Shown here one piece after another: positions 1 to 64,000 of a DNA stretch of 64,000 nucleotides. The notes under the pieces are model-generated. The model was not told the origin of the DNA, did not search any database, and was given only the letters and a program-made list of their open reading frames with translations. This DNA is from Candidatus Thorarchaeota archaeon (GTDB lineage Archaea; Asgardarchaeota; Thorarchaeia; Thorarchaeales; Thorarchaeaceae). The stretch covers positions 14,504 through 78,503 of the forward strand of contig JBHLRQ010000003.1 in the NCBI GenBank assembly GCA_048882385.1. Reading direction: 5' to 3'. The position numbers and the translations under genes are program-made. Numbering within the stretch: position 1 is the first letter of the stretch; each line of letters opens with the position of its first letter.

Positions 1-880
1 CTCTGAACTGGTCCTGAACTTCTCGGGATACATGATCCTGAGGAACGAAGAGTGAATCATGACCCCAAAACTCAGTTTCGACATACGGTCCAATCCATTC
101 TGTGAAACCTAGTCCAACCATTATCTCTCTGAGCCAGTCATTGAACTCACCATAGGGATGTTTCTTTCCATAATTGGCATAGACTGGTTGAATATCAACA
201 TTGTAGGGTCTGAAGGATTTGCCTTTCCAGTTTCCGCTAGCAAGTATCTCATGAGTTAGATTTCCTATACCCTCAACACCTGCATCGAGTAACTTTTCAA
301 TCTCCCCCTTCTTTGCTCCTATCAGCTCAGCTTCAAATGTTTTGGTTACGCTCTCAGAAACAAGTTTTCGCTCTTGAGCCTGTTTAAGAATTGCTGCAAG
401 ATTCTGAGGTAATGTTTGCTTTCCATCTGAGAGCTGTTTCAAGATATCAGTAATCTCTGATACCGGGTTGTCTACAACTGTTCGTAGAACTGTAGATCCT
501 TCTTCTTTGGATATTTGAATCCACCCAGTTTTACGAGCCCAATTCATAGCTATTCCTTTTGCTTTAGTATCTAGTCCTGCTCGAGCAACAGCATCATCAA
601 AAGTGGCTTTTCCTCCAAGGTCCTTAACTCCAAAAAAGAGTCTAACCTCTGGAAGCCCAGATTCAACGTATTCCACTCCTTCACTAGTCAAGGCATATGC
701 CACCTTCTCTTTGGGATGAATCTGCACAAGACTTCTACTTGCCAGTGAATTAAGGATCGAAGTGACTCTCTCTTCTGCTTGGTCGAGATTCTTTGCAAGT
801 TGAGCTGTGGAAACACGATGATCTAGATTGAGTAGTTCTTGTAGTACTATTCTCTCACCTTCAGTCAACTGTTCGCTCAT
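1..880 (-). CDS. pheS: Phenylalanine-tRNA ligase alpha subunit (archaeal type), runs off the window edge
   Basis: Manual translation from ATG at 880: MSEQLTEGERIVLQELL...LTSEGVEYVESGLPEVRL...WARKTGWI...FRPYNVDIQP...HPY...GPYVETEFWGHDSLFVPQDHVSREVQDQF; not in the ORF track because it is truncated. Confidence 0.9.
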   Translation of the reverse strand, partial: MSEQLTEGERIVLQELLNLDHRVSTAQLAKNLDQAEERVTSILNSLASRSLVQIHPKEKVAYALTSEGVEYVESGLPEVRLFFGVKDLGGKATFDDAVARAGLDTKAKGIAMNWARKTGWIQISKEEGSTVLRTVVDNPVSEITDILKQLSDGKQTLPQNLAAILKQAQERKLVSESVTKTFEAELIGAKKGEIEKLLDAGVEGIGNLTHEILASGNWKGKSFRPYNVDIQPVYANYGKKHPYGEFNDWLREIMVGLGFTEWIGPYVETEFWGHDSLFVPQDHVSREVQDQFR

Positions 881-1194
881 ATGTCAATCAAAACTCCTGA
901 AACTGATAGAACCGATTGGGACAGACACGCCTCATACTCTCTAATTCTATACAATAAGTGACCCCTTATGGGGTAGTCGTAAATTGGCAGTAATCCATCC
1001 GAATCCATCCTGCTTATACAGGAAAAAATAGCTCACCTTTTTAATGTGTCGCAAAAAGTCAAAATTAGAAGTTTCAAATAACCGCCGCTACGTAATGTTA
1101 AAATACACTCAATTGGGAGTTCCCGTTGGCAGGAAAATACTGCCTCTGATTTTTGATGAAATCAGTGAATCATAAGAGAGTGAAGGTGAAGAAC

Positions 1195-2274
1195 ATGTCA
1201 GCGGAGCGACACAGGCTTAGACGAAAGGTAGAACAGCTTAAAGCCTACCAAGGACGTCATAGTTCATTCACGACATTGTATGTTCCACCTTCCAAGAACC
1301 TCACTGATGTTATCAACTTTGTAAAGACTGAACTCGCAGGTGCTGAGAACATCAAAAGCAAGGCAAATCGCAAGAATGTATCAGACAACCTTACAGCAAT
1401 TCTCAGTGAGCTAACGAAAATTCCTGAAATACCTCAAAATGGTCTTGCTTTCTTCTTTGGAGTTGAAGAGGAAGGTGGCACTGGTAATGATATTAGAGAA
1501 CTAGTGGTTCCACCCACTCCTATATCACAGTTCATTTATCTCTGTGGAAGAGAATTTGTTACGGAAGAACTTGAGAATATGACCAAACCAAAGAGCTTGG
1601 TCGTGATAGTCCTGATCGAGGGCGGGAAAGTTACTATTGGTTACCTTCGTGGAAAACATATGGAACTCGTTCGAGACGAAGATTTCTACATCATCGGCAA
1701 AACAAGAGCCGGAGGTCAGAGTGCAAAGAGGTACATGCGGCTTCGTGAAGAGAAGATGATGGAGTTCTTCAAGTATGTGGGTCGAATGCTCAACAATCTT
1801 CTGCTTGAAGATTTAGATAATGTTGATGCAATTGTACTTGGTGGAAACACAATTCGTTGCCAAGAATTTCTGGAAAAAGGGGACCTCGATTATCGACTTC
1901 GGGAAAAAGTAGCTGAAACGATCATCCCTGTAAGTATTATCGATGAAACTGGTCTCTATCAAGCAATGAAAGAAGCTTCTCGAGTTCTTCGTGAAACTGA
2001 AATCTATGCAGAGCGCCAGACTTGGGATCAGTTTGTGGAAGACCTTATGAAAGGCCTCAATACTGTGACCTACGGAAAAGACGAAGTCATGAGTGCTCTT
2101 CGGCAAGGTCGCGTCGATACTATAATGGTACTTGAGGATTTAGCAGACCAAATGGATGAACTTTATGACGAGATCGGAACATATGGTAGCAAAATGTTAG
2201 TTTTCTCGAATCAGACAGAATCTGGAGCGCAATTGAAATCTTTCGGTGGAATGGCAGCGCGTCTACGGTGGTAA
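1195..2274 (+). CDS. prf1: Peptide chain release factor aRF1 (eRF1 family)
   Basis: NIKS, YxCxxxF (YLCGREF) and GGQ (RAGGQSAKRY) motifs; C-terminal FGGMAARLRW; start 1195 follows an AGGTGA SD. Confidence 0.9.
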   Translation: MSAERHRLRRKVEQLKAYQGRHSSFTTLYVPPSKNLTDVINFVKTELAGAENIKSKANRKNVSDNLTAILSELTKIPEIPQNGLAFFFGVEEEGGTGNDIRELVVPPTPISQFIYLCGREFVTEELENMTKPKSLVVIVLIEGGKVTIGYLRGKHMELVRDEDFYIIGKTRAGGQSAKRYMRLREEKMMEFFKYVGRMLNNLLLEDLDNVDAIVLGGNTIRCQEFLEKGDLDYRLREKVAETIIPVSIIDETGLYQAMKEASRVLRETEIYAERQTWDQFVEDLMKGLNTVTYGKDEVMSALRQGRVDTIMVLEDLADQMDELYDEIGTYGSKMLVFSNQTESGAQLKSFGGMAARLRW

Positions 2275-2281
2275 TGAAAAT

Positions 2282-2743
2282 TTAGGCTCTCGGTGGACGC
2301 GGAATCTCTCGCAAGGTTTCAATGTCTTCAACCCATTTTGCGAGTTCTTCACTAATTCCATTCATGAATGTTAGGAGAGTCTGTTGGTACTTTCGTAAAT
2401 GCTGTTGTTCTAATTTACTAGATTTGGAAACAAAATCTTTGACGCGTTTTGGAAACCCAATAGACCACCTACGAAGCATCAGCTCTGCCTTTCGGTCTTC
2501 AAGTACTTTTTTAGCCATTCTGAGTTTCCTTCTCTTGGTAATCAAATCTTCAAGGAGCTTCTGCATTGTAATCGTGGCTGCAACGAGTTCCTTCGCGTCA
2601 AGTTTGCTGTCTTGGTTGCGGCTTGTGTAGTATACACGCTTTAGATCTCTCTTTGCACTCATTACATGAGTCAAAAGTCTAGTCAATGAATGTACCATGG
2701 CACTCTTTCCTTCAGTTATTGACGTAAAAAGGTCTGTGTTCAT
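2282..2743 (-). CDS. Hypothetical basic helical protein
   Basis: 153-aa ORF co-oriented with the upstream nuclease genes; no recognisable motif. Confidence 0.7.
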   Translation of the reverse strand: MNTDLFTSITEGKSAMVHSLTRLLTHVMSAKRDLKRVYYTSRNQDSKLDAKELVAATITMQKLLEDLITKRRKLRMAKKVLEDRKAELMLRRWSIGFPKRVKDFVSKSSKLEQQHLRKYQQTLLTFMNGISEELAKWVEDIETLREIPRPPRA

Positions 2744-2757
2744 GTATGTCTTACTGA

Positions 2758-3417
2758 TTAAAAAGCCGAGTAATTACATCTGTCCCTGCTATATGGACAA
2801 GCTCTACATTTCTCCTTCTCAGGAGAAGGCTTTGGTTTGCGTCCTCTATACCAAATCTCATCTATCTTTTCGAGAGATTTGATCACTTTATTTGGATCAA
2901 ATTGGCTAATGTGGATCTTACCTCCTCCGCAACCCCAACAATCCTTCATGGAGTTGCCTTCCATGCATCTTATTGCCTGATCTTGGAGGCAATAGACATT
3001 GATTAGAAGGGTTGTTGAACATGAAACGCCGCTCTCATATAGAGCAAGAGCATAAAGCCCCGTTTGAAACATATCTTCAGGTCTTTTATTTTCCGGCAGA
3101 TATTTGGTTGGAAATTTGTGTTCAATGATTAGATCAAGTACGGGGGTGTCTTCCCAATGAAATATTGCTCTATCGAATCTTCCAATGAACCGGTATCCTA
3201 ATGACCTTACAGTTTCTTCTGAGAATGAATAGTATTGTCCTAAACCCCATCTACTAGGCTTCAAATGAAGAAATTCGTATAAAGTCCAGGGAGCTGGTAA
3301 TGCCCTACGAATCTTCATCTTAACTGTGTAAAACCTTTTTCGATGTTTGAACATGAAGAGGATAACTATGCAACCAAGAACGACTACCCATATCAATAGA
3401 TTAGCGTAAGCATCCAT
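2758..3417 (-). CDS. Cas4/RecB-like PD-(D/E)xK nuclease, C-terminal part, with N-terminal TM anchor
   Basis: TM (LLIWVVVLGCIVILFMF), GRFD, EHK, QTGLY (QxxxY) and terminal CRACPYSRDRC; ATG 3417 preceded by GGTGAGG. Confidence 0.75.
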   Translation of the reverse strand: MDAYANLLIWVVVLGCIVILFMFKHRKRFYTVKMKIRRALPAPWTLYEFLHLKPSRWGLGQYYSFSEETVRSLGYRFIGRFDRAIFHWEDTPVLDLIIEHKFPTKYLPENKRPEDMFQTGLYALALYESGVSCSTTLLINVYCLQDQAIRCMEGNSMKDCWGCGGGKIHISQFDPNKVIKSLEKIDEIWYRGRKPKPSPEKEKCRACPYSRDRCNYSAF

Positions 3418-3421
3418 TTCC

Positions 3422-3688
3422 TCACCACAAGATCCACAGTACACCAAGAACTATCGCAACGACTATGATAAGAAGAGGAACTATCTTGGTTTCTTTACTA
3501 TCAGCTAAGGATGGAACTTGATCTGATACAAGTCTATGTAGAACTGTGCCGGTGACGCCTGCATCAGATGATGAATCACCAACTCTCTGTTTCAAGAGAA
3601 GTCTGTATTCACATTGAAACTGCGTTCTTAGATCTGACACCTCTCTAAGCCAATTTTCCGGTCGCCGATCAACCTCTTTCAGTTTCAT
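3422..3688 (-). CDS. Cas4-like N-terminal part with C-terminal TM anchor
   Basis: VSDLRTQFQCEYR (S-x6-C-x2-R) and GTVLH, followed by hydrophobic IVPLLIIVVAIVLGVLWILW. Confidence 0.65.
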   Translation of the reverse strand: MKLKEVDRRPENWLREVSDLRTQFQCEYRLLLKQRVGDSSSDAGVTGTVLHRLVSDQVPSLADSKETKIVPLLIIVVAIVLGVLWILW

Positions 3689-3827
3689 TATCTCTCAGAA
3701 ATCTGTTTGTGATAGACCTTGAAAAGCAGCACACTTCTAATCCTATTGATGCAAACAGTAGAGATTCACTTATATTCGATTTTGAGGAGTTTTCTCAAAC
3801 AGGATTTCGCTACGGAGACAAGGGCTG

Positions 3828-4250
3828 ATGTCAGACGAAACCTATGAAGGAGCAACTGCCGGACGAGTACTAGTATTTGATGATAGTGAAACCGTGAAAT
3901 TTCCCGCGGCTTTCAAGAATGCAATGGGAACAGGTCAAGGCCTTATGGTTCTTGTACACAAGGACCGACTAATCAAGATTTTTCCCCTCGAAACCAACGA
4001 GGTTCTATTTCTCAGCCTTGAGATTGGAAAGCTAACAAATGATTTCCTAACTAAGCTTTCACAAATCTTCAAGAAATCAGGGCTGGTAGACCTTCTATTT
4101 TCGACAGGTGTTTGCCTAAGAGGAACTAGATGTTTCTATGAGTGTTATTTCAATCCAGCTCAACTCAGTGCGGAACTATCTGAGCTCGAAGACTCATTGA
4201 GAGTACTTGATGGTGTACAGAGAGTAGTTATCAATCAAGTATCCGTGTGA
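3828..4250 (+). CDS. Putative regulator: AbrB-like N-terminus plus ACT-like C-terminus
   Basis: VKFPAAFKNAMG...LIKIFP resembles an AbrB swapped hairpin; the C-terminus ends in ACT-like LEDSLRVLDGVQRV. Confidence 0.5.
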   Translation: MSDETYEGATAGRVLVFDDSETVKFPAAFKNAMGTGQGLMVLVHKDRLIKIFPLETNEVLFLSLEIGKLTNDFLTKLSQIFKKSGLVDLLFSTGVCLRGTRCFYECYFNPAQLSAELSELEDSLRVLDGVQRVVINQVSV

Positions 4251-4948
4251 GCACTCAAAACTATTCAATCATTGGTGCATTCCACATGCAAGACCTCTTT
4301 GTATTCATCACTGAGATGATTACTCAGGGATATCTTGGTTTGTTTCTCATATGTTTTGCAATCAATATGATTCCTTTCCTCAGTCCGAGCAACATGGTTC
4401 TTGCAGGAGCCGCGGCACTACTTGTCCCAGAACTTGGATGGATTCAAATTGGTCTGATTGTTGCAATAACTGCAACATTAGCCAAATTCATTCACTATGC
4501 TGTTGTTCGTGGATCGCGTGTAATGCTCTCTGAAGAACGAGTTAAGATGCTAGAGAATGAGAAGGATAGAGTTCAAAAATGGGGTGCTTTGGCTCTCTTT
4601 ATTGCGGCTGCATCGCCAGTGCCGGATGATCCTCTAATCGTCTATGTGGGTCTTACTAAATACAACTCGGTCAAATTTATTCTAAGTTACTTCATTGGTA
4701 AGGTTGCAGTTACACTTGCTGGTGCATTCATCGGATTCGAAACAGCTAATTATTTTGAATCGACACCTATTGTTCTTGCATCAATAGCACTCACAGCAAT
4801 AATCACTGGCATCCTCTTCAAGCGTAGGTCCGAGGGCAAGGAATCAGACATGCTTCAAGATATTCTTGAAGAAGAGATCATTGGTGATAATGAATCAAAA
4901 CAACTTCCTAAAGAAGACGAAGTATCTGATGAACCAATGAGGAGATAG
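4247..4948 (+). CDS. DedA/VTT (SNARE-associated) family membrane protein
   Basis: Multiple TMs; NMIPF..P and AASPVPDD motifs. Confidence 0.8.
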   Translation: MSTQNYSIIGAFHMQDLFVFITEMITQGYLGLFLICFAINMIPFLSPSNMVLAGAAALLVPELGWIQIGLIVAITATLAKFIHYAVVRGSRVMLSEERVKMLENEKDRVQKWGALALFIAAASPVPDDPLIVYVGLTKYNSVKFILSYFIGKVAVTLAGAFIGFETANYFESTPIVLASIALTAIITGILFKRRSEGKESDMLQDILEEEIIGDNESKQLPKEDEVSDEPMRR

Positions 4949-5020
4949 AAAATAATCTTCGCATAGTTCGGAATTCTTAAGTGCATGCCTAAGTTTGTCA
5001 GAACTATTCTGGTGTCTAAA

Positions 5021-5419
5021 GTGACAAGTAAAAGTGTTGCAGAAGTAAAGTGCTCAAAGTGTAAGAATGTCTATGAAGCAGAAGTTATCGACCATATTGA
5101 TTTGTCTGAAGATCAAGATATGATTAAACCACTGAAGGCTGGAAAAGCAAATCGTGTTCAGTGTCCAAAATGTAAGAAGGTCATGTATTTAGATAGAAGT
5201 ATTGTTGTCAATTTTGAACCAGAGAACAAGATAGTCGTCTATGATAAAAAAGCAAGATCAAAAGCAGCTAAGGAGAGTCTAATGGAAGATTATCGTAGCG
5301 TGATTTCATTCAACGATATATTGAGTGAGATTGCAGAGGAAACTGAATTTTCCATAATCACTAAGCTTGACCAATTGAAAGCCATGCTTAATGAGTATGT
5401 CAAAGTCCATCAGAGATAG
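5021..5419 (+). CDS. CpXC-domain (Zn-ribbon) protein
   Basis: Two CxxC pairs (CSKC, CPKC) about 35 aa apart; start uncertain (4985 or 5021). Confidence 0.7.
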   Translation: MTSKSVAEVKCSKCKNVYEAEVIDHIDLSEDQDMIKPLKAGKANRVQCPKCKKVMYLDRSIVVNFEPENKIVVYDKKARSKAAKESLMEDYRSVISFNDILSEIAEETEFSIITKLDQLKAMLNEYVKVHQR

Positions 5420-5420
5420 A

Positions 5421-6497
5421 CTATAACTTTCGTTTTCCTAGAAGGAATTGTTCTACCCATCTCTCAGCTTTGTACATAGTTGTTGGAGTTGGGGGCATTT
5501 TGAATCCATATGCAGAAATTGACTCAAGAGATCCAGCAAGGCCTCTCTTTAGAGCAAGTTTTGTACCACGTATAGCATCCATGAGAATTGGTCCTGCATT
5601 AGGTCCATCAGTCACTTCCATTCTGATGTCAATCTTGATGGGTGCTCCACCAAACTGACGCCCATTGATGTAGAAATAGGAATCTCGAGCATTGTCCATG
5701 AATTCAACCCAATCTGATGAACCTGCAACAATAGGTGCATCATATGGAAGGTCTTGTCCTACAGCCTCGCTTTTCACTCCTCTCTTTCTCAAACGACCTC
5801 TATAATGAGAATCTATTGATTCTGCTCCTCCACCAATATCTAGCTGGTAGCTCTTGTCTACCTTCACACCTCTTGAAACTAATAATTGCAGTATATTCCT
5901 GTGAAGAACTGTGGAGCCAAGCTGATCTTGAATGTCATCTCCGACTAACGGGAGTCCTTTCTCTTCAAATTTCTTACTCCATTCGAGATCTGAGGCGATA
6001 GGAATGGGTGTGCCATTGATGTATGCACAACCCGCTTCGAGAGCCGCATTAGCATAGTACTTTGTAGCTTCCTCTGCAGAACCAGGAATAAGGTTGATGA
6101 GAATCTCAGCTCCGGAGTCTTTGAGAACTTTAGCAACATCGACGTCCTTTGCTTTAGATTCGGTAACAAGCGCCTTTAGCATATCATCAAGACCATCAAG
6201 TGCTGGACCCTTCATGACCTCGATACCTGTTTTGGGAACCTTTGCGAATGCCATTACATTGTTAGGTTTGGCGAATATCGCATCCGCCAGATCAGTACCT
6301 ACTTTTGTGTCAGCTACATCAAAAGCTGCAACAAACTTGATATCCTTGACATGATATCCTGCGAAGTCTGGATGTCCAAGACCTACCATCTGCTTGTCTG
6401 CTCGTGCATCTTTGTAGAATTCAACACCTTGTATAAGTGCACTAGCACAGTTTCCAACTCCAACTATTGCAACTTTTATTCCATTCAAATAAGCCAC
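5421..6497 (-). CDS. ino1: myo-inositol-1-phosphate synthase
   Basis: VAIVGVGNCASALIQG, VGDDIQDQLGSTVLHR, SYQLDIGG, DGPNAG motifs. Confidence 0.92.
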   Translation of the reverse strand: MAYLNGIKVAIVGVGNCASALIQGVEFYKDARADKQMVGLGHPDFAGYHVKDIKFVAAFDVADTKVGTDLADAIFAKPNNVMAFAKVPKTGIEVMKGPALDGLDDMLKALVTESKAKDVDVAKVLKDSGAEILINLIPGSAEEATKYYANAALEAGCAYINGTPIPIASDLEWSKKFEEKGLPLVGDDIQDQLGSTVLHRNILQLLVSRGVKVDKSYQLDIGGGAESIDSHYRGRLRKRGVKSEAVGQDLPYDAPIVAGSSDWVEFMDNARDSYFYINGRQFGGAPIKIDIRMEVTDGPNAGPILMDAIRGTKLALKRGLAGSLESISAYGFKMPPTPTTMYKAERWVEQFLLGKRKL

Positions 6498-6570
6498 CTC
6501 TGGTTCTAGCTTTGCGATTTCCTGTACATTTCTTATAAGTTATTCTATACACATAGAATAGTTAGGTCCC

Positions 6571-6585
6571 CGAAGAACTTATGTT
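6571..6585 (+). promoter_or_regulatory. BRE/TATA-like promoter for the putative ncRNA
   Basis: CGAAGAA followed by CTTATGTT, about 25 nt upstream of the structured region starting at 6605. Confidence 0.45.
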
Positions 6586-6604
6586 GGTATGTTGCACTTA
6601 TTAT

Positions 6605-6850
6605 GGTTGGACGAAAGGCTTGCGCTCATATGCTCCCGCGTCATCGAAAGTCGTGGGAATGACGCAACCGCGTTGAAAAAGCAATACGAATGTCCATCTG
6701 CAGGGAGATTCGGCTCCTACCCAATAGGGTTCAGGGAGATGCTGACACAGCGTGTGCATTGGAGCACCACTCATGTTTAAAAGTAAAAGAGGGTGGACCT
6801 CGAGCCCGAAAAAGGGCACCAAGTCTTAGGCGTAAAGCCTTCGTCCACCT
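6605..6850 (+). ncRNA. Putative structured non-coding RNA (~245 nt), family unidentified
   Basis: GC-enriched intergenic tract; 6605-6625 pairs with 6830-6849 (~19 bp incl. a G-U pair); several internal hairpins; followed by a TTTTT tract. Confidence 0.7.
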
Positions 6851-7021
6851 TTTTCTAGCAAAACTATCCAGTGGATGAGTTTATAGGCAGTTCAAACAAT
6901 TCAAAGAACAGCAGTGCCCTCAAATTGAATCATAAGCTCCAGAGTTCCAGGCACAGCTTTGCGATCACTGAAGAAGATTCTACTTTTGGACGCCTGCAGA
7001 ACACAGTGAACGTGAGTTATC

Positions 7022-7504
7022 ATGGGTTATCAAGAGAGAGAACCAATCGAGGCCGTAATTTCTGATCTCAAACCAAGGATGAAGAGTGTTAATATCTCAT
7101 TCAAAGTTATCGAGAAAGGTGAAGTTCGAGAAGTAACATCCCGCGCAGATGGAGAGCAACATCGTGTATGCGACACTATTGTTGGAGACAGCTCTGGGAA
7201 AGTTACTGTGCCCCTATGGGATGCCTCAATTGATGAAGTTGAAGCTGATAAAACCTACAGACTAGAAAATGGATATACTACCCTCTTTCAGGGTCATCTA
7301 AGATTGAACATCGGTCGATATGGTACACTGAAACCAGCTGAGGAAGAGATTGCTGAAATCAACGATGAAGTCGACATGTCTGAGCAAGAACATGAACGCA
7401 GACCTCGATACGGTGGTTATCGCGGAGGCGGACGACGTGGCGGTGGATACAGAGACCGTGATCGTCGTGGTGGCGGCGGACGAGACTTCAGTCGAGGATA
7501 CTAA
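7022..7504 (+). CDS. ssb: Single-OB-fold ssDNA-binding protein (crenarchaeal-type SSB) with RGG-rich tail
   Basis: ISDLKP..VN...VGDSSG.V..LWD...NGY..LFQG.LRLNIGRYG; Gly/Arg-rich C-terminus. Confidence 0.88.
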   Translation: MGYQEREPIEAVISDLKPRMKSVNISFKVIEKGEVREVTSRADGEQHRVCDTIVGDSSGKVTVPLWDASIDEVEADKTYRLENGYTTLFQGHLRLNIGRYGTLKPAEEEIAEINDEVDMSEQEHERRPRYGGYRGGGRRGGGYRDRDRRGGGGRDFSRGY

Positions 7505-7523
7505 TCAGAAATCAATAACCTAC

Positions 7524-7555
7524 TGGGTGACGTCGCTACTAGTGATTGTCACCCC
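7524..7555. terminator. Hairpin between the convergent ssb and Fe-S genes
   Basis: GGGTGAC-GTCGCTA-C-TAGTGAT-T-GTCACCC inverted repeat. Confidence 0.55.
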
Positions 7556-7560
7556 ATCTA

Positions 7561-8724
7561 CTATTTTGCTAAATTTTCCGCAACAATGTCTACAACATCA
7601 ACTACCCGTATATTACTCCCTTCAATCTCAACACCTGCTTTGAGGTTGCTCTCACAGAACGGACATGCTGTTGTAATGATTTCAGCTCCCGCCTCAAATG
7701 CAGTTCTTACACGATCTACAGCCATCCTTTTCGAGAGTTCAGGATCGTATGATCGAAGACCTCCTCCAGCACCACAACACATTGCAGCCTCTCGATTGGT
7801 TTCCATTTCTACAAATTCAACATTAGGGATCGCCTTTATTATCTCCCTTGGATTGTCATAGACTCCAGCAGCTCTAGATAGATGACATGGATCGTGATAT
7901 GTTATCTTGATTTTCTTCTCTAAGGGATTTAATCCGAGCTTCTTTTCTTTGACTATTTCCTGAAGTGCTTCGGTCACATGGAGAATTTCAGGAAGGTGGA
8001 TATCGAGCTTTGGGTAGTCATTACGAAGCGTCTTCAAACAACCTGCACAAGTCACAATAATCTTCTTAGCTCCAGAATTCTTAATGACTTCTGCAAGCTT
8101 CTCAGCAATCTTCCTAGCATCGTTAGTCCTTCCAGTTCGTAACATCACACTTCCACAACAGGGCTCATCCTCGAGGACTGCAAAATTGATGTCAGCCGCC
8201 TTGAGAATCTTCACCGTTGACTTGGCAATATTGGGAAGTCGAATTCCAGCTGTGCAACCAGTGTAGTAGATAACCTCTCCAGCAGAGGGAACTTCGAAAC
8301 CAACTTCTTTGACCCAATCACGTTTGAGCTGTGTGTTTTCCTCGTATGGATTGTCGAACTGCATGATTCTCTGTGCAATTACATCACGAGTTTCATTAGG
8401 AATGTCACTCAGGACTGCTCTCACCTTTTCTAGACATTCTGAGGGATCAAACTCTGCAACACAGATTTCAGTACAATTTCCACACAGTGTACATGTGAAC
8501 AGCGATTCTGCATTTTCCGAAGTCTTCTCAAGGGTTCCATCGAGAAGAGCTAGGGCAACCTGTATTCTCCCACGCATGAAGCTGGTTTCAAATCCTTCAG
8601 AGTTTCTCCATACAGGACAGACTCCATCAAATCCTCTGTCCTCGTAAACTGCATTCCGACAGATGCCACATCTACGACATTGCATCAAGTTCTCGACTAG
8701 TTCTTCTAGATCAATCTCCGCCAT
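7561..8724 (-). CDS. Fe-S/CCG-domain oxidoreductase subunit (GlcF/HdrD-like)
   Basis: CxxCGxC, CTLCGNCxxxC, two CCG domains, YHDPCHL. Confidence 0.9.
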   Translation of the reverse strand: MAEIDLEELVENLMQCRRCGICRNAVYEDRGFDGVCPVWRNSEGFETSFMRGRIQVALALLDGTLEKTSENAESLFTCTLCGNCTEICVAEFDPSECLEKVRAVLSDIPNETRDVIAQRIMQFDNPYEENTQLKRDWVKEVGFEVPSAGEVIYYTGCTAGIRLPNIAKSTVKILKAADINFAVLEDEPCCGSVMLRTGRTNDARKIAEKLAEVIKNSGAKKIIVTCAGCLKTLRNDYPKLDIHLPEILHVTEALQEIVKEKKLGLNPLEKKIKITYHDPCHLSRAAGVYDNPREIIKAIPNVEFVEMETNREAAMCCGAGGGLRSYDPELSKRMAVDRVRTAFEAGAEIITTACPFCESNLKAGVEIEGSNIRVVDVVDIVAENLAK

Positions 8725-8726
8725 TC

Positions 8727-10133
8727 TTAGATTCCTCCCAAGACTCCAGGGTTCATAATGTTGTTTGGGTCAATCATGCTTTTGATCTGTTTGAGAAACG
8801 CCATGTAATTATCCATTCCTTCAATGGCATCTTTCCAGTAACCAGAAAGCTTGAAAGGTACAGCACCTGTCTTGAAAAGGCGCTGTGAAAGGTCTCTGTG
8901 TGCTTCTCTTATTTTCAGTTCCTCTTCTCTATCCTGGGGGTCAAAGTAGAGCTGCGGATACCAGTTGTAGGAGGCGTGTCCCGACTGAAATCCTGCAGTA
9001 TGTCCTAGAATACCATACTCATCCATAACTGCCCAGAGAACCTCCATCGACTTGTGCCAATTAATCGGTGTCTGATGATGATACAAGATTCGCCAATGCC
9101 AACCATGAACATACGACGATCGAGCAAGTTCCCGCATACGATCCTCCCACTCACTTTTTGGAAGTTCCTTGATTCCGATAACGTAGCCATCAAGTTGTCT
9201 ACAGGCATCTTTTGCTGCTTCCATATCGCTCTGAAGCTGGTCTTCTCTGATACGACCAACAGCAACAGATACAGTGAATGTAGGCCATTCGTGTTGAGGG
9301 ACACCATATTCCTCACCAACCATATCTAGAAAGAACTCCAGAATTCTCCCTTCATAGATAGCAACCCAAACTGCATTGATATCTTTCTGTTTCAACTCGA
9401 GCAAGAATCTTTCAGCTTTCTCAACTTCACTAAATCCGTAGGTGTTGTAGTCCATATACCTCATTCTTTTGTGTGTCTTCAAAGAAACTTTCGTGATAAT
9501 TCCGAAACTCCCAAGAGACCCTATGAATAATCCAGTGATGTCCGGACCGAAAGAATACCTTAGGAATGGTCCAGGAGCATGGGGATTAGCTTCTGAACCG
9601 GTCTGGATAATTGTCCCGTCTGGTAAGACAACCTCAAGACCCATGACGAGTTCCGCGATGCATCCATAGACTCCGGATCCAAATCCAGCTCCGTTCACCG
9701 CAACACATCCAGCTAATGTCGCGACCAATGAAGACCCAGGATAGAATGGAACCCACAAGTCATGCTTGTTCAGATATTTGTCCAGTTTTCCAAATGTAAT
9801 TCCCGCACCAACTGTGACAGATCTCAGGTCTTTGTAGAGAGTAATCTCATCCAAACGCATTAATTCGACAACTAATCCTCCTGGCTGTGGTATGACCTCT
9901 CCTTGAAGACTCGATCCGCCTGACCTTGGTGTCACCGCTATCTTGTATTTATTCGCAATCCTGAGGACACCAGCAACTTCCTCAGTCGTGCCAGGTCTAA
10001 CTACAGCGCCTGGGAGAACTGGTTCATAGCTCATTGAGGCAGAGGTTGAATAACCAAGGAGGACGTCCTTTCTCGTTGAGATGTTTTCTTTTCCAACAAT
10101 ATTGGATAGTTCTTGTACTAACTCCTTATTCAC
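8727..10133 (-). CDS. FAD-linked oxidase (GlcD/D-lactate dehydrogenase-like)
   Basis: PRSGGSSL, GSLGSFGIIT, C-terminal DPNNIMNPG. Confidence 0.9.
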   Translation of the reverse strand: MNKELVQELSNIVGKENISTRKDVLLGYSTSASMSYEPVLPGAVVRPGTTEEVAGVLRIANKYKIAVTPRSGGSSLQGEVIPQPGGLVVELMRLDEITLYKDLRSVTVGAGITFGKLDKYLNKHDLWVPFYPGSSLVATLAGCVAVNGAGFGSGVYGCIAELVMGLEVVLPDGTIIQTGSEANPHAPGPFLRYSFGPDITGLFIGSLGSFGIITKVSLKTHKRMRYMDYNTYGFSEVEKAERFLLELKQKDINAVWVAIYEGRILEFFLDMVGEEYGVPQHEWPTFTVSVAVGRIREDQLQSDMEAAKDACRQLDGYVIGIKELPKSEWEDRMRELARSSYVHGWHWRILYHHQTPINWHKSMEVLWAVMDEYGILGHTAGFQSGHASYNWYPQLYFDPQDREEELKIREAHRDLSQRLFKTGAVPFKLSGYWKDAIEGMDNYMAFLKQIKSMIDPNNIMNPGVLGGI

Positions 10134-10160
10134 GATCTTTCCTCCGAGGGTTGGGTGTAT

Positions 10161-10490
10161 TCAGAAGATATGACGAATCTTCATGAGGTCGGAGGCTGAT
10201 CCTTTGACCTTTAATTTTCGTTTCAAAAGTGCACTAGCGGCGCTCATTTCCTCTAGGAACAGTTTCCGTATTGTTTCCTCATCACTATTAATTCTCATAT
10301 CAGGCTCATCTATCGGCCCCTCGTGTACAGTGATATTGTTGTCCTTGACAACGAAATGGTATTCACTTCCCTCTTTGAGTTGCAAATATGCTGTGCGTTC
10401 CCATCCATCGATGGCTTCTTTGGTTTTCTCTCGTTCGAGTCCGATTACGATTCTCTCTCTCATAAGTTCCAGCAAGTCTTGAGTCATCAC
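10161..10490 (-). CDS. SCP2 sterol/lipid-carrier domain protein
   Basis: G....PD..I......KL......A.....KLKVKG pattern. Confidence 0.8.
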   Translation of the reverse strand: MMTQDLLELMRERIVIGLEREKTKEAIDGWERTAYLQLKEGSEYHFVVKDNNITVHEGPIDEPDMRINSDEETIRKLFLEEMSAASALLKRKLKVKGSASDLMKIRHIF

Positions 10491-10556
10491 TTGGCACTCC
10501 GGTATTCTCGAATTGAGGAAGTCCTAGATTTAGTTGTTTCCTTTGGAGTTGAAGGT

Positions 10557-10871
10557 CTACTCATCCCATTTCAAAACCTCAATGAATTCAATTCCTACTC
10601 TATGTTCTCCATCAGGAAAATCAAATGTGTTGAGTTTTACCTTGATTTTTCTACCACAAACTCCTACCATATACATTGACAAATGCACAGGATCAAATTG
10701 CTGAAGCACTTCTCTTAGTTTGAATATCTTCTTGTTCCCAACGTTGTCGAGAGCGAATCTTTCAAGCTCCCCAAACTTTGCTTTCTGAATTGCTTTGACA
10801 AGGCTTTCTCTATCATATCCCTCAATCACTGTGTTTCTCTCCTCTCTCGTTTTTAGAATTCGTAAACGCAA
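10557..10871 (-). CDS. Hypothetical protein
   Basis: 104-aa ORF 2 nt downstream of eda. Confidence 0.6.
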   Translation of the reverse strand: MRLRILKTREERNTVIEGYDRESLVKAIQKAKFGELERFALDNVGNKKIFKLREVLQQFDPVHLSMYMVGVCGRKIKVKLNTFDFPDGEHRVGIEFIEVLKWDE

Positions 10872-10873
10872 TC

Positions 10874-11533
10874 CTACTTTCTAAACAGCTTGACAATATC
10901 AAGGAATTTTCTGACATTCTCTGTAATCACATCATACCTTCCTTCCTTGATTGCTTTTTTGTCTGTGATAGCACTGCCTACACCCAACGCAAAAGCGCCT
11001 GCTTCTAGCAAAGGTCCTGCAGTTTCAAGATCCACTCCTCCTGTTGGAACGAGCGGAATCTGAGGTAGTGGACCTTTTATTGCTCTCAGATATGCTGCAC
11101 CTCCAACATTTCCACAGGGGAAGACCTTCACAGCATCCGCACCTAATGTGAACGCATCGAAAATCTCTGTAGGTGTTAGAGCTCCAGGAATTATCGGTTT
11201 TTTGTGCTTTATTGCTTTTTCAATCAGGTCGCGAGAGTAGTTTGGGCTCACGATGAACTCACTTCCTGCGTTGATGACCTCCTCTGCCATCTTTCCATCC
11301 ACAACAGTTCCAGTACCAATTAGAACTTTATCACCGAATTTCTCAATGAGCTCTTTTACCACCTCAACTGCACCTGGAACACTCATTGTTACTTCTATAA
11401 TATTCACTCCTCCATCAAGAAATGCATCTGCTACCTTGAATGCTATTTCTGCAGTTTCAACTCGAATAATAGGAATAAGTGCTGTATCATGAATCAGCTT
11501 CAGGGCTTTGTCTTTCTCCCACATTTCAATCAC
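10874..11533 (-). CDS. eda: KDPG/KHG aldolase
   Basis: IPIIR, IEVT, GTGTV, VSP, VKVFP (Schiff-base Lys), PTGGV. Confidence 0.92.
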   Translation of the reverse strand: MIEMWEKDKALKLIHDTALIPIIRVETAEIAFKVADAFLDGGVNIIEVTMSVPGAVEVVKELIEKFGDKVLIGTGTVVDGKMAEEVINAGSEFIVSPNYSRDLIEKAIKHKKPIIPGALTPTEIFDAFTLGADAVKVFPCGNVGGAAYLRAIKGPLPQIPLVPTGGVDLETAGPLLEAGAFALGVGSAITDKKAIKEGRYDVITENVRKFLDIVKLFRK

Positions 11534-12525
11534 CTATCTATTCGAAGTCCTCTTTCTCTACCTTGGATTAGTTTCTCAACTTCGGATTTGTATACAAATG
11601 CAAGATCACCGGGAACAGAATGTTTCAAAGCCGAGAATGCAGACCCGAAGTCCACAGCCTTTTGAAGGTCTTTCAACTTCAGATATCCATAAATGAAACC
11701 AGCAGAGCAGGAATCCCCTCCTCCTAAACGGTCAATTACCTCTACATCATAGACGGGACTTCTGTAGACTTTTCCATCGGCATAGGCAAAGACTGACCAC
11801 TTGTTCTGCAAGACACTCGGAGTTTCTCTCACTGTTATGACAACAACTTCAAAACCAAACTTGTCTGTCAGTTTGGCTGCGACATCCTCGTAGTCCTTAC
11901 CCTCGATACCGTAAGCAACCTTCGTATCTTCCTCTGTGGTGATTAGAATATCGATGTTTTCTGAAGCGGGTTCAGTGAATTTCTGAGCTTCTTTTGGAGT
12001 CCAGAGCTTTCCTCTATAATTAACATCGTAGGACACCTTAGCTCCTTGTTCCTGGGCAATCTTCAACGCTTCACTTGTAGCCTCAGCACAGCTCTTGCTG
12101 AGAGCGGGAGTGATCCCACTCGTGTGAAAGAGCTTTGTTTGTTTCAGAATCTTTGCCCAGTCTACCTCTCCTGGTTTAAGTTTACTAATTGCCGACTCTT
12201 TCCTATCATAGATGACTCTATTTGTTCTGGGAGCTGCACCAAACTCGACAAAGTAGACTCCACAACGACTGTCTGGATCCCATAGTATGTGAGATGTGTC
12301 TACACCATGCTCTCGAGCTTTGTTTCGGATGAAGTGCCCGATAGAATTGTCTCCTAACTTGGTGACATATGCTGAGTTTAATTCTAACCTAGCACATGCA
12401 ACTGCAACATTCATCTCAGCGCCACCTGCGTGGGCGTTGAAGCTATGTGTTTGTTCAAAGCGCATAAAATCCGGTGGGGAGAGGCGAAGCATCACTTCTC
12501 CAAAGGTGACCACGTCGTAACTCAT
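11530..12525 (-). CDS. kdgK: 2-keto-3-deoxygluconate kinase (PfkB family)
   Basis: FGEVMLRLSP, GGAEMNVA, YDR..SA, DVNYR.KLW, DRLGGGDS. Confidence 0.88.
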   Translation of the reverse strand: MSYDVVTFGEVMLRLSPPDFMRFEQTHSFNAHAGGAEMNVAVACARLELNSAYVTKLGDNSIGHFIRNKAREHGVDTSHILWDPDSRCGVYFVEFGAAPRTNRVIYDRKESAISKLKPGEVDWAKILKQTKLFHTSGITPALSKSCAEATSEALKIAQEQGAKVSYDVNYRGKLWTPKEAQKFTEPASENIDILITTEEDTKVAYGIEGKDYEDVAAKLTDKFGFEVVVITVRETPSVLQNKWSVFAYADGKVYRSPVYDVEVIDRLGGGDSCSAGFIYGYLKLKDLQKAVDFGSAFSALKHSVPGDLAFVYKSEVEKLIQGRERGLRIDR

Positions 12526-12606
12526 CTGTCACAACTCTCAGCCAGTTTAACAATGAATGAAGGTCCTTTAGAAATGTTAAATCTGCCGTTACTACACTTT
12601 GAAAGC

Positions 12607-14931
12607 TTAAACATGCTTACTAGAAAACTCAGTTCTAGCAATGACTTCGTCTTGCACAAATGGGTCTAACTCTATGAAGTACGCACTGTACCCCGCAACT
12701 CTAACGATCAAATCTCTATGTTGTAATGGATTTACTTTTGCGTCTTCTAGGATTTCCCGGGAAACAACATTGTACTGAACATGGAACCCGCCCATACCAA
12801 AATACGCATCCACCATACTGATAAACTTCTGTCGACGTGCTTCAGTATCAAAGAAGTCTGGGGTGAATTTCATATTATACAATGTACCATTGTAGCATTT
12901 TGAGTGGTCTAGTCTAGCCACAGACTTCATTGCAGCTGTGGGTCCATTAACATCTCTATTTTGCGTCGGTGACACTCCATCAGATAGCATATAGCTCGCC
13001 TTTCGCCCATCTGGAGTTGCACCAAGTACTTCTCCTTGAGGGATATACATTGATACTGAGAAAAGAGCTCCATGATATGGTCCATTACGAGTGGTCATCC
13101 TGTTTTGAATCGATTCGCAGAATGCTCTCCCAGTATCTCTGGCTAGAAAATCGACATTTTCAATATCGTTTCCATATTTTGCTGGATCGTTCTCAAACTT
13201 AATTCTGAGTTCTTCATTACCTTCCCAGTCATCTGAAAGAATCTGAAGTAATTTCTCCATCGAGATTTCTTTTTCTTGAAAGATGTATTTTCTAATGATC
13301 TCCAAGGAATCTGCAACGATGGCTACTCCAACACCCATGATTCCTCCAGAGTTATACTTCACTCCTCCTTCCTGTAATGTCTTTCCTGATTCCAAACAGC
13401 CCTCGAGAAGAGATGAGATGAACGGTGTTGGTGTGTTTTCAGCATGAACTCCTGCAGCAATTCGATCAGCTTGTGTTAGGAGCTCTATTGTGTAGTCAAT
13501 CTGTTCAGTATATGCGATCCAGAGTTCATCGAAGGACGTGAATTCTTTTAGATTCCCGGTTTCTTTGCCAACAAGTTCCCCTGTTTTTGGGTCTCTCCCA
13601 TTATTCAAAGTGATTTCGAGTATCTTCGGTAAATTGACATAACCAATATTCTGTCTGGGATCTGATTTCCCGCCAATTATCGGTTCTACACATCCGAGTA
13701 TTGAGTAATTGTAAGCTTCAGCTGGATCAGTACCTTTCTCAAGCATCATCGGAATAATGGCCTGATCATTGAAAAGGCCAGGCATCCCAAGACCCTTGGA
13801 AATGACTTTTACAACCTGCATTTTGATGTCATCAGGAGTCTTTTTGTGCCATCTAAATGACACACTAGGTTGAGTGACTCTGATATTTGCTGTCGCTTCC
13901 AACACAAGTCTTGTTAGATCGTTGGTGACATCATTTCCATTTTCATCCTGCCCTCCAATTGTCATATTCTGAAACATCGGATGACCAGCAAAAGCGATAC
14001 TGTAGTATTCATCTCTCAACTTGATCAAAGACGTGAATTTTATCCACAGAGTTTCTATCATCTCGAGTGCTTCATCGCGATTCAAACTACCTGATTCAAT
14101 ATCTCTTTCATAGAACGGAAACAGGTATTGATCAAATCTTCCAGTTGACATGGAGTGTCCATTAGATTCGGTCTGTATAAGAAGGTGAATGAACCAGAAT
14201 GATTGTAATGCTTCCTGAAATGACTCTGCTGGTTCAGCAGGAACTTTGGCGCAAATTCGTGATATCTCTCGAAGCTCAGCCATTCTCTTTTCATCAGTTT
14301 CTTGTTCTGCCATATCTGACGCAAGCATAGAGAATCTTTCAGCAAACCGAATTACAGCTTCAATTTCAGTCCTCACAGCATTATAGAAAAATGAGTCTTT
14401 TTTGTCAATGTCCTGGAGAATATCTCTAAGTCCTTTCCTAATTACAGTTTCATAATCTACAATTACATGCCCTATTCCTGTCCCTGGCGATCCAATTGTG
14501 AATAGACCTGATTTCGAGGCTTTGATAGAATCTTGCGGCATAGTTAGGTGGGAAATCTCAGAAGTGCTCTTTCCATTCCAGAAACTAAACACTTCTCGAA
14601 GCTTTTTCTTGTCATCTTCACTGATGACAAACTTCTCTGTTCTCCTTTTATCAAATCGGTCCAACTCTTCCTCAATCCATTTCCAACTATATTCGGGAAA
14701 CACCTGACATGACCTTGGTGTTGGACCCATATTCCCTACAATTAACTCCTCAAGTTCAATTCGAATAGTCATATTGTCCAGAACATATGCAAACCCACTT
14801 GCAAGACGTGTCATTGTAGGTTCTGACCAATGCTCCTTCACAAATTCTGTGAAAAGTACTGCACGCTCTGAGGAAATCGTTGGATCAGATTCAAGCATTC
14901 TCTGCTTTATCCGGTGGCTCCGAGATGTCAT
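12607..14931 (-). CDS. Glycyl radical enzyme (PFL-like, dehydratase/eliminase class)
   Basis: Single-Cys loop GCVEP, Gly-radical motif RVAGYS, GRFDQYL, ATPDGR. Confidence 0.92.
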   Translation of the reverse strand: MTSRSHRIKQRMLESDPTISSERAVLFTEFVKEHWSEPTMTRLASGFAYVLDNMTIRIELEELIVGNMGPTPRSCQVFPEYSWKWIEEELDRFDKRRTEKFVISEDDKKKLREVFSFWNGKSTSEISHLTMPQDSIKASKSGLFTIGSPGTGIGHVIVDYETVIRKGLRDILQDIDKKDSFFYNAVRTEIEAVIRFAERFSMLASDMAEQETDEKRMAELREISRICAKVPAEPAESFQEALQSFWFIHLLIQTESNGHSMSTGRFDQYLFPFYERDIESGSLNRDEALEMIETLWIKFTSLIKLRDEYYSIAFAGHPMFQNMTIGGQDENGNDVTNDLTRLVLEATANIRVTQPSVSFRWHKKTPDDIKMQVVKVISKGLGMPGLFNDQAIIPMMLEKGTDPAEAYNYSILGCVEPIIGGKSDPRQNIGYVNLPKILEITLNNGRDPKTGELVGKETGNLKEFTSFDELWIAYTEQIDYTIELLTQADRIAAGVHAENTPTPFISSLLEGCLESGKTLQEGGVKYNSGGIMGVGVAIVADSLEIIRKYIFQEKEISMEKLLQILSDDWEGNEELRIKFENDPAKYGNDIENVDFLARDTGRAFCESIQNRMTTRNGPYHGALFSVSMYIPQGEVLGATPDGRKASYMLSDGVSPTQNRDVNGPTAAMKSVARLDHSKCYNGTLYNMKFTPDFFDTEARRQKFISMVDAYFGMGGFHVQYNVVSREILEDAKVNPLQHRDLIVRVAGYSAYFIELDPFVQDEVIARTEFSSKHV

Positions 14932-14971
14932 CCCTAAATTATCTCACATTTGTATACATTACTTTATCCAT

Positions 14972-16147
14972 CTAGCGGATTTTCAGGAGTTTTGGTAGAT
15001 ATGAATCTAAACGACTCAGAGCTTCTTCGATTCTCTTTGTAGAAACTGCATAACAGAGTCTTAAAAATCCCTCTCCAAAACTTCCAAAGGCAGAACCATG
15101 AACTGTTACAACATTAGTTTCTTTCAGAATTCTATGAACCAAATCATAGGATTTTATTCCAAAAGCTGAAACATCAGGAAACACATAGAATGCTCCTCCA
15201 GGCGGATCCAACTCAACTCCATCAATGTCATCAAGTCCTTTTGTTATCAGGTCCCTTCGTTTTTTGAATGTGGCGAGCATATCTCTAATGCAATCTTGCG
15301 AACCACTCACTGCAGCTTCCGCCGCTTTCTGAGCGATTGAAGTTGGCATAGCAATGACATGTTCCTGAAGTTTGGTCATTGCCCCAATGATTTCATGTGG
15401 TCCTGTTGCTGCGGCAATTCTCCATCCAGTCATGGCATATGTCTTAGAAAGTGAAAACACCGAAATGGTTCTTTCTTTCATATCCGGCAATGAACCAATG
15501 AATAGTGGTTTCTCATTATCATATCTAAATTTCTCATATGCTTCATCTGCAATCACATAGAGATCGTTCTCCTTGCACACTTCTGCTATGCGTTTCAATT
15601 CATTATTGTCGATGACGCCTCCAGTTGGATTATTTGGAGAATTTAGTACAACCATCTTTGTTTTTGGAGTCAATTTATTCTCGATATCCTCAGCAGTAAC
15701 TCCGAATCCATGTTCCTTCTTCAGTTGAACAGATATCGGAATTCCCTCTGCGAGTTTGATATGCGCATAATGACTTACGAAACCAGGATCTGGATATATC
15801 ACCTCATCTCCTGGATTGATAATAACTAAATTAGCAAGAACTAGCGCACCCATACCACCAGCCGTCAGAATCAGTTCGGTTTCAGGATTAGCTTCTATGT
15901 CGTTATCACGCTTTAGTTTCTTCGCAATGGCTTCACGAGATTCAATATACCCAGCATTGTGTGTATACCTAGTATATCCCTCATCTATCGCTAGTTTGGC
16001 TGCATCTTTGATGTGCTGAGGAGTATCAAAATCCGGGATACCCACTGTCATATCAAAAACATCAGTTCGACCAATAATCTTGTTGAAAATCTTGCGAATC
16101 TCACTTGCAGGAACATCTACATTTCTTTCTGCGAGCAAATGAACCAC
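14972..16147 (-). CDS. Class I/II PLP aminotransferase (AspC-like)
   Basis: NSPNNPTG, DEAY, SLSKTYAMTGWRI. Confidence 0.92.
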   Translation of the reverse strand: MVHLLAERNVDVPASEIRKIFNKIIGRTDVFDMTVGIPDFDTPQHIKDAAKLAIDEGYTRYTHNAGYIESREAIAKKLKRDNDIEANPETELILTAGGMGALVLANLVIINPGDEVIYPDPGFVSHYAHIKLAEGIPISVQLKKEHGFGVTAEDIENKLTPKTKMVVLNSPNNPTGGVIDNNELKRIAEVCKENDLYVIADEAYEKFRYDNEKPLFIGSLPDMKERTISVFSLSKTYAMTGWRIAAATGPHEIIGAMTKLQEHVIAMPTSIAQKAAEAAVSGSQDCIRDMLATFKKRRDLITKGLDDIDGVELDPPGGAFYVFPDVSAFGIKSYDLVHRILKETNVVTVHGSAFGSFGEGFLRLCYAVSTKRIEEALSRLDSYLPKLLKIR

Positions 16148-16264
16148 CGACGCAAATTTCTGAGTTCTAACCAGTTTATATAATCTCTCGAATGGTCATT
16201 AAAATTTAGGAAAGAATGAAGACTCTCAGAGGAGTTTTAAGAAACGAAGACAAACATAGCAGCC

Positions 16265-16738
16265 ATGCCCAATCCAAGCGCAGATGATGTACGGAGAGCC
16301 AACATGACAACGCTAGCTGAAACACATACAATCTATGTTGAAGCAATTCGTAGTCTAATGGGAGAGGATGGTCTCAAGGCAATCGGTGAAGCCAATCGGC
16401 TTCATGGTCTTGAACTTGGGAAGAACGCTGTTGAGCAGGGAGATCTTCGAGTTGGTGATTTTCGGTCAATTTACGAATTCTTTGAGGGAGCACATTCATA
16501 CTTTGGATTCAAGCTCTCGATAGAAGAATTAACCGACAAACGCTTTGATATCAAAGTGACATATTGCCCCTGGCTTGAAGGCTTCAAAAACAAGAATGCG
16601 AGTTCAGACATCTGTTGGTGGGTGACCAAAATAGATGAAGGTATTGGACAAGCAGTGGATCCTGATTTAAGAATGACACTTCCAAAGTGCATGATGCGCG
16701 GTGATGAATACTGTATCTATAGATGGGAGAAAGAATAG
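16265..16738 (+). CDS. ATC-hydrolase/V4R-like small-ligand-binding protein
   Basis: VTYCP...C...D......CMMRGDEYC pattern. Confidence 0.7.
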   Translation: MPNPSADDVRRANMTTLAETHTIYVEAIRSLMGEDGLKAIGEANRLHGLELGKNAVEQGDLRVGDFRSIYEFFEGAHSYFGFKLSIEELTDKRFDIKVTYCPWLEGFKNKNASSDICWWVTKIDEGIGQAVDPDLRMTLPKCMMRGDEYCIYRWEKE

Positions 16739-16740
16739 CA

Positions 16741-17406
16741 ATGGTGGACAGAAATTCAATTATTGAGAGAACCATGAAACTCTATGTGGCTGCACTATCT
16801 GACGCTGCAGATGAGATTGGTCTCGGACTTGTCTGTATGGATAGGGGAATAATCCCACTAACAAAGAATGTACGAATGGCTGGGTTTGCAAGAACTGGAA
16901 AACTAGTACGTTCTCCTGCAACTCGACCCTATGATGAAAAACAACTAGATATCTTCATGAGCTTAGCAACAGATGCTATTGATGGTGACATCATTGTCAT
17001 TGATATGGCAGGAGCAACTGATTGTTCAGCCTGGGGTCAGATTCTAACCAAGATTGGGATGCCAAGAGGTGTGAGAGGTGCAGTCGTTGATGGAACATCT
17101 CGTGACATCCATGATATTGACAAGATGAATTTTGCAGTCTTTGCGCGAGGTAGACACCCTGGTACTATGAGAGGTCGTTTGGATATGGAATCTGTCCAGA
17201 AGTCTATCGTGTGTGGAGGAGTAACAGTCAATTCTGGTGATCTGATATTTGGAGATGGTGATGGAGTTGTGGTAATTCCTGCTGACAAGATAGATGAAGT
17301 ACTTGCTCATGCTGAAGAGGTTGTAGCAACAGATGGGTGGTGGTCGGACAAACTTGACGAGGGTGAAGATCCCCACGATCTTCACAAAGAGAAACCTATA
17401 CCATAA
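16741..17406 (+). CDS. RraA/HMG-aldolase family protein
   Basis: LSDAAD, AWG, VVDGTSRD, GDLIFGDGDGVVVIP; start 16741 directly after the previous stop. Confidence 0.88.
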   Translation: MVDRNSIIERTMKLYVAALSDAADEIGLGLVCMDRGIIPLTKNVRMAGFARTGKLVRSPATRPYDEKQLDIFMSLATDAIDGDIIVIDMAGATDCSAWGQILTKIGMPRGVRGAVVDGTSRDIHDIDKMNFAVFARGRHPGTMRGRLDMESVQKSIVCGGVTVNSGDLIFGDGDGVVVIPADKIDEVLAHAEEVVATDGWWSDKLDEGEDPHDLHKEKPIP

Positions 17407-18534
17407 TCAGGATATGGGATACACACCTTTCTTCTTTGCATAATCGTAAAGCTCGAGTATCTTTTCTGGTGTTGATTCTGGTTGAATGTTGTGCGCAGGT
17501 GCAAGAATGTATCCACCACCTGGAGCCAATGCCTTCAGCCTTGTTTCAACCTCCTGCCTGACATCCTCAATGGTTCCCTGAGCTGACATGGCGTGCTGAA
17601 GGTCGATACCACCATGAAATGTGAGTTTCTCTCCGTATTTCTCCTTAAGACTAGCAGAATTCATTCCTTTTGCTAATGGTTGGATCGGATTGAGAATGTC
17701 AACATCTACTTCGATTAGGTCTCCAATCATGGGCTCTATTGCACCGCATGAATGATAGAGTATTTTTATGTGAGGAGCTCTTCGATGAATATCAGAGTAG
17801 ATTTTCTTGTGTCTGTGTTTGACCATTTTTCTATACATTCTTGGACTCATTATCAAACCATCTTGATGTCCTAAATCATCGCCGACTTGAACAATATCCA
17901 GATAGTCCCCAACCTCATCCAAGAATACTCTGTTCAATTCAAGTGCAAGATTCATGCTCTTTTCCATCATTGCTTCAGCAAGGTCTGGTCTTTTGATTAG
18001 GTCTACTAGAAATTTGTCAAATCCTCTCATGTAATGAGCCACGACTTCAAAAACACCCCAAGGCCCTCCCACCATGCCCACAACACCATAGACAGTTTCT
18101 TCGTGGAGATGCTTTGCCCATTTTGCAACTCCATTCATTTTTGTAGGATCATCGGGATTAATCCAATCAAACTCTTCAACCTCTTCGACTTCCGTAAACT
18201 CAGCCCATGGATAATATGTCACTTCATAGTATCCGCCAATCAGTTTCATACCACATTTGAATTCGGTTTCAATAGATCCATCAGGTAGTGGACTTGGTTC
18301 GAAATCTTCTGATGTCTTCATGTATACTCTTCGGAAATCAACACTCAACCGTTTTAGTAATTCTTCAGAAGTTTTCCATTCAGACATAATTCCCCATTCT
18401 TGAGTTTCAGGTGCAGTGATTCCCAGATGGTCCCGGAGATTCTCGTATGCCTGAGGCGTGGTCCAGTAATCTAATGGAACCCTGTCCGGTTCTTCGTGGT
18501 TGACGGTAGCATGGAATCTCTCTCTTGGCTTCAT
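17407..18534 (-). CDS. Uroporphyrinogen decarboxylase (UroD/MtaA) family protein
   Basis: PDRVP, GDDLG.Q, HSCG, LNPIQP, FHGGID, GGYILAPAHNI. Confidence 0.88.
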   Translation of the reverse strand: MKPRERFHATVNHEEPDRVPLDYWTTPQAYENLRDHLGITAPETQEWGIMSEWKTSEELLKRLSVDFRRVYMKTSEDFEPSPLPDGSIETEFKCGMKLIGGYYEVTYYPWAEFTEVEEVEEFDWINPDDPTKMNGVAKWAKHLHEETVYGVVGMVGGPWGVFEVVAHYMRGFDKFLVDLIKRPDLAEAMMEKSMNLALELNRVFLDEVGDYLDIVQVGDDLGHQDGLIMSPRMYRKMVKHRHKKIYSDIHRRAPHIKILYHSCGAIEPMIGDLIEVDVDILNPIQPLAKGMNSASLKEKYGEKLTFHGGIDLQHAMSAQGTIEDVRQEVETRLKALAPGGGYILAPAHNIQPESTPEKILELYDYAKKKGVYPIS

Positions 18535-18638
18535 CAGATTTCCTCATTTTTATAATCCATATTAAATTGAGATTAGACCGCAGTCTTTAATTAATCGGTA
18601 CACTATCTGACATTTCCAGTATCAATGGAGAGAATGAT

Positions 18639-20021
18639 ATGGTCAACATCAAGAAGGTTACAACTCTTCTCCAAAAGGTTGTAGCCCCAAGTCGAGTCAC
18701 TGACAGAAAATTCGACATGCTTCCTTATAGTCGCGACTTGAGTCCCGCAGACCAAAAGATGCCAACTCATGTTGTGATGCCCGAATCCCGAGAGGAGATT
18801 CAAGCTATTCTAAAGATAGCAAATGATGAGAATGTACCTGTCTATATCCGTGGTGGTGGTACATCTCATTGGGATGCATACCTCCCACAAGAACCTGGAA
18901 TCATGCTTGACTTAGGTCGGATGAATAAGATCGTTGATATCAACGATAGAGACCTCGTGGCAACAGTTCAACCTAACTGTACTTGGGCCAAACTAGACCA
19001 AGAACTACGAAAACAGGGACTTACTTACCTCTGCAGTGAGGCTGGTGGACCAGCTATGACGATTGGAGGTTCTGTTATGAAAGCTGGGGGAGGTCCACAC
19101 TCAACTGCAAAGTTTGGTTTCCATGGCAAAGATGACATTGTAACACTTGAAATGGTTCTGCCAAATGGTGACATTGTTGAAACTGGTTCTGCTGCATGGC
19201 CAAGTGCAGGAAAATTCAAACGCCAGTGCCTTGGACCTGACCTTGCTGGGATGTTCATAGGAGCTGAAGGAATTCTTGGAATCTGTACTGAACTCTCAAT
19301 TCGAATTCGCCCAGTGACTGATGTTTCAGAGAGACTAACTGCTACCATGAAAACACTTGATGATGTCATAGAATTTGGTCATTTTATCAATCAACATGTG
19401 GGAGATGAATATATGCAGGGCATCTATCTGTGGGTAGACCCGTCAGCACCTGATGTATTCTTCTTGATGATGGATATTTTTGGATATGAAAAGGAAATAG
19501 TTGTTCACAGAAAGAAGAGGATAATAGAGAAACTCAAAGAGTTAGGTGGTGAGATCGGAGACCGTGCGCCAGCAGATGATTATTTCGGGAGGATTCTGAC
19601 TGGTCTCACAGACTTATTCAATACAGGCGTCTGGCATTTCTTCGGAGCTGGGTCTCTAAGGATTGATGATATAACGTTCCTTTACAAGGTCTGGAAAGAG
19701 GAACTGATTGAGAAACGAGGATACACAAAGGCTGGTTTTGGTGGCCAAATACTCCCTAGAGACTGGCTTGCATTCATGGTGACTAATTATAGAGAACCTG
19801 AAGAATGGCAAGAACTAGTGAAGATGGCTGATGAGATAGATGAAATTACTCTAAGAGGCCCAGTCGTCCCGTATGGAATCGGTGGTCGTGATGGGCTTCG
19901 AAAATTTGTTGCTGAGAGGGATACAGGTTACTACAGATTGCTAAAGACACTCAAGAAGACACTTGACCCCAATAACATCTTGCAACGAGGAATCTTCATA
20001 CCTGTGGAGGAATTACGTTGA
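18639..20021 (+). CDS. FAD-linked oxidase (GlcD-like), second copy
   Basis: RGGGTS, FIGAEGILGI, DPNNIL. Confidence 0.9.
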   Translation: MVNIKKVTTLLQKVVAPSRVTDRKFDMLPYSRDLSPADQKMPTHVVMPESREEIQAILKIANDENVPVYIRGGGTSHWDAYLPQEPGIMLDLGRMNKIVDINDRDLVATVQPNCTWAKLDQELRKQGLTYLCSEAGGPAMTIGGSVMKAGGGPHSTAKFGFHGKDDIVTLEMVLPNGDIVETGSAAWPSAGKFKRQCLGPDLAGMFIGAEGILGICTELSIRIRPVTDVSERLTATMKTLDDVIEFGHFINQHVGDEYMQGIYLWVDPSAPDVFFLMMDIFGYEKEIVVHRKKRIIEKLKELGGEIGDRAPADDYFGRILTGLTDLFNTGVWHFFGAGSLRIDDITFLYKVWKEELIEKRGYTKAGFGGQILPRDWLAFMVTNYREPEEWQELVKMADEIDEITLRGPVVPYGIGGRDGLRKFVAERDTGYYRLLKTLKKTLDPNNILQRGIFIPVEELR

Positions 20022-21214
20022 AAATCGATGAATACAAGGATATGATCTACGCGTGTGGTAGATGCGAATTCTGCCGAGGAAATGACTACAATGACCGTTG
20101 TCCAGAGATCTTCACCCAATATTGGGAGTCCTCCACTGCACGAGGTCGAATGGCAATTGCTCGTTCAATACTAGAAGGCAAATTGGACTATTCTGAAGAG
20201 CTTGCTGAGAGAATCTTTGGCTGTTTTATGTGCGGAAGATGCAGAGAAGAATGCAAAAAGGCTGCGCAGATCGATGTGATAGCGATTACAAAAGCGATGC
20301 GTCAAGACTTCGTTGACAAAGGCATCAAGATTCCTGAAGCTGGGGCTAACATGGCTGATACAGTAACCTCCTCTGGTAACATCTTCGCAGATCCTCACAA
20401 AGTACACAACAAATGGGCTGAGGGACTTGAGTTCAAAGAGGGCTCAGGAACACTATTCTACCCTGGTTGTCTGGCCAGTCATCGATTTAAGGAAAAAACT
20501 CACATCTTAGTCCAACTTCTTCAGGCTGCTGGATATAATCTTGACTTCCTGGGTGATGAACAAGACTGTTGTGGGACTCCATATTGGATAACAGGGAAAA
20601 TGGAAAACGCAACAGAATATGCCCGGAATTATCTGAAGAAACTACAAGAACGGGGAGTAAAGGAATTAATAACTCCTTGTCCAAGTTGCTTCAGAGCTTT
20701 TGATGAAGAGTATCCACATCTTCTTGGAATAGAGGAGTTTCCAATCAAGATTCGTCACACAAGTGAAGTCCTCCAGGAGATTGTTGATAAGAAGAAGCTG
20801 AAACTCAACGTTTCTATAACCAAAAAAGTAACCTATCATGATCCTTGTGAAATTGGACGATATCGTGACATCTACGAGCCTCCGCGTAGGGTTCTTGAAG
20901 CTATTCCGGGAATAGAATTTGTAGAGATGCGGAAGAACCGTGGACAGGCATTCTGTTGTGGTGGAGGTGGAGGATGTAAAATCATGTTTCCCGAACATTC
21001 ACAGACTGTATCAAACGAGCGTATTCGAAACTTTACAGAAACTAATGCTGAGCTCATGGTAACAATCTGTCCAGCATGTGAAATGAACCTCACACATGGA
21101 ATGTATGAAGCTGATTTAGATGTCCGTGTATTGGATGTCGCAGAAATAATGGCAGTTTCAGCAGGAATAGTTGATGCTGAAATCCTAGAGCCCGATTATT
21201 TTCCTGAGGATTGA
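20018..21214 (+). CDS. Fe-S/CCG-domain oxidoreductase subunit (GlcF-like), second copy
   Basis: CGRCEFC, CFMCGRC, CCG domains, YHDPC; overlaps the glcD-like gene by 4 nt. Confidence 0.9.
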   Translation: MKIDEYKDMIYACGRCEFCRGNDYNDRCPEIFTQYWESSTARGRMAIARSILEGKLDYSEELAERIFGCFMCGRCREECKKAAQIDVIAITKAMRQDFVDKGIKIPEAGANMADTVTSSGNIFADPHKVHNKWAEGLEFKEGSGTLFYPGCLASHRFKEKTHILVQLLQAAGYNLDFLGDEQDCCGTPYWITGKMENATEYARNYLKKLQERGVKELITPCPSCFRAFDEEYPHLLGIEEFPIKIRHTSEVLQEIVDKKKLKLNVSITKKVTYHDPCEIGRYRDIYEPPRRVLEAIPGIEFVEMRKNRGQAFCCGGGGGCKIMFPEHSQTVSNERIRNFTETNAELMVTICPACEMNLTHGMYEADLDVRVLDVAEIMAVSAGIVDAEILEPDYFPED

Positions 21215-21245
21215 TTGTGGGCATTCTACGCCCCATATCCTCTCT

Positions 21246-21536
21246 TTATCCCCCAACAGCTGCAATCATAAAGACAACCAGGTCGCCTTTCGAGAGTTTT
21301 GTTTTATCGCCTTTCTTTGCTACCATATTCATTCCATTAACTACAACAATGGCGTCGCGTCTAAGAACTCTCTTTTCAGTATCTTCAAGATACACTTCAA
21401 ACTGCTCCCCAAATTCTTCGTGAAGATCATCAATTAGGTCTCTGACCGTAGCATCATCTTTAGTTTCGAATGTGAATTTGTTGTGTTCATCGTACTTGAG
21501 ACCCTTATTCATTAACTTCACAAACACTTCTGTCAA
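21246..21536 (-). CDS. MoaD/ThiS (SAMP-like) ubiquitin-fold sulfur carrier
   Basis: VVVNG...L..GD.V.F...VGG C-terminal diglycine. Confidence 0.85.
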   Translation of the reverse strand: MTEVFVKLMNKGLKYDEHNKFTFETKDDATVRDLIDDLHEEFGEQFEVYLEDTEKRVLRRDAIVVVNGMNMVAKKGDKTKLSKGDLVVFMIAAVGG

Positions 21537-21729
21537 CTGTAACCTTCACCACTTGCTCTGTTTAATACATGGTTAAGACTTAAATTAAGTATGTCGCAGT
21601 AGTCCTTAGACGCATCGCCCACCATTAACCATAATGGATGAGGGTCGGGGCAAGAATCTTAAGCGATTTAGATTGCTAAACGTTGTCGCCCAAAGACGTA
21701 GATAAACACTGATACCGGTTGAGATTGAA

Positions 21730-22512
21730 TTGGCAGGAAAAGCAGCAAAACCGACATTAAGAGAATGGCTCGCTCAGCACGGAAGGAATGAACCTATTCA
21801 TTACAAAGAGATTGCAGAAGCTCTTGAGCGGGATCCGGCATCAGTTTCAGCCTCTTTATCAATAGAATGGAAACAAGCTCAGGAAGATAATAGACCTGCG
21901 TACTTCGTTCGGACAGGGCCTGGTTTGTACCAGTATAATGATTTGTGTGAAGGAGCAGTTGATGAAGAGCTGATTTCAGAGGTTAGTGCAAGAGCTGATG
22001 ACTTTAACCGGGCTACAAGACGTGAAATGCGTCTTGAGATATCAAAGCTTGATATTGAAGGATTCAATGATTTAGCGAAAATAGTGCTATTGAATGTTCG
22101 AGCTCGTGTTGAAGAAGCTGAAGAAGTTCAGAGATACAATGGAAATGTTGTCTTAGTGACTTCTTGGCGAGATGATGGCGGCAGATCACCTGTTGTAGTC
22201 TATGCTAAAAAATGCAGGATGGATGAGAAAATCGGTGTTGATCTTATACGTGAGATTCGTGGAACACTTCCTAATTATCAAGCTAACCAGGGTGTTTTGA
22301 TTACAAACGGTATCGTTTCTGATGAAGGCAAACAGGAAGCCCTTGGTTACAGGGAGAAGAATCTGAAGGTATCAGTGCCACCTGTTCACATAATGGATAT
22401 CGAAATTATTCTCAACGTTCTTCTAGAGAGCAGAACTGGTGTACGCGCCAAGAGGGTTGAAGTTTTATTGCTGGATATTGACTTTTTCAAACGATTGCGC
22501 CATTCAACCTAG
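21730..22512 (+). CDS. wHTH (HARE-HTH-like) plus Mrr-like restriction endonuclease-fold protein, probably catalytically degenerate
   Basis: EPIHYKEIAE...ASVSASL...FVRTGPGLY N-domain; Mrr-like IG...IRE.RG...GVLITNG.VS...A; YAK where QxK is expected. Confidence 0.7.
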   Translation: MAGKAAKPTLREWLAQHGRNEPIHYKEIAEALERDPASVSASLSIEWKQAQEDNRPAYFVRTGPGLYQYNDLCEGAVDEELISEVSARADDFNRATRREMRLEISKLDIEGFNDLAKIVLLNVRARVEEAEEVQRYNGNVVLVTSWRDDGGRSPVVVYAKKCRMDEKIGVDLIREIRGTLPNYQANQGVLITNGIVSDEGKQEALGYREKNLKVSVPPVHIMDIEIILNVLLESRTGVRAKRVEVLLLDIDFFKRLRHST

Positions 22513-22588
22513 TTGAATTAACCTCTTTAACTAGTCGTACTAAGTTAAAGTGGAAGTTAAAGAGAAATTCCGTCAAATGAGATTTTTT

Positions 22589-22604
22589 TACGTCAATTGA
22601 CGTA
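22589..22604. promoter_or_regulatory. Perfect 16-bp palindrome, candidate operator upstream of the APC permease
   Basis: TACGTCAATTGACGTA; imperfect copy CGTCAAATGA at 22571-22580. Confidence 0.55.
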
Positions 22605-22759
22605 TTTTTTAGAAAAGCTTCTCTTATCGTGGTTTTCATTCAAATGTTCAACTGATTATAATGACCTGATTCTTTAAATATCAGGAAATGTCTTGTAGTG
22701 AACCATCACGATACGATCGTATTCTGTCGTGAGAGAGAAAATATAGGAGAACACGCAAT

Positions 22760-24295
22760 TTGAGTGAGGAAGAAAAGCTCCTCTTCGTGCGAGAGAGCTC
22801 CGGTCTTGTAAAAGAAGTCGGAACTGGTTTTGCCCTTCTTCTCCCCATTGCCCTAACACTCGGACCATGGTTCCACTATTTTGGACCACAGGTCTCCACT
22901 TGGTATCCAGGTGCGCATCTATTACCAATGTATGCATTGGGTGCAGGAATTGTATTCTTTGAAGCACTTGCACTCATGTGTCTGATGCTTGCCATGCCAA
23001 GATCGGGTGCGTCATACCACTTCACTGGAAGAGGTCTGAGCCCCATATTCGGTGTGATGGAAGGTTGGCGAAGTGTAATTACCAACCCAGTCTTTAGAGG
23101 AACTGGAAGCTTTTTCGCTGTACAAATATTCGCAGGTGGTTTGACAGTTATTGGAACTGCTACAGGCAATACAACGTTGCTAGCCTTTGCAACATCCCTA
23201 GGTGGCGACCTAATAGTATTGTTCACAGCTGCGGTCTTGATGATTCTTGTCGGATTCATCTTTAGCTATCTCAGTGTAAAATGGCTGGGATGGTTTACGA
23301 TTATCCTAGGTATCATCAATATAGCGGCGTTGCTGGTAGCAGATCTTGTTATGATAGCAACTCCAATAACACAATCAGTCTGGGAAGCTTCGATGGGTTC
23401 CGGTAGTTGGGCTCCAATCGCTGCATTTGACAACTCTGCATATGTGAACTTTGACGTCGGGGCGGTAGGTGGCGCACTCCTCCTAACTGTGGGAGGTATG
23501 TGGCCATACCTGATCATGCCCGTGGCTGGTGAAGTTTCACAACCAAGTAGGAATATTCCACTGAGCAACATCGGTGGCTGGGCTGGCATTGCTGGCTTCT
23601 TCCTACTATCAGCATTCGCAGTTGAGAGCAGCATGGGACCAAACCTATACGGCATCAATCTCGCTGGTGGTGTGTTCCCAGGTTTCGGTAACTACGCAGC
23701 AGTCATTCTTGGTGCTAATCCACTCGCATGGTTCGTGATCTTATGTCCGGTCTTTGCGAGCGTGTTAGACTCACCGAGTAATGCTCTGTGGGTGACGCGA
23801 CCAATGCACTCGATGGCTATGGACAGATTCTGTCCTGAGGCATTTGCAAGAGTCCATCCGAAGTATCACGTACCACACATTACATTGTGGTTCTGGCTGA
23901 TTCTTTCAATTGGAACTGTTGCATACGCTACAGCTCTGGAACTATTCTTTGGCACTGCACTTGCATCACTGATAGGTGTAGCATATACCTATGTCTTCAT
24001 ACGGTGGCAAATGGCGTTAGCTGCGGTATCCTTACCGTACTATCGACCGACGCTGTGGGAGCGAAGTGGTGCTTGGAAGATCTTGGGAATACCGTTGATT
24101 TCAATCGGTGGACTCGTATCAGGTGCTATGTTCTTCTGGGCTATCATTGCGTACGTGCCCGGATTGCCTTACGAGGTTGCCTTCACAGTTCTAGTGTACT
24201 TCATAGGTCAACTGGCCTACATGTACTATGGAGCCAAGAACAAGGCGAAAGGCATCGAGATGTCAGCCATCTTTGGACAACTACCGCCAGAATAA
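22760..24295 (+). CDS. APC family amino acid/amine permease
   Basis: LFVRESSGLVKEV, MPRSG, AGEV..P.R, MAMDR..P..F..VHP, C-terminal FGQLPPE; ~12 TM. Confidence 0.9.
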   Translation: MSEEEKLLFVRESSGLVKEVGTGFALLLPIALTLGPWFHYFGPQVSTWYPGAHLLPMYALGAGIVFFEALALMCLMLAMPRSGASYHFTGRGLSPIFGVMEGWRSVITNPVFRGTGSFFAVQIFAGGLTVIGTATGNTTLLAFATSLGGDLIVLFTAAVLMILVGFIFSYLSVKWLGWFTIILGIINIAALLVADLVMIATPITQSVWEASMGSGSWAPIAAFDNSAYVNFDVGAVGGALLLTVGGMWPYLIMPVAGEVSQPSRNIPLSNIGGWAGIAGFFLLSAFAVESSMGPNLYGINLAGGVFPGFGNYAAVILGANPLAWFVILCPVFASVLDSPSNALWVTRPMHSMAMDRFCPEAFARVHPKYHVPHITLWFWLILSIGTVAYATALELFFGTALASLIGVAYTYVFIRWQMALAAVSLPYYRPTLWERSGAWKILGIPLISIGGLVSGAMFFWAIIAYVPGLPYEVAFTVLVYFIGQLAYMYYGAKNKAKGIEMSAIFGQLPPE

Positions 24296-24308
24296 ACCAA
24301 TATAAGTT

Positions 24309-24345
24309 GAAGAGAGCAGCAAGCTCTCTTCTTCCCTTTTCTTTT
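24309..24345 (+). terminator. Hairpin plus T-tract after the permease
   Basis: GAAGAGAGC-AGCAA-GCTCTCTTC followed by a pyrimidine run. Confidence 0.65.
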
Positions 24346-24381
24346 ATCAACCATCACAGAAATCCTTGAAACTTCAAAGAT

Positions 24382-25314
24382 TCAGAATTCCTCTTTGAAA
24401 TCATGGATGGGTGGGAATCTGTTTCTGCTAGCTTTACTTGAGAATGGCTCGAGCTTATCCCATGACCTATGGAATCTTGCTGGAAATGACCATGGTCTTA
24501 TCAACAGATATTCTTCGACATCATCTGCTGCGTTGTAGGCTTCTAATGCTGACTCAGCTGCTTGTGCAAACTGATGTCGCGCATCATTATCTAAGACCTG
24601 TTGACTGAAGACATAGGAGTCCTCGTACCATTGATATCGAACAACGTATTCATGGTCATCTGGGAAGACACGCTTTATTCTTCTCCAGGGCCAAAAGGTA
24701 GACATTTGCTCTAACTGCTCTCCCGCACCGTAGAAATCAATGGCCATTCCTTCTTTGCAGTATACGTATTCCGGTGGTTTCTCATTGAACTTCGGGTTTG
24801 GTTTGTCTGTGCGCCCTTTTCTGGTCCAATCGTTCCATTCAGCTCGAATCCTACTATACACTTCACAATGGTCGAGAATGTACTTGACCGCTGCAGATGT
24901 GCCATGATGAGCCAATCCAGGTAACGAGGGTCGCTCAAGACGTTCCTCTATCCATGATCTTACTATTGGTACATCTTCAACAGGAATCGTGGACCAGATT
25001 GGGAAGACCGCTTTTCCAAAGGGCATCATGAACAGAAATACGATTCCTGCGGCTGCGACTGGCACGAACTTCTCAGGAATCTCTTCATCAATAGGCCAGG
25101 TTTCACCACCTTCTGCAAAATGAACCTCGGAAACTTCGAATGATATGACCTCATCCCATTCGGCGTCATAGAGTGCAGAGTATACTTTCCTCTTTTTCTC
25201 TCGGGGTAGAATGAATCTAGCTATGTCCTTATTGATCTGCAACTCATGCATCTTCTCACTGTGTGGACAAATTCCAGTATACTCGACATCTGTCAACCTA
25301 TCGTCTTTCGTCAT
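24382..25314 (-). CDS. Hypothetical protein (possible PH-like subdomains)
   Basis: 310-aa ORF; WDEV and WRRI motifs weakly resemble bacterial PH domains. Confidence 0.65.
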   Translation of the reverse strand: MTKDDRLTDVEYTGICPHSEKMHELQINKDIARFILPREKKRKVYSALYDAEWDEVISFEVSEVHFAEGGETWPIDEEIPEKFVPVAAAGIVFLFMMPFGKAVFPIWSTIPVEDVPIVRSWIEERLERPSLPGLAHHGTSAAVKYILDHCEVYSRIRAEWNDWTRKGRTDKPNPKFNEKPPEYVYCKEGMAIDFYGAGEQLEQMSTFWPWRRIKRVFPDDHEYVVRYQWYEDSYVFSQQVLDNDARHQFAQAAESALEAYNAADDVEEYLLIRPWSFPARFHRSWDKLEPFSSKASRNRFPPIHDFKEEF

Positions 25315-25455
25315 CTTGGATGTATCACCCTTGATAGAGCAAGGTCGAGCTGTCAGCTTCTTAAAGATTCTTAAAAGAATACTCCAATGCCATTTTAGAA
25401 ATCGATACTATTAATTAGCCGTTCCTACGTGTGAGCAGAGAGAGGACAAACCACG

Positions 25456-26160
25456 ATGAGTCATCGGTCAAAACGTGAAAAACGAAAATTGAGCTTGGAA
25501 GAATTCAATTTCGATCCCTCTGAATTGGATCTGAAGTTTAGTAAGAACCTGCTTACTGTACTAGACGGCTATCGAATAAACCGATGCTATGATCTTGGCT
25601 TCATTGACAAGGCAATCAATGAAGGTAAGGCTCCTCAGAAATTCATCAGGCAGTGGGGGACAATTCGATCTGTGCTACACAAACTCGCTGCCATTGGTCC
25701 CAAGGTCGAGGGTGTTGAGTCAATGCTAAACAGAAAGCAATACTTCTCATTTGCTTCAATGGCACTGATTACAATTATCGTTCCAATACTTCTTCTCACT
25801 TGGGTGTTTCAGTTGGCTTTCCTTCAAGATTTCTTGGTTCCTCTAGCAATAATCGCAGTCGCGATGGTGATGATTAATTTCTTAGCTGGAGGTGTCTACA
25901 ATCGTAGAATTGCTTGGGCCATTCATGACTATATTGAGGCTAACTCTAATCTTGTTGCTAGGGAACGGAAATATCTTCAGAGGTGGGTACAAATTCTCAT
26001 CGATCATACAGCTCGAGTGATGCGAAAGACTGGAGAAGACCCAGAGAAACATCTGATTAAGTTCTTCACTACTGATTATACTGGAATAGATGTCCAACAA
26101 GAACCTGGTGGATTCAGAAAGCACTATACAGTCATATTAAGATACCCTGCAAAGGATTAG
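25456..26160 (+). CDS. Hypothetical membrane protein (2 TM)
   Basis: Central hydrophobic hairpin; SD GAGGA. Confidence 0.75.
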   Translation: MSHRSKREKRKLSLEEFNFDPSELDLKFSKNLLTVLDGYRINRCYDLGFIDKAINEGKAPQKFIRQWGTIRSVLHKLAAIGPKVEGVESMLNRKQYFSFASMALITIIVPILLLTWVFQLAFLQDFLVPLAIIAVAMVMINFLAGGVYNRRIAWAIHDYIEANSNLVARERKYLQRWVQILIDHTARVMRKTGEDPEKHLIKFFTTDYTGIDVQQEPGGFRKHYTVILRYPAKD

Positions 26161-26203
26161 GCGGCATGAAGGTTAACCTAACTTTATTTAATCCCTAAGA
26201 ACC

Positions 26204-27319
26204 TTACACGAGTTTCTCAATGGGCTTGTAGTCTAGATCAAATCCAAAGTGTCGGGGTCCCAAGACCTTGAGTCCTTCTGGATTTCTAAAGATAGATCCT
26301 CCCTGCATTCCAATTACGCTGACCTTATCCCCTTTTTTGATGTCAGTATTTGTTATAGGTTCTCCACTTTTTTCATCTATTATTTCGATTATATCAGGAC
26401 TCGTAATCCAGGGTTTTTCATCCAACCATGTGATATGGTTCTCATTCTTGAACCAGACTTTCATTTTATTTCCAGGTTTTATTCCCGACCCCTTGATCAC
26501 AGTTTCGCCCCACATATAGCCCTCTCTGTTCTCCCACCATTTGTCGACTATCTCTCCCCGAAAGAGGATCCATCCTCCGACTTCATCAATTATCTTCTCA
26601 GCAGGGTCGTCACCTGATTCTCTACTCTCTCGAATCAGTCTGCCTACATTGAAGCTCTTTGTCAAGGTTCCTGGTATAATCGCTTTGTGAAAGTCTTTTC
26701 CTTGGACTGGAAACGCCACATTACCAAGACGCCCCCACGCAACCTCACTAAGCGCCTTTGATAACCTCTCACCCATTTCGTAGTTTATGACATGTTCAAC
26801 TATACTCTTGTTTCCATACCAATCGATAAGTGCCATTGGTGCCATTGAGAATCCAAGCACACAGACAGTGTTCTGACATATCTCTGGAACTGCTCTTCCT
26901 GAGTAGTCTCCGTCCACACAGGGTATTCCATGCTTCACAGCTGCATCTATGGGAGCTGGTGTATTAACACCTCCCAGTTCGAAAGGAGCGACAACTGCAA
27001 ACTTAACGCCCATATGGTCTTCAAGAGTCTTCAGACCGACTGCTAGTTCTTTCTCGAAATAGTTCCAGGGAAAACGAGTTCTCAAAGATTCTATCTCTGG
27101 TGTTGGAGGAGCAATTGTACCCGAGTAGTATGCACATGCGACCCAATCGTTGTCTTTTACAGTACTAACATCAACAATATCAATCGTCCTTCCAGCATCA
27201 ATATGCGGATAGAGCATGTCTAAACCTAACTGCTTGTCACCACCACCACCAGTTCCAAAGAATGTGCAACCAGTCGTGAGATCATCCACATCATCCCTAG
27301 TCTTTAATACAAGAGTCAT
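26204..27319 (-). CDS. DUF917 family protein
   Basis: GTGGGG, ELGGVN, VDGDYSGRAVPE, FKNEN, PDII; start moved to 27319 because the extension overlaps a terminator. Confidence 0.88.
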   Translation of the reverse strand: MTLVLKTRDDVDDLTTGCTFFGTGGGGDKQLGLDMLYPHIDAGRTIDIVDVSTVKDNDWVACAYYSGTIAPPTPEIESLRTRFPWNYFEKELAVGLKTLEDHMGVKFAVVAPFELGGVNTPAPIDAAVKHGIPCVDGDYSGRAVPEICQNTVCVLGFSMAPMALIDWYGNKSIVEHVINYEMGERLSKALSEVAWGRLGNVAFPVQGKDFHKAIIPGTLTKSFNVGRLIRESRESGDDPAEKIIDEVGGWILFRGEIVDKWWENREGYMWGETVIKGSGIKPGNKMKVWFKNENHITWLDEKPWITSPDIIEIIDEKSGEPITNTDIKKGDKVSVIGMQGGSIFRNPEGLKVLGPRHFGFDLDYKPIEKLV

Positions 27320-27387
27320 CTTCGCCAGATTCCAAATTAATTTCTTAAACTGGCTTAAGCTTGCGACTATATATTTCCAATGGAATT

Positions 27388-27430
27388 TAAAGAAAAAGAG
27401 AGTGGAAAGTGCCTTTACACTTTCCATTTC
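27388..27430 (-). terminator. Hairpin plus T-tract after the metallophosphoesterase gene
   Basis: TGGAAAGTG-CCTTTA-CACTTTCCA inverted repeat with a minus-strand T-run. Confidence 0.6.
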
Positions 27431-27442
27431 TAATAGGTACGC

Positions 27443-28384
27443 CTATAGTTCTACTCTGCCAGCTTGGACCTTTCCATCTTCAATTGTAATTAGAAAACCT
27501 TTCAGGATTCCCTCTCTGTATTCTGAACCAGGATTGACACAGAGTGTGCGACCAATCTGACGATATCCTACCGATTCGTGGATATGACCGTGCATTCCTA
27601 AAAGAGGTTCATACTTTTCAATTACAGCTCTTACCGACTTGCTGCCAACTGGACCAAGAAGCTCATGTGCTCCCGCTTTCATCACTTTATGCTCCTCATC
27701 AAGTTGAGGTGCAGTGTCCAATCCTGAATTGTGGGGTGGATCATGGAAATTGCAGAGTACATTGGAATAATCATCGGTTTCGAGTCTAGCAAACTCAGCT
27801 TCGAGTTTATCCATAAGCTCTTCATCAGAACATTCTCTGTGGGTGTTCCATGGTGTGGAATTGACCCATTCCAGACTTATCATCGGATAGCCTCTTACAT
27901 CAACAACTTTCTGAAGAGGATAGATGACTCTGGGGTCGTTCTTGATAATCTCATCAATTGAATAGTCATCATCGTTTCCTGGATTGACAACAACCATTAC
28001 TTCTTCAGGAATTTTCTCATTGGCCATATTCATCCAATTCTGAATTCTCTCGACCATCAACTCTTGAAACAACTTGGTAATTGAACCAGGGGTTTCTCTG
28101 AGTTTAGCTAGCTCATTAGGTGTCAGTATCTTTGGATAATATCCTTCATCTCTTGTAAACTTGAGGAATCTATCAAGATCCTTCTGTTTCTTGAAATCTT
28201 TCCTCTTTCCATGGGGCTGTGCATACCATCTGTCTTCTTTCTCTTGGATGATTGGCATTATTGCTTTACCAGTGAGGTCTCCACACATCATGGCGACATC
28301 AGCTTTGAAAACCTTGGGCGCTCTGCACATCTTCTCCCAAGTCTGCTCACTTCCGTGTGGATCGGCTGCTAGAAAAATTCTCAT
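27443..28384 (-). CDS. Calcineurin-like metallophosphoesterase (Icc-related)
   Basis: ADPHG, GDLTGK, GNDD, FHDPP, HGHIHES, NPGS. Confidence 0.9.
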   Translation of the reverse strand: MRIFLAADPHGSEQTWEKMCRAPKVFKADVAMMCGDLTGKAIMPIIQEKEDRWYAQPHGKRKDFKKQKDLDRFLKFTRDEGYYPKILTPNELAKLRETPGSITKLFQELMVERIQNWMNMANEKIPEEVMVVVNPGNDDDYSIDEIIKNDPRVIYPLQKVVDVRGYPMISLEWVNSTPWNTHRECSDEELMDKLEAEFARLETDDYSNVLCNFHDPPHNSGLDTAPQLDEEHKVMKAGAHELLGPVGSKSVRAVIEKYEPLLGMHGHIHESVGYRQIGRTLCVNPGSEYREGILKGFLITIEDGKVQAGRVEL

Positions 28385-28499
28385 TTCATTACCTCGGGTT
28401 ATTGTACGTGGGACATCCTTTTGCTAGTTTAAATCATTAATGGTATAGAGCTATCTCAGCACTTTAATAAGACTTTGAAAAATTGAATATTAACATAGA

Positions 28500-28524
28500 C
28501 ATGACACAAGATATTAATGTCATG
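28500..28524. promoter_or_regulatory. Dyad CATGACA-N11-TGTCATG in a divergent promoter region
   Basis: Perfect 7-bp arms flanking the TATA-like ATATTAA. Confidence 0.45.
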
Positions 28525-28568
28525 CATCACAATCATTGTAGTTATACCGACGACGAGGCACAAAAGAA

Positions 28569-29369
28569 ATGACAGACAAATATGGTCGAATTCTTGACGA
28601 CTTCATGGATGAAGCATTAAGGATTGAGAAGGCTGCAGCTGAATTAGGAATACCACTTAGAGTGATTGGCTGCTTAGCTTTCAGATTGAAGAGCCCTGAG
28701 TTCACGGACTTGCATATCAAAATGGGCCGTGAAGTAACTGACATCGATTATGTATCCTATTACAAACATCGACAAAAGCTCATCAACCTCTTTCGAGATG
28801 ACCTTGGATATTACTGGGTGCCACCCAGCTTTGCGAGAGCATCTACATTGAGAGATCTTTTCATAGATAAAGAACGCGACAGAAAGATCGATGTATTCTA
28901 TGATCATTTGGAGTTCTGTCACAAGATTGATTTCAAGAAGAACAAACGTCTAGAAGTCGATTCGCCCACAATTCCTTTGGCTGAGTTGTTCTTGGAAAAG
29001 ACTCAGATTGTTGAGATAAACGCGAAGGACTTGAAAGATCTGGTAATCACATTTCTAGCACATGATGTCAGTAATCATCATAATGACGAGGATGTAAATG
29101 GTGAGTACATCGCAAAGACTCTTTCTGATGACTGGGGCTTTTATTACACAGTGACTGAGAATATCAAGAAATTCATTAATTTTGTACCCAGTATTACTGA
29201 GATTGACCAGAGTCAAAAAGACTTGGTGATTTCCAGAGCTAAGAAACTGCATCAGATGATAGAGCATGCTCCCAAGTCTCGAAGTTGGAAGCGTAGAGCT
29301 AAGGTCGGTACAAAGCAGCGCTGGTATAAGTTTGTCCATTCAATGGAAGGAACTCGCGAAGCTAGATAG
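28569..29369 (+). CDS. Putative nucleotidyltransferase (Pol-beta-like fold)
   Basis: LRVIGCLA...REVTDID...KIDVF...LEK..I...N.KD..D. Confidence 0.75.
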   Translation: MTDKYGRILDDFMDEALRIEKAAAELGIPLRVIGCLAFRLKSPEFTDLHIKMGREVTDIDYVSYYKHRQKLINLFRDDLGYYWVPPSFARASTLRDLFIDKERDRKIDVFYDHLEFCHKIDFKKNKRLEVDSPTIPLAELFLEKTQIVEINAKDLKDLVITFLAHDVSNHHNDEDVNGEYIAKTLSDDWGFYYTVTENIKKFINFVPSITEIDQSQKDLVISRAKKLHQMIEHAPKSRSWKRRAKVGTKQRWYKFVHSMEGTREAR

Positions 29370-29398
29370 ATGAGATACATATGTGAGGTCTTTGAGCA

Positions 29399-30517
29399 AT
29401 GAAGCTTTCAAAAGAAAACGCGTATGATATGCTTACTGGAGTCGGAATTCTCGGAACGGGTGGAGGCGGAGACCCTGTTTCTTTTGGCAAACCGTTGGTA
29501 GATTGGGACTATAATAAAGGAAGAGTCTATGAGATTACGCCGCCAGATGATATCAAAGATGATGCATTCATTGTTTGTGGTGGCTACATGGGCTCAGTCA
29601 AAGCATTCACATCAATTGGAGACATGCTTGAAGCTTGGGAAACTCGGTATGAGCTCCATGAAGCAATGAAGATTTCAGAACGAATAACTGGAAAGAAAGT
29701 AGATCATCTGGTCCCATTTGAACTGGGAGGTACCAACACTACCGTAATGCTGTCATTAGCTGCGAGAGCTGGAATCACAACTGTGGATGGAGATGGTCTT
29801 GGTAGGTCTGCTCCAGAAACTCAGATGATTACCTTTGTAGGATATGGAATAGAACTATGTCCGATGCCCGTTGTTTCTAAGAATGGAAGTATCATTATTG
29901 TTGACAAGACAACTTCTCCAGCTCTAGCTGATGAGATCGGACGATTTGCTGTTGTTCAAGATGGAGGTGCAGGTGCGAATAATCACTATTACCAGACTGG
30001 TTCACAACTAAAGAAAGCAGTCATTCCGGATAGTATCTCTATGTCAGTTGAATTAGGAGCCGCTATACGAGATGCCAATGAGAATAGCAATAACCCGATT
30101 GATGCATTTCTTGACAATATGGGTGGTCAATTTCTAGCTCGAGGAAAGATCGAAGAGGTTAGGGGAGAAGATCGTGCAGGACATTGGCATGTATTGGTTC
30201 GAATAAAGTCTGAAAATCTCAAAGGTCGTTTTGAAATTGTTGTGAAAAATGAATACATGATGGCAATGTCCGAAGGTCAGCCTGTTGTTATGTTTCCCGA
30301 CCTAATTTGCATGCATGATCCTGAAACAGGACATGGTATTATGAGCTCTGATCTCAAGAAAGGTTTGGAAGTGGTTGTCACAGCTGTTCCCGCGCATGAG
30401 CGACTGCGTTATGCTGGAAGTACAGAGATTGGTAAGAAAGCTTTCTCTCCTGAGAGATATGGTCATCCTGAGCTTGAGTACAAGCCAATGGAAGAGATAA
30501 TAGGGCATCTTCACTAA
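29399..30517 (+). CDS. DUF917 family protein, second copy
   Basis: GTGGGG, ELGGTN, VDGDGLGRSAPE, KNEY, PDLI. Confidence 0.88.
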   Translation: MKLSKENAYDMLTGVGILGTGGGGDPVSFGKPLVDWDYNKGRVYEITPPDDIKDDAFIVCGGYMGSVKAFTSIGDMLEAWETRYELHEAMKISERITGKKVDHLVPFELGGTNTTVMLSLAARAGITTVDGDGLGRSAPETQMITFVGYGIELCPMPVVSKNGSIIIVDKTTSPALADEIGRFAVVQDGGAGANNHYYQTGSQLKKAVIPDSISMSVELGAAIRDANENSNNPIDAFLDNMGGQFLARGKIEEVRGEDRAGHWHVLVRIKSENLKGRFEIVVKNEYMMAMSEGQPVVMFPDLICMHDPETGHGIMSSDLKKGLEVVVTAVPAHERLRYAGSTEIGKKAFSPERYGHPELEYKPMEEIIGHLH

Positions 30518-30564
30518 CTACCAGAGTCAGCTATACAAATCATCTGTAAAGGAGACTGATTCAT

Positions 30565-31329
30565 TTGACAAGATTAGCCCTTATTGGTGCAACAGGTATT
30601 GATTGGTGGACTGATCCCAAGAAGAAATCATTTGTTGAACAGCATACTCCGCCAGAATGTGAGATTGGTAACTTCACCCCAAGAAGTGGTACACACAGTG
30701 TCGAATCAATGGCTGATGAAGCATATAATGCTCCATTCATTTTAGAGCAGATAGTTCGGGCGAACAAAGAGGGCTATGATGCAATTGTAATTGATTGTGC
30801 TTGTGATCCGGTTCTTGAGGCTGGTAGAGAAGTATCTGATGTTCCAGTTATTGGTCCCCGGAACACTGCATTTCATTTGTCTCTTATGCTTGGAACACGT
30901 TTTGGTGTGGTGACAGTTCAAGGTGAATCATTAAAGAAGTGTATAGAACATGGCGTTCGAAAAGAGGGTTTAGACGCCTTCTGTGCTGGAGTTCGTTATC
31001 TGAAGATGCCTGTTCTAGAAATATCAAAGAATCCTGCTAATGCTCGGAAACAGATACTTCAGGAGGGTAGAGACCTCATTCAGAATCACGGTGCTGATGT
31101 CATTATCCTTGGTTGTACAGCACTATCCCATGAAGTAGATCTCAAACCAATTATGGAGGAGCTGAAAGTTCCCATCATTGATCCGTTGGTAGTGGCAATC
31201 AAGACTGCATTCATGCTCGTAGAGTCAGGTCTCTCCCATAGTAAGGTAGCATATCCACACCCTCCGAAGAAGAAAATCAACGAGGCTCCCTGTATAAAGG
31301 GTGCTTTTGATGATGTCTTAAAGGAATGA
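30565..31329 (+). CDS. Asp/Glu/hydantoin racemase family protein
   Basis: Two catalytic Cys: IDCACDP and ILGCT. Confidence 0.88.
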   Translation: MTRLALIGATGIDWWTDPKKKSFVEQHTPPECEIGNFTPRSGTHSVESMADEAYNAPFILEQIVRANKEGYDAIVIDCACDPVLEAGREVSDVPVIGPRNTAFHLSLMLGTRFGVVTVQGESLKKCIEHGVRKEGLDAFCAGVRYLKMPVLEISKNPANARKQILQEGRDLIQNHGADVIILGCTALSHEVDLKPIMEELKVPIIDPLVVAIKTAFMLVESGLSHSKVAYPHPPKKKINEAPCIKGAFDDVLKE

Positions 31330-31331
31330 AT

Positions 31332-32570
31332 TCATACTCTATTGTTTCTCTTTTCTTTCAATAGAAGTGGAATAATGCCCGCTAAGACTATGATTGATAG
31401 CGCAAGGCACATGAGATAGGGAAGTGCTCCACCAAAATCATCAAGCCATCCTCCAACTATCGGTCCGAGGAATAGCCCAACACCGCCCATACTCTCAACC
31501 AACCCTGCATATGCACCTTTCTCAATCTTGGTTGCTGAAACAATCAGATACAGGGCACCCAAATAACTGAATCCAACTGCGATGCCCGAAATCATCATTG
31601 CTATTGTCAACATCCAGAAATCAATGAAAAAGAAGAGTACACCAGATGAAATGGCAGATAGAACAGCTCCCAGGAGAATGACGGAGCTCATTGATTGTTC
31701 AGGAATTCTTGCTGTGATGATAAAAGCCACCGTTCTAATCCCATTCCAGACAAGAAGCATGTTACCCCAATCTGGTGTAGACAGACCTGGTAATGTTTCT
31801 ACATATGCTGGGAAGAGAGCAAGGATGACCGTGGAAATCACACCCCATAGCATAATTGAAAGATATGATGCTATGAATCTTGGACTAGTTTTAGATGGAG
31901 TTCCATCACTGATTGAGACCTGAGATTCAGGAGTATCTTCTATTACTGTTCTTCTTCTTCGATATCCTTGCAGAAATCCACCAATGATTCCGAGCATTAT
32001 GAATTCTATTGCAATGACAACATAGATGCTTGATATAGGACCATAATTACTGTCCATGAATGCAATAACAAATGGACTTAGAATCATTCCAGCACTCCAT
32101 GCAGTCGAAAAATTCCCTAGGACCTCACATTCAGCTTCAGGAGTCAATTCTGCAAGCATCGCCTGGTTTGATGGTGCTATGAAACCATAGACAAATCCTT
32201 CGAGTGCCCGAATTGTGATGAGATACACTGGAGAGGAGAATGGATTTAGAAAAAGAACTAACACCACGATATACGCGGCGGTGGCAATCATTAGGGCTTT
32301 TCGTCGACCAATTCTGTCAGAGAATCTCCCTCCAAGTGCAGGTGAAATCATATAGACAATCCCAAATGAACCCATTGCCCACCCCATCTCAAAACCGGAT
32401 CCTCCAAGTTCTCCCACATACCAGGGAGCAAAGATTTCAGTGGTTCCAAGTGTGAATGTGACGAGGAATGTAGCAATATAAGCAACAAAACGATTCTGTC
32501 TTTTCACAGACTCTGGCATATCTGGTTTCTCATCATCATCTAGGCAGAATGGTTCTGGTGGCTCGAACAT
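31332..32570 (-). CDS. MFS transporter
   Basis: Motif A GRFSDRIGRRK; 12 TM. Confidence 0.9.
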   Translation of the reverse strand: MFEPPEPFCLDDDEKPDMPESVKRQNRFVAYIATFLVTFTLGTTEIFAPWYVGELGGSGFEMGWAMGSFGIVYMISPALGGRFSDRIGRRKALMIATAAYIVVLVLFLNPFSSPVYLITIRALEGFVYGFIAPSNQAMLAELTPEAECEVLGNFSTAWSAGMILSPFVIAFMDSNYGPISSIYVVIAIEFIMLGIIGGFLQGYRRRRTVIEDTPESQVSISDGTPSKTSPRFIASYLSIMLWGVISTVILALFPAYVETLPGLSTPDWGNMLLVWNGIRTVAFIITARIPEQSMSSVILLGAVLSAISSGVLFFFIDFWMLTIAMMISGIAVGFSYLGALYLIVSATKIEKGAYAGLVESMGGVGLFLGPIVGGWLDDFGGALPYLMCLALSIIVLAGIIPLLLKEKRNNRV

Positions 32571-32583
32571 CTTCTCAATCCTA

Positions 32584-33597
32584 CTATTTCAGCTGATGTG
32601 TAAACTCTTCTCCTAGAATCTTAGCATTATCCACAGGTTCTGTTCCCGGGACGGGGAATGCAACTATTGTGTTTGCGCCTGCATCGATCATTTGTTGAAG
32701 CCTTTTAAGACAGGCTTCCTTGTCGCCAACCAGACAGAGTTCTTTAACGAACTCATCAGTGATGAGCTCTGATAGAAGAGCATTGTCACCCTTCTCTGCT
32801 GCCTCGAACATTGCTCTGGTATCCTCAGGTTTGACGCCTGCATGTGACATAAGTGGTCCACCTGCTTGAGAATGCGGGAGATATAGCTTGGAGAAATTAC
32901 GAGCGATATCGATTGCCTTGTCAAGATCATCATTAATGACCATGGGCATGTATGCTACCATCTCGTAGTCATCTAGGGATTTTCCAACCTTCTTTGCCCC
33001 CTTTGCAACTTGGTCCCATGCAAACTTGACATAGGACGGCGTGCAAAAGATGGATAGAATAACTCCATCGCCAATTTCGCCTGATAGTGCGAGACCTTTG
33101 GGACCTTCAAATGCTAAGTAGATTGGAACAGTCTTACGAACAGGTTCGAAGACTAGTTTGATGTCTTTCGCAGTGAAGAACTTGTCATCGTGGTTGATGT
33201 TCTCTCCTGTCATTATCTTCCGGACAAGATCAACACATGCACGAGTTCTGGAAAGTGGTTTCTTGTCATAGATACCCATCTGCTCCATCCAGAAAGGCAC
33301 TCCAGAACCTAGTCCGAAGACAGTTCTCTTGTTAGACATCTCGTCAATGGTTGCAAACTCCATAGCGATTAATGCTGGATGCCGAGAGTATGGATTCACA
33401 ACTCCTAATCCAATTCTAATCTTATTAGTAACCATGGATACTGCTGCCAAATATGGAATGCCACCCCTGAAGAAATAATCCTCAGCAAACCAAGCTGAAC
33501 CTAGACCTGATTTCTCTGCTACCTTTGCTAGCTCAACAGCCTTGCTGACGGGGAAAACACCTGTCATTGCAACACCCAGTTCTTTGAATCCTTTCAT
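32584..33597 (-). CDS. LLM-class (Mer-like, probably F420-dependent) oxidoreductase
   Basis: AWFAED, GLGVVNPYSRHP...A...AT.DE.S, GPK.L.L.GEIGDG. Confidence 0.85.
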   Translation of the reverse strand: MKGFKELGVAMTGVFPVSKAVELAKVAEKSGLGSAWFAEDYFFRGGIPYLAAVSMVTNKIRIGLGVVNPYSRHPALIAMEFATIDEMSNKRTVFGLGSGVPFWMEQMGIYDKKPLSRTRACVDLVRKIMTGENINHDDKFFTAKDIKLVFEPVRKTVPIYLAFEGPKGLALSGEIGDGVILSIFCTPSYVKFAWDQVAKGAKKVGKSLDDYEMVAYMPMVINDDLDKAIDIARNFSKLYLPHSQAGGPLMSHAGVKPEDTRAMFEAAEKGDNALLSELITDEFVKELCLVGDKEACLKRLQQMIDAGANTIVAFPVPGTEPVDNAKILGEEFTHQLK

Positions 33598-33617
33598 TTT
33601 TTATCACACTCGTCAAT

Positions 33618-33647
33618 AAGAAAAGAAGAGGGGACGGACTCCCCTAC
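33618..33647 (-). terminator. Hairpin plus T-tract after aor
   Basis: Minus strand AGGGGAGTCCGTCCCCT followed by CTTCTTTTCTT. Confidence 0.5.
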
Positions 33648-35569
33648 TCCTTTGGCAACAGACCATGCTTTTCCAGATGGTCTGCAACATCCTTGAGACC
33701 GAGCTTTTCCAGAGTCTTCCTATATGGCCAACTAGTCTTAGGATCCCATTCATGCAAAGCATAGTATTGGTCTAGTGCATTATCTAGTTCCTGTTTGGAA
33801 TTGGTTTCTCCTTTCAGTGGACCACTTGCGGCTCCTTCATTCATGAGTCGCCATGGAAGATTGTCGTGTTCTCGAGTTGCGCCTCTTGTTACATTGAACG
33901 CTTTCTCAAGAGTACAGACACGACGCCCTGTGAGCATCATCTCTTCTTCTGTCATCTCTATCCCTGTGGCTGCTCCATAGAGTCGAGCCATGTTGTCTGG
34001 ATTAACTCCGAAAGCCGCAGTTGATGTGAACACGCAGAATCCGAGTGCCTCAGTAATTTCATAGCAGTCTTCATGCCAACGGACAATTTCCGCTCTAAAC
34101 TCTGTGAAGTGTGAGGATGCCCATTTCTTATCGCCTGTCAGTTTCTCGATTAATTCAACTGCTTCTGGGCTAGAGCCAAACTCAGCAAATGTTTCTGTCA
34201 TGAGGTGGTCATTTCCTCTCGGATTGACAGCAAAGGCTAATGCATATGCTTTGGCAGATCTGGTTTCAACGTTTGACTGTTCAAGCCCTTTCTTATTCAT
34301 TATTGCCCATTTGTAAGAATCCTGACCAATTTTCTGGGTGGCAATCTTTAATCCATCTGCAAGAAGATTACCAAGGTTCCCATCACGGAATGCCATTTTC
34401 TCAACGGTCTTCTTGACCTCCTCTAGTTTGCCCCAATCGAGCTCAAGTCCATCAGTATCTTCCAAACTAAGTGCGCCTCTCAGATAACTCTCTATAGCCC
34501 ATTGTGACACTGTACCTGCTGTGATTGTATCTAGTCCCAGTCGATTACAGATTTCGTTTAGAATTAGAACCCCTTCTGTGTTAATGATTCCTGGACCATT
34601 TCCTAGTGCTCCGAAAGTTTCGTATTCTGGTCCTCCGCTTGCTAATCCCTCGTTTGGTCCTTTTGGAATCACAGAGTATCGGTGGCACCCAATAGTGCAC
34701 CCAAAACACGCTACACGTCGCTTTAGATATCCCAGCTCATTCAACGCCTGTCCAGTTATTGGATACACATTCTCAGTGTATCCTGTCTGCCAGTTTTTGC
34801 CTGGAAATGCATGCATCTCGTTCACAGCACTGATTGAACCCGATGTTCCAAATTCATGTAATCCTTGGGCACCACTGTCAGCTCGAAGATTCTCACGCAT
34901 CTCCTCTGCAATCTCTGCAAACTTCTTGGGGTCTTTTACCCGAACTGGTTTCGTGCCTTTCACACTAATAGCCTTCAGATTTTTCTTCCCCATTACTGCT
35001 GCGCCTCCACCACGCCCAGCGGCATGATAGAGTGAACAATGGATTGAAGCTGCCCTAACAAGATTCTCTCCTGCTGGACCAATGTATAGCCCTCGGGTAT
35101 CTTCTCCATGCCATTTTTTCAGGAGAGCATCAGTTTCGATAATATCCTTGCCCCACAGGTCTTTCGCGCTAAGAATCTCAACCTTGTCATCTTCAATATT
35201 AATGTAAGATGGTTCTTTAGCTACTCCATGTACAACAAGATGGTCATAGCCAGCATACTTGAGTTCTGCACCCCAATGACCTCCAGTGTTACTCTTCAAA
35301 TAAAGCCCAGTTGTACAACCCACTGTGGTAACTGAAGTACGACCCGAAGCGGGTGCGGTGGTTCCAGTAACAGCTCCCGGTGCAAAGACGATAATGTTTC
35401 TTGGATCATCCCACGTTATGTCTGGATTCTTACAATAGTCCCATAGGAGTTTAGCGTTGATCCCCCTTGAGCCAACATACAACCTTCTCCATTCCTCTGG
35501 AATGTCCTCAGTCCAAATCTTTCCGTTGCTCAAGTCAACATGCAGTATCTTCCCTTGATGTCCGTACAT
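33644..35569 (-). CDS. aor: Aldehyde:ferredoxin oxidoreductase family (W/Mo-pterin)
   Basis: GKILHVDLS, IGPAGEN, GRGG.AAVMG.KNLKAI, CFGCTIGC, GPEYET, GLDTI. Confidence 0.92.
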   Translation of the reverse strand: MYGHQGKILHVDLSNGKIWTEDIPEEWRRLYVGSRGINAKLLWDYCKNPDITWDDPRNIIVFAPGAVTGTTAPASGRTSVTTVGCTTGLYLKSNTGGHWGAELKYAGYDHLVVHGVAKEPSYINIEDDKVEILSAKDLWGKDIIETDALLKKWHGEDTRGLYIGPAGENLVRAASIHCSLYHAAGRGGGAAVMGKKNLKAISVKGTKPVRVKDPKKFAEIAEEMRENLRADSGAQGLHEFGTSGSISAVNEMHAFPGKNWQTGYTENVYPITGQALNELGYLKRRVACFGCTIGCHRYSVIPKGPNEGLASGGPEYETFGALGNGPGIINTEGVLILNEICNRLGLDTITAGTVSQWAIESYLRGALSLEDTDGLELDWGKLEEVKKTVEKMAFRDGNLGNLLADGLKIATQKIGQDSYKWAIMNKKGLEQSNVETRSAKAYALAFAVNPRGNDHLMTETFAEFGSSPEAVELIEKLTGDKKWASSHFTEFRAEIVRWHEDCYEITEALGFCVFTSTAAFGVNPDNMARLYGAATGIEMTEEEMMLTGRRVCTLEKAFNVTRGATREHDNLPWRLMNEGAASGPLKGETNSKQELDNALDQYYALHEWDPKTSWPYRKTLEKLGLKDVADHLEKHGLLPKE

Positions 35570-35572
35570 TTT

Positions 35573-36067
35573 TCACACCGCCTCCTTCTTCAAATCACGA
35601 TATGCTGCCATTCTCACAGAACGAAGTTTCTTCTTTGCCTTGAGTGCATCCTCTGTATCTTTCACCCAAGTAAGTGCCTCTGGTACACAATGCTTAGCAC
35701 AATAAGGATCGCCTCCACATAAATCACAAAACATTGGCTGTTTTGATTCAGGATGCAATCTTATTGCGTGATAGATACAGGCTTCAACACATGCACCTTG
35801 AGAAGTACAGAGTTTGTCATCTAATGTGATTATCCCTGTTTTTTCATCTCTTGATAGCGCACCATTTGGACAAGATGCAACACAAGGGTGAGACTCACAT
35901 TGTTCACACACAAGCTGCACTCCAAGTGCAATGTCCTCCTTCTTCAGAATCTTTATTCTTCCTCTTGCAGGGTCGAATAGAGCATCCTTTGTAAGAGAAC
36001 AAGCAAGAGAGCACTGCTTACATCCTGTGCACTTGTCCATGTCTATAAGTAGCAGTTTCTCCATTTT
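35573..36067 (-). CDS. 4Fe-4S dicluster subunit associated with AOR
   Basis: CTGCKQCSLAC, CEQC..HPCVASCP, CDLCGGDPYCAKHC. Confidence 0.9.
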   Translation of the reverse strand, partial: KMEKLLLIDMDKCTGCKQCSLACSLTKDALFDPARGRIKILKKEDIALGVQLVCEQCESHPCVASCPNGALSRDEKTGIITLDDKLCTSQGACVEACIYHAIRLHPESKQPMFCDLCGGDPYCAKHCVPEALTWVKDTEDALKAKKKLRSVRMAAYRDLKKEAV

Positions 36068-36349
36068 CATTCCATCCAAACGTGAGATTGTTAAAGTAAA
36101 ATCACCATGATTTAACTCACATTAAAATCCTCCCGTTCTCGTTATGTTCCTCTATACACTTCGTTTGATGTTTCAAATGCCCTTAGATGCCTGTAAAATG
36201 TTATTTCCACTTCTAGATGGATTGCACATCGGATACCTCACTCGATATTGCTTTAATACGATTTAACTTGATTTCTGAAAATAGTTTAACAAAGTAGTTT
36301 CTTTACCAGATACGATAGGTTTTAAGACACCCACAAGAGAGAGCCTATT

Positions 36350-36907
36350 GTGTTCAAAGTGAATGGAGACGAAGGACGACCAAAGTACTATGACGAACTT
36401 TCTGTTGAAGAAATGGCAAGTTCAAGTGATATCCGTGAAGGGGTATCCATGCTCCTCTCTCATCACCCCCCCTCAATGTATGGACATTGTCTTCGTCTTA
36501 CAATACTGGGAAGATCCATCTATTTCTGTGGACGTTGTACTGGAATTTATAGCGGTCTAGGTCTAGGTCTCTTGACTCTCTTCATTTTCCGAATTCAACT
36601 AGAACCTGATTACCTTTGGTTCTTCATCTCAGTCGTTCTGGGATATACAACAATAGTTGACTGGATGAGTCAAAGGTTGACTCCTCGCAAGACAACGAAT
36701 TTTGTTAGGGCTTCAACAGGTTTTATGAGTGGACTAGCCCTTGCGATCATTTTCTATCTGGCAAACCTGTTCTTTATGCTTGTAGCTCTCGCTTCGATGA
36801 GTGCATCGGTTGGAATTGTAGGTATTATCGAGAATCGACGACGATCTTCCTATTACAAGGAGATTCAAGAAGAACTGGATGCATCTTCTGAAGATACTGA
36901 TTCCTAA
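36350..36907 (+). CDS. DUF2085-like membrane protein
   Basis: CGRCTGIY, DW..Q, N..R..TG motifs. Confidence 0.75.
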   Translation: MFKVNGDEGRPKYYDELSVEEMASSSDIREGVSMLLSHHPPSMYGHCLRLTILGRSIYFCGRCTGIYSGLGLGLLTLFIFRIQLEPDYLWFFISVVLGYTTIVDWMSQRLTPRKTTNFVRASTGFMSGLALAIIFYLANLFFMLVALASMSASVGIVGIIENRRRSSYYKEIQEELDASSEDTDS

Positions 36908-36976
36908 TGCGTACAAATCTTCACCATGCCAAAGCGTTTTATCTTGGATTTTTTTCTCTCAGTCTTGTGACTTGGA

Positions 36977-38113
36977 ATGATTCCATTTACAAAACCTATC
37001 ATTGGCGATGAAGAAAAAGAAGCTGTTTCTCGAGTCTTAGAATCTGGAATGCTGGCAGAAGGAAAGGTTTCTAGGAATTTTGAAAAACTGTTCTCAGATT
37101 ACATAGGAACTAAGTTTGCTACTGTCACCTCTAATGGTACTACAGCTCTAAGTACGGCTTTGGAAGCGATGGATATTCAGCCGGGTAATGAAGTGATAAC
37201 CTCACCATTCACATTTATTGCTTCAGCTAATTCAATCGCCATGTTGGGGGCGATCCCTGTCTTTGTGGACATAAATCCTGATACATACAATATTGATCCC
37301 GAGTTGATTGAAGAAGCAATAACCGAGAAAACTCGAGCAATAATGCCTGTCCATATCTTTGGTCTTCCTGCAGACATGAAACACATTCTTGAGATTGCAG
37401 AGGCACACGACCTCCTTGTGCTAGAAGATGCATGCCAAGCTCACGGAGGTGAGATAGAGGGTCAGAAAGCTGGTTCTTTTGGAGATGCTGCAACCTTCTC
37501 GTTCTATGCGACGAAGAATCTCATGACAGGTGAGGGTGGTATGGTCACCACAAACAATGAAGAACTCTATGACAAAATGCTAATGATCAAAAATCATGGA
37601 CGTGGTAAAAAGGGCGGTTATAGCCATTATAGGATTGGATATAACAATCGAATGATGGACATTGTATCTGCCATCGGTGTGGTTCAATTAAAGCGACTAC
37701 CTGATCTAGTAATACAGAGACAGAAGAACGGTCAAGAGTTCAATGACTTCTTTGCTGAATTTGATTCAATCAAACCTCAGGTCGAAGAACCTGGCTTCAA
37801 GTCTGGTTACCATCTTTATGCTCCTCGTTTGTTCTCAGAGAAAATAGATAGAGATGGACTTGTCAATGCACTGCGAGATGAGGGAGTTGGATCTCGAGCA
37901 GTCTATGCACTTCCCTGTCATAAACAAGACACGTACTTAAATATCAATGACTGGCGCTGGGCAAAATTTGTTGACTATCCTGACTATTCTGCAATGACTC
38001 TACCAGTTTCAGAGGACATTGGACTCAGGCACTTCGATATACCTGTTCATCCTAGTTTGACTGCAGAGGAAAAAGAACACATCAAGACTGCGTTCCGCAA
38101 AATCCTAGGCTAA
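36977..38113 (+). CDS. DegT/DnrJ/EryC1/StrS sugar aminotransferase
   Basis: NGTTAL, FTFIASAN, EDACQAHG, SFYATKNLMTGEGG. Confidence 0.92.
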   Translation: MIPFTKPIIGDEEKEAVSRVLESGMLAEGKVSRNFEKLFSDYIGTKFATVTSNGTTALSTALEAMDIQPGNEVITSPFTFIASANSIAMLGAIPVFVDINPDTYNIDPELIEEAITEKTRAIMPVHIFGLPADMKHILEIAEAHDLLVLEDACQAHGGEIEGQKAGSFGDAATFSFYATKNLMTGEGGMVTTNNEELYDKMLMIKNHGRGKKGGYSHYRIGYNNRMMDIVSAIGVVQLKRLPDLVIQRQKNGQEFNDFFAEFDSIKPQVEEPGFKSGYHLYAPRLFSEKIDRDGLVNALRDEGVGSRAVYALPCHKQDTYLNINDWRWAKFVDYPDYSAMTLPVSEDIGLRHFDIPVHPSLTAEEKEHIKTAFRKILG

Positions 38114-38760
38114 TTATTTTCAAAATAAGAGAGAATTGAACGCAGGTCATTCGATTCTATAGTGATTGATGCTGCATCACTCACAATCTGGTCTACTGGA
38201 TTAAAAGCTATACTGAATGCTGATACTTTAAAAAGTTCGATGTCATTCAAACCATTTCCAACGCTCGCGACACTTTGCTTTGAATAACCCTTATCCTCAA
38301 TATGCCGCAAAATCGTTTCAGCCTTCTGAGGACCATCCATGAAGTACTCCACAGAACTATCATGGACACCATCCCTGGAACCAAGTATGTTCGAATATGC
38401 AAAATCAAGATTCAATCTCTTCATCAACGGTGTCATAAAGAATTGACTGACCCCGCTTGATATGCTTCCAACTTCGTATCCCCTTTTCCTTAGTGTGGAA
38501 ACAGTATCCTCCGCTCCAGTCATCAGTGGAAGTGTTTCAACTAGATAATCATAACTTCCATCCACTGCAACACCCTTCCAAATCTTTGCTCCTTCGATAA
38601 CCAACTCTTCGAATGTCATCCTTTCTTTTTCCATTCTCTGAAATAATGACAGATATTTCTCAGCAAGACCCAATTGCTGACCAATTAAAAAGGATGCATT
38701 TTCTCCGTCAAATAACACACCATCTAAATCAAGCGTAATGATTCTGATTTCTGAGGTCAT
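38110..38760 (-). CDS. HAD-IB phosphatase (phosphoserine phosphatase-like)
   Basis: DLDGVL, ISSG, K, GNGLND, IAFNP. Confidence 0.8.
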   Translation of the reverse strand: MTSEIRIITLDLDGVLFDGENASFLIGQQLGLAEKYLSLFQRMEKERMTFEELVIEGAKIWKGVAVDGSYDYLVETLPLMTGAEDTVSTLRKRGYEVGSISSGVSQFFMTPLMKRLNLDFAYSNILGSRDGVHDSSVEYFMDGPQKAETILRHIEDKGYSKQSVASVGNGLNDIELFKVSAFSIAFNPVDQIVSDAASITIESNDLRSILSYFENN

Positions 38761-38843
38761 GTTGATACTAAATCCTTCATTGTTAACTGATGGCGGCTAC
38801 ACTAGTAACAGTAATTATCACTTTTGATTCACTTCAGCATGCG

Positions 38844-39995
38844 ATGAACATAATCAGGAAAGGTGGACTTGGCTCTATAAACGAGATAAAGAAACGTTTC
38901 AGAAAAGAACGATCTGAAGAAGACCTCCAATTTGAAATAGGTCGCATGAACCGTGACATTCTGAAACGTATGTTCGTGGTTGCAGGTAAAGTGGGAAGCG
39001 ACAACATTACTCGGTATGAAGCGAAAGCAAAGAAGCTAGGCTGCGATTTTATTGCAGAGGAGGGTCGTTCGTGGATTCTAACACAAAAAACCATTCGTGA
39101 AAACTATGATCCTTCATATCACAGAGGTGTTCTCCTAATTGGAAACAACAAGGAGCTGCCTGCTACACAGATATCATATCAAAATACCTATGCTTTCACA
39201 GACTTCTTTCTACAAGACCTTGACGGAGATTCCATTCCAGAATTTCCAATTGGAAGAATCTTTGGTCCTCCTGAAACTGTATTATATCATATGGACCCAT
39301 TCATTGTTGATAGTAACATTGCTATAGTGTTTGACAGTCAACCTGAGAGATCTGATAAACACGTAAAGGGTCTAGCAGCTCTTGGATTTGATGTTGAAGT
39401 TCTAAATCGTTATACTAATGATGAGTCTAAACTACTTGCTATGAGTGAGTTCATTCTCCAATTCTCTGATGGTGTATTCACTGCACGTATACACGGGACA
39501 CCAGATCGTTGGGCTACTCACAACTCTGTTATTCTTAGTCATGACCAAGCTGCCTCCATAAAATTTGAGGGCTATCCAGTGATATACTCTGAAGCTTGTA
39601 GTACTGCTCAAGAAGGTCCTCTTCTGAAAGCATTTCTGAATCAGGGAGCTTCGTACATTGGTGCGACATTAGACACCATGAACAATGTCGAGCCATTCAA
39701 CGATTGGAAAATGTGCCCCTATTGTGATGGTTGGAAATTTGGTTTTCTAGACGAGCTGGATTCGCATGAATTGATTGGAGAAGTAAAGGTGTCTGTTGAT
39801 AAGGCTCTGACTGAGCATCTTGATTCCAAATACCTCGTGGAGATAGAAAAAATCCGCAAGGGAGAAACCACAGAATTAACCCAAGACCCAGCGGTTTCAG
39901 TAATAGAATGGGTCTTATTTGGAAATCCCATACGTAGCACAACTGTTGGCCCAAATGCAAATTATACCCCTGGTCTAATTGCTGTAGATACATAA
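38844..39995 (+). CDS. Peptidase C25 (gingipain/caspase-fold)-like protein without signal peptide
   Basis: VLLIG, TD.F..DLDGD..PE..IGR, IHG and SEACST (His-Cys dyad), LFGNP; start 38790 or 38844. Confidence 0.7.
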   Translation: MNIIRKGGLGSINEIKKRFRKERSEEDLQFEIGRMNRDILKRMFVVAGKVGSDNITRYEAKAKKLGCDFIAEEGRSWILTQKTIRENYDPSYHRGVLLIGNNKELPATQISYQNTYAFTDFFLQDLDGDSIPEFPIGRIFGPPETVLYHMDPFIVDSNIAIVFDSQPERSDKHVKGLAALGFDVEVLNRYTNDESKLLAMSEFILQFSDGVFTARIHGTPDRWATHNSVILSHDQAASIKFEGYPVIYSEACSTAQEGPLLKAFLNQGASYIGATLDTMNNVEPFNDWKMCPYCDGWKFGFLDELDSHELIGEVKVSVDKALTEHLDSKYLVEIEKIRKGETTELTQDPAVSVIEWVLFGNPIRSTTVGPNANYTPGLIAVDT

Positions 39996-39996
39996 T

Positions 39997-40341
39997 CTAT
40001 TTTGACCTTGAACGCATCATAGCACCAAGAAATCCACCAAGAGCACCCATTAGAGCCATGAGAATGACCGCAGTCACTATTGTCAGATAGTCTGTAGTAA
40101 AACCAGTCAAGTACTCAGTAACTAGTAGGATTCCTGTATATGATATTAGGGCTCCCATGAAGCCAATAAAAGATGAAACTATCTTTGCTTCCTGAAAAAG
40201 GTAACCAACGACCAGACCCACTACCAAGGGAGTAAAGAGTGCCAAGATAATGAAAAAACCTAGATTCAAACCGATTGCTGCAAGAATCATTAAAAAGAAT
40301 CTACCAGCTTGCGAATCCAATAGTGAAGTTGACGTGGTCAC
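39997..40341 (-). CDS. Small 4-TM membrane protein (DUF5518-like)
   Basis: Gly-rich TMs ending GALGGFLG; GTG start at 40341 after an SD. Confidence 0.7.
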   Translation of the reverse strand: MTTSTSLLDSQAGRFFLMILAAIGLNLGFFIILALFTPLVVGLVVGYLFQEAKIVSSFIGFMGALISYTGILLVTEYLTGFTTDYLTIVTAVILMALMGALGGFLGAMMRSRSK

Positions 40342-40403
40342 TTCTAGACCTCTTCTCTCACAGATTTCGCTGTGGTTATAACAGTGATGTTCTGTTGGTT
40401 CAA

Positions 40404-41303
40404 ATGAGTAAATTGTCATTTAACATCAAAGTTCCAGAAGGATATGACCTTCTCTCATCTATACATTCCTGGATCTATCCAGATATTCAGCCTGTTCCTG
40501 AACAAACAGGATCAGATTTCTTTGGTCGTATATACACTCTAAATGATGAGGATGTAGCATTACTTATCAAACAGCAATCTCCTGGGGAGAACCTTCAAGT
40601 TAGATTCTCTGAATGCAATGTTACTCGAAAGCATCTGAAAGCACTGGTTGAAAGAGTTCTTGGCTTCAAAATCTCATTCGAAGATGCTATTGAACAAATG
40701 AGTCATGACTCAACTATATCCTTCCTTGTTGAGAAAGTGGTAGGAATAAGACCTTACATGTCGCCAACGCTTTTCGAAGCTTTGATTAAAACAATCATTC
40801 AGCAACAGGTTTCGTACAGAGCAGCTAACATATTTACAAAGAGAATGGTTGTTGGTCTTGCCAGCCCAATATCTCATGAGAATCAATTGTTTTATCATTT
40901 TCCAGATGCAATAACAATATCTAATGCTGGTGTCGCTGGAATCAGAGAATTTGGATTTGGATATAAATCTGAATACATCCATAATGTAGCAAAGCTTGTT
41001 GCAAATGGAAGTTTAGATATAGATTCAATGATGGATGAAACATATGAATCAGTACTTGCAGCACTGAAACCCATTAGAGGAATTGGTCAATGGACTGTGG
41101 ATGTGTTATCACTTGCTGGTCTAGGAAATTTCGAAGTATTCCCATATGGTGACCTTGTGATTCAGAAGATTATGGGACGGTTATACAATAAAGGAGAAAG
41201 AATGACGAAGAAACAGGTTCAAGAACACGCAACAATATGGGGTGAATCTGGAACAAAAATACTATACTTGCTGATGAGTGCAGAGGTTCTGGGTTTATTC
41301 TGA
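40404..41303 (+). CDS. HhH-GPD DNA glycosylase (AlkA/3-methyladenine glycosylase II-like)
   Basis: IIQQQVS, FP, IRGIGQWT, FPYGDL. Confidence 0.88.
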   Translation: MSKLSFNIKVPEGYDLLSSIHSWIYPDIQPVPEQTGSDFFGRIYTLNDEDVALLIKQQSPGENLQVRFSECNVTRKHLKALVERVLGFKISFEDAIEQMSHDSTISFLVEKVVGIRPYMSPTLFEALIKTIIQQQVSYRAANIFTKRMVVGLASPISHENQLFYHFPDAITISNAGVAGIREFGFGYKSEYIHNVAKLVANGSLDIDSMMDETYESVLAALKPIRGIGQWTVDVLSLAGLGNFEVFPYGDLVIQKIMGRLYNKGERMTKKQVQEHATIWGESGTKILYLLMSAEVLGLF

Positions 41304-41373
41304 AAAGGCCCGCGGAAAACCCATAAAAGGCACTCAGTTGAAAATTCAGATTGATAACGCTGGTGAAATATAA

Positions 41374-42531
41374 TTGTCTAAGGTTGGGACGAAGAAGAAC
41401 ACAAAACTGTGGCGAATTAGATCCATGTTCCTAAAGGAACTGAAACTAATTCAGAATGACAGGTTTGCATTACTATTGATCTTTATTCTTCCAACTATGA
41501 TAATGGCAACCATGTATATCGCAACAAATCCAAGTGGTATAACTGTAATTCCAGAAACTGGAAAGAATCCAGATGCTGCACGAATTGGAGTTATTGACCT
41601 AGATACGACAAACACATTTCCAACACAGGACCTCTCTGAAAATTTCACTTGGTATCTGACTAATGATCCTGACTTCATTGTACAAGTATTTGAGAGTGAA
41701 GTTGAGGCGTTAGACGCTTTATACTTTGACAGAGTGAATGCTTTTGTTGTCATACCGTACGGATTTGAAGGAAACATTACCAATGATATTCCTGCATTTG
41801 TGGACATTCATGTAAGTAGCACAGATCTGGAAGCTCAGATGTCCATTACTTCTAAATTCAGTAGTGTGGTACATGATTTTCGTCAAGACCATGGGTGGTC
41901 ACAGCGAGAGATTTCTACAGATATGTTCTCTGAGTTTCAACCACCAGGCGGTGGGGGTTTTGAGGCTACATTCGGTGTCTTCATGATTGTTTTTGCTGTA
42001 TTCATCGCAGTGGCTGCCACAGCAGCTCAAGCCATCGTTGGAGATATACCACTCAATCGTATGTTGCTGACACCGGCAACAAAGATGGAAGCTATAATTG
42101 CAAAAGTCTTAGCATATTTTGTCGTTGGAATGTTCCAAACTCAATTCTTACTAATTCTATGGCAGCTCCTCTTCAACATAGATGCATGGGCAGTATATCA
42201 TATATTGAATTTTGTACTTGCACTAATGTCATTTTCAGGTGCTGCTCTTGGTGTCTTAATATCTACAGTAGTAACAACTCGTCTCCAAGCCAATCAATCA
42301 TTTCTCTTCTTGCTGTTTGGTTCTGTTATAGTAGGTACTGGTTTCATTGATGTGGGTCTGGTTGATGACTACTATCCTCTCAACCTCGGAAGAGTAATGA
42401 TGACCGATACTGCTTTCAAGGGTGTTGACATAATTGAGTTCATTGATGAGATCAACATTATTCTCTTTATGTCGCTGATTTTCATTCTAGTAGCTTGGCT
42501 CATCTTTGTCAGAAAAGATACACTTGCTTGA
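41374..42531 (+). CDS. ABC-2 type transporter permease
   Basis: KE...I..D...L...F.LP, extracellular loop, RMLLTP......I.AK, 6 TM. Confidence 0.85.
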   Translation: MSKVGTKKNTKLWRIRSMFLKELKLIQNDRFALLLIFILPTMIMATMYIATNPSGITVIPETGKNPDAARIGVIDLDTTNTFPTQDLSENFTWYLTNDPDFIVQVFESEVEALDALYFDRVNAFVVIPYGFEGNITNDIPAFVDIHVSSTDLEAQMSITSKFSSVVHDFRQDHGWSQREISTDMFSEFQPPGGGGFEATFGVFMIVFAVFIAVAATAAQAIVGDIPLNRMLLTPATKMEAIIAKVLAYFVVGMFQTQFLLILWQLLFNIDAWAVYHILNFVLALMSFSGAALGVLISTVVTTRLQANQSFLFLLFGSVIVGTGFIDVGLVDDYYPLNLGRVMMTDTAFKGVDIIEFIDEINIILFMSLIFILVAWLIFVRKDTLA

Positions 42532-42608
42532 TTTGCTCTCTTCCAAATTTCGAGGCAAGACCCTTAAGTCTGAATGTAGATATCTGAAATTTGGAGGTCT
42601 GATAATCT

Positions 42609-42812
42609 ATGAGTGTTGTGAAAGTAATCGAACTTATTGGAGAGTCCCCTAATAGCTGGGAGGAAGCTTGCAAGAACGCATTGACAGTTGCAGCGAAGAG
42701 TGTCCGTGGAATTGTAGGAATCGATGTTGATCACTTTACGTGTAAAGTCGAGGACAACAAAGTTGTCGCCTTCCGAGCTAATATCAAGGTGGCTTTCAAG
42801 TACGAAGCATGA
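42609..42812 (+). CDS. Dodecin (flavin-binding)
   Basis: KVIELIGES..SWEEA..NA...A.KS.R. Confidence 0.92.
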   Translation: MSVVKVIELIGESPNSWEEACKNALTVAAKSVRGIVGIDVDHFTCKVEDNKVVAFRANIKVAFKYEA

Positions 42813-42887
42813 AATTCGCTAGTCTACGCTTTCATTCTCGTACCATCTTAAGGGGGACTTGAGCAGAATCAGGTCCCTCAATACTTC

Positions 42888-43697
42888 TCAAAAACCTAGA
42901 CTTGCTAGGATGATGACCACTGCATTGTTTACACCGTGCGCAACTGATGGTCCAATGATATTGTAATTTCTTCTTTGTGCCAAGTCACCAAGGAAAAGTC
43001 CTAGTATGAATCTTGCTGGAAGTCCAATCATGTCCAGATGGATTATTCCAAATATGAAACTCGTGATGACGAGGGACAGCAGTCGATAGCTCGAATTTCC
43101 TTGACTCCTGAAGTATATCTCCATCCTTCTTTGAAGGAAACCCCGAAACATTACTTCCTCGGTGAATCCTACAAAGACAAACATGACGATTACCCAGAGA
43201 ACTAGTTCAAATGAATTTCTAGCTATAAGAAGCTCCTCACCAGAAGAGATTGGTCCTGTAATGGTGCTGATAAACCAAGTTACTACAATGTTTGCACCAA
43301 GCATTAATGCACCTATAACTATGCCAAGACCGATATCTACTCCAGAGATCATGTTTTTGATTCCTATCGATGAAATGGGAAGTCCATTTTTCCGGACATA
43401 GTAAATAGGTGGAATTACAAAAGCAATCTCTGCAACAGTCAGAATCAATAGTGCATTTGGATCAATGTAAATGGTCCCCGAATTGAAATCAATATAGATT
43501 AGGTCTGGGTATGCCATCATTGGTACCATTATGATAATTGTAAACAATACCAATAAGACCATTCCAAGAGCGGTTAGGCCAAGAACGCCAACCATACGTC
43601 CTCTTTCAAAATCTCTTTCAAAACGAGTTCCGGGTTCAAAAATCCCGATTCCTTCTGCTTCTTCAAGTTCAAATGCATCAGGGTCGTCCATGACCAA
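42888..43697 (-). CDS. CPBP/CAAX intramembrane glutamic endopeptidase
   Basis: EEVMFRG, FGIIH, HGVNN. Confidence 0.9.
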   Translation of the reverse strand: MVMDDPDAFELEEAEGIGIFEPGTRFERDFERGRMVGVLGLTALGMVLLVLFTIIIMVPMMAYPDLIYIDFNSGTIYIDPNALLILTVAEIAFVIPPIYYVRKNGLPISSIGIKNMISGVDIGLGIVIGALMLGANIVVTWFISTITGPISSGEELLIARNSFELVLWVIVMFVFVGFTEEVMFRGFLQRRMEIYFRSQGNSSYRLLSLVITSFIFGIIHLDMIGLPARFILGLFLGDLAQRRNYNIIGPSVAHGVNNAVVIILASLGF

Positions 43698-43848
43698 TTA
43701 TTGCAACCTCAGGTTGTGAGGTTTAGTAGTGGAATTAAGGATTTGGATTCCTTCATCAACCTGATTGCTCTTTCCAACAGACTTTATGAGGTAAGATTTT
43801 TGTAGATATACCTAAGAGATACCACCTCTGAGTTGAGGTCGAATAGTC

Positions 43849-45858
43849 GTGGATGAAGGTAGAGCGCCTAAGAAGCGTAGAGGCACATTTCTACTTTTCA
43901 CCACAATTCTTGTTGTAGCGACCATCACAGGGTTGTATGCCATTCCTCCATCTTTTACTGTTCCAGATCTTTCTGTGCGAGTAGCAGTGATTGACTCTGG
44001 CATCAATACTGATCAAGAATTAGAAACTAGAGTAGTTGCAAGTAAGAGTTTCATTAATACAACATTCGGCTATACTGGAGATGATAACTCAACTACTGAC
44101 AGCAGTCCCAGTAACATTGCTCATGGAACCTATATTGCCAAGATTATTGCCTTGGAAGCACCAAATGTAGCTATAGTGAATGCAAAGGTTGTTTCCGAGA
44201 ATAATGTGGCAACACCATTAGGTATTGTTGAAGCCATTCGATGGGCAGTTCAGGAGGAGAATTGCAGCGTAATCAACCTCAGTCTTGGTTTTTCGCCAAT
44301 ACTTGATGATTTTGTGAGGTCTACAATTCAATGGGCTTTTCAACATGGTGTTTCAATTGTTGCTGCTGCTGGGAATGATGGAGAAAATGGTATATCTGGA
44401 AGCTCGGTTGAGTCCCCTGCTATATATCCTGAAGTGATTGCGGTAGGGGCACTTGACGAATCAAATTCCCTCTATTCTTTTTCATCGATAGGTCCATTGA
44501 GAAACCGCATTGTTAAACCTGATATTTCAGCCAGTGGATTCTACAAGGACAGCAGACTGACAGTTGTTGGAACAAGTTTTGCGGCTCCTATTGTAGCAGC
44601 AGGGATAGCGCGAATTATTGCACATTGCATTAGCAATGAATGGAGTTGGACTCCGGGAATGATAAAAGCAGCAATAATGATCAGTGCAGCTAAACTTCCA
44701 TATGAAGAATGGGAGGTTGGAGCAGGTCTTTTTGATCTCGAAACCGCTTTTATCTATATCAACAATGCGCAGAAACCAGAAGGTCTTCCTCTAATCGCTG
44801 CTATAACTCCTACAGAGAGTCCTTTCTCTTTCGAGAGATATTTTATCAATCATACTACAAAGATACCTGTATCAATTTTCACTAGCAACCTTGTGACTTT
44901 CAATCTAGCTTATAGAGGCGATGACAGTGAATGGCTTCGTGGACCATCAACAGTCACTGTGAATCAGTCAGGTATATTCACTCTTGACTTGAAAGTAGTT
45001 GCTAACAATACATTAGTGGGTCTTGAGGCTTTTATTTCTCTATATGCCTCTGGATATTTGAATATGCGATTTGAAATGGAATTTGATGCTCGAGCTGCCT
45101 ACAAGGAGATTGCTTTAGATATCAGTCATACTTCTTGGTCAATTGACTCATCGTATGGTCAGTTCCGGGAACTCTATCGAATGTTAACAAAATTTGGCAT
45201 TTCTGTAGATGAACTAAGATATCCTGAGAACCTCACAACTAGCGTTCTCTCCTCCTATGATGCAGTTTTCGTTCTTGATCCCTGCGCTTGGGATTATGTG
45301 GTTGATAATGATGGCTACTCATTTTCGAGGACTGGAGTTTTCTCCTACAGCTCGGAAGAAATTGCGGCGTATGTTACCTACTACAATCAAGGTGGGAATC
45401 TCTTCTTCGCAGCACTATCTAATTCGAGTATAGATCAGCAAAGTGCAAATGACTTGTTCACTCAGTTCAATCTAACCCTCAACAATGATTATGTTCCGGT
45501 AATTACGATTGCTATCAATGGCATGGTTTCAACCGAACTGGTTACCAAAATGGTGGATCATGTCATAACTAGGAGGATTGATTCATTTGATTATAATGGA
45601 TGTTCACTGAACTATACAGGCGATGCCTATGAAATTGCATGGGTTGAGGTGATGCAACGATATGAAAATGGAACACAATATACTCAAAAAAAGACAGTTC
45701 TGGTGGCATCCGAGAATAGTCACGGAGGCAGATTCATAGCTGCAGGTAGTAATTTCTTCTTAGATAATTGGGCTCTTAGCAACAGGTACAGATCTGACCA
45801 AAATCTCAAACTAGTATTGCAATCCGTTTATTGGCTGTTGGACATCTTGAATGATTAG
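43849..45858 (+). CDS. Membrane-anchored subtilisin (S8) protease with C-terminal GATase-like (DUF4350-type) domain
   Basis: Signal/TM, IDSG (Asp), HGT (His), AAGN, GTSFAAP (Ser); C-terminal D.SH...L..YD...GG...N..F. Confidence 0.88.
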   Translation: MDEGRAPKKRRGTFLLFTTILVVATITGLYAIPPSFTVPDLSVRVAVIDSGINTDQELETRVVASKSFINTTFGYTGDDNSTTDSSPSNIAHGTYIAKIIALEAPNVAIVNAKVVSENNVATPLGIVEAIRWAVQEENCSVINLSLGFSPILDDFVRSTIQWAFQHGVSIVAAAGNDGENGISGSSVESPAIYPEVIAVGALDESNSLYSFSSIGPLRNRIVKPDISASGFYKDSRLTVVGTSFAAPIVAAGIARIIAHCISNEWSWTPGMIKAAIMISAAKLPYEEWEVGAGLFDLETAFIYINNAQKPEGLPLIAAITPTESPFSFERYFINHTTKIPVSIFTSNLVTFNLAYRGDDSEWLRGPSTVTVNQSGIFTLDLKVVANNTLVGLEAFISLYASGYLNMRFEMEFDARAAYKEIALDISHTSWSIDSSYGQFRELYRMLTKFGISVDELRYPENLTTSVLSSYDAVFVLDPCAWDYVVDNDGYSFSRTGVFSYSSEEIAAYVTYYNQGGNLFFAALSNSSIDQQSANDLFTQFNLTLNNDYVPVITIAINGMVSTELVTKMVDHVITRRIDSFDYNGCSLNYTGDAYEIAWVEVMQRYENGTQYTQKKTVLVASENSHGGRFIAAGSNFFLDNWALSNRYRSDQNLKLVLQSVYWLLDILND

Positions 45859-46238
45859 AGCAATGGTGCAATTTTCTCGACAGCAGTGTTTGCCGCGTAT
45901 ACGAGAAGACCTGTCTTTATTCCCTTGCTTGCTGCAAGTACCAAGATTGCTTTTTCACCAGCGCTTTTCATTATCATAAGACCTTTCTCGTTCGTCATAA
46001 GTATCTCTTCTAGAGTACCCTGATCCATTCTTTCTGCAGCCAAGTCCGCAACTCCAAGAATTGACGCGGCCATAGCAGCAATCTCTGCTTCTTCAAGACC
46101 TTGGGGTACAGCTGAAGCGATTGGAAGACCTTCTTTTGATAGAAGCATCCAGGCTCGAATACCTGCAGTAAGCGCTGTGGCTTCTTCCATAATTTGTCTT
46201 AGCTTCCCTTGTAATTCTTCGAAGCTAGGATCAAACAT
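45855..46238 (-). CDS. Roadblock/LC7 (MglB-like) protein
   Basis: LSKEGLPIAS...IAAMAAS...G.LE...G......AG..AIL. Confidence 0.9.
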   Translation of the reverse strand: MFDPSFEELQGKLRQIMEEATALTAGIRAWMLLSKEGLPIASAVPQGLEEAEIAAMAASILGVADLAAERMDQGTLEEILMTNEKGLMIMKSAGEKAILVLAASKGIKTGLLVYAANTAVEKIAPLL

Positions 46239-46402
46239 TATGGGTGGTCACTCCTTTCTCTCACTAGGATGGTTGTGATTTGTAGATGCGCATTAATAAA
46301 GTTTAGTTGCTGGGGCCAGTTCCATCATTCTAGAGGGCAAATGCTACATATTGATAGGGAAGGAACTTCATTATGTAGACAAAGAATACGGATGGTCATC
46401 AA

Positions 46403-47011
46403 TTGGTTCACAAACTTGGATCACTTAGTGAGAACAATTCTACTCTTGGTTGGAAAAAAGGCGTCAGAGTACTTGGTGTGTCTGAGAGTTTTGAAAAGTC
46501 TGCATCAAAAAGCGTCCTAGCTGGCGTCATCATGCGAGCAGATATTCGAATTGATGGCTTTGGTGTATGCTTTCCAACGATTGGTGGAACTGATTCTACT
46601 ACTGAGCTATTGTCGCTTTATTCAGATTTGAAGAGAGAGGATATTCGTGCCTGGATGCTTGGAGGAAGTGTTATCTCCTGGTTCAATATTATTGATATCA
46701 AAACACTACACAAGAAGACTAAGATCCCGGTTATCTGTATATCCTATCATCCTTCTGAAGGAATTGAGAAGTATTTGCATGAGTACTTTCCAGAGGATTC
46801 TAATGAACGACTCGAGCTCCTCAAATCAAGCGGTGATAGAGTTGAGGTCCAACTATCTACAGGACATTCAGTCTTTCTTATCGCAGTGGGCATAAGTGTA
46901 ACGCGCGCAAGGAAACTTGTTGACAAATTCACAATTGATGGAAGAGTTCCTGAACCCATTCGTGTTGCCCGTACAATTGCAGCTGGCCTTCAACGAACCT
47001 TGTCATTATGA
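46403..47011 (+). CDS. DUF99 / endonuclease V-like protein
   Basis: RVLGVSES, GGTDST, ISWFNIID, GRVPEPIRVA. Confidence 0.85.
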   Translation: MVHKLGSLSENNSTLGWKKGVRVLGVSESFEKSASKSVLAGVIMRADIRIDGFGVCFPTIGGTDSTTELLSLYSDLKREDIRAWMLGGSVISWFNIIDIKTLHKKTKIPVICISYHPSEGIEKYLHEYFPEDSNERLELLKSSGDRVEVQLSTGHSVFLIAVGISVTRARKLVDKFTIDGRVPEPIRVARTIAAGLQRTLSL

Positions 47012-47023
47012 GGAAACTCAATA

Positions 47024-47686
47024 CTACTTTCTACTGATTTCATCAAGTTGAATCCCCCTCTTCTTGGCATTATTCAAATGCTCCATGTATAGTTCCCAAA
47101 ATATAGATGATATAATAGGGATGTCTAAGAGATCAAGTCTTTCATGACTGGAAAGGAAGAATTGATTGAGAACTTCTGGAGAAACTCCTGATGTTTCAAG
47201 TGCAAGAGCATGGATGAGCATGTCCAGTACATCTGCACCCATTACTATTCTACTCTCAACTGTTTTTGCTTTCTCCATTTCATCCCATAGTTCCAGTATC
47301 CAGGATTCAAAACTGGATTTTGTCTTAGCAATTTGTGAAATCGCATCTCTTTCCAGTTTTTTCTTAATCCTTGCCAAATCATCTCCCCCACTTTTTGATA
47401 CTGAATGTGGTATATCAGAAGTAAGTGCTTCAGGAAGGTCATGAATCAGAGCCATAGATATGACCTTACTTTGATCAACAATCCCGTCACAATCAATCAT
47501 TTCTCTCGAGATTAGCAAAGACAGAATTGCCGTTCCATAGGAATGCTCACTCACTGATTCAGATTGTGAGTGATTTACTCCTACTAAAGCCCAACCTGTT
47601 CTATTCACTCTTTTCAAAGTTTCACTATATTTCACCAGATGAATAATTTCTTTCACAGCTTTCATTTTTTGAAGCTCCTGGCTCAC
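47024..47686 (-). CDS. HD-domain phosphohydrolase (YfbR/HDDC2-like 5'-deoxynucleotidase)
   Basis: LK...RTGW, ESVSEHS, HDLPEA..SD, AD.LD. Confidence 0.88.
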   Translation of the reverse strand: MSQELQKMKAVKEIIHLVKYSETLKRVNRTGWALVGVNHSQSESVSEHSYGTAILSLLISREMIDCDGIVDQSKVISMALIHDLPEALTSDIPHSVSKSGGDDLARIKKKLERDAISQIAKTKSSFESWILELWDEMEKAKTVESRIVMGADVLDMLIHALALETSGVSPEVLNQFFLSSHERLDLLDIPIISSIFWELYMEHLNNAKKRGIQLDEISRK

Positions 47687-47742
47687 TTGTTTTCAAAAAG
47701 AGAAAAAGTGGAGGACTTGAGCCTCCATAAAACGACCAGTAT

Positions 47743-48858
47743 CTAAGGTAGAGTGCTTTCTACGATTATCGAACCATTTACAATGGCGGATCGGTAATCA
47801 ATAGTTACATTCAACATGAAGTCTGTTACCCACAAATCACTTCTGAACTCTAAAAGGTCCGAGAGTTCAACACCATCATTTTCTAGATTGTATTGATCTG
47901 TGATGCCACCCTCAAATGCGAACCATAATGTTGCATTTATCACCCTAGCAATTGCTAGATCTGAACGAGGAACAACACTAGCAACAATCCATGATGGACC
48001 TGCAGCAATGTTAATATCTGGATTCCCAAGATAGTTCTGATCGCCCTCTGCAGCGATCACAAAGGGTTCTCTTCCAGCGATGTCAGAAAAGTATGTTGAA
48101 TTCGCCCTATCCATAGCAGTTCTTACTCCCATAATGCTTCCTCGTACAGGAGCATAAATCACTGTTGCATTTCCTTGTAAAGGACTGAATATAGAATACG
48201 CTAAGGTCTCAGCGGTGGCAGTATCATTGAAAGAACCAACATATTCTGCTGGTAATAATGTTACATTTAGGTTGTATGTCGTGTTTGCATGCTCAAGTCC
48301 CTGTATGAATCCTGCAATCAATCCTTCTACAGTTGAATCACCCTCAACTGAACCAAGGATTCCGACAATATTACTTCTATTGACATTACCAGTAGCCAAG
48401 AAAGCAGCAATAGATCCTGCAAGAAATGCGGCTTCATGTTGAGCAAATGTTGCTGCCGCAACATTGTCTAAAGCCAATGATGGAACTCCTCCAATCAAAG
48501 CAAACTTTTGATTCGGATAATTACCTGCAGCATCAGTTATTGCGCCACTGAGTCCATCGCCGATAGCGATGATGAGGTCGTGTGTCCCAGCTGCAGCTAT
48601 ACTTTCCATCGTGTCTCTCGCTTCTGCAGCAGTATTTTCAACAATGAAATCATAGTTTACAACAACGTCAACATCCTCCAAGCCCTCGTAAGCTTGGTCT
48701 GCCATGCTCAAATCTCCAAATCCTGGATCCAGAACCACGATAGCAATGTTTGAAGGAGCATACTGATTAGTTATAAAGACAAATCCGCCGACTGCGGCAA
48801 ATACTAGTATCACAATGATAAAGGATGATATCACGCCTGACCTTGAGCTCAAAATCAT
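47743..48858 (-). CDS. BMP family substrate-binding protein, membrane anchored
   Basis: N-terminal TM, GDLS....A..G, F..HEAAFLAG..AA; many N-x-S/T sequons; start 48858 or 48894. Confidence 0.85.
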   Translation of the reverse strand: MILSSRSGVISSFIIVILVFAAVGGFVFITNQYAPSNIAIVVLDPGFGDLSMADQAYEGLEDVDVVVNYDFIVENTAAEARDTMESIAAAGTHDLIIAIGDGLSGAITDAAGNYPNQKFALIGGVPSLALDNVAAATFAQHEAAFLAGSIAAFLATGNVNRSNIVGILGSVEGDSTVEGLIAGFIQGLEHANTTYNLNVTLLPAEYVGSFNDTATAETLAYSIFSPLQGNATVIYAPVRGSIMGVRTAMDRANSTYFSDIAGREPFVIAAEGDQNYLGNPDINIAAGPSWIVASVVPRSDLAIARVINATLWFAFEGGITDQYNLENDGVELSDLLEFRSDLWVTDFMLNVTIDYRSAIVNGSIIVESTLP

Positions 48859-48998
48859 GCCTCCGGGGTCGTTAGCCTCGATGCTTTTGACCATAGATAA
48901 AAACTTGTTGCTCTAAGAAGGTTATACTCCATAGAAGGGTTTTCATTGGTCTTTTTGGACATGTTTCCAAATAGAGCATCAGTTATAAATACGGACGC

Positions 48999-49751
48999 AT
49001 GACTGAACACGAGCTAACAACGCAGGTGTATACAATGCCAGGAGAAACACTTGGAGAGGTAGCTGCTCTATTAGAAGAAACTCTCAAAGTGCATAGGTCT
49101 GTGAAGAATGCGGTATTATGTACCAAAGAAGGCGTTGTCGTTGCAGCTGTAGCTCGCGATGGAGAAACAGACCCTAGGTTGGTAGCCACTGTTTCTTCAG
49201 CGCTAGTCTGGGGTGGTGCCTCTGCACTAACTCATCTCAAGGCTTCTGGTCCAACACATTTAATTCATACGACAACTATTGAACGGATTTTGACTATTGT
49301 TCAACCCCATTACCATCTTGTTGTAATAATTTCACGAGCTGATGATGCTGGATTAAACTTGGAGTCCCTAATACCTGCTTTCCAGTCACTTTCCACAAGG
49401 ATGGAGCTTGTTATGGGGTCGACAATAGCATTTGGGAAACAAACAATCTTAGGCACGATTGTTGAAGAAATTCCTGAAGTAACACAAGGCATTCTACTCA
49501 CCATCGATGGCCTACCATTAGGATCGGTAGGCTTCAAAGATGAAGTTGAAGTTGCAGCACTGGCTGGTGCACTCTTTGCCAATGGTCTGACTTATTCTGA
49601 AGTGACAAATACAATTTCTGTTGACACAACAGGAACTAGACTACTCATCACGAGAGTCGATGAATCACGTCTTCTAGCAGTAGTTTGTCAAGGTCTCAAT
49701 CCTGAAGAAATGACTCAAAAAATCAGACTACTTCTCGATGGTGTGGCTTAA
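48999..49751 (+). CDS. Tandem roadblock/LC7 domain protein
   Basis: Two repeats: LCTKEGVVVAA...VATVSS and LLTIDGLPLG...VAALAG. Confidence 0.75.
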   Translation: MTEHELTTQVYTMPGETLGEVAALLEETLKVHRSVKNAVLCTKEGVVVAAVARDGETDPRLVATVSSALVWGGASALTHLKASGPTHLIHTTTIERILTIVQPHYHLVVIISRADDAGLNLESLIPAFQSLSTRMELVMGSTIAFGKQTILGTIVEEIPEVTQGILLTIDGLPLGSVGFKDEVEVAALAGALFANGLTYSEVTNTISVDTTGTRLLITRVDESRLLAVVCQGLNPEEMTQKIRLLLDGVA

Positions 49752-50455
49752 CCACCGCCAGCTTCAGCTTTTTCGGGCTTGAATTCTGTCTCAATCCCAT
49801 CGTCGTCAATGAATTGAAATTCCCAGTCTGTAAGATTAATGGTTATGAAGCAGTCTTTTCCTCTTTCAGGACAATCAATTCTAATTGTAACATGGTCTGG
49901 CGTTGTTTCTCGGATTTCTGGATTCAAACAACCATCTTCAAGTTTTTCCATTAGAAAGAGTACATATGCTTCAGTAATTGTGTTTAGACTGCCCTTCAAT
50001 AGCAATTCTCCCAAATCATCCAAATAGTGCCTTTTCTTGCGTCCCTCTCGAACCACTTTGATTAAACCGACTTCCTCCATCCTTGAGATATGCCATCTCA
50101 CGGTATCATGGTGTACTCCAAGCGATTCAGCCATCTGTTCTTGGTAACAACCCGCATTATTTACTACAAAAGCAAATACTTTCTGAGCTGTGTCACTTCT
50201 CATCGTTAGGTATGCCATTTCCGCCTCTTGAGATCTTAGCATTCTTGGATAGTAGAGTCGCTTTCCAGCAAACTTGATTGATTTGACAAGCCCTTCTCTT
50301 TCTAGAATTCTTAGATGCCATGTAAGAGTGCCAAGAGGTGAAGAGAGAATATCAACTAATTCTAATAGATACGTTCCTGGATTTTCACAGAGTACCTGGT
50401 AGAGCTCACGCCTAAATGGGTGAAGAAGCAATGCCATTCTCTTTTGTCTTCCCAT
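49748..50455 (-). CDS. Double winged-HTH (ArsR-like) transcription regulator
   Basis: Two repeats R..Y......NPG...L......GT..WH...LE..GL. Confidence 0.85.
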   Translation of the reverse strand: MGRQKRMALLLHPFRRELYQVLCENPGTYLLELVDILSSPLGTLTWHLRILEREGLVKSIKFAGKRLYYPRMLRSQEAEMAYLTMRSDTAQKVFAFVVNNAGCYQEQMAESLGVHHDTVRWHISRMEEVGLIKVVREGRKKRHYLDDLGELLLKGSLNTITEAYVLFLMEKLEDGCLNPEIRETTPDHVTIRIDCPERGKDCFITINLTDWEFQFIDDDGIETEFKPEKAEAGGG

Positions 50456-50603
50456 GGATGGGTCCTCTCAACTCTCTCAACAATCATTTGACTTCGGCGA
50501 TATAATTGCTTCGCCTCAGTGTATTCGTGCACTTGTTACCCGTACGGAACTCTTAATTACCAAACTTGATAGAAAAGCCACGTTCCTGAGGTGAAGGAGC
50601 AAC

Positions 50604-52439
50604 TTGTGCGGAATCACTGGTATCGTTACTTACGATAGCGATCGTATTGGTGAGCTTCTCGTAAGGTGCAGTAGAAAGCTTACTTACAGGGGTTATGATT
50701 CAGTTGGTGTTGCTGCTGTTCGTGATGGAAAGGTCGATTTGAGGAAAGAGGTCGGGACTATCGATGAAGTTGATCAACTTCTTGGTCTCTCAAATATGAA
50801 GGGAGATAGAGGTATCGCTCAACTCAGATGGGCAACTTATGGAGCACCAACCAAGATCAATGCACAACCCCACTTTGGATGTGAGGAAGTTTTCTATGGC
50901 GCCCATAATGGGAACATTCACAACTATGTTGAATATAAACAGGAATTAATTGAAACAGGTCATATTGTTCGTTCCGAGAACGATGGTGAATTATGCGTAC
51001 ATGCTGTTGACAAGTATTATGATGAAACTGGCGGCGACATGTTGGAAGCTATTCGGCTCTCAACACAAGATTTGAAGGGAGCCTATGCGTTTGCTGTAGG
51101 ACGAGCCGATGAGAATGAAATATACGCAGTTAAAATGGGATCCTCTTTAGTTGCTGGAGTTGCCAACGGAGCAACAATAGTTTCCAGTGATCTTCCATCT
51201 GTACTTCCTCTCACAAACAATGTTGTCTACCTTGCAGATGGAGAAATGTTAATTCTGACACATGATGAGGTCAAAGTTTACAACATCGAAGATGGAAAGC
51301 AACTTGACCGATCACCTGAAATTTCCAATGTTGATGCACGAGCAGCTGAGAAGGGCGGTTATCCGCATTTCATGCTCAAAGAGATCAACGAACAACCAAA
51401 AGTTGCTCAGGATGTATTAGGGCTTCTAGAAAGTGCGAAGAGTGAGGAATGGCTACAACTCATTGAAGAAGCATCTAAGCATTATATTGTTGCGTGTGGC
51501 TCTTCATACAATGCAAGTATATTGGGCACCTACTACTTCAACCGACTGGCAGGTATACCGATGTATCATGCTCTTGGTGGCCAGTTTCAATCACAATATG
51601 GAAATACGATGGACGATGAAACACTCAGCATTTTGGTTTCTCAGAGTGGAGAAACAAAGGATATTCTTAATGTTCTCAAACATGCCAAGGAGAATAATCT
51701 TGGAAAAACGTTAGGAATCCTGAATGTTATCGGAAGCACATTGATGTTTCAATCTGACTCGTATATTCCAATGGCTTGTGGGTATGAAGTCAGTGTTCCT
51801 GCAACGAAGACATACTATTCACAGAGCATAATCTTTGCGTACTTGGCCGCAAAACTGGGAGAGCGAAATGGTACGATCGACAACTCTGAAGCAAAGCAGT
51901 TCATTGACAAGCTCCATATTGAATTACCACGACTTACGCAGACAACGATTGATAGAACTGGTATTCTCGCCAAGAACTTGGCAAGGACCATCATGAATGT
52001 CAAGGACCTCTACTGTTTAGGTTATGGTTTCACAGACGGTGTTGCTCGGGAGGGAGCACTCAAAATAAAGGAGATTTGTTACAACCACTGCGAGGGAATG
52101 TACTCATCGGAATTCAAGCATGGACCACTTAGTATTGTTACCAAAAACTATCCAGTGATTTTTGTATCGACAACGGAAGACTCCTGGATGGTCATCAACC
52201 ACATTAACGAAGTTCGAGCTCGCCATGGACGAACCATCATTGTGGGAGAGCTTGAAGAAACACTTACACCATACGTAGATGATAAGAACGACTACCTAAT
52301 AGTACCTAAATCAAATGTGTTATTGAATCCAATATTGGATGTAATTCCACTTCAACTCTTGAGTTATTTCCTTTCAGTTGATTTAGGAATCAATCCTGAT
52401 TTGCCTAGGAATCTCTCAAAAACCCTGACTGTTGACTAG
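50604..52439 (+). CDS. glmS: Glutamine-fructose-6-phosphate transaminase (isomerizing)
   Basis: N-terminal CGI, YRGYDS, RWAT, HNG, SQSGET, ALKIKE, KHGP, PRNLSK..TVD. Confidence 0.93.
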   Translation: MCGITGIVTYDSDRIGELLVRCSRKLTYRGYDSVGVAAVRDGKVDLRKEVGTIDEVDQLLGLSNMKGDRGIAQLRWATYGAPTKINAQPHFGCEEVFYGAHNGNIHNYVEYKQELIETGHIVRSENDGELCVHAVDKYYDETGGDMLEAIRLSTQDLKGAYAFAVGRADENEIYAVKMGSSLVAGVANGATIVSSDLPSVLPLTNNVVYLADGEMLILTHDEVKVYNIEDGKQLDRSPEISNVDARAAEKGGYPHFMLKEINEQPKVAQDVLGLLESAKSEEWLQLIEEASKHYIVACGSSYNASILGTYYFNRLAGIPMYHALGGQFQSQYGNTMDDETLSILVSQSGETKDILNVLKHAKENNLGKTLGILNVIGSTLMFQSDSYIPMACGYEVSVPATKTYYSQSIIFAYLAAKLGERNGTIDNSEAKQFIDKLHIELPRLTQTTIDRTGILAKNLARTIMNVKDLYCLGYGFTDGVAREGALKIKEICYNHCEGMYSSEFKHGPLSIVTKNYPVIFVSTTEDSWMVINHINEVRARHGRTIIVGELEETLTPYVDDKNDYLIVPKSNVLLNPILDVIPLQLLSYFLSVDLGINPDLPRNLSKTLTVD

Positions 52440-52440
52440 G

Positions 52441-52854
52441 CTACTCCTTAGCGCCTCCAGATTCCCCAATTCTCAAAGCTCTCATAGCATCAGATGTAAC
52501 TGATCCTGAATCAAACCCGTCTCTAATGTCTACTAAATCCGCATCACTGATTTCCATAACATTGAGGAGTTCATGACGGTCATCTAGAGTCCATTGGCCA
52601 TAGACAGATAGACCATTCTCAGTTTCACATTCGAGAAGTCCGATGGTTCCTGTACTAGTCCACCAACTAAGGCACTTGACTGTATGTCCTAAGTCTGCAA
52701 GCATCTCAGTCCATAATTGCTTCAAACGAGTTGGTCCATACTTGTTTCGAAAAGCTATCAAATAGTTTCCTTTGTTTCCTTTCAACTTTTGATTGATGAC
52801 ATCAATCTCCTCTTCAGAGAAAAGTTTCATAAAACTCACAAATTGAGAGAACAT
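52441..52854 (-). CDS. Hypothetical protein
   Basis: 137-aa ORF with SD GAGGAG. Confidence 0.65.
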   Translation of the reverse strand: MFSQFVSFMKLFSEEEIDVINQKLKGNKGNYLIAFRNKYGPTRLKQLWTEMLADLGHTVKCLSWWTSTGTIGLLECETENGLSVYGQWTLDDRHELLNVMEISDADLVDIRDGFDSGSVTSDAMRALRIGESGGAKE

Positions 52855-52883
52855 AAAAGCTCCTCGTTATGGATAAAGATTGA

Positions 52884-53795
52884 GTGGTTTTATTGGAATC
52901 AAAAGGTATACCAAAGATTGGACTCTTCTCTTCCGATCCTTGGTCAAGAAGAGCTCAGGGTCTTGAAACCGCATTTCGAAACCTTGGAATAGATGCCATG
53001 CAAGTGATTCCTTGGAAAGTTTCCAGATGGGGGAGCACAGAAAAGCATGAAATCATTCAAGACAAAACTGATCTCTCAAAACTGGGATTGCTCTTTGTAC
53101 TAGATATTGGTGCAAATGATATTGGTACATTCTTCAATCGTGTTGGTCTATTGTCGGCACTCACAGAGATGGGTGTCATCGTTGTGAACTCTGTATCATC
53201 AATTCTTCTTATGAGAAATAAAGCTGAAACCATGAGACGGCTGATTTCAGCTGGATTACCAGTTCCTGAAACCCTTATCACTGAATCGATAGATGATGCT
53301 GCGGAATTTGTAAGAAGGCACTTCCCTTGCGTATTAAAACCAATCACAGGATTTGGGGGTATAGGAGTTCAACTGATAGAACGCGAGTTTGATTTGGAAA
53401 ACATCTATGACTATCTGAAATTTCATAGTCAGATGTTTGGTAAAGGAGCGTATCTTCTTCAGGAGTATGTCAAGAGTCCTGGCTATGATATTCGCGCTTT
53501 GGTTCTAGATGATGAAGTGATAACGACAATGCGGCGTGTTGGCGGTGAAGGAATCACAACAAACATTCATAGTGGAGGTGTACCAAAGAAAAACACGACA
53601 GATGTCAGTGATCTTTCAATTCGAGCTGCTAAGTCAGTCAAGGGACGTCTTGTTGGAGTTGACATCATACCTGATGAAGATGAAAAACTATGGGTACTTG
53701 AGGCGAATGCCACTCCTGGATGGAACGGGCTTCAACAGGTGACTAATTTTGATATCTCCAGTCGTATTGCTCAGTCTCTAGCAGAAACCTTTTAA
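52884..53795 (+). CDS. RimK/LysX/CofF-family ATP-grasp ligase
   Basis: NK, P.P.T, VLKP..G.GG.GV, LQEYV, DIR, TNIHSGG, GVD, LEAN.TPGW. Confidence 0.88.
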   Translation: MVLLESKGIPKIGLFSSDPWSRRAQGLETAFRNLGIDAMQVIPWKVSRWGSTEKHEIIQDKTDLSKLGLLFVLDIGANDIGTFFNRVGLLSALTEMGVIVVNSVSSILLMRNKAETMRRLISAGLPVPETLITESIDDAAEFVRRHFPCVLKPITGFGGIGVQLIEREFDLENIYDYLKFHSQMFGKGAYLLQEYVKSPGYDIRALVLDDEVITTMRRVGGEGITTNIHSGGVPKKNTTDVSDLSIRAAKSVKGRLVGVDIIPDEDEKLWVLEANATPGWNGLQQVTNFDISSRIAQSLAETF

Positions 53796-53809
53796 GAGAG
53801 CACTTGGGG

Positions 53810-53866
53810 TGGCCACATGTTCATGCACCCTTTGGGTGACGAAATCCGTCCTGCTAAGCAGGGCCA
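53810..53866 (+). promoter_or_regulatory. Structured GC-rich leader upstream of the coiled-coil gene
   Basis: Hairpins CACCC-TTT-GGGTG and CCTGC-TAA-GCAGG; possible closing TGGC/GCCA. Confidence 0.4.
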
Positions 53867-53895
53867 GCAAAACGAAATTCTGAGGTTTACAACCT

Positions 53896-54978
53896 TTGAC
53901 AGAAGCCGCTGAAGCCAAACCAGAAGATGTTGAGTTTCTCCGCGCGAAACTAAGAGAACTCAAGACCCAAGCCCGTGATGAACTTGAGGTTCTCAGACGC
54001 GATCGGGATCAAATGCGGGAATACAAGACAATACGTGATGAGCATAACAAAGAAGTCCGTGGACTCATAGAATCCGTTAAAGCAGAACGTGAAGAACGAG
54101 ACCGGATTAACAAAGAAATCTCTGATGCTAAGGATCGTAGAACAGCTATTCATGCACAGCTAAAAAGTTTGTATGACGAAATTCGAGAGCTACGGAGCAA
54201 TCTTGTTGGTAGTCCATCGACTGACCAACGAAGAATGATGCGTCGTGTTGAAGAACTGGAATGGCGTCAACAAACAGACCAACTTACAAGAGATGAAGAA
54301 CTCTCTATTGTTGAAGAGATTGCTAAGATTGAAGCAAAGCTTGTGAAGATTGGTCAAGAAAAGGAGAAACAAGATAAAATCAGCGAGAAACGAAGACTCG
54401 CTAGAAAACTCAAGGAAGAGGCTTCTGAAGCACACGAGAAAGTCATCGAACTTTCAGAGCAAAGTCAGATACACCATCAAGAAGTTGTACGTATCAGACC
54501 AACACTTGAAGAGTATAAGAAATCCGCTGACACTGCCCACAAGAACTTCGTTGAATGGCTTAAAAAGGTCAAAGACGGTGAAGGCAAGCTCAAAGAGCTT
54601 AGAACACAAATTGAAGAAATTCAAGGAAAGCTTCGCAAGTTTACCGTTGAGAAACGAGATATTGAACAGAAAGAGATGCGTGATCAACAACGAGCTCAAG
54701 AACGTGAGCGCACAGATGCCGCTGTTGAGAAGCTACAATCTGGAAAGAGACTTACTTTTGATGAGTTCATCTTAGCACAACGTCAAGTTACTGATGACAA
54801 GAAAAAGACTCAGAAGGGTAGAAAACGTGGAAAGGAACCCGAACCCGAACCTGATGTCGAATCTGAGTCGGAAACTGAAACCGAACCGGTTGAAGCTAAC
54901 ATGCCAGAGTCTGAGCCCGATGTAGAAGAACCCGAGGCTACTGTGGAAGATCTAGTGGAAGATGGACCTGAGGAGTAA
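53896..54978 (+). CDS. Archaeal long coiled-coil protein (COG1340-like) with acidic tail
   Basis: RD..N..V repeats, LEW.QQT..L....E, A...H..V..L..., SGKRLTFDE; E/P-rich tail. Confidence 0.8.
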   Translation: MTEAAEAKPEDVEFLRAKLRELKTQARDELEVLRRDRDQMREYKTIRDEHNKEVRGLIESVKAEREERDRINKEISDAKDRRTAIHAQLKSLYDEIRELRSNLVGSPSTDQRRMMRRVEELEWRQQTDQLTRDEELSIVEEIAKIEAKLVKIGQEKEKQDKISEKRRLARKLKEEASEAHEKVIELSEQSQIHHQEVVRIRPTLEEYKKSADTAHKNFVEWLKKVKDGEGKLKELRTQIEEIQGKLRKFTVEKRDIEQKEMRDQQRAQERERTDAAVEKLQSGKRLTFDEFILAQRQVTDDKKKTQKGRKRGKEPEPEPDVESESETETEPVEANMPESEPDVEEPEATVEDLVEDGPEE

Positions 54979-55030
54979 ACCACATAGTTGGATGGCACCT
55001 AATAACCAGGTTTGAAAATAGGAGGGCATA

Positions 55031-56293
55031 GTGATGAGTAGTAGGAGTCAGAGACCTGTTGGTAAACTCTCTGCAACTACTATGTTCTATATCCTTGCAC
55101 TTGGTTCCGGCGTTATGCGAACATTTTCCGTTGTATTTGATATTGTTGCTCTCAATACTTCGGAGATTGATGTTCTGACATATGGTTTCCTTGCTCAATG
55201 GACGAGTTTCACTGTGACTTTTGCAGTAGTTGCTGTGCTCAGTATTAGAAGGAAAACTAACGGGAAGAAACGTGCATTGGGTTATAGTCTTGATCCTGAT
55301 TTTGACAAATTGCGACTTCTACCTAGAAAACCAATGCTCTACATTGCCATCGCTGGCGTTTTTGCTGGAATCTCAACTGTATCATATTATGTAATTTCAG
55401 GAATATCAGATGCCACAAATGTTCTGCCATACGGTCAGCTTGTAATCATCTATCTCTTGATTGCGGACTTGATGGCTGAAAAAGACACACCAACCATCAT
55501 TGAGATTCAGTCAATCATCTCTATCCTATTCGGAGTTCTTTTAGTCGGTGCCAATCCGGGAGGCTTTGATGCTCTAACACTATTGATAGTTTTGGGACCA
55601 TTGAACGTATCTTCAGCAATTGTTACATATTATCAGCGAAAAACAAAGAGATATGAAATTCGCCCAGGCCTACGTGTTGATTCTCTGAACATGAGAGTCT
55701 GGAGTCTTCTAGTTCTGAATCTTGTACTAAGCCTCTTCACTTTGCCATTCTTGACTCCGGTTTCTTGGGAAGTGATGATAACCAATTTTGGTCCTTTGTC
55801 TGGACTTATGGTTGGAACCTCTCTTGCGACATTCCTATCCATTGTCATGTATATTCGCGCGTTGGGTAGAGGTTCTATGGCGGTCGTGAATTCCCTGTCT
55901 GCGATATCTGTAGTTCTTGGGATTCCTGTTACACTACTTGGAAACATGGTAGTTCCTGGAGCTTTTGGTGTTATTGATGCAGATTCATTCCTTTGGTCTC
56001 TCAAAATTTTTGGTGTTGTACTTGTTTTGATTGGGGTCATAGCCTTACAGGCATCTGATGTGCGATCAATTGTTTTGATTAAAGTGAAACCATTGACAGG
56101 AGATCTCATACCACTACTGTTTGATGTAAAGGGAGTAGAAACAGCGGCTGCACTTGCTGGTAGACATGACTACATTCTCACAATTAAAAGTCGGAACTTA
56201 GCAAAAACTCGTTCATTGATACTGAAAAGAATTCAGAAAATACCAGGAATAGCTGATGTTGAAACCCTTGTTGTGATTAAAGATTATAGATAA
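55031..56293 (+). CDS. EamA/DMT-like transporter fused to a C-terminal Lrp/AsnC ligand-binding (RAM) domain
   Basis: 10 TM in two repeats, then GV......AGRHDYIL......I.KIPGIADVET. Confidence 0.75.
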   Translation: MMSSRSQRPVGKLSATTMFYILALGSGVMRTFSVVFDIVALNTSEIDVLTYGFLAQWTSFTVTFAVVAVLSIRRKTNGKKRALGYSLDPDFDKLRLLPRKPMLYIAIAGVFAGISTVSYYVISGISDATNVLPYGQLVIIYLLIADLMAEKDTPTIIEIQSIISILFGVLLVGANPGGFDALTLLIVLGPLNVSSAIVTYYQRKTKRYEIRPGLRVDSLNMRVWSLLVLNLVLSLFTLPFLTPVSWEVMITNFGPLSGLMVGTSLATFLSIVMYIRALGRGSMAVVNSLSAISVVLGIPVTLLGNMVVPGAFGVIDADSFLWSLKIFGVVLVLIGVIALQASDVRSIVLIKVKPLTGDLIPLLFDVKGVETAAALAGRHDYILTIKSRNLAKTRSLILKRIQKIPGIADVETLVVIKDYR

Positions 56294-56310
56294 AAAAAGG
56301 AGATAGATAA

Positions 56311-56562
56311 ATGACAGACAAAGTTTTGGCATATGTGCTGATGGAGATTGAAATCGGAAAGACTGATGATGTTGTACAACAACTCAGACAGATTGAAGAA
56401 GCCACAAAAGTGGCAGTCACCACCGGGTCATACGATATAGTCGTATTATTGGAGGCAAACAACCTAGAGCATCTCTATGAGTTGACGGTACAGCGAATCC
56501 ACAAGATTCCTGGAATCAAAGACACTCAGACTGCAGTTGTTGAGAAAATCATGTCACTCTAA
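56311..56562 (+). CDS. Stand-alone Lrp/AsnC ligand-binding (RAM) domain
   Basis: AYVL...G....V...L......TGSYDIV......I.KIPGI..T.T; no HTH. Confidence 0.88.
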   Translation: MTDKVLAYVLMEIEIGKTDDVVQQLRQIEEATKVAVTTGSYDIVVLLEANNLEHLYELTVQRIHKIPGIKDTQTAVVEKIMSL

Positions 56563-56636
56563 GTCCGTAATCAATTCCTCGTCAATCACGTTTTTATCTT
56601 GCCAAGATAATAAATCTACCAGGGAAGTGGTTTGAA

Positions 56637-57578
56637 TTGGAAGAGGTTACTATTTCTGGACTAACTAAAAACTTCGGAGACCTTGTTGCTGTTGATCATA
56701 TGGAACTGAGTATTCCAGCTGGTACAATCTTCGGGTTGTTGGGACCCAATGGTGCTGGTAAATCAACAACAACACGCCTTTTGAGCACACTTCTACGACC
56801 AACAGATGGTACTGCAGTTGTCAGTGGTCATGATATTCTAATGGAACCGGTACGTGTTCGTGAAATAACTGGAGTGCTGCCAGAGGAAAGCAATCATACT
56901 ATCTATCCGACATTGACTACATATGAAAATCTGCAATACTTTGCTAGGCTGTACGATGTTTCAGAGGAAGATATCCCCGATAGGATTGAAGAACTACTCA
57001 AGTTCATGGAATTATGGGATCGAAAGGATGACAAAGCTGGCGAGTTGAGCACAGGAAACCGGCAACGACTTGCATTGTGTAGGGCAATTCTTCATAGACC
57101 CAAGGTACTGCTTCTTGATGAACCCACAAGTGCTTTGGACCCGATTGCTGCTAAACGTGTCCGCGAGCTAATACTCAGCCTTTCTCACCAGTATAAACAA
57201 ACGTTCTTCATAAACTCACACAACCTTCCTGAAGTACAAAGAGTCTGTGATAGAATTGCAATAATCGATAAGGGAAAGATTCTGCTTCAGGGAAATACCC
57301 ACGAACTACGTTCAACGTTATTGGCAAAACAGGAGTTTCGAATTAGAATCGTAGGAGATGTTGAACAAGCTAGTTCTATTGCAAAGTCAATGAATTTTGT
57401 TCAAGAGGTTAAACTAGAAGTTGATTCGATATTAGTCACCATTGAGAATCCTACTGAGAATAACTCCACCTTGATGCAATCTCTATTATCTGATGGTATA
57501 AAGATTATAGAATTTGCCGAGGAAGAAGCATCACTTGAAGACCTCTATCTTGAGGTTGTCAAAGGAGGTAATGAATAA
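56637..57578 (+). CDS. ABC transporter ATP-binding protein
   Basis: GPNGAGKS, LSTG, LLLDEPT, SH. Confidence 0.93.
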   Translation: MEEVTISGLTKNFGDLVAVDHMELSIPAGTIFGLLGPNGAGKSTTTRLLSTLLRPTDGTAVVSGHDILMEPVRVREITGVLPEESNHTIYPTLTTYENLQYFARLYDVSEEDIPDRIEELLKFMELWDRKDDKAGELSTGNRQRLALCRAILHRPKVLLLDEPTSALDPIAAKRVRELILSLSHQYKQTFFINSHNLPEVQRVCDRIAIIDKGKILLQGNTHELRSTLLAKQEFRIRIVGDVEQASSIAKSMNFVQEVKLEVDSILVTIENPTENNSTLMQSLLSDGIKIIEFAEEEASLEDLYLEVVKGGNE

Positions 57579-58339
57579 TGGCATTCAGTAAATCATTGAT
57601 TGTAGCAAAAACAGACCTCAAGATGGCTTTGAAGGTAAGCTATGTTAAATATGGATTGGTTCTAGTTGCAGCGGTCGGTCCGATAATGATTCTTTTACTC
57701 GTAGGTTTTCTTGCTTTTACTGCCCCAGCTGCAGAGGCAGTATTTGTACTACAACTCATGAGTCCAATTATCTCACCAATGATTGGTGTGTTTGCAATAA
57801 TCCCGGCATCTCTCATTGCTGCTAACTCTTTAGTAGGAGAGCGTGAACAGAACACTCTCGAACCTCTCCTTTGTACTCCTTTAACAGACCGAGAACTACT
57901 CATTGGAAAAGTTCTCAGCTCATTCATTCCAAGTATGGGGCTACTGCTAGGCTCAATATTGATTACAGAGATTGGAACCACCATTATGTTCATGATCTCT
58001 GGTCTACCACTAATCCTATTTCCCGATATACAAGGTCTGTTTCTACTCTTAGCCGCAGGACCTCTTATGATTCTTGCAATGAACTCCATAATGATACTCA
58101 TTAGTGGTAGAGTGAGTCGTGTCTATGAAGCGTATCAAACTTCTGGAGCAACTGTAATGGTATTCATTCTACCAATGCTTTTGCCCATGGTTACCCTTGA
58201 TGCTACAGGTGCGATGGATCCAAATGCAGTTCTGTTGACAAACCTAATTACTATCCTAGTTGCAGCAGTCCTGTTTGTGGTGACATGGGCATTAGCATTT
58301 AGTAGATTCAACAGAGACCATATGGTTTCACTTGTTTAG
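57578..58339 (+). CDS. ABC-2 transporter permease
   Basis: GERE..TLEPLL.TP....EL..GK. Confidence 0.9.
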   Translation: MAFSKSLIVAKTDLKMALKVSYVKYGLVLVAAVGPIMILLLVGFLAFTAPAAEAVFVLQLMSPIISPMIGVFAIIPASLIAANSLVGEREQNTLEPLLCTPLTDRELLIGKVLSSFIPSMGLLLGSILITEIGTTIMFMISGLPLILFPDIQGLFLLLAAGPLMILAMNSIMILISGRVSRVYEAYQTSGATVMVFILPMLLPMVTLDATGAMDPNAVLLTNLITILVAAVLFVVTWALAFSRFNRDHMVSLV

Positions 58340-58347
58340 AATAGTAA

Positions 58348-58364
58348 AGAGGGCATTGCCCTCT
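58348..58364. terminator. Hairpin between convergent genes
   Basis: AGAGGGC-ATT-GCCCTCT. Confidence 0.55.
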
Positions 58365-58372
58365 ATTTCCAT

Positions 58373-58900
58373 TTATTCCCTTATCTTTTTCAAACCAGAT
58401 GGATATCGACCTGCGAGATCCCTATAGATAGCTTTGAATCTAGAGAGTTCTTCTTTGTGCTTCTCTTGAACATCTCCTATTTCTTTTGCTGGGACTCCAA
58501 CAACAATTCTTTCATCTAGAATCTCAAAACGTGCTCTAACAACTGCACCTTCCCCAACAATACACCATTTTCCAACAATAGCGTAATCTGAAACGATGGC
58601 TCCCATTCCAACAACTGCTTCATCTTTGATTGTCGCGTTGTGAACAATGCATCCATGTCCAAGGGTGACATTATTCCCAATTACTGTAAGCTCCTCTGGT
58701 CGCGCATGAATGATGACATTATCCTGTACACTGCATCCATCGCCAATCCTGATTTCTCCATAATCTCCTTTCACAACTGCCCCCGGAGCGATATAGCATT
58801 CCTCTCCAATCGTCACCTTTCCAATTACAGATGCTGAGCTGCTCACATAAGATGTCTTTCCTATTATTGGAACTCGTCCTTCGAATTCATAAATAGCCAT
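58373..58900 (-). CDS. Gamma-class carbonic anhydrase/PaaY-like hexapeptide-repeat protein
   Basis: VQDNVIIH, GH...H, VGMGA, GVPAK. Confidence 0.9.
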   Translation of the reverse strand: MAIYEFEGRVPIIGKTSYVSSSASVIGKVTIGEECYIAPGAVVKGDYGEIRIGDGCSVQDNVIIHARPEELTVIGNNVTLGHGCIVHNATIKDEAVVGMGAIVSDYAIVGKWCIVGEGAVVRARFEILDERIVVGVPAKEIGDVQEKHKEELSRFKAIYRDLAGRYPSGLKKIRE

Positions 58901-59042
58901 AGAAACACCACTTTCTGTTACAGAATAACTCAGTTATTAGCTTGAAGGTAGCTGAAATGAGAATACACCCCTCTCCGAAACGTTAATGTTCTGGCTTACC
59001 AAAGGTTCTGTATCATCACTATTCGGTAGAGGATGCTAAACC

Positions 59043-59426
59043 TTGAATAATGAAGAAACTCAAATCTTTCCAATTCTGAGGGGCGAGTCTGTCAGTGAGA
59101 GTGGAGAGTTTTCTGGTAGAGCTGTAATCATTTGCGAGCCTGATGATCTCACACGTGATTGGGCTGAAGACTCCATTGCAATATTGCATAAGGATCTGGA
59201 ATTATATTTCACCGAAAATCCTGCCGCTCTGGATTCCCTCTTCAAAGTAGTGACTGCTGTTCTCGCAGAATTCGGAGAATCGATTAGTCCTTTTGCATCA
59301 TATGCAACTCAACATGGAGCAATCGCAGTAATAAAGGTCGGCGATGCTACGCATGTTCTTGAGGATGACATGCATATTCGTGTGGAAGCAATCGAGAATC
59401 AGGGCGATGTTTACTTCATTGATTAA
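59043..59426 (+). CDS. Stand-alone PEP-utilizing swivel-like domain lacking the phosphoryl-His
   Basis: GRAVI...AVLAEFGESISPFASYA...AV..VGDAT..L.D aligns with GG.TSHAAI.ARE. Confidence 0.6.
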   Translation: MNNEETQIFPILRGESVSESGEFSGRAVIICEPDDLTRDWAEDSIAILHKDLELYFTENPAALDSLFKVVTAVLAEFGESISPFASYATQHGAIAVIKVGDATHVLEDDMHIRVEAIENQGDVYFID

Positions 59427-59508
59427 CCATCAATACGATATTTCGGGGTCGCTTTAATCAGCAAGGCTTTATGCTACTCTTTGACGGTGAGAGTAAGAGG
59501 CAAACTGC

Positions 59509-60531
59509 ATGCGCCGATTGGAGGAGGAGTCCACTAGGAGACAGATTGTTGTGGATAGGTCTGCGGCTCGAATGAGTCACCTCAAAACTTTGGCTTTTAC
59601 TCTTCTCATGACTTCAGTCTACACAGTGTTTCTCTGGTTCCTGTGTTATACTAGACCATCAGTAGCTTCCTCTCTCCTATTATTTGGTTCTCAAATTGCA
59701 ATTGGTTTTCCTGCAACTCGTGCATATTATGAATGGGGGATTTCCAATAAAGAGAAACTACATTTTCTAGATCCAGCGAAAATGAACGGAAAAGGGAAGC
59801 AACTTGAAATAGACATTCATCTGGGAGACCTGGCTTTATTGTTTGAGAAAATGCAGCTCAAGGTCAATAAATACGACAAGGGAAGCTTCGATGACCTTAA
59901 TGATTTGGCGTGGTTTGGTATCTTTGTTTGGTCGGCACTCTCATCATCACTTTTCTTTCTCAATATCGGCGGCTATCCCATCTGCATTGGTGGTTCGTTA
60001 GTTCTAGTTTTGACCTGTACTGCGAGTTATTTGAGTGGTTATTGGAAACAGAGAAACCAGTCTTTTGAGGATGATTTGAATCATCTTCAGTATTACGTTG
60101 AGAAACGCTACAAAGACTTGGATGAGCACTTGCCTAGGAAAGGTTCACGGATCTACATTCAAATGGTGAAGAAAAGGAGGAAATTTGTTCTAACCGACTT
60201 CAGTATAGAGATCTCATTAGGAGGTAATAATGCCATAGAATACCACATGGGCTTGTCATCAACAGAGAAAGAGCGTATCTTAGTTAAGGCTGAGGATGCA
60301 GTTTTGAATCGAATATACAATAGAACAAAAGAAATGCCGGCTTTTGTTGAAAATGGATGGGTTATTGAACGAATAATGACTTTATCCGGTCCAATTGTTC
60401 GGATACTAAATCAGTCATCGGATTTCTCTCTATTGAATAGAGTATCATACATCAAAAGCCCCTCAATCATAGATGAATCCTCAATAATTGTGGAAACCAT
60501 CTTTTCCAATGTGTTGAAGTTTGCATCTTAG
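59509..60531 (+). CDS. Hypothetical membrane protein (4 TM)
   Basis: Two hydrophobic hairpins plus a soluble C-terminal domain. Confidence 0.7.
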   Translation: MRRLEEESTRRQIVVDRSAARMSHLKTLAFTLLMTSVYTVFLWFLCYTRPSVASSLLLFGSQIAIGFPATRAYYEWGISNKEKLHFLDPAKMNGKGKQLEIDIHLGDLALLFEKMQLKVNKYDKGSFDDLNDLAWFGIFVWSALSSSLFFLNIGGYPICIGGSLVLVLTCTASYLSGYWKQRNQSFEDDLNHLQYYVEKRYKDLDEHLPRKGSRIYIQMVKKRRKFVLTDFSIEISLGGNNAIEYHMGLSSTEKERILVKAEDAVLNRIYNRTKEMPAFVENGWVIERIMTLSGPIVRILNQSSDFSLLNRVSYIKSPSIIDESSIIVETIFSNVLKFAS

Positions 60532-60631
60532 AATCATTGAACTCATAAGTGGAATCTATTACTAAACGAGTCATTCTATACCATAAGCTCTAAGACGCTA
60601 CCCGTAAACACATTAAACGAGGACTGCTTTC

Positions 60632-61954
60632 ATGAAAGTCAAGCTCAAAATTGAAAAACAATGGCTTGAACTGGAACGTAAGAGTATGTCCAAGATGCGG
60701 CAGGAATACGAAGCCTGGGAGCGTGAAACTCTAAAAAAAGCTCAAGAAGCTACTGACCTTAGCGGATTACGAGAAGTCTTCTATCAACTTGGTGATCGAT
60801 GGGAGTTCGACCAAGTAACCGGAGCTTGGCTCGGCAGTGGTGAACCACTTGACGCAGTAGGTTTAATTCTTAGACTACCTGGAATAGAGCCTACCAAGGA
60901 ACGATTTGTCCTCTATGCAATAATGGCTTACTCAAAAGGTTTCACTCAAAGCTTTGATCATTTGGGCGATAAAGAGCGGATAATTGTAGAACGAGATAAG
61001 AAGTCAGGAAAACTCTCTGCATGGAGCACTACTGGTCATGGCGCAATAGATATGTTCTCCTCCGATTTGTCAGCATTTGACACTCTTGAGAAAGCATTAG
61101 AAACCTGCAATCTTGTTGCTCAACCTGGAGATCATGCACTCAGGATAGAGGTCCCGGAGTCTTCAGGAATTTTGAATTTCATGATTAAAAGGCTCTGGGA
61201 AATTGCTGGAGGGAATATGGATTTCACAGTCAAGGCGATTGATGTACTTACTGACAACGATATTGAAAATTCGCTGGATTTCAAGTTCTATAGATATGCA
61301 AATTCAGTAGTTGAACTTGACAAGATTTGGAGAGAGCTTACAGAAGGAACTCTTGACAAAGCCAAAGAGAAGGTATTGGATAAAATTCCAGACCACATTG
61401 AAGCAAGAAACAAAATAACACTCAGGAAGATTGAGGGGCTTCTGCACGTGTTGTGGTTTAAGCCTCCGGTTGAGCAACTGCGTGCAATTCAAAAGATGCA
61501 TGACGAGCTAGCAACAGAACCAACACCAACTGATGTTCAACGAACCCTTAGACCATACATTGGAGAAGTTGCTTATGCTCTCGTCGATGTAACAGAGAAA
61601 GCCAAGTATCTGAAATGGAAGAGTGTCATTGAGAAGAAGGATTTCAGTAGAAGTGATGTTTTCAAAGGTTTCGATTTGTCTACCCTCGCAAGGGATGCCT
61701 TTGTTGTTGCTCTTGAAGACATCCTTCGTGAACATACGCTGGCCTATATTGGCTATCCTGAACGGGCAACAATGAAAGATAAAATCATGAGAATCTTTCT
61801 TAGCTCTTTGATACTCCCGCTCAGGCTATATTCCGCATTTAAGAACACTATGCTGAGATTCATCGATAGAACATTTCTACTCCCACTGCAGAAACGTCGA
61901 GCATCGACTCTTGCTGAAAGTAAGCCCAGTGATGAAGAAACTGTAGAAGATTGA
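60632..61954 (+). CDS. Hypothetical protein with Vps62/NPP1-like motifs
   Basis: DHLGDKE, STTGH, VAQPGDHA; helical C-terminal half. Confidence 0.55.
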   Translation: MKVKLKIEKQWLELERKSMSKMRQEYEAWERETLKKAQEATDLSGLREVFYQLGDRWEFDQVTGAWLGSGEPLDAVGLILRLPGIEPTKERFVLYAIMAYSKGFTQSFDHLGDKERIIVERDKKSGKLSAWSTTGHGAIDMFSSDLSAFDTLEKALETCNLVAQPGDHALRIEVPESSGILNFMIKRLWEIAGGNMDFTVKAIDVLTDNDIENSLDFKFYRYANSVVELDKIWRELTEGTLDKAKEKVLDKIPDHIEARNKITLRKIEGLLHVLWFKPPVEQLRAIQKMHDELATEPTPTDVQRTLRPYIGEVAYALVDVTEKAKYLKWKSVIEKKDFSRSDVFKGFDLSTLARDAFVVALEDILREHTLAYIGYPERATMKDKIMRIFLSSLILPLRLYSAFKNTMLRFIDRTFLLPLQKRRASTLAESKPSDEETVED

Positions 61955-62713
61955 TCATTTTGGTGCTTCTTTAAAGAGGTCAACTAGCTCCCATAATTCT
62001 CCCACAATGTGAGTGTCTTCAGGAGCTTTCTTTGCCTCCTCAGGATCGGCCCAGGTTGTGAGTACAGGAATCATACCCGCTCTCTTAGCTGCAAGAATGT
62101 CTGCATCAACCCTATTGCCAACAAATGCACAGCGTAATGGATTGACTCCAATTTCATCCGCTGCGAGAATGAGTGTATAGGGATATGGTTTAGAATAACC
62201 AGGAACTGAACTCCATTGAACAGTAGAGATGAAATCCAAGATCTCCCATTTCCTCAGGAGCTCTGTGGGGTCATCTTGACGTCTCGTACAGATTCCCAAT
62301 TGATAACCCCTGTTTCTTAGCTCTGAGAGAGTGGAGATCGCATTTGGTCTGAGGGACTCCCAATTACTCAGCTCTCTTTTCCAAAGCTTTTCAACGAAAA
62401 TCAGAGATTCATCAGAGATGCTATCAAAACCCAAAACCTCATACATCACACGATTCGCTCCGATCCAATGTTCCACCTCACTACCAAAATGAATGTGTAC
62501 ATTGTTATCAATCTGATACGGATTGAACCATTCAACGACCCTCTCTAGTGCTTCATTTATCTCATCATCAGTAAATTTGCCTAGATCGAATCCAGCCTCC
62601 TTGGATACTTTTCTTGTTAAAAACAGAATCCCTTCATTTTCATAAGTGATGGTTTCATGGAGATCAAGAAGAATCGCCTTGACCATACTCAATCTTTGTC
62701 TATTTTCTCCCAT
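61955..62713 (-). CDS. HAD-IA family hydrolase
   Basis: DLHET, SKP.P, FVGN....DI..A..AGM. Confidence 0.85.
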   Translation of the reverse strand: MGENRQRLSMVKAILLDLHETITYENEGILFLTRKVSKEAGFDLGKFTDDEINEALERVVEWFNPYQIDNNVHIHFGSEVEHWIGANRVMYEVLGFDSISDESLIFVEKLWKRELSNWESLRPNAISTLSELRNRGYQLGICTRRQDDPTELLRKWEILDFISTVQWSSVPGYSKPYPYTLILAADEIGVNPLRCAFVGNRVDADILAAKRAGMIPVLTTWADPEEAKKAPEDTHIVGELWELVDLFKEAPK

Positions 62714-62811
62714 ATGTGTTGAACTGCTGAGATACTAAAAAAGAGTGTGTTGAGAGGAATGCGACATACTCAATAGGGCATCGTATTTTCAAATTTGATG
62801 GAGTACAAGCG

Positions 62812-63996
62812 ATGCGTTTGGGAATAATCGGAAATGGCGTGGCTGCTACAACTGCTGTTCGTGAAATCCGAAATAAGGACCAGCAGGTCGAGATAGATGT
62901 CTTCACTGATGAACGTCACACGTACTATCCTCGACCAAATCTGATTGATCTTGTAGCAAACCGTCGAACAGTCAAAGAAACAATTCGTTATGATTTAGAT
63001 TGGTATGAAGAGAATGATGTGGACCTCTTCCTCTCTACTCCAGTATTTCAAATCGACACCGAGAAAAAAAGAGTCATATCCACATCCGAAGACTATGGCG
63101 ATTACGACTCGATCCTCATCGCGATAGGATGTCGGCCCTTTATTCCTCCCTTCGAAGGACTTCACAAAAACAATGTTCATGTGATTCGAACACTGGATGA
63201 TGCACTGGATATTCGAGAAGCCGTGAAAGGTGCTGGTAGAGAAATCATAATTGGCGGAGGGATCCTTGGAATCGAACTCGCAGCAGCAATGAAGGAAGTT
63301 GGCGGGGATCCTATTGTGGTAGACTATGCTGATCGCCTTCTCCCCATTCAACTAGATGACCAAGGTAGTAAGGTCCTGACGAAACAGATTGAGAAAAAGG
63401 GAATACAGGTTCTGTTTGGGTACGAGTGCAGAGGAATCACCGGAGAAGAAGATGCTGCAGGGATTGTATCAAAGCAAGGTGATGAGATCAAAGGCGACTT
63501 AGTTGTAATTGCTACTGGAGTTAGGTCTAATACAATCATCGCGAAGAATTCAGGTATTGATTATCATCACGGAATTACTGTTGACGATTATATGCAAACA
63601 TCAGCACCTGGTATTTTTGCAGCAGGAGATTGTATGGAGTGGAACAACCAATGGTTTGGCATTATTCCTTGGGCTACTGCAACTTCAAGAATCGCAGCAC
63701 AGAATATGTTGGAGTTTGGTAGTGCAAAGTTCGAAGGCATCACTCCGTCGAATCAATTACAGGTTGTAGGAATTGACCTTACGAGTATAGGCATTGTCCA
63801 TCCCGATTCACCTGATTATGAAACACACGTGTCAGTAGATATCGAAAATGGCAAGTATTTCAAAGCAGTTTTGAAGGACCATGTATTGGTTGGTGGTATC
63901 TCATTAGGAAGCCGCAAAGTAGCACTCAAACTCCGTAGTTTGATAATGAAGGGTGAGAAGATCGAGGACCACGAGTCTATCTTCGAGGATGCTTAG
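62812..63996 (+). CDS. NAD(P)/FAD-dependent oxidoreductase (NADH:rubredoxin/NirB-N-like)
   Basis: GNGVAA, IIGGGILGIE, ATGVR.N, T....IFAAGD. Confidence 0.9.
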   Translation: MRLGIIGNGVAATTAVREIRNKDQQVEIDVFTDERHTYYPRPNLIDLVANRRTVKETIRYDLDWYEENDVDLFLSTPVFQIDTEKKRVISTSEDYGDYDSILIAIGCRPFIPPFEGLHKNNVHVIRTLDDALDIREAVKGAGREIIIGGGILGIELAAAMKEVGGDPIVVDYADRLLPIQLDDQGSKVLTKQIEKKGIQVLFGYECRGITGEEDAAGIVSKQGDEIKGDLVVIATGVRSNTIIAKNSGIDYHHGITVDDYMQTSAPGIFAAGDCMEWNNQWFGIIPWATATSRIAAQNMLEFGSAKFEGITPSNQLQVVGIDLTSIGIVHPDSPDYETHVSVDIENGKYFKAVLKDHVLVGGISLGSRKVALKLRSLIMKGEKIEDHESIFEDA

Positions 63997-64000
63997 TCAA

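Follow-up and report, generated by a model that had tools for sequence, protein, structure and literature searches.

A structured RNA gene, which we regard as very probably real and independent of its neighbours, lies between ino1 and ssb in this Candidatus Thorarchaeota genome. It occupies positions 6609–6846 on the plus strand of the window, by which we mean the whole stretch of 64,000 nucleotides that was analysed, and a short tail and T-tract carry it on to 6854. The best explanation, to which we assign a probability of about 0.42, is that a gene standing on its own encodes a stable structured RNA that acts in trans, belongs to an undescribed family and likely serves as the protein-binding scaffold of a small RNP. 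Found in only one family of Thorarchaeota (Asgard archaea), the RNA represents, judged from its sequence, a new structured RNA family that matches no described RNA family. An earlier note on this DNA had proposed an independently transcribed and possibly undescribed RNA at 6605–6854, where the sequences that it quoted are indeed present. That proposal is supported by the single copy of the element, its covariation, its promoter box and T tract and the lack of an Rfam match, the transcript itself being predicted from sequence. Among the refuting outcomes named in the earlier note that could be checked, none occurred. The locus is organised as follows.

5421–6497, minus strand: ino1 (myo-inositol-1-phosphate synthase), the divergent neighbour, with Pfam PF01658 and PF07994 (Inos-1-P_synth).
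6533–6540, minus strand: CTTATAAG box, about 40 nt before the ino1 start, its core the same as that of the box before the RNA.
6572–6583, plus strand: promoter-like element, a purine-rich stretch followed by a CTTAT(G) box at 6578–6582, 31 nt before GGAC.
6609–6846, plus strand: RNA element (tail and T-tract to 6854), defined by fold, covariance model and covariation.
6847–6854, plus strand: 3' tail ACC followed by TTTTT, a T/C-rich tract and the likely transcription stop.
7022–7504, plus strand: ssb, the downstream neighbour in this genome, separate from the RNA, with Pfam PF21473 (Ssb-like OB).
7561–8724, minus strand: CCG/4Fe-4S (CCG/Fer4) gene.

The G+C content is about 0.50 across the RNA element versus 0.38–0.46 in its flanks. 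Folding of the plus strand between 6600 and 6856 gave a minimum free energy of −99.8 kcal/mol, compared to a mean of −74.4 ± 4.6 for 200 dinucleotide shuffles, none of which was as stable (z = −5.49); the minus strand also folded better than its shuffles (z = −3.65). An alignment of 26 sequences (A2) with a hand-drawn structure was turned into a covariance model of 251 positions and 60 pairs (R1), and the 77 matches of this model, which range from 224 to 265 nt among orthologues, were aligned to it (A4), yielding 56 distinct sequences. Across these 56 sequences, standard pairs filled 91.9% of 3221 cells, versus 36.8–50.4% when the 3' partners were slid by 1–3 columns. Compensatory, both-sided changes were found in 51 of the 60 pairs across the family, together with 157 further pair types, and none of 500 shuffles matched the alignment on any of five pairing measures. 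As A4 was fitted to the drawn structure, it favours that structure, but the slid controls and the 157 further pair types far exceed this effect. The same covariation picture was obtained with an alignment of 39 sequences. The fold, which comprises nine helices, is under selection. Moreover, G-U or U-G combinations occupied 302 cells within the 60 pairs versus 38 for A-C or C-A, and only 83.7% of cells would pair if the minus strand were read; the RNA is therefore encoded on the plus strand, which the earlier note had favoured. The conserved parts of the fold, all on the plus strand, are these.

6609–6614 with 6841–6846, plus strand: P1a, 5' strand GGACGA with UCGUCC; GGAC/GUCC nearly invariant.
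6616–6625 with 6830–6840, plus strand: P1b; both-sided changes in all 9 pairs.
6632–6636, plus strand: conserved GCUCC, candidate long-range helix with GGAGC at 6761–6765.
6638–6644 with 6659–6665, plus strand: P2 hairpin; both-sided changes in 7 of 7 pairs, 90.4% paired, loop variable.
6669–6754, plus strand: P3 domain, in which P3 and P3b enclose P4 and P5.
6669–6674 with 6749–6754, plus strand: P3; 6 of 6 pairs compensatory.
6680–6682 with 6741–6743, plus strand: P3b; 3 of 3 pairs compensatory.
6687–6695 with 6704–6712, plus strand: P4 hairpin, CGAAUGUCC with GGAGAUUCG; 99.1% paired, sequence near-invariant.
6715–6722 with 6727–6737, plus strand: P5 hairpin (domain 6715–6737); lower stem 100% paired, 4 of 4 pairs compensatory.
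6762–6772 with 6791–6801, plus strand: P6 hairpin; 95–98% paired, little variation.
6804–6807 with 6814–6817, plus strand: P7 hairpin, GCCC with GGGC; 4 of 4 pairs compensatory.

The ends of the RNA are locked in the 16-bp terminal stem P1. The still longer terminal stem drawn in the earlier note was borne out for 6609–6614 with 6841–6846 and for 6616–6625 with 6830–6840, both of which covary, but not for its outermost GGU/ACC pairs, which are specific to this genome. Covariation also upheld the helices GCGTCAT/ATGACGC (compensatory changes in 7 of 7 pairs), ACCC/GGGT, CCACTC/GAGGGTGG and GCCC/GGGC that had been read from the letters. An overlapping TCCCGCG/CGTGGGA helix, suggested as a pseudoknot or switch, was not supported, being paired at 75.2% versus 71.2% when slid by one column, and two local hairpins, GGAG/CTCC and GCTG/CAGC, had to be given up, their strands belonging to the strongly covarying P4 and P5 and to the long-range P3 and P3b.

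Within the P3 domain, the sequences of P4 and P5 are almost invariant across all genera, beyond what pairing requires. P4 contains a purine-purine mismatch (6692/6707), which is G-G in 39, A-A in 8, G-A in 4 and A-G in 3 of the 56 sequences, and P5 carries a 3-nt bulge, UCA at 6731–6733, in 55 of the 56. P6 is less certain than the other helices. One of its U-G pairs is kept in 52 of the 56 sequences, and its A-rich loop starts with a conserved UCAYGUUCA, while its 5' strand is missing in one genus (g4) and its 3' strand in another (g5). P7 is deleted in three genomes of the source's own genus and is dispensable. GCUCC (6632–6636) and GGAGC (6761–6765) are 98.4% complementary in the 56 sequences and may form a long-range helix, which RNAalifold prefers to the base of P6; they are almost without variation, too little for covariation to prove this pairing or to decide between it and the P6 base. 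Other interactions were considered and set aside. A pairing of GGGUGGAC with the 3' tail GUCCACCU was 91.9% complementary, but its mismatches were uncompensated and no shuffle fell below it. Dimerisation by kissing of palindromic P4 loops was not sustained, as a palindrome of at least 4 nt was present in 31 of 56 loops, mostly one inherited CUGCAG, and many loops had none. An all-against-all covariation scan for tertiary pairs produced only signals confounded by phylogeny.

The signals flanking the element resemble those of a transcription unit of its own. The CTTAT box proposed as a promoter-like site lies 31 nt before GGAC, and a purine-rich stretch with a box of the NCTTAT or CTTAA type was found 30–32 nt before GGAC in all 39 orthologous loci. 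Similar boxes occur at −42 to −26 before 9 of 19 tRNA genes of the genome, versus 95 of 2000 random 60-mers, and T-rich boxes also lie about 30 nt before the RNase P RNA and SRP RNA genes. At the other end, oligo-T stops archaeal transcription, and the T run noticed directly behind the element belongs to a T/C-rich tract that follows GUCC(A/C)C immediately in 39 of 39 loci. No conserved open reading frame was found in the element among the 39 orthologous loci, where the longest frames vary from locus to locus in strand, reading frame and end points. With promoter and terminator signals, no open reading frame and a conserved covarying fold, the element has the properties of a stand-alone structured ncRNA gene, a generic class and not a homology family. 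Among sequencing runs recorded as RNA, none was found to contain this DNA.

No known RNA family was recognised. At gathering scores, Rfam 15 yielded no match anywhere in the window, nor did it at E up to 10 over 6450–7050, and a search of 15 diverse orthologous loci at E up to 0.1 returned only a 29-bit chance match to a viral element, outside the RNA. The covariance models of archaeal RNase P RNA (RF00373) and archaeal SRP RNA (RF01857) do not match the locus; the genome's own RNase P RNA (C4:50377–50718, 164.2 bits) and SRP RNA (C9:50812–51122, 95.1 bits, just below the 96.5 cut-off) are encoded elsewhere. ARAGORN found no tRNA or tmRNA gene in 6300–7100, so that the earlier exclusion of RNase P RNA, SRP RNA and tRNA holds. 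A C box (RUGAUGA) with a D box (CUGA) marks C/D RNAs and an ACA three bases from the 3' end marks H/ACA RNAs; the C box and the 3' terminal ACA were each present in 0 of 56 sequences, no K-turn was seen by eye, and no known protein-binding motif was recognised in the element. A TROVE/Ro60 gene (PF05731) was not found in the source genome, which is 95.3% complete, and there was no Rfam match to a Y RNA. A literature search found no description of the RNA in result listings and the beginnings of abstracts. The main text of 2026 preprints on atlases of prokaryotic intergenic RNAs does not mention Asgard, Thorarchaeota or inositol; their supplementary cluster tables may contain the RNA.

Two observations on stable RNAs were made in passing. 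The source genome lacks an assembled 16S rRNA gene, and ARAGORN detected only 19 tRNA genes with a full upstream flank in it; its set of stable RNAs is therefore incomplete. In a family member, G110 (L131, about 1404–1520, minus strand), the 16S rRNA has about 90 extra bases between the conserved ...CCGTAGCGG and CTGCGGATGGATCACCTCCT near its 3' end, and these may represent an insertion or intron.

The element is single-copy in its own genome, where all other DNA matches have E > 1. When 61 relatives were searched at the DNA level, matches were clear within the genus (71–86% identity) and weaker in three further genera; an absence in G025 was only apparent, as its contig ends inside P4. Applied to 151 genomes of the phylum, R1 detected the RNA in the source genome and in 23 of 26 others of the same family, representing 13 of 14 genera, with one copy per genome (G020 also has a second piece at a contig start), and in none of 124 genomes from 26 other Asgard families. 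A shorter core model from P3 to P6 (R2) gave the same split, with nothing outside the family; a weak R2 match in G001 falls inside an ORF of 217 aa and was dismissed as chance. In 41 genomes of another class, the best R1 match had E 0.34, on 24-nt fragments. A degenerate pattern of P4 and P5 was found at 59 loci among 185,579 species (one genome each), 40 of which match R1, and the titles of these 40 read Candidatus Thorarchaeota in 28 cases, Promethearchaeota in 5, uncultured archaeon in 5, archaeon in 1 and Hermodarchaeota in 1. The other 19 loci all have bacterial titles and are about as many as expected by chance. The locus titled Candidatus Hermodarchaeota (L066 229–465) is a typical copy of the RNA, with 145.2 bits and very like those of Thorarchaeota genus g4; its title may be a mislabel. 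Among metagenome contigs, 25 of 68 pattern matches fit the model, and the single pattern match among viral contigs does not.

The three family members without an R1 match are G170, which is 81% complete and also lacks ino1, and G036 and G152, both of the small-genome genus g10. In G036 (L125 212–1501), a gap of about 130 nt separates the end of the CCG/Fer4 gene from ino1 and contains neither the RNA nor ssb, an arrangement that looks like a clean deletion or the ancestral state. A search with filters off found no RNA next to ino1 in either g10 or the sister family f2. An ino1 tree rooted on the sister family, which is a single-gene tree with weak support (82/88), places g10 inside the RNA-bearing genera. 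This position hints that the RNA may have been lost in g10 rather than gained late, and would make it dispensable to some lineages. A second ino1-like gene, of 42–47% identity, is present on another contig in the relatives G025, G036, G152 and G037 (L127–L130).

In 36 of 39 orthologous loci, ino1 lies upstream of the RNA on the opposite strand; the remaining three are L023, which has only 82 nt of upstream sequence, and L050 and L054, which are rearranged. The CCG/Fer4 gene is downstream of and convergent to the RNA in 36 of 39 loci, and ssb is downstream in 19 of 39. Where ssb is missing, the CCG gene comes directly after the RNA and in L057 starts at the next base. As CCG and ino1 adjoin each other also where the RNA is missing, the linkage of ino1 and RNA may reflect an inherited gene order and not a functional connection. 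Annotation of the genes at the locus revealed no partner gene for the RNA in its neighbourhood. Between the RNA promoter and the CTTATAAG box, which is probably the ino1 TATA box, there is a perfect palindrome, ATTCTAT-ACAC-ATAGAAT (6542–6559). Many of the orthologous loci have its half-site ATAGAATAG in the corresponding position. The palindrome probably serves as an operator for ino1, the RNA or both; the genome has only 4 strict copies of it, and thus there is no regulon to read.

From these data we infer a discrete RNA of about 245 nt that acts in trans. Its own BRE/TATA-like box would drive transcription from a start at or within a few bases of 6606–6609, and transcription would stop in the T-tract at 6850–6854. 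The long P1 would protect the RNA ends, and the body, as covariation shows, folds into P2, the P3/P3b domain with the almost invariant P4 and P5, then P6 and the dispensable P7. The putative recognition surface would consist of three parts: P4 and the purine-purine mismatch in it, P5 and the UCA bulge that it carries, and the loop sequence UCAYGUUCA. Sequence-conserved helices, non-canonical pairs and invariant bulges typify sites of protein or tertiary contact in SRP, RNase P and Y RNAs, and it is because P4 and P5 are conserved beyond pairing, with a non-canonical pair and an invariant bulge, that we favour an RNP scaffold, a mechanism proposed tentatively and at somewhat less than even odds.

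Two other modes of action deserve weight. The RNA might be a trans-acting regulator whose conserved single-stranded parts, with the 3' tail CCACCUC, the UCAYGUUCA loop and GCUCC as candidates, pair with mRNAs. Its tail resembles the anti-Shine-Dalgarno end of 16S rRNA, CACCUC being present also at the 3' end of a family member's 16S rRNA (...GGAUCACCUCCU), and is complementary to an AGGUGG overlapping the ino1 start region; the divergent arrangement with ino1 and the palindrome between both promoters would also suit such a role. The match to the 16S tail is only 6 nt, however, and the tail differs among genera (CCCCAU, CCCCCU, CACUUC). In addition, a covarying fold of 60 pairs far exceeds the needs of known base-pairing sRNAs, and the ino1 adjacency may be inherited, the CCG-ino1 pair persisting without the RNA. 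We therefore consider a base-pairing regulator unlikely, at around one chance in five. Somewhat less probable still is an RNA acting alone, as a ribozyme, ligand sensor or self-assembling RNA in the manner of OLE, raiA, ROOL and GOLLD. A fold of several domains and junctions, in which helices are invariant, loops are A-rich and a non-canonical pair is conserved, is what such an RNA could look like, and no partner gene is nearby, but no catalytic or ligand-binding motif of any Rfam family was recognised and the kissing of P4 loops, with palindromes in only 31 of 56, failed as a means of dimerisation.

Explanations that do away with a new trans-acting RNA fare much worse. A cis-acting leader or riboswitch could belong to ssb, which is next on the same strand in this genome, or to ino1, as on the minus strand the element stands about 110 nt before that gene and folds better than shuffles. 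With ssb downstream in only 19 of 39 loci and the next gene mostly convergent in the other 20, the RNA is not an ssb leader; nor is the element an ino1 leader, since a separate CTTATAAG box for ino1 lies between the element and the start of that gene. The excess of G-U over A-C cells rules out the minus strand, and the plus strand has its own promoter box and T-tract, all of which leaves a leader very improbable. Equally improbable is that the RNA belongs, as a strongly diverged member, to a known family (RNase P, SRP, Y RNA, tmRNA, C/D or H/ACA). A terminal stem closing both ends, a length of 224–265 nt and a U-rich end are common to several of these, but the negative Rfam, ARAGORN and box searches, the absence of a TROVE/Ro60 gene from the genome and the presence of RNase P and SRP RNAs on other contigs speak against it. 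Least probable of all is a remnant of a mobile element (MITE) or another element acting as DNA. The terminal inverted repeat would fit it, but dispersed copies, which the earlier note had named as a sign of a MITE, do not exist: the element is single in its own genome and in each relative, syntenic in 36 of 39 loci and not on viral contigs (one pattern match, no model match), and its compensatory changes preserve RNA pairs including G-U.

The stable, trans-acting structured RNA with a scaffolding role thus remains our preferred reading. A bolder version of it, rather unlikely at present, would make the RNA the core of a new RNP or RNA machine that arose within Thorarchaeota and is not a regulator of its neighbour genes; if true, it would represent a functional RNA class of a new kind, with a catalytic or scaffolding role of its own. 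That only one family has the RNA speaks against a core housekeeping role. As a covariance model, 56 aligned distinct sequences and exact predictions of both ends are at hand, the RNA is directly usable for transcription, probing and as bait.

To our knowledge, few complex structured RNAs are known from archaea besides rRNA, tRNA, RNase P RNA and SRP RNA. Like archaeal SRP RNA (RF01857) and RNase P RNA (RF00373), the Thorarchaeota RNA would be stable, with a length of a few hundred nucleotides, its own promoter, a terminal stem and conserved blocks in helices, and in SRP and RNase P RNAs such blocks inside helices are protein or catalytic sites. Unlike them it is not universal, as it is confined to one family and missing from g10, and both of those RNAs are encoded elsewhere in the same genome. 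It has in common with the Y RNA bound by Ro60 a U-rich 3' end and a long conserved terminal stem in which both ends of the molecule pair, but its body is much more structured and no TROVE/Ro60 gene was found in the genome. Trans-encoded archaeal sRNAs such as Methanosarcina sRNA162 are likewise expressed from free-standing intergenic genes with their own promoter and T-tract; they work through short stretches of base pairing, and little of their structure is conserved, in contrast to the 51 of 60 covarying pairs seen here. To the orphan structured RNAs of bacteria the likeness is one of kind. With OLE, raiA/ModT, ROOL and GOLLD the RNA shares no sequence or model similarity, and it differs from them in its archaeal (Asgard) host and its length of 224–265 nt, and from OLE also in having no linked partner gene comparable to the OLE-associated genes. 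Like all of them, however, it is a stand-alone gene for a multi-helix covarying fold, limited to one lineage and recognised through genome comparison ahead of any known function, and bacterial RNAs of this kind have proved to be a ribozyme, the core of an RNP or a self-assembling RNA.
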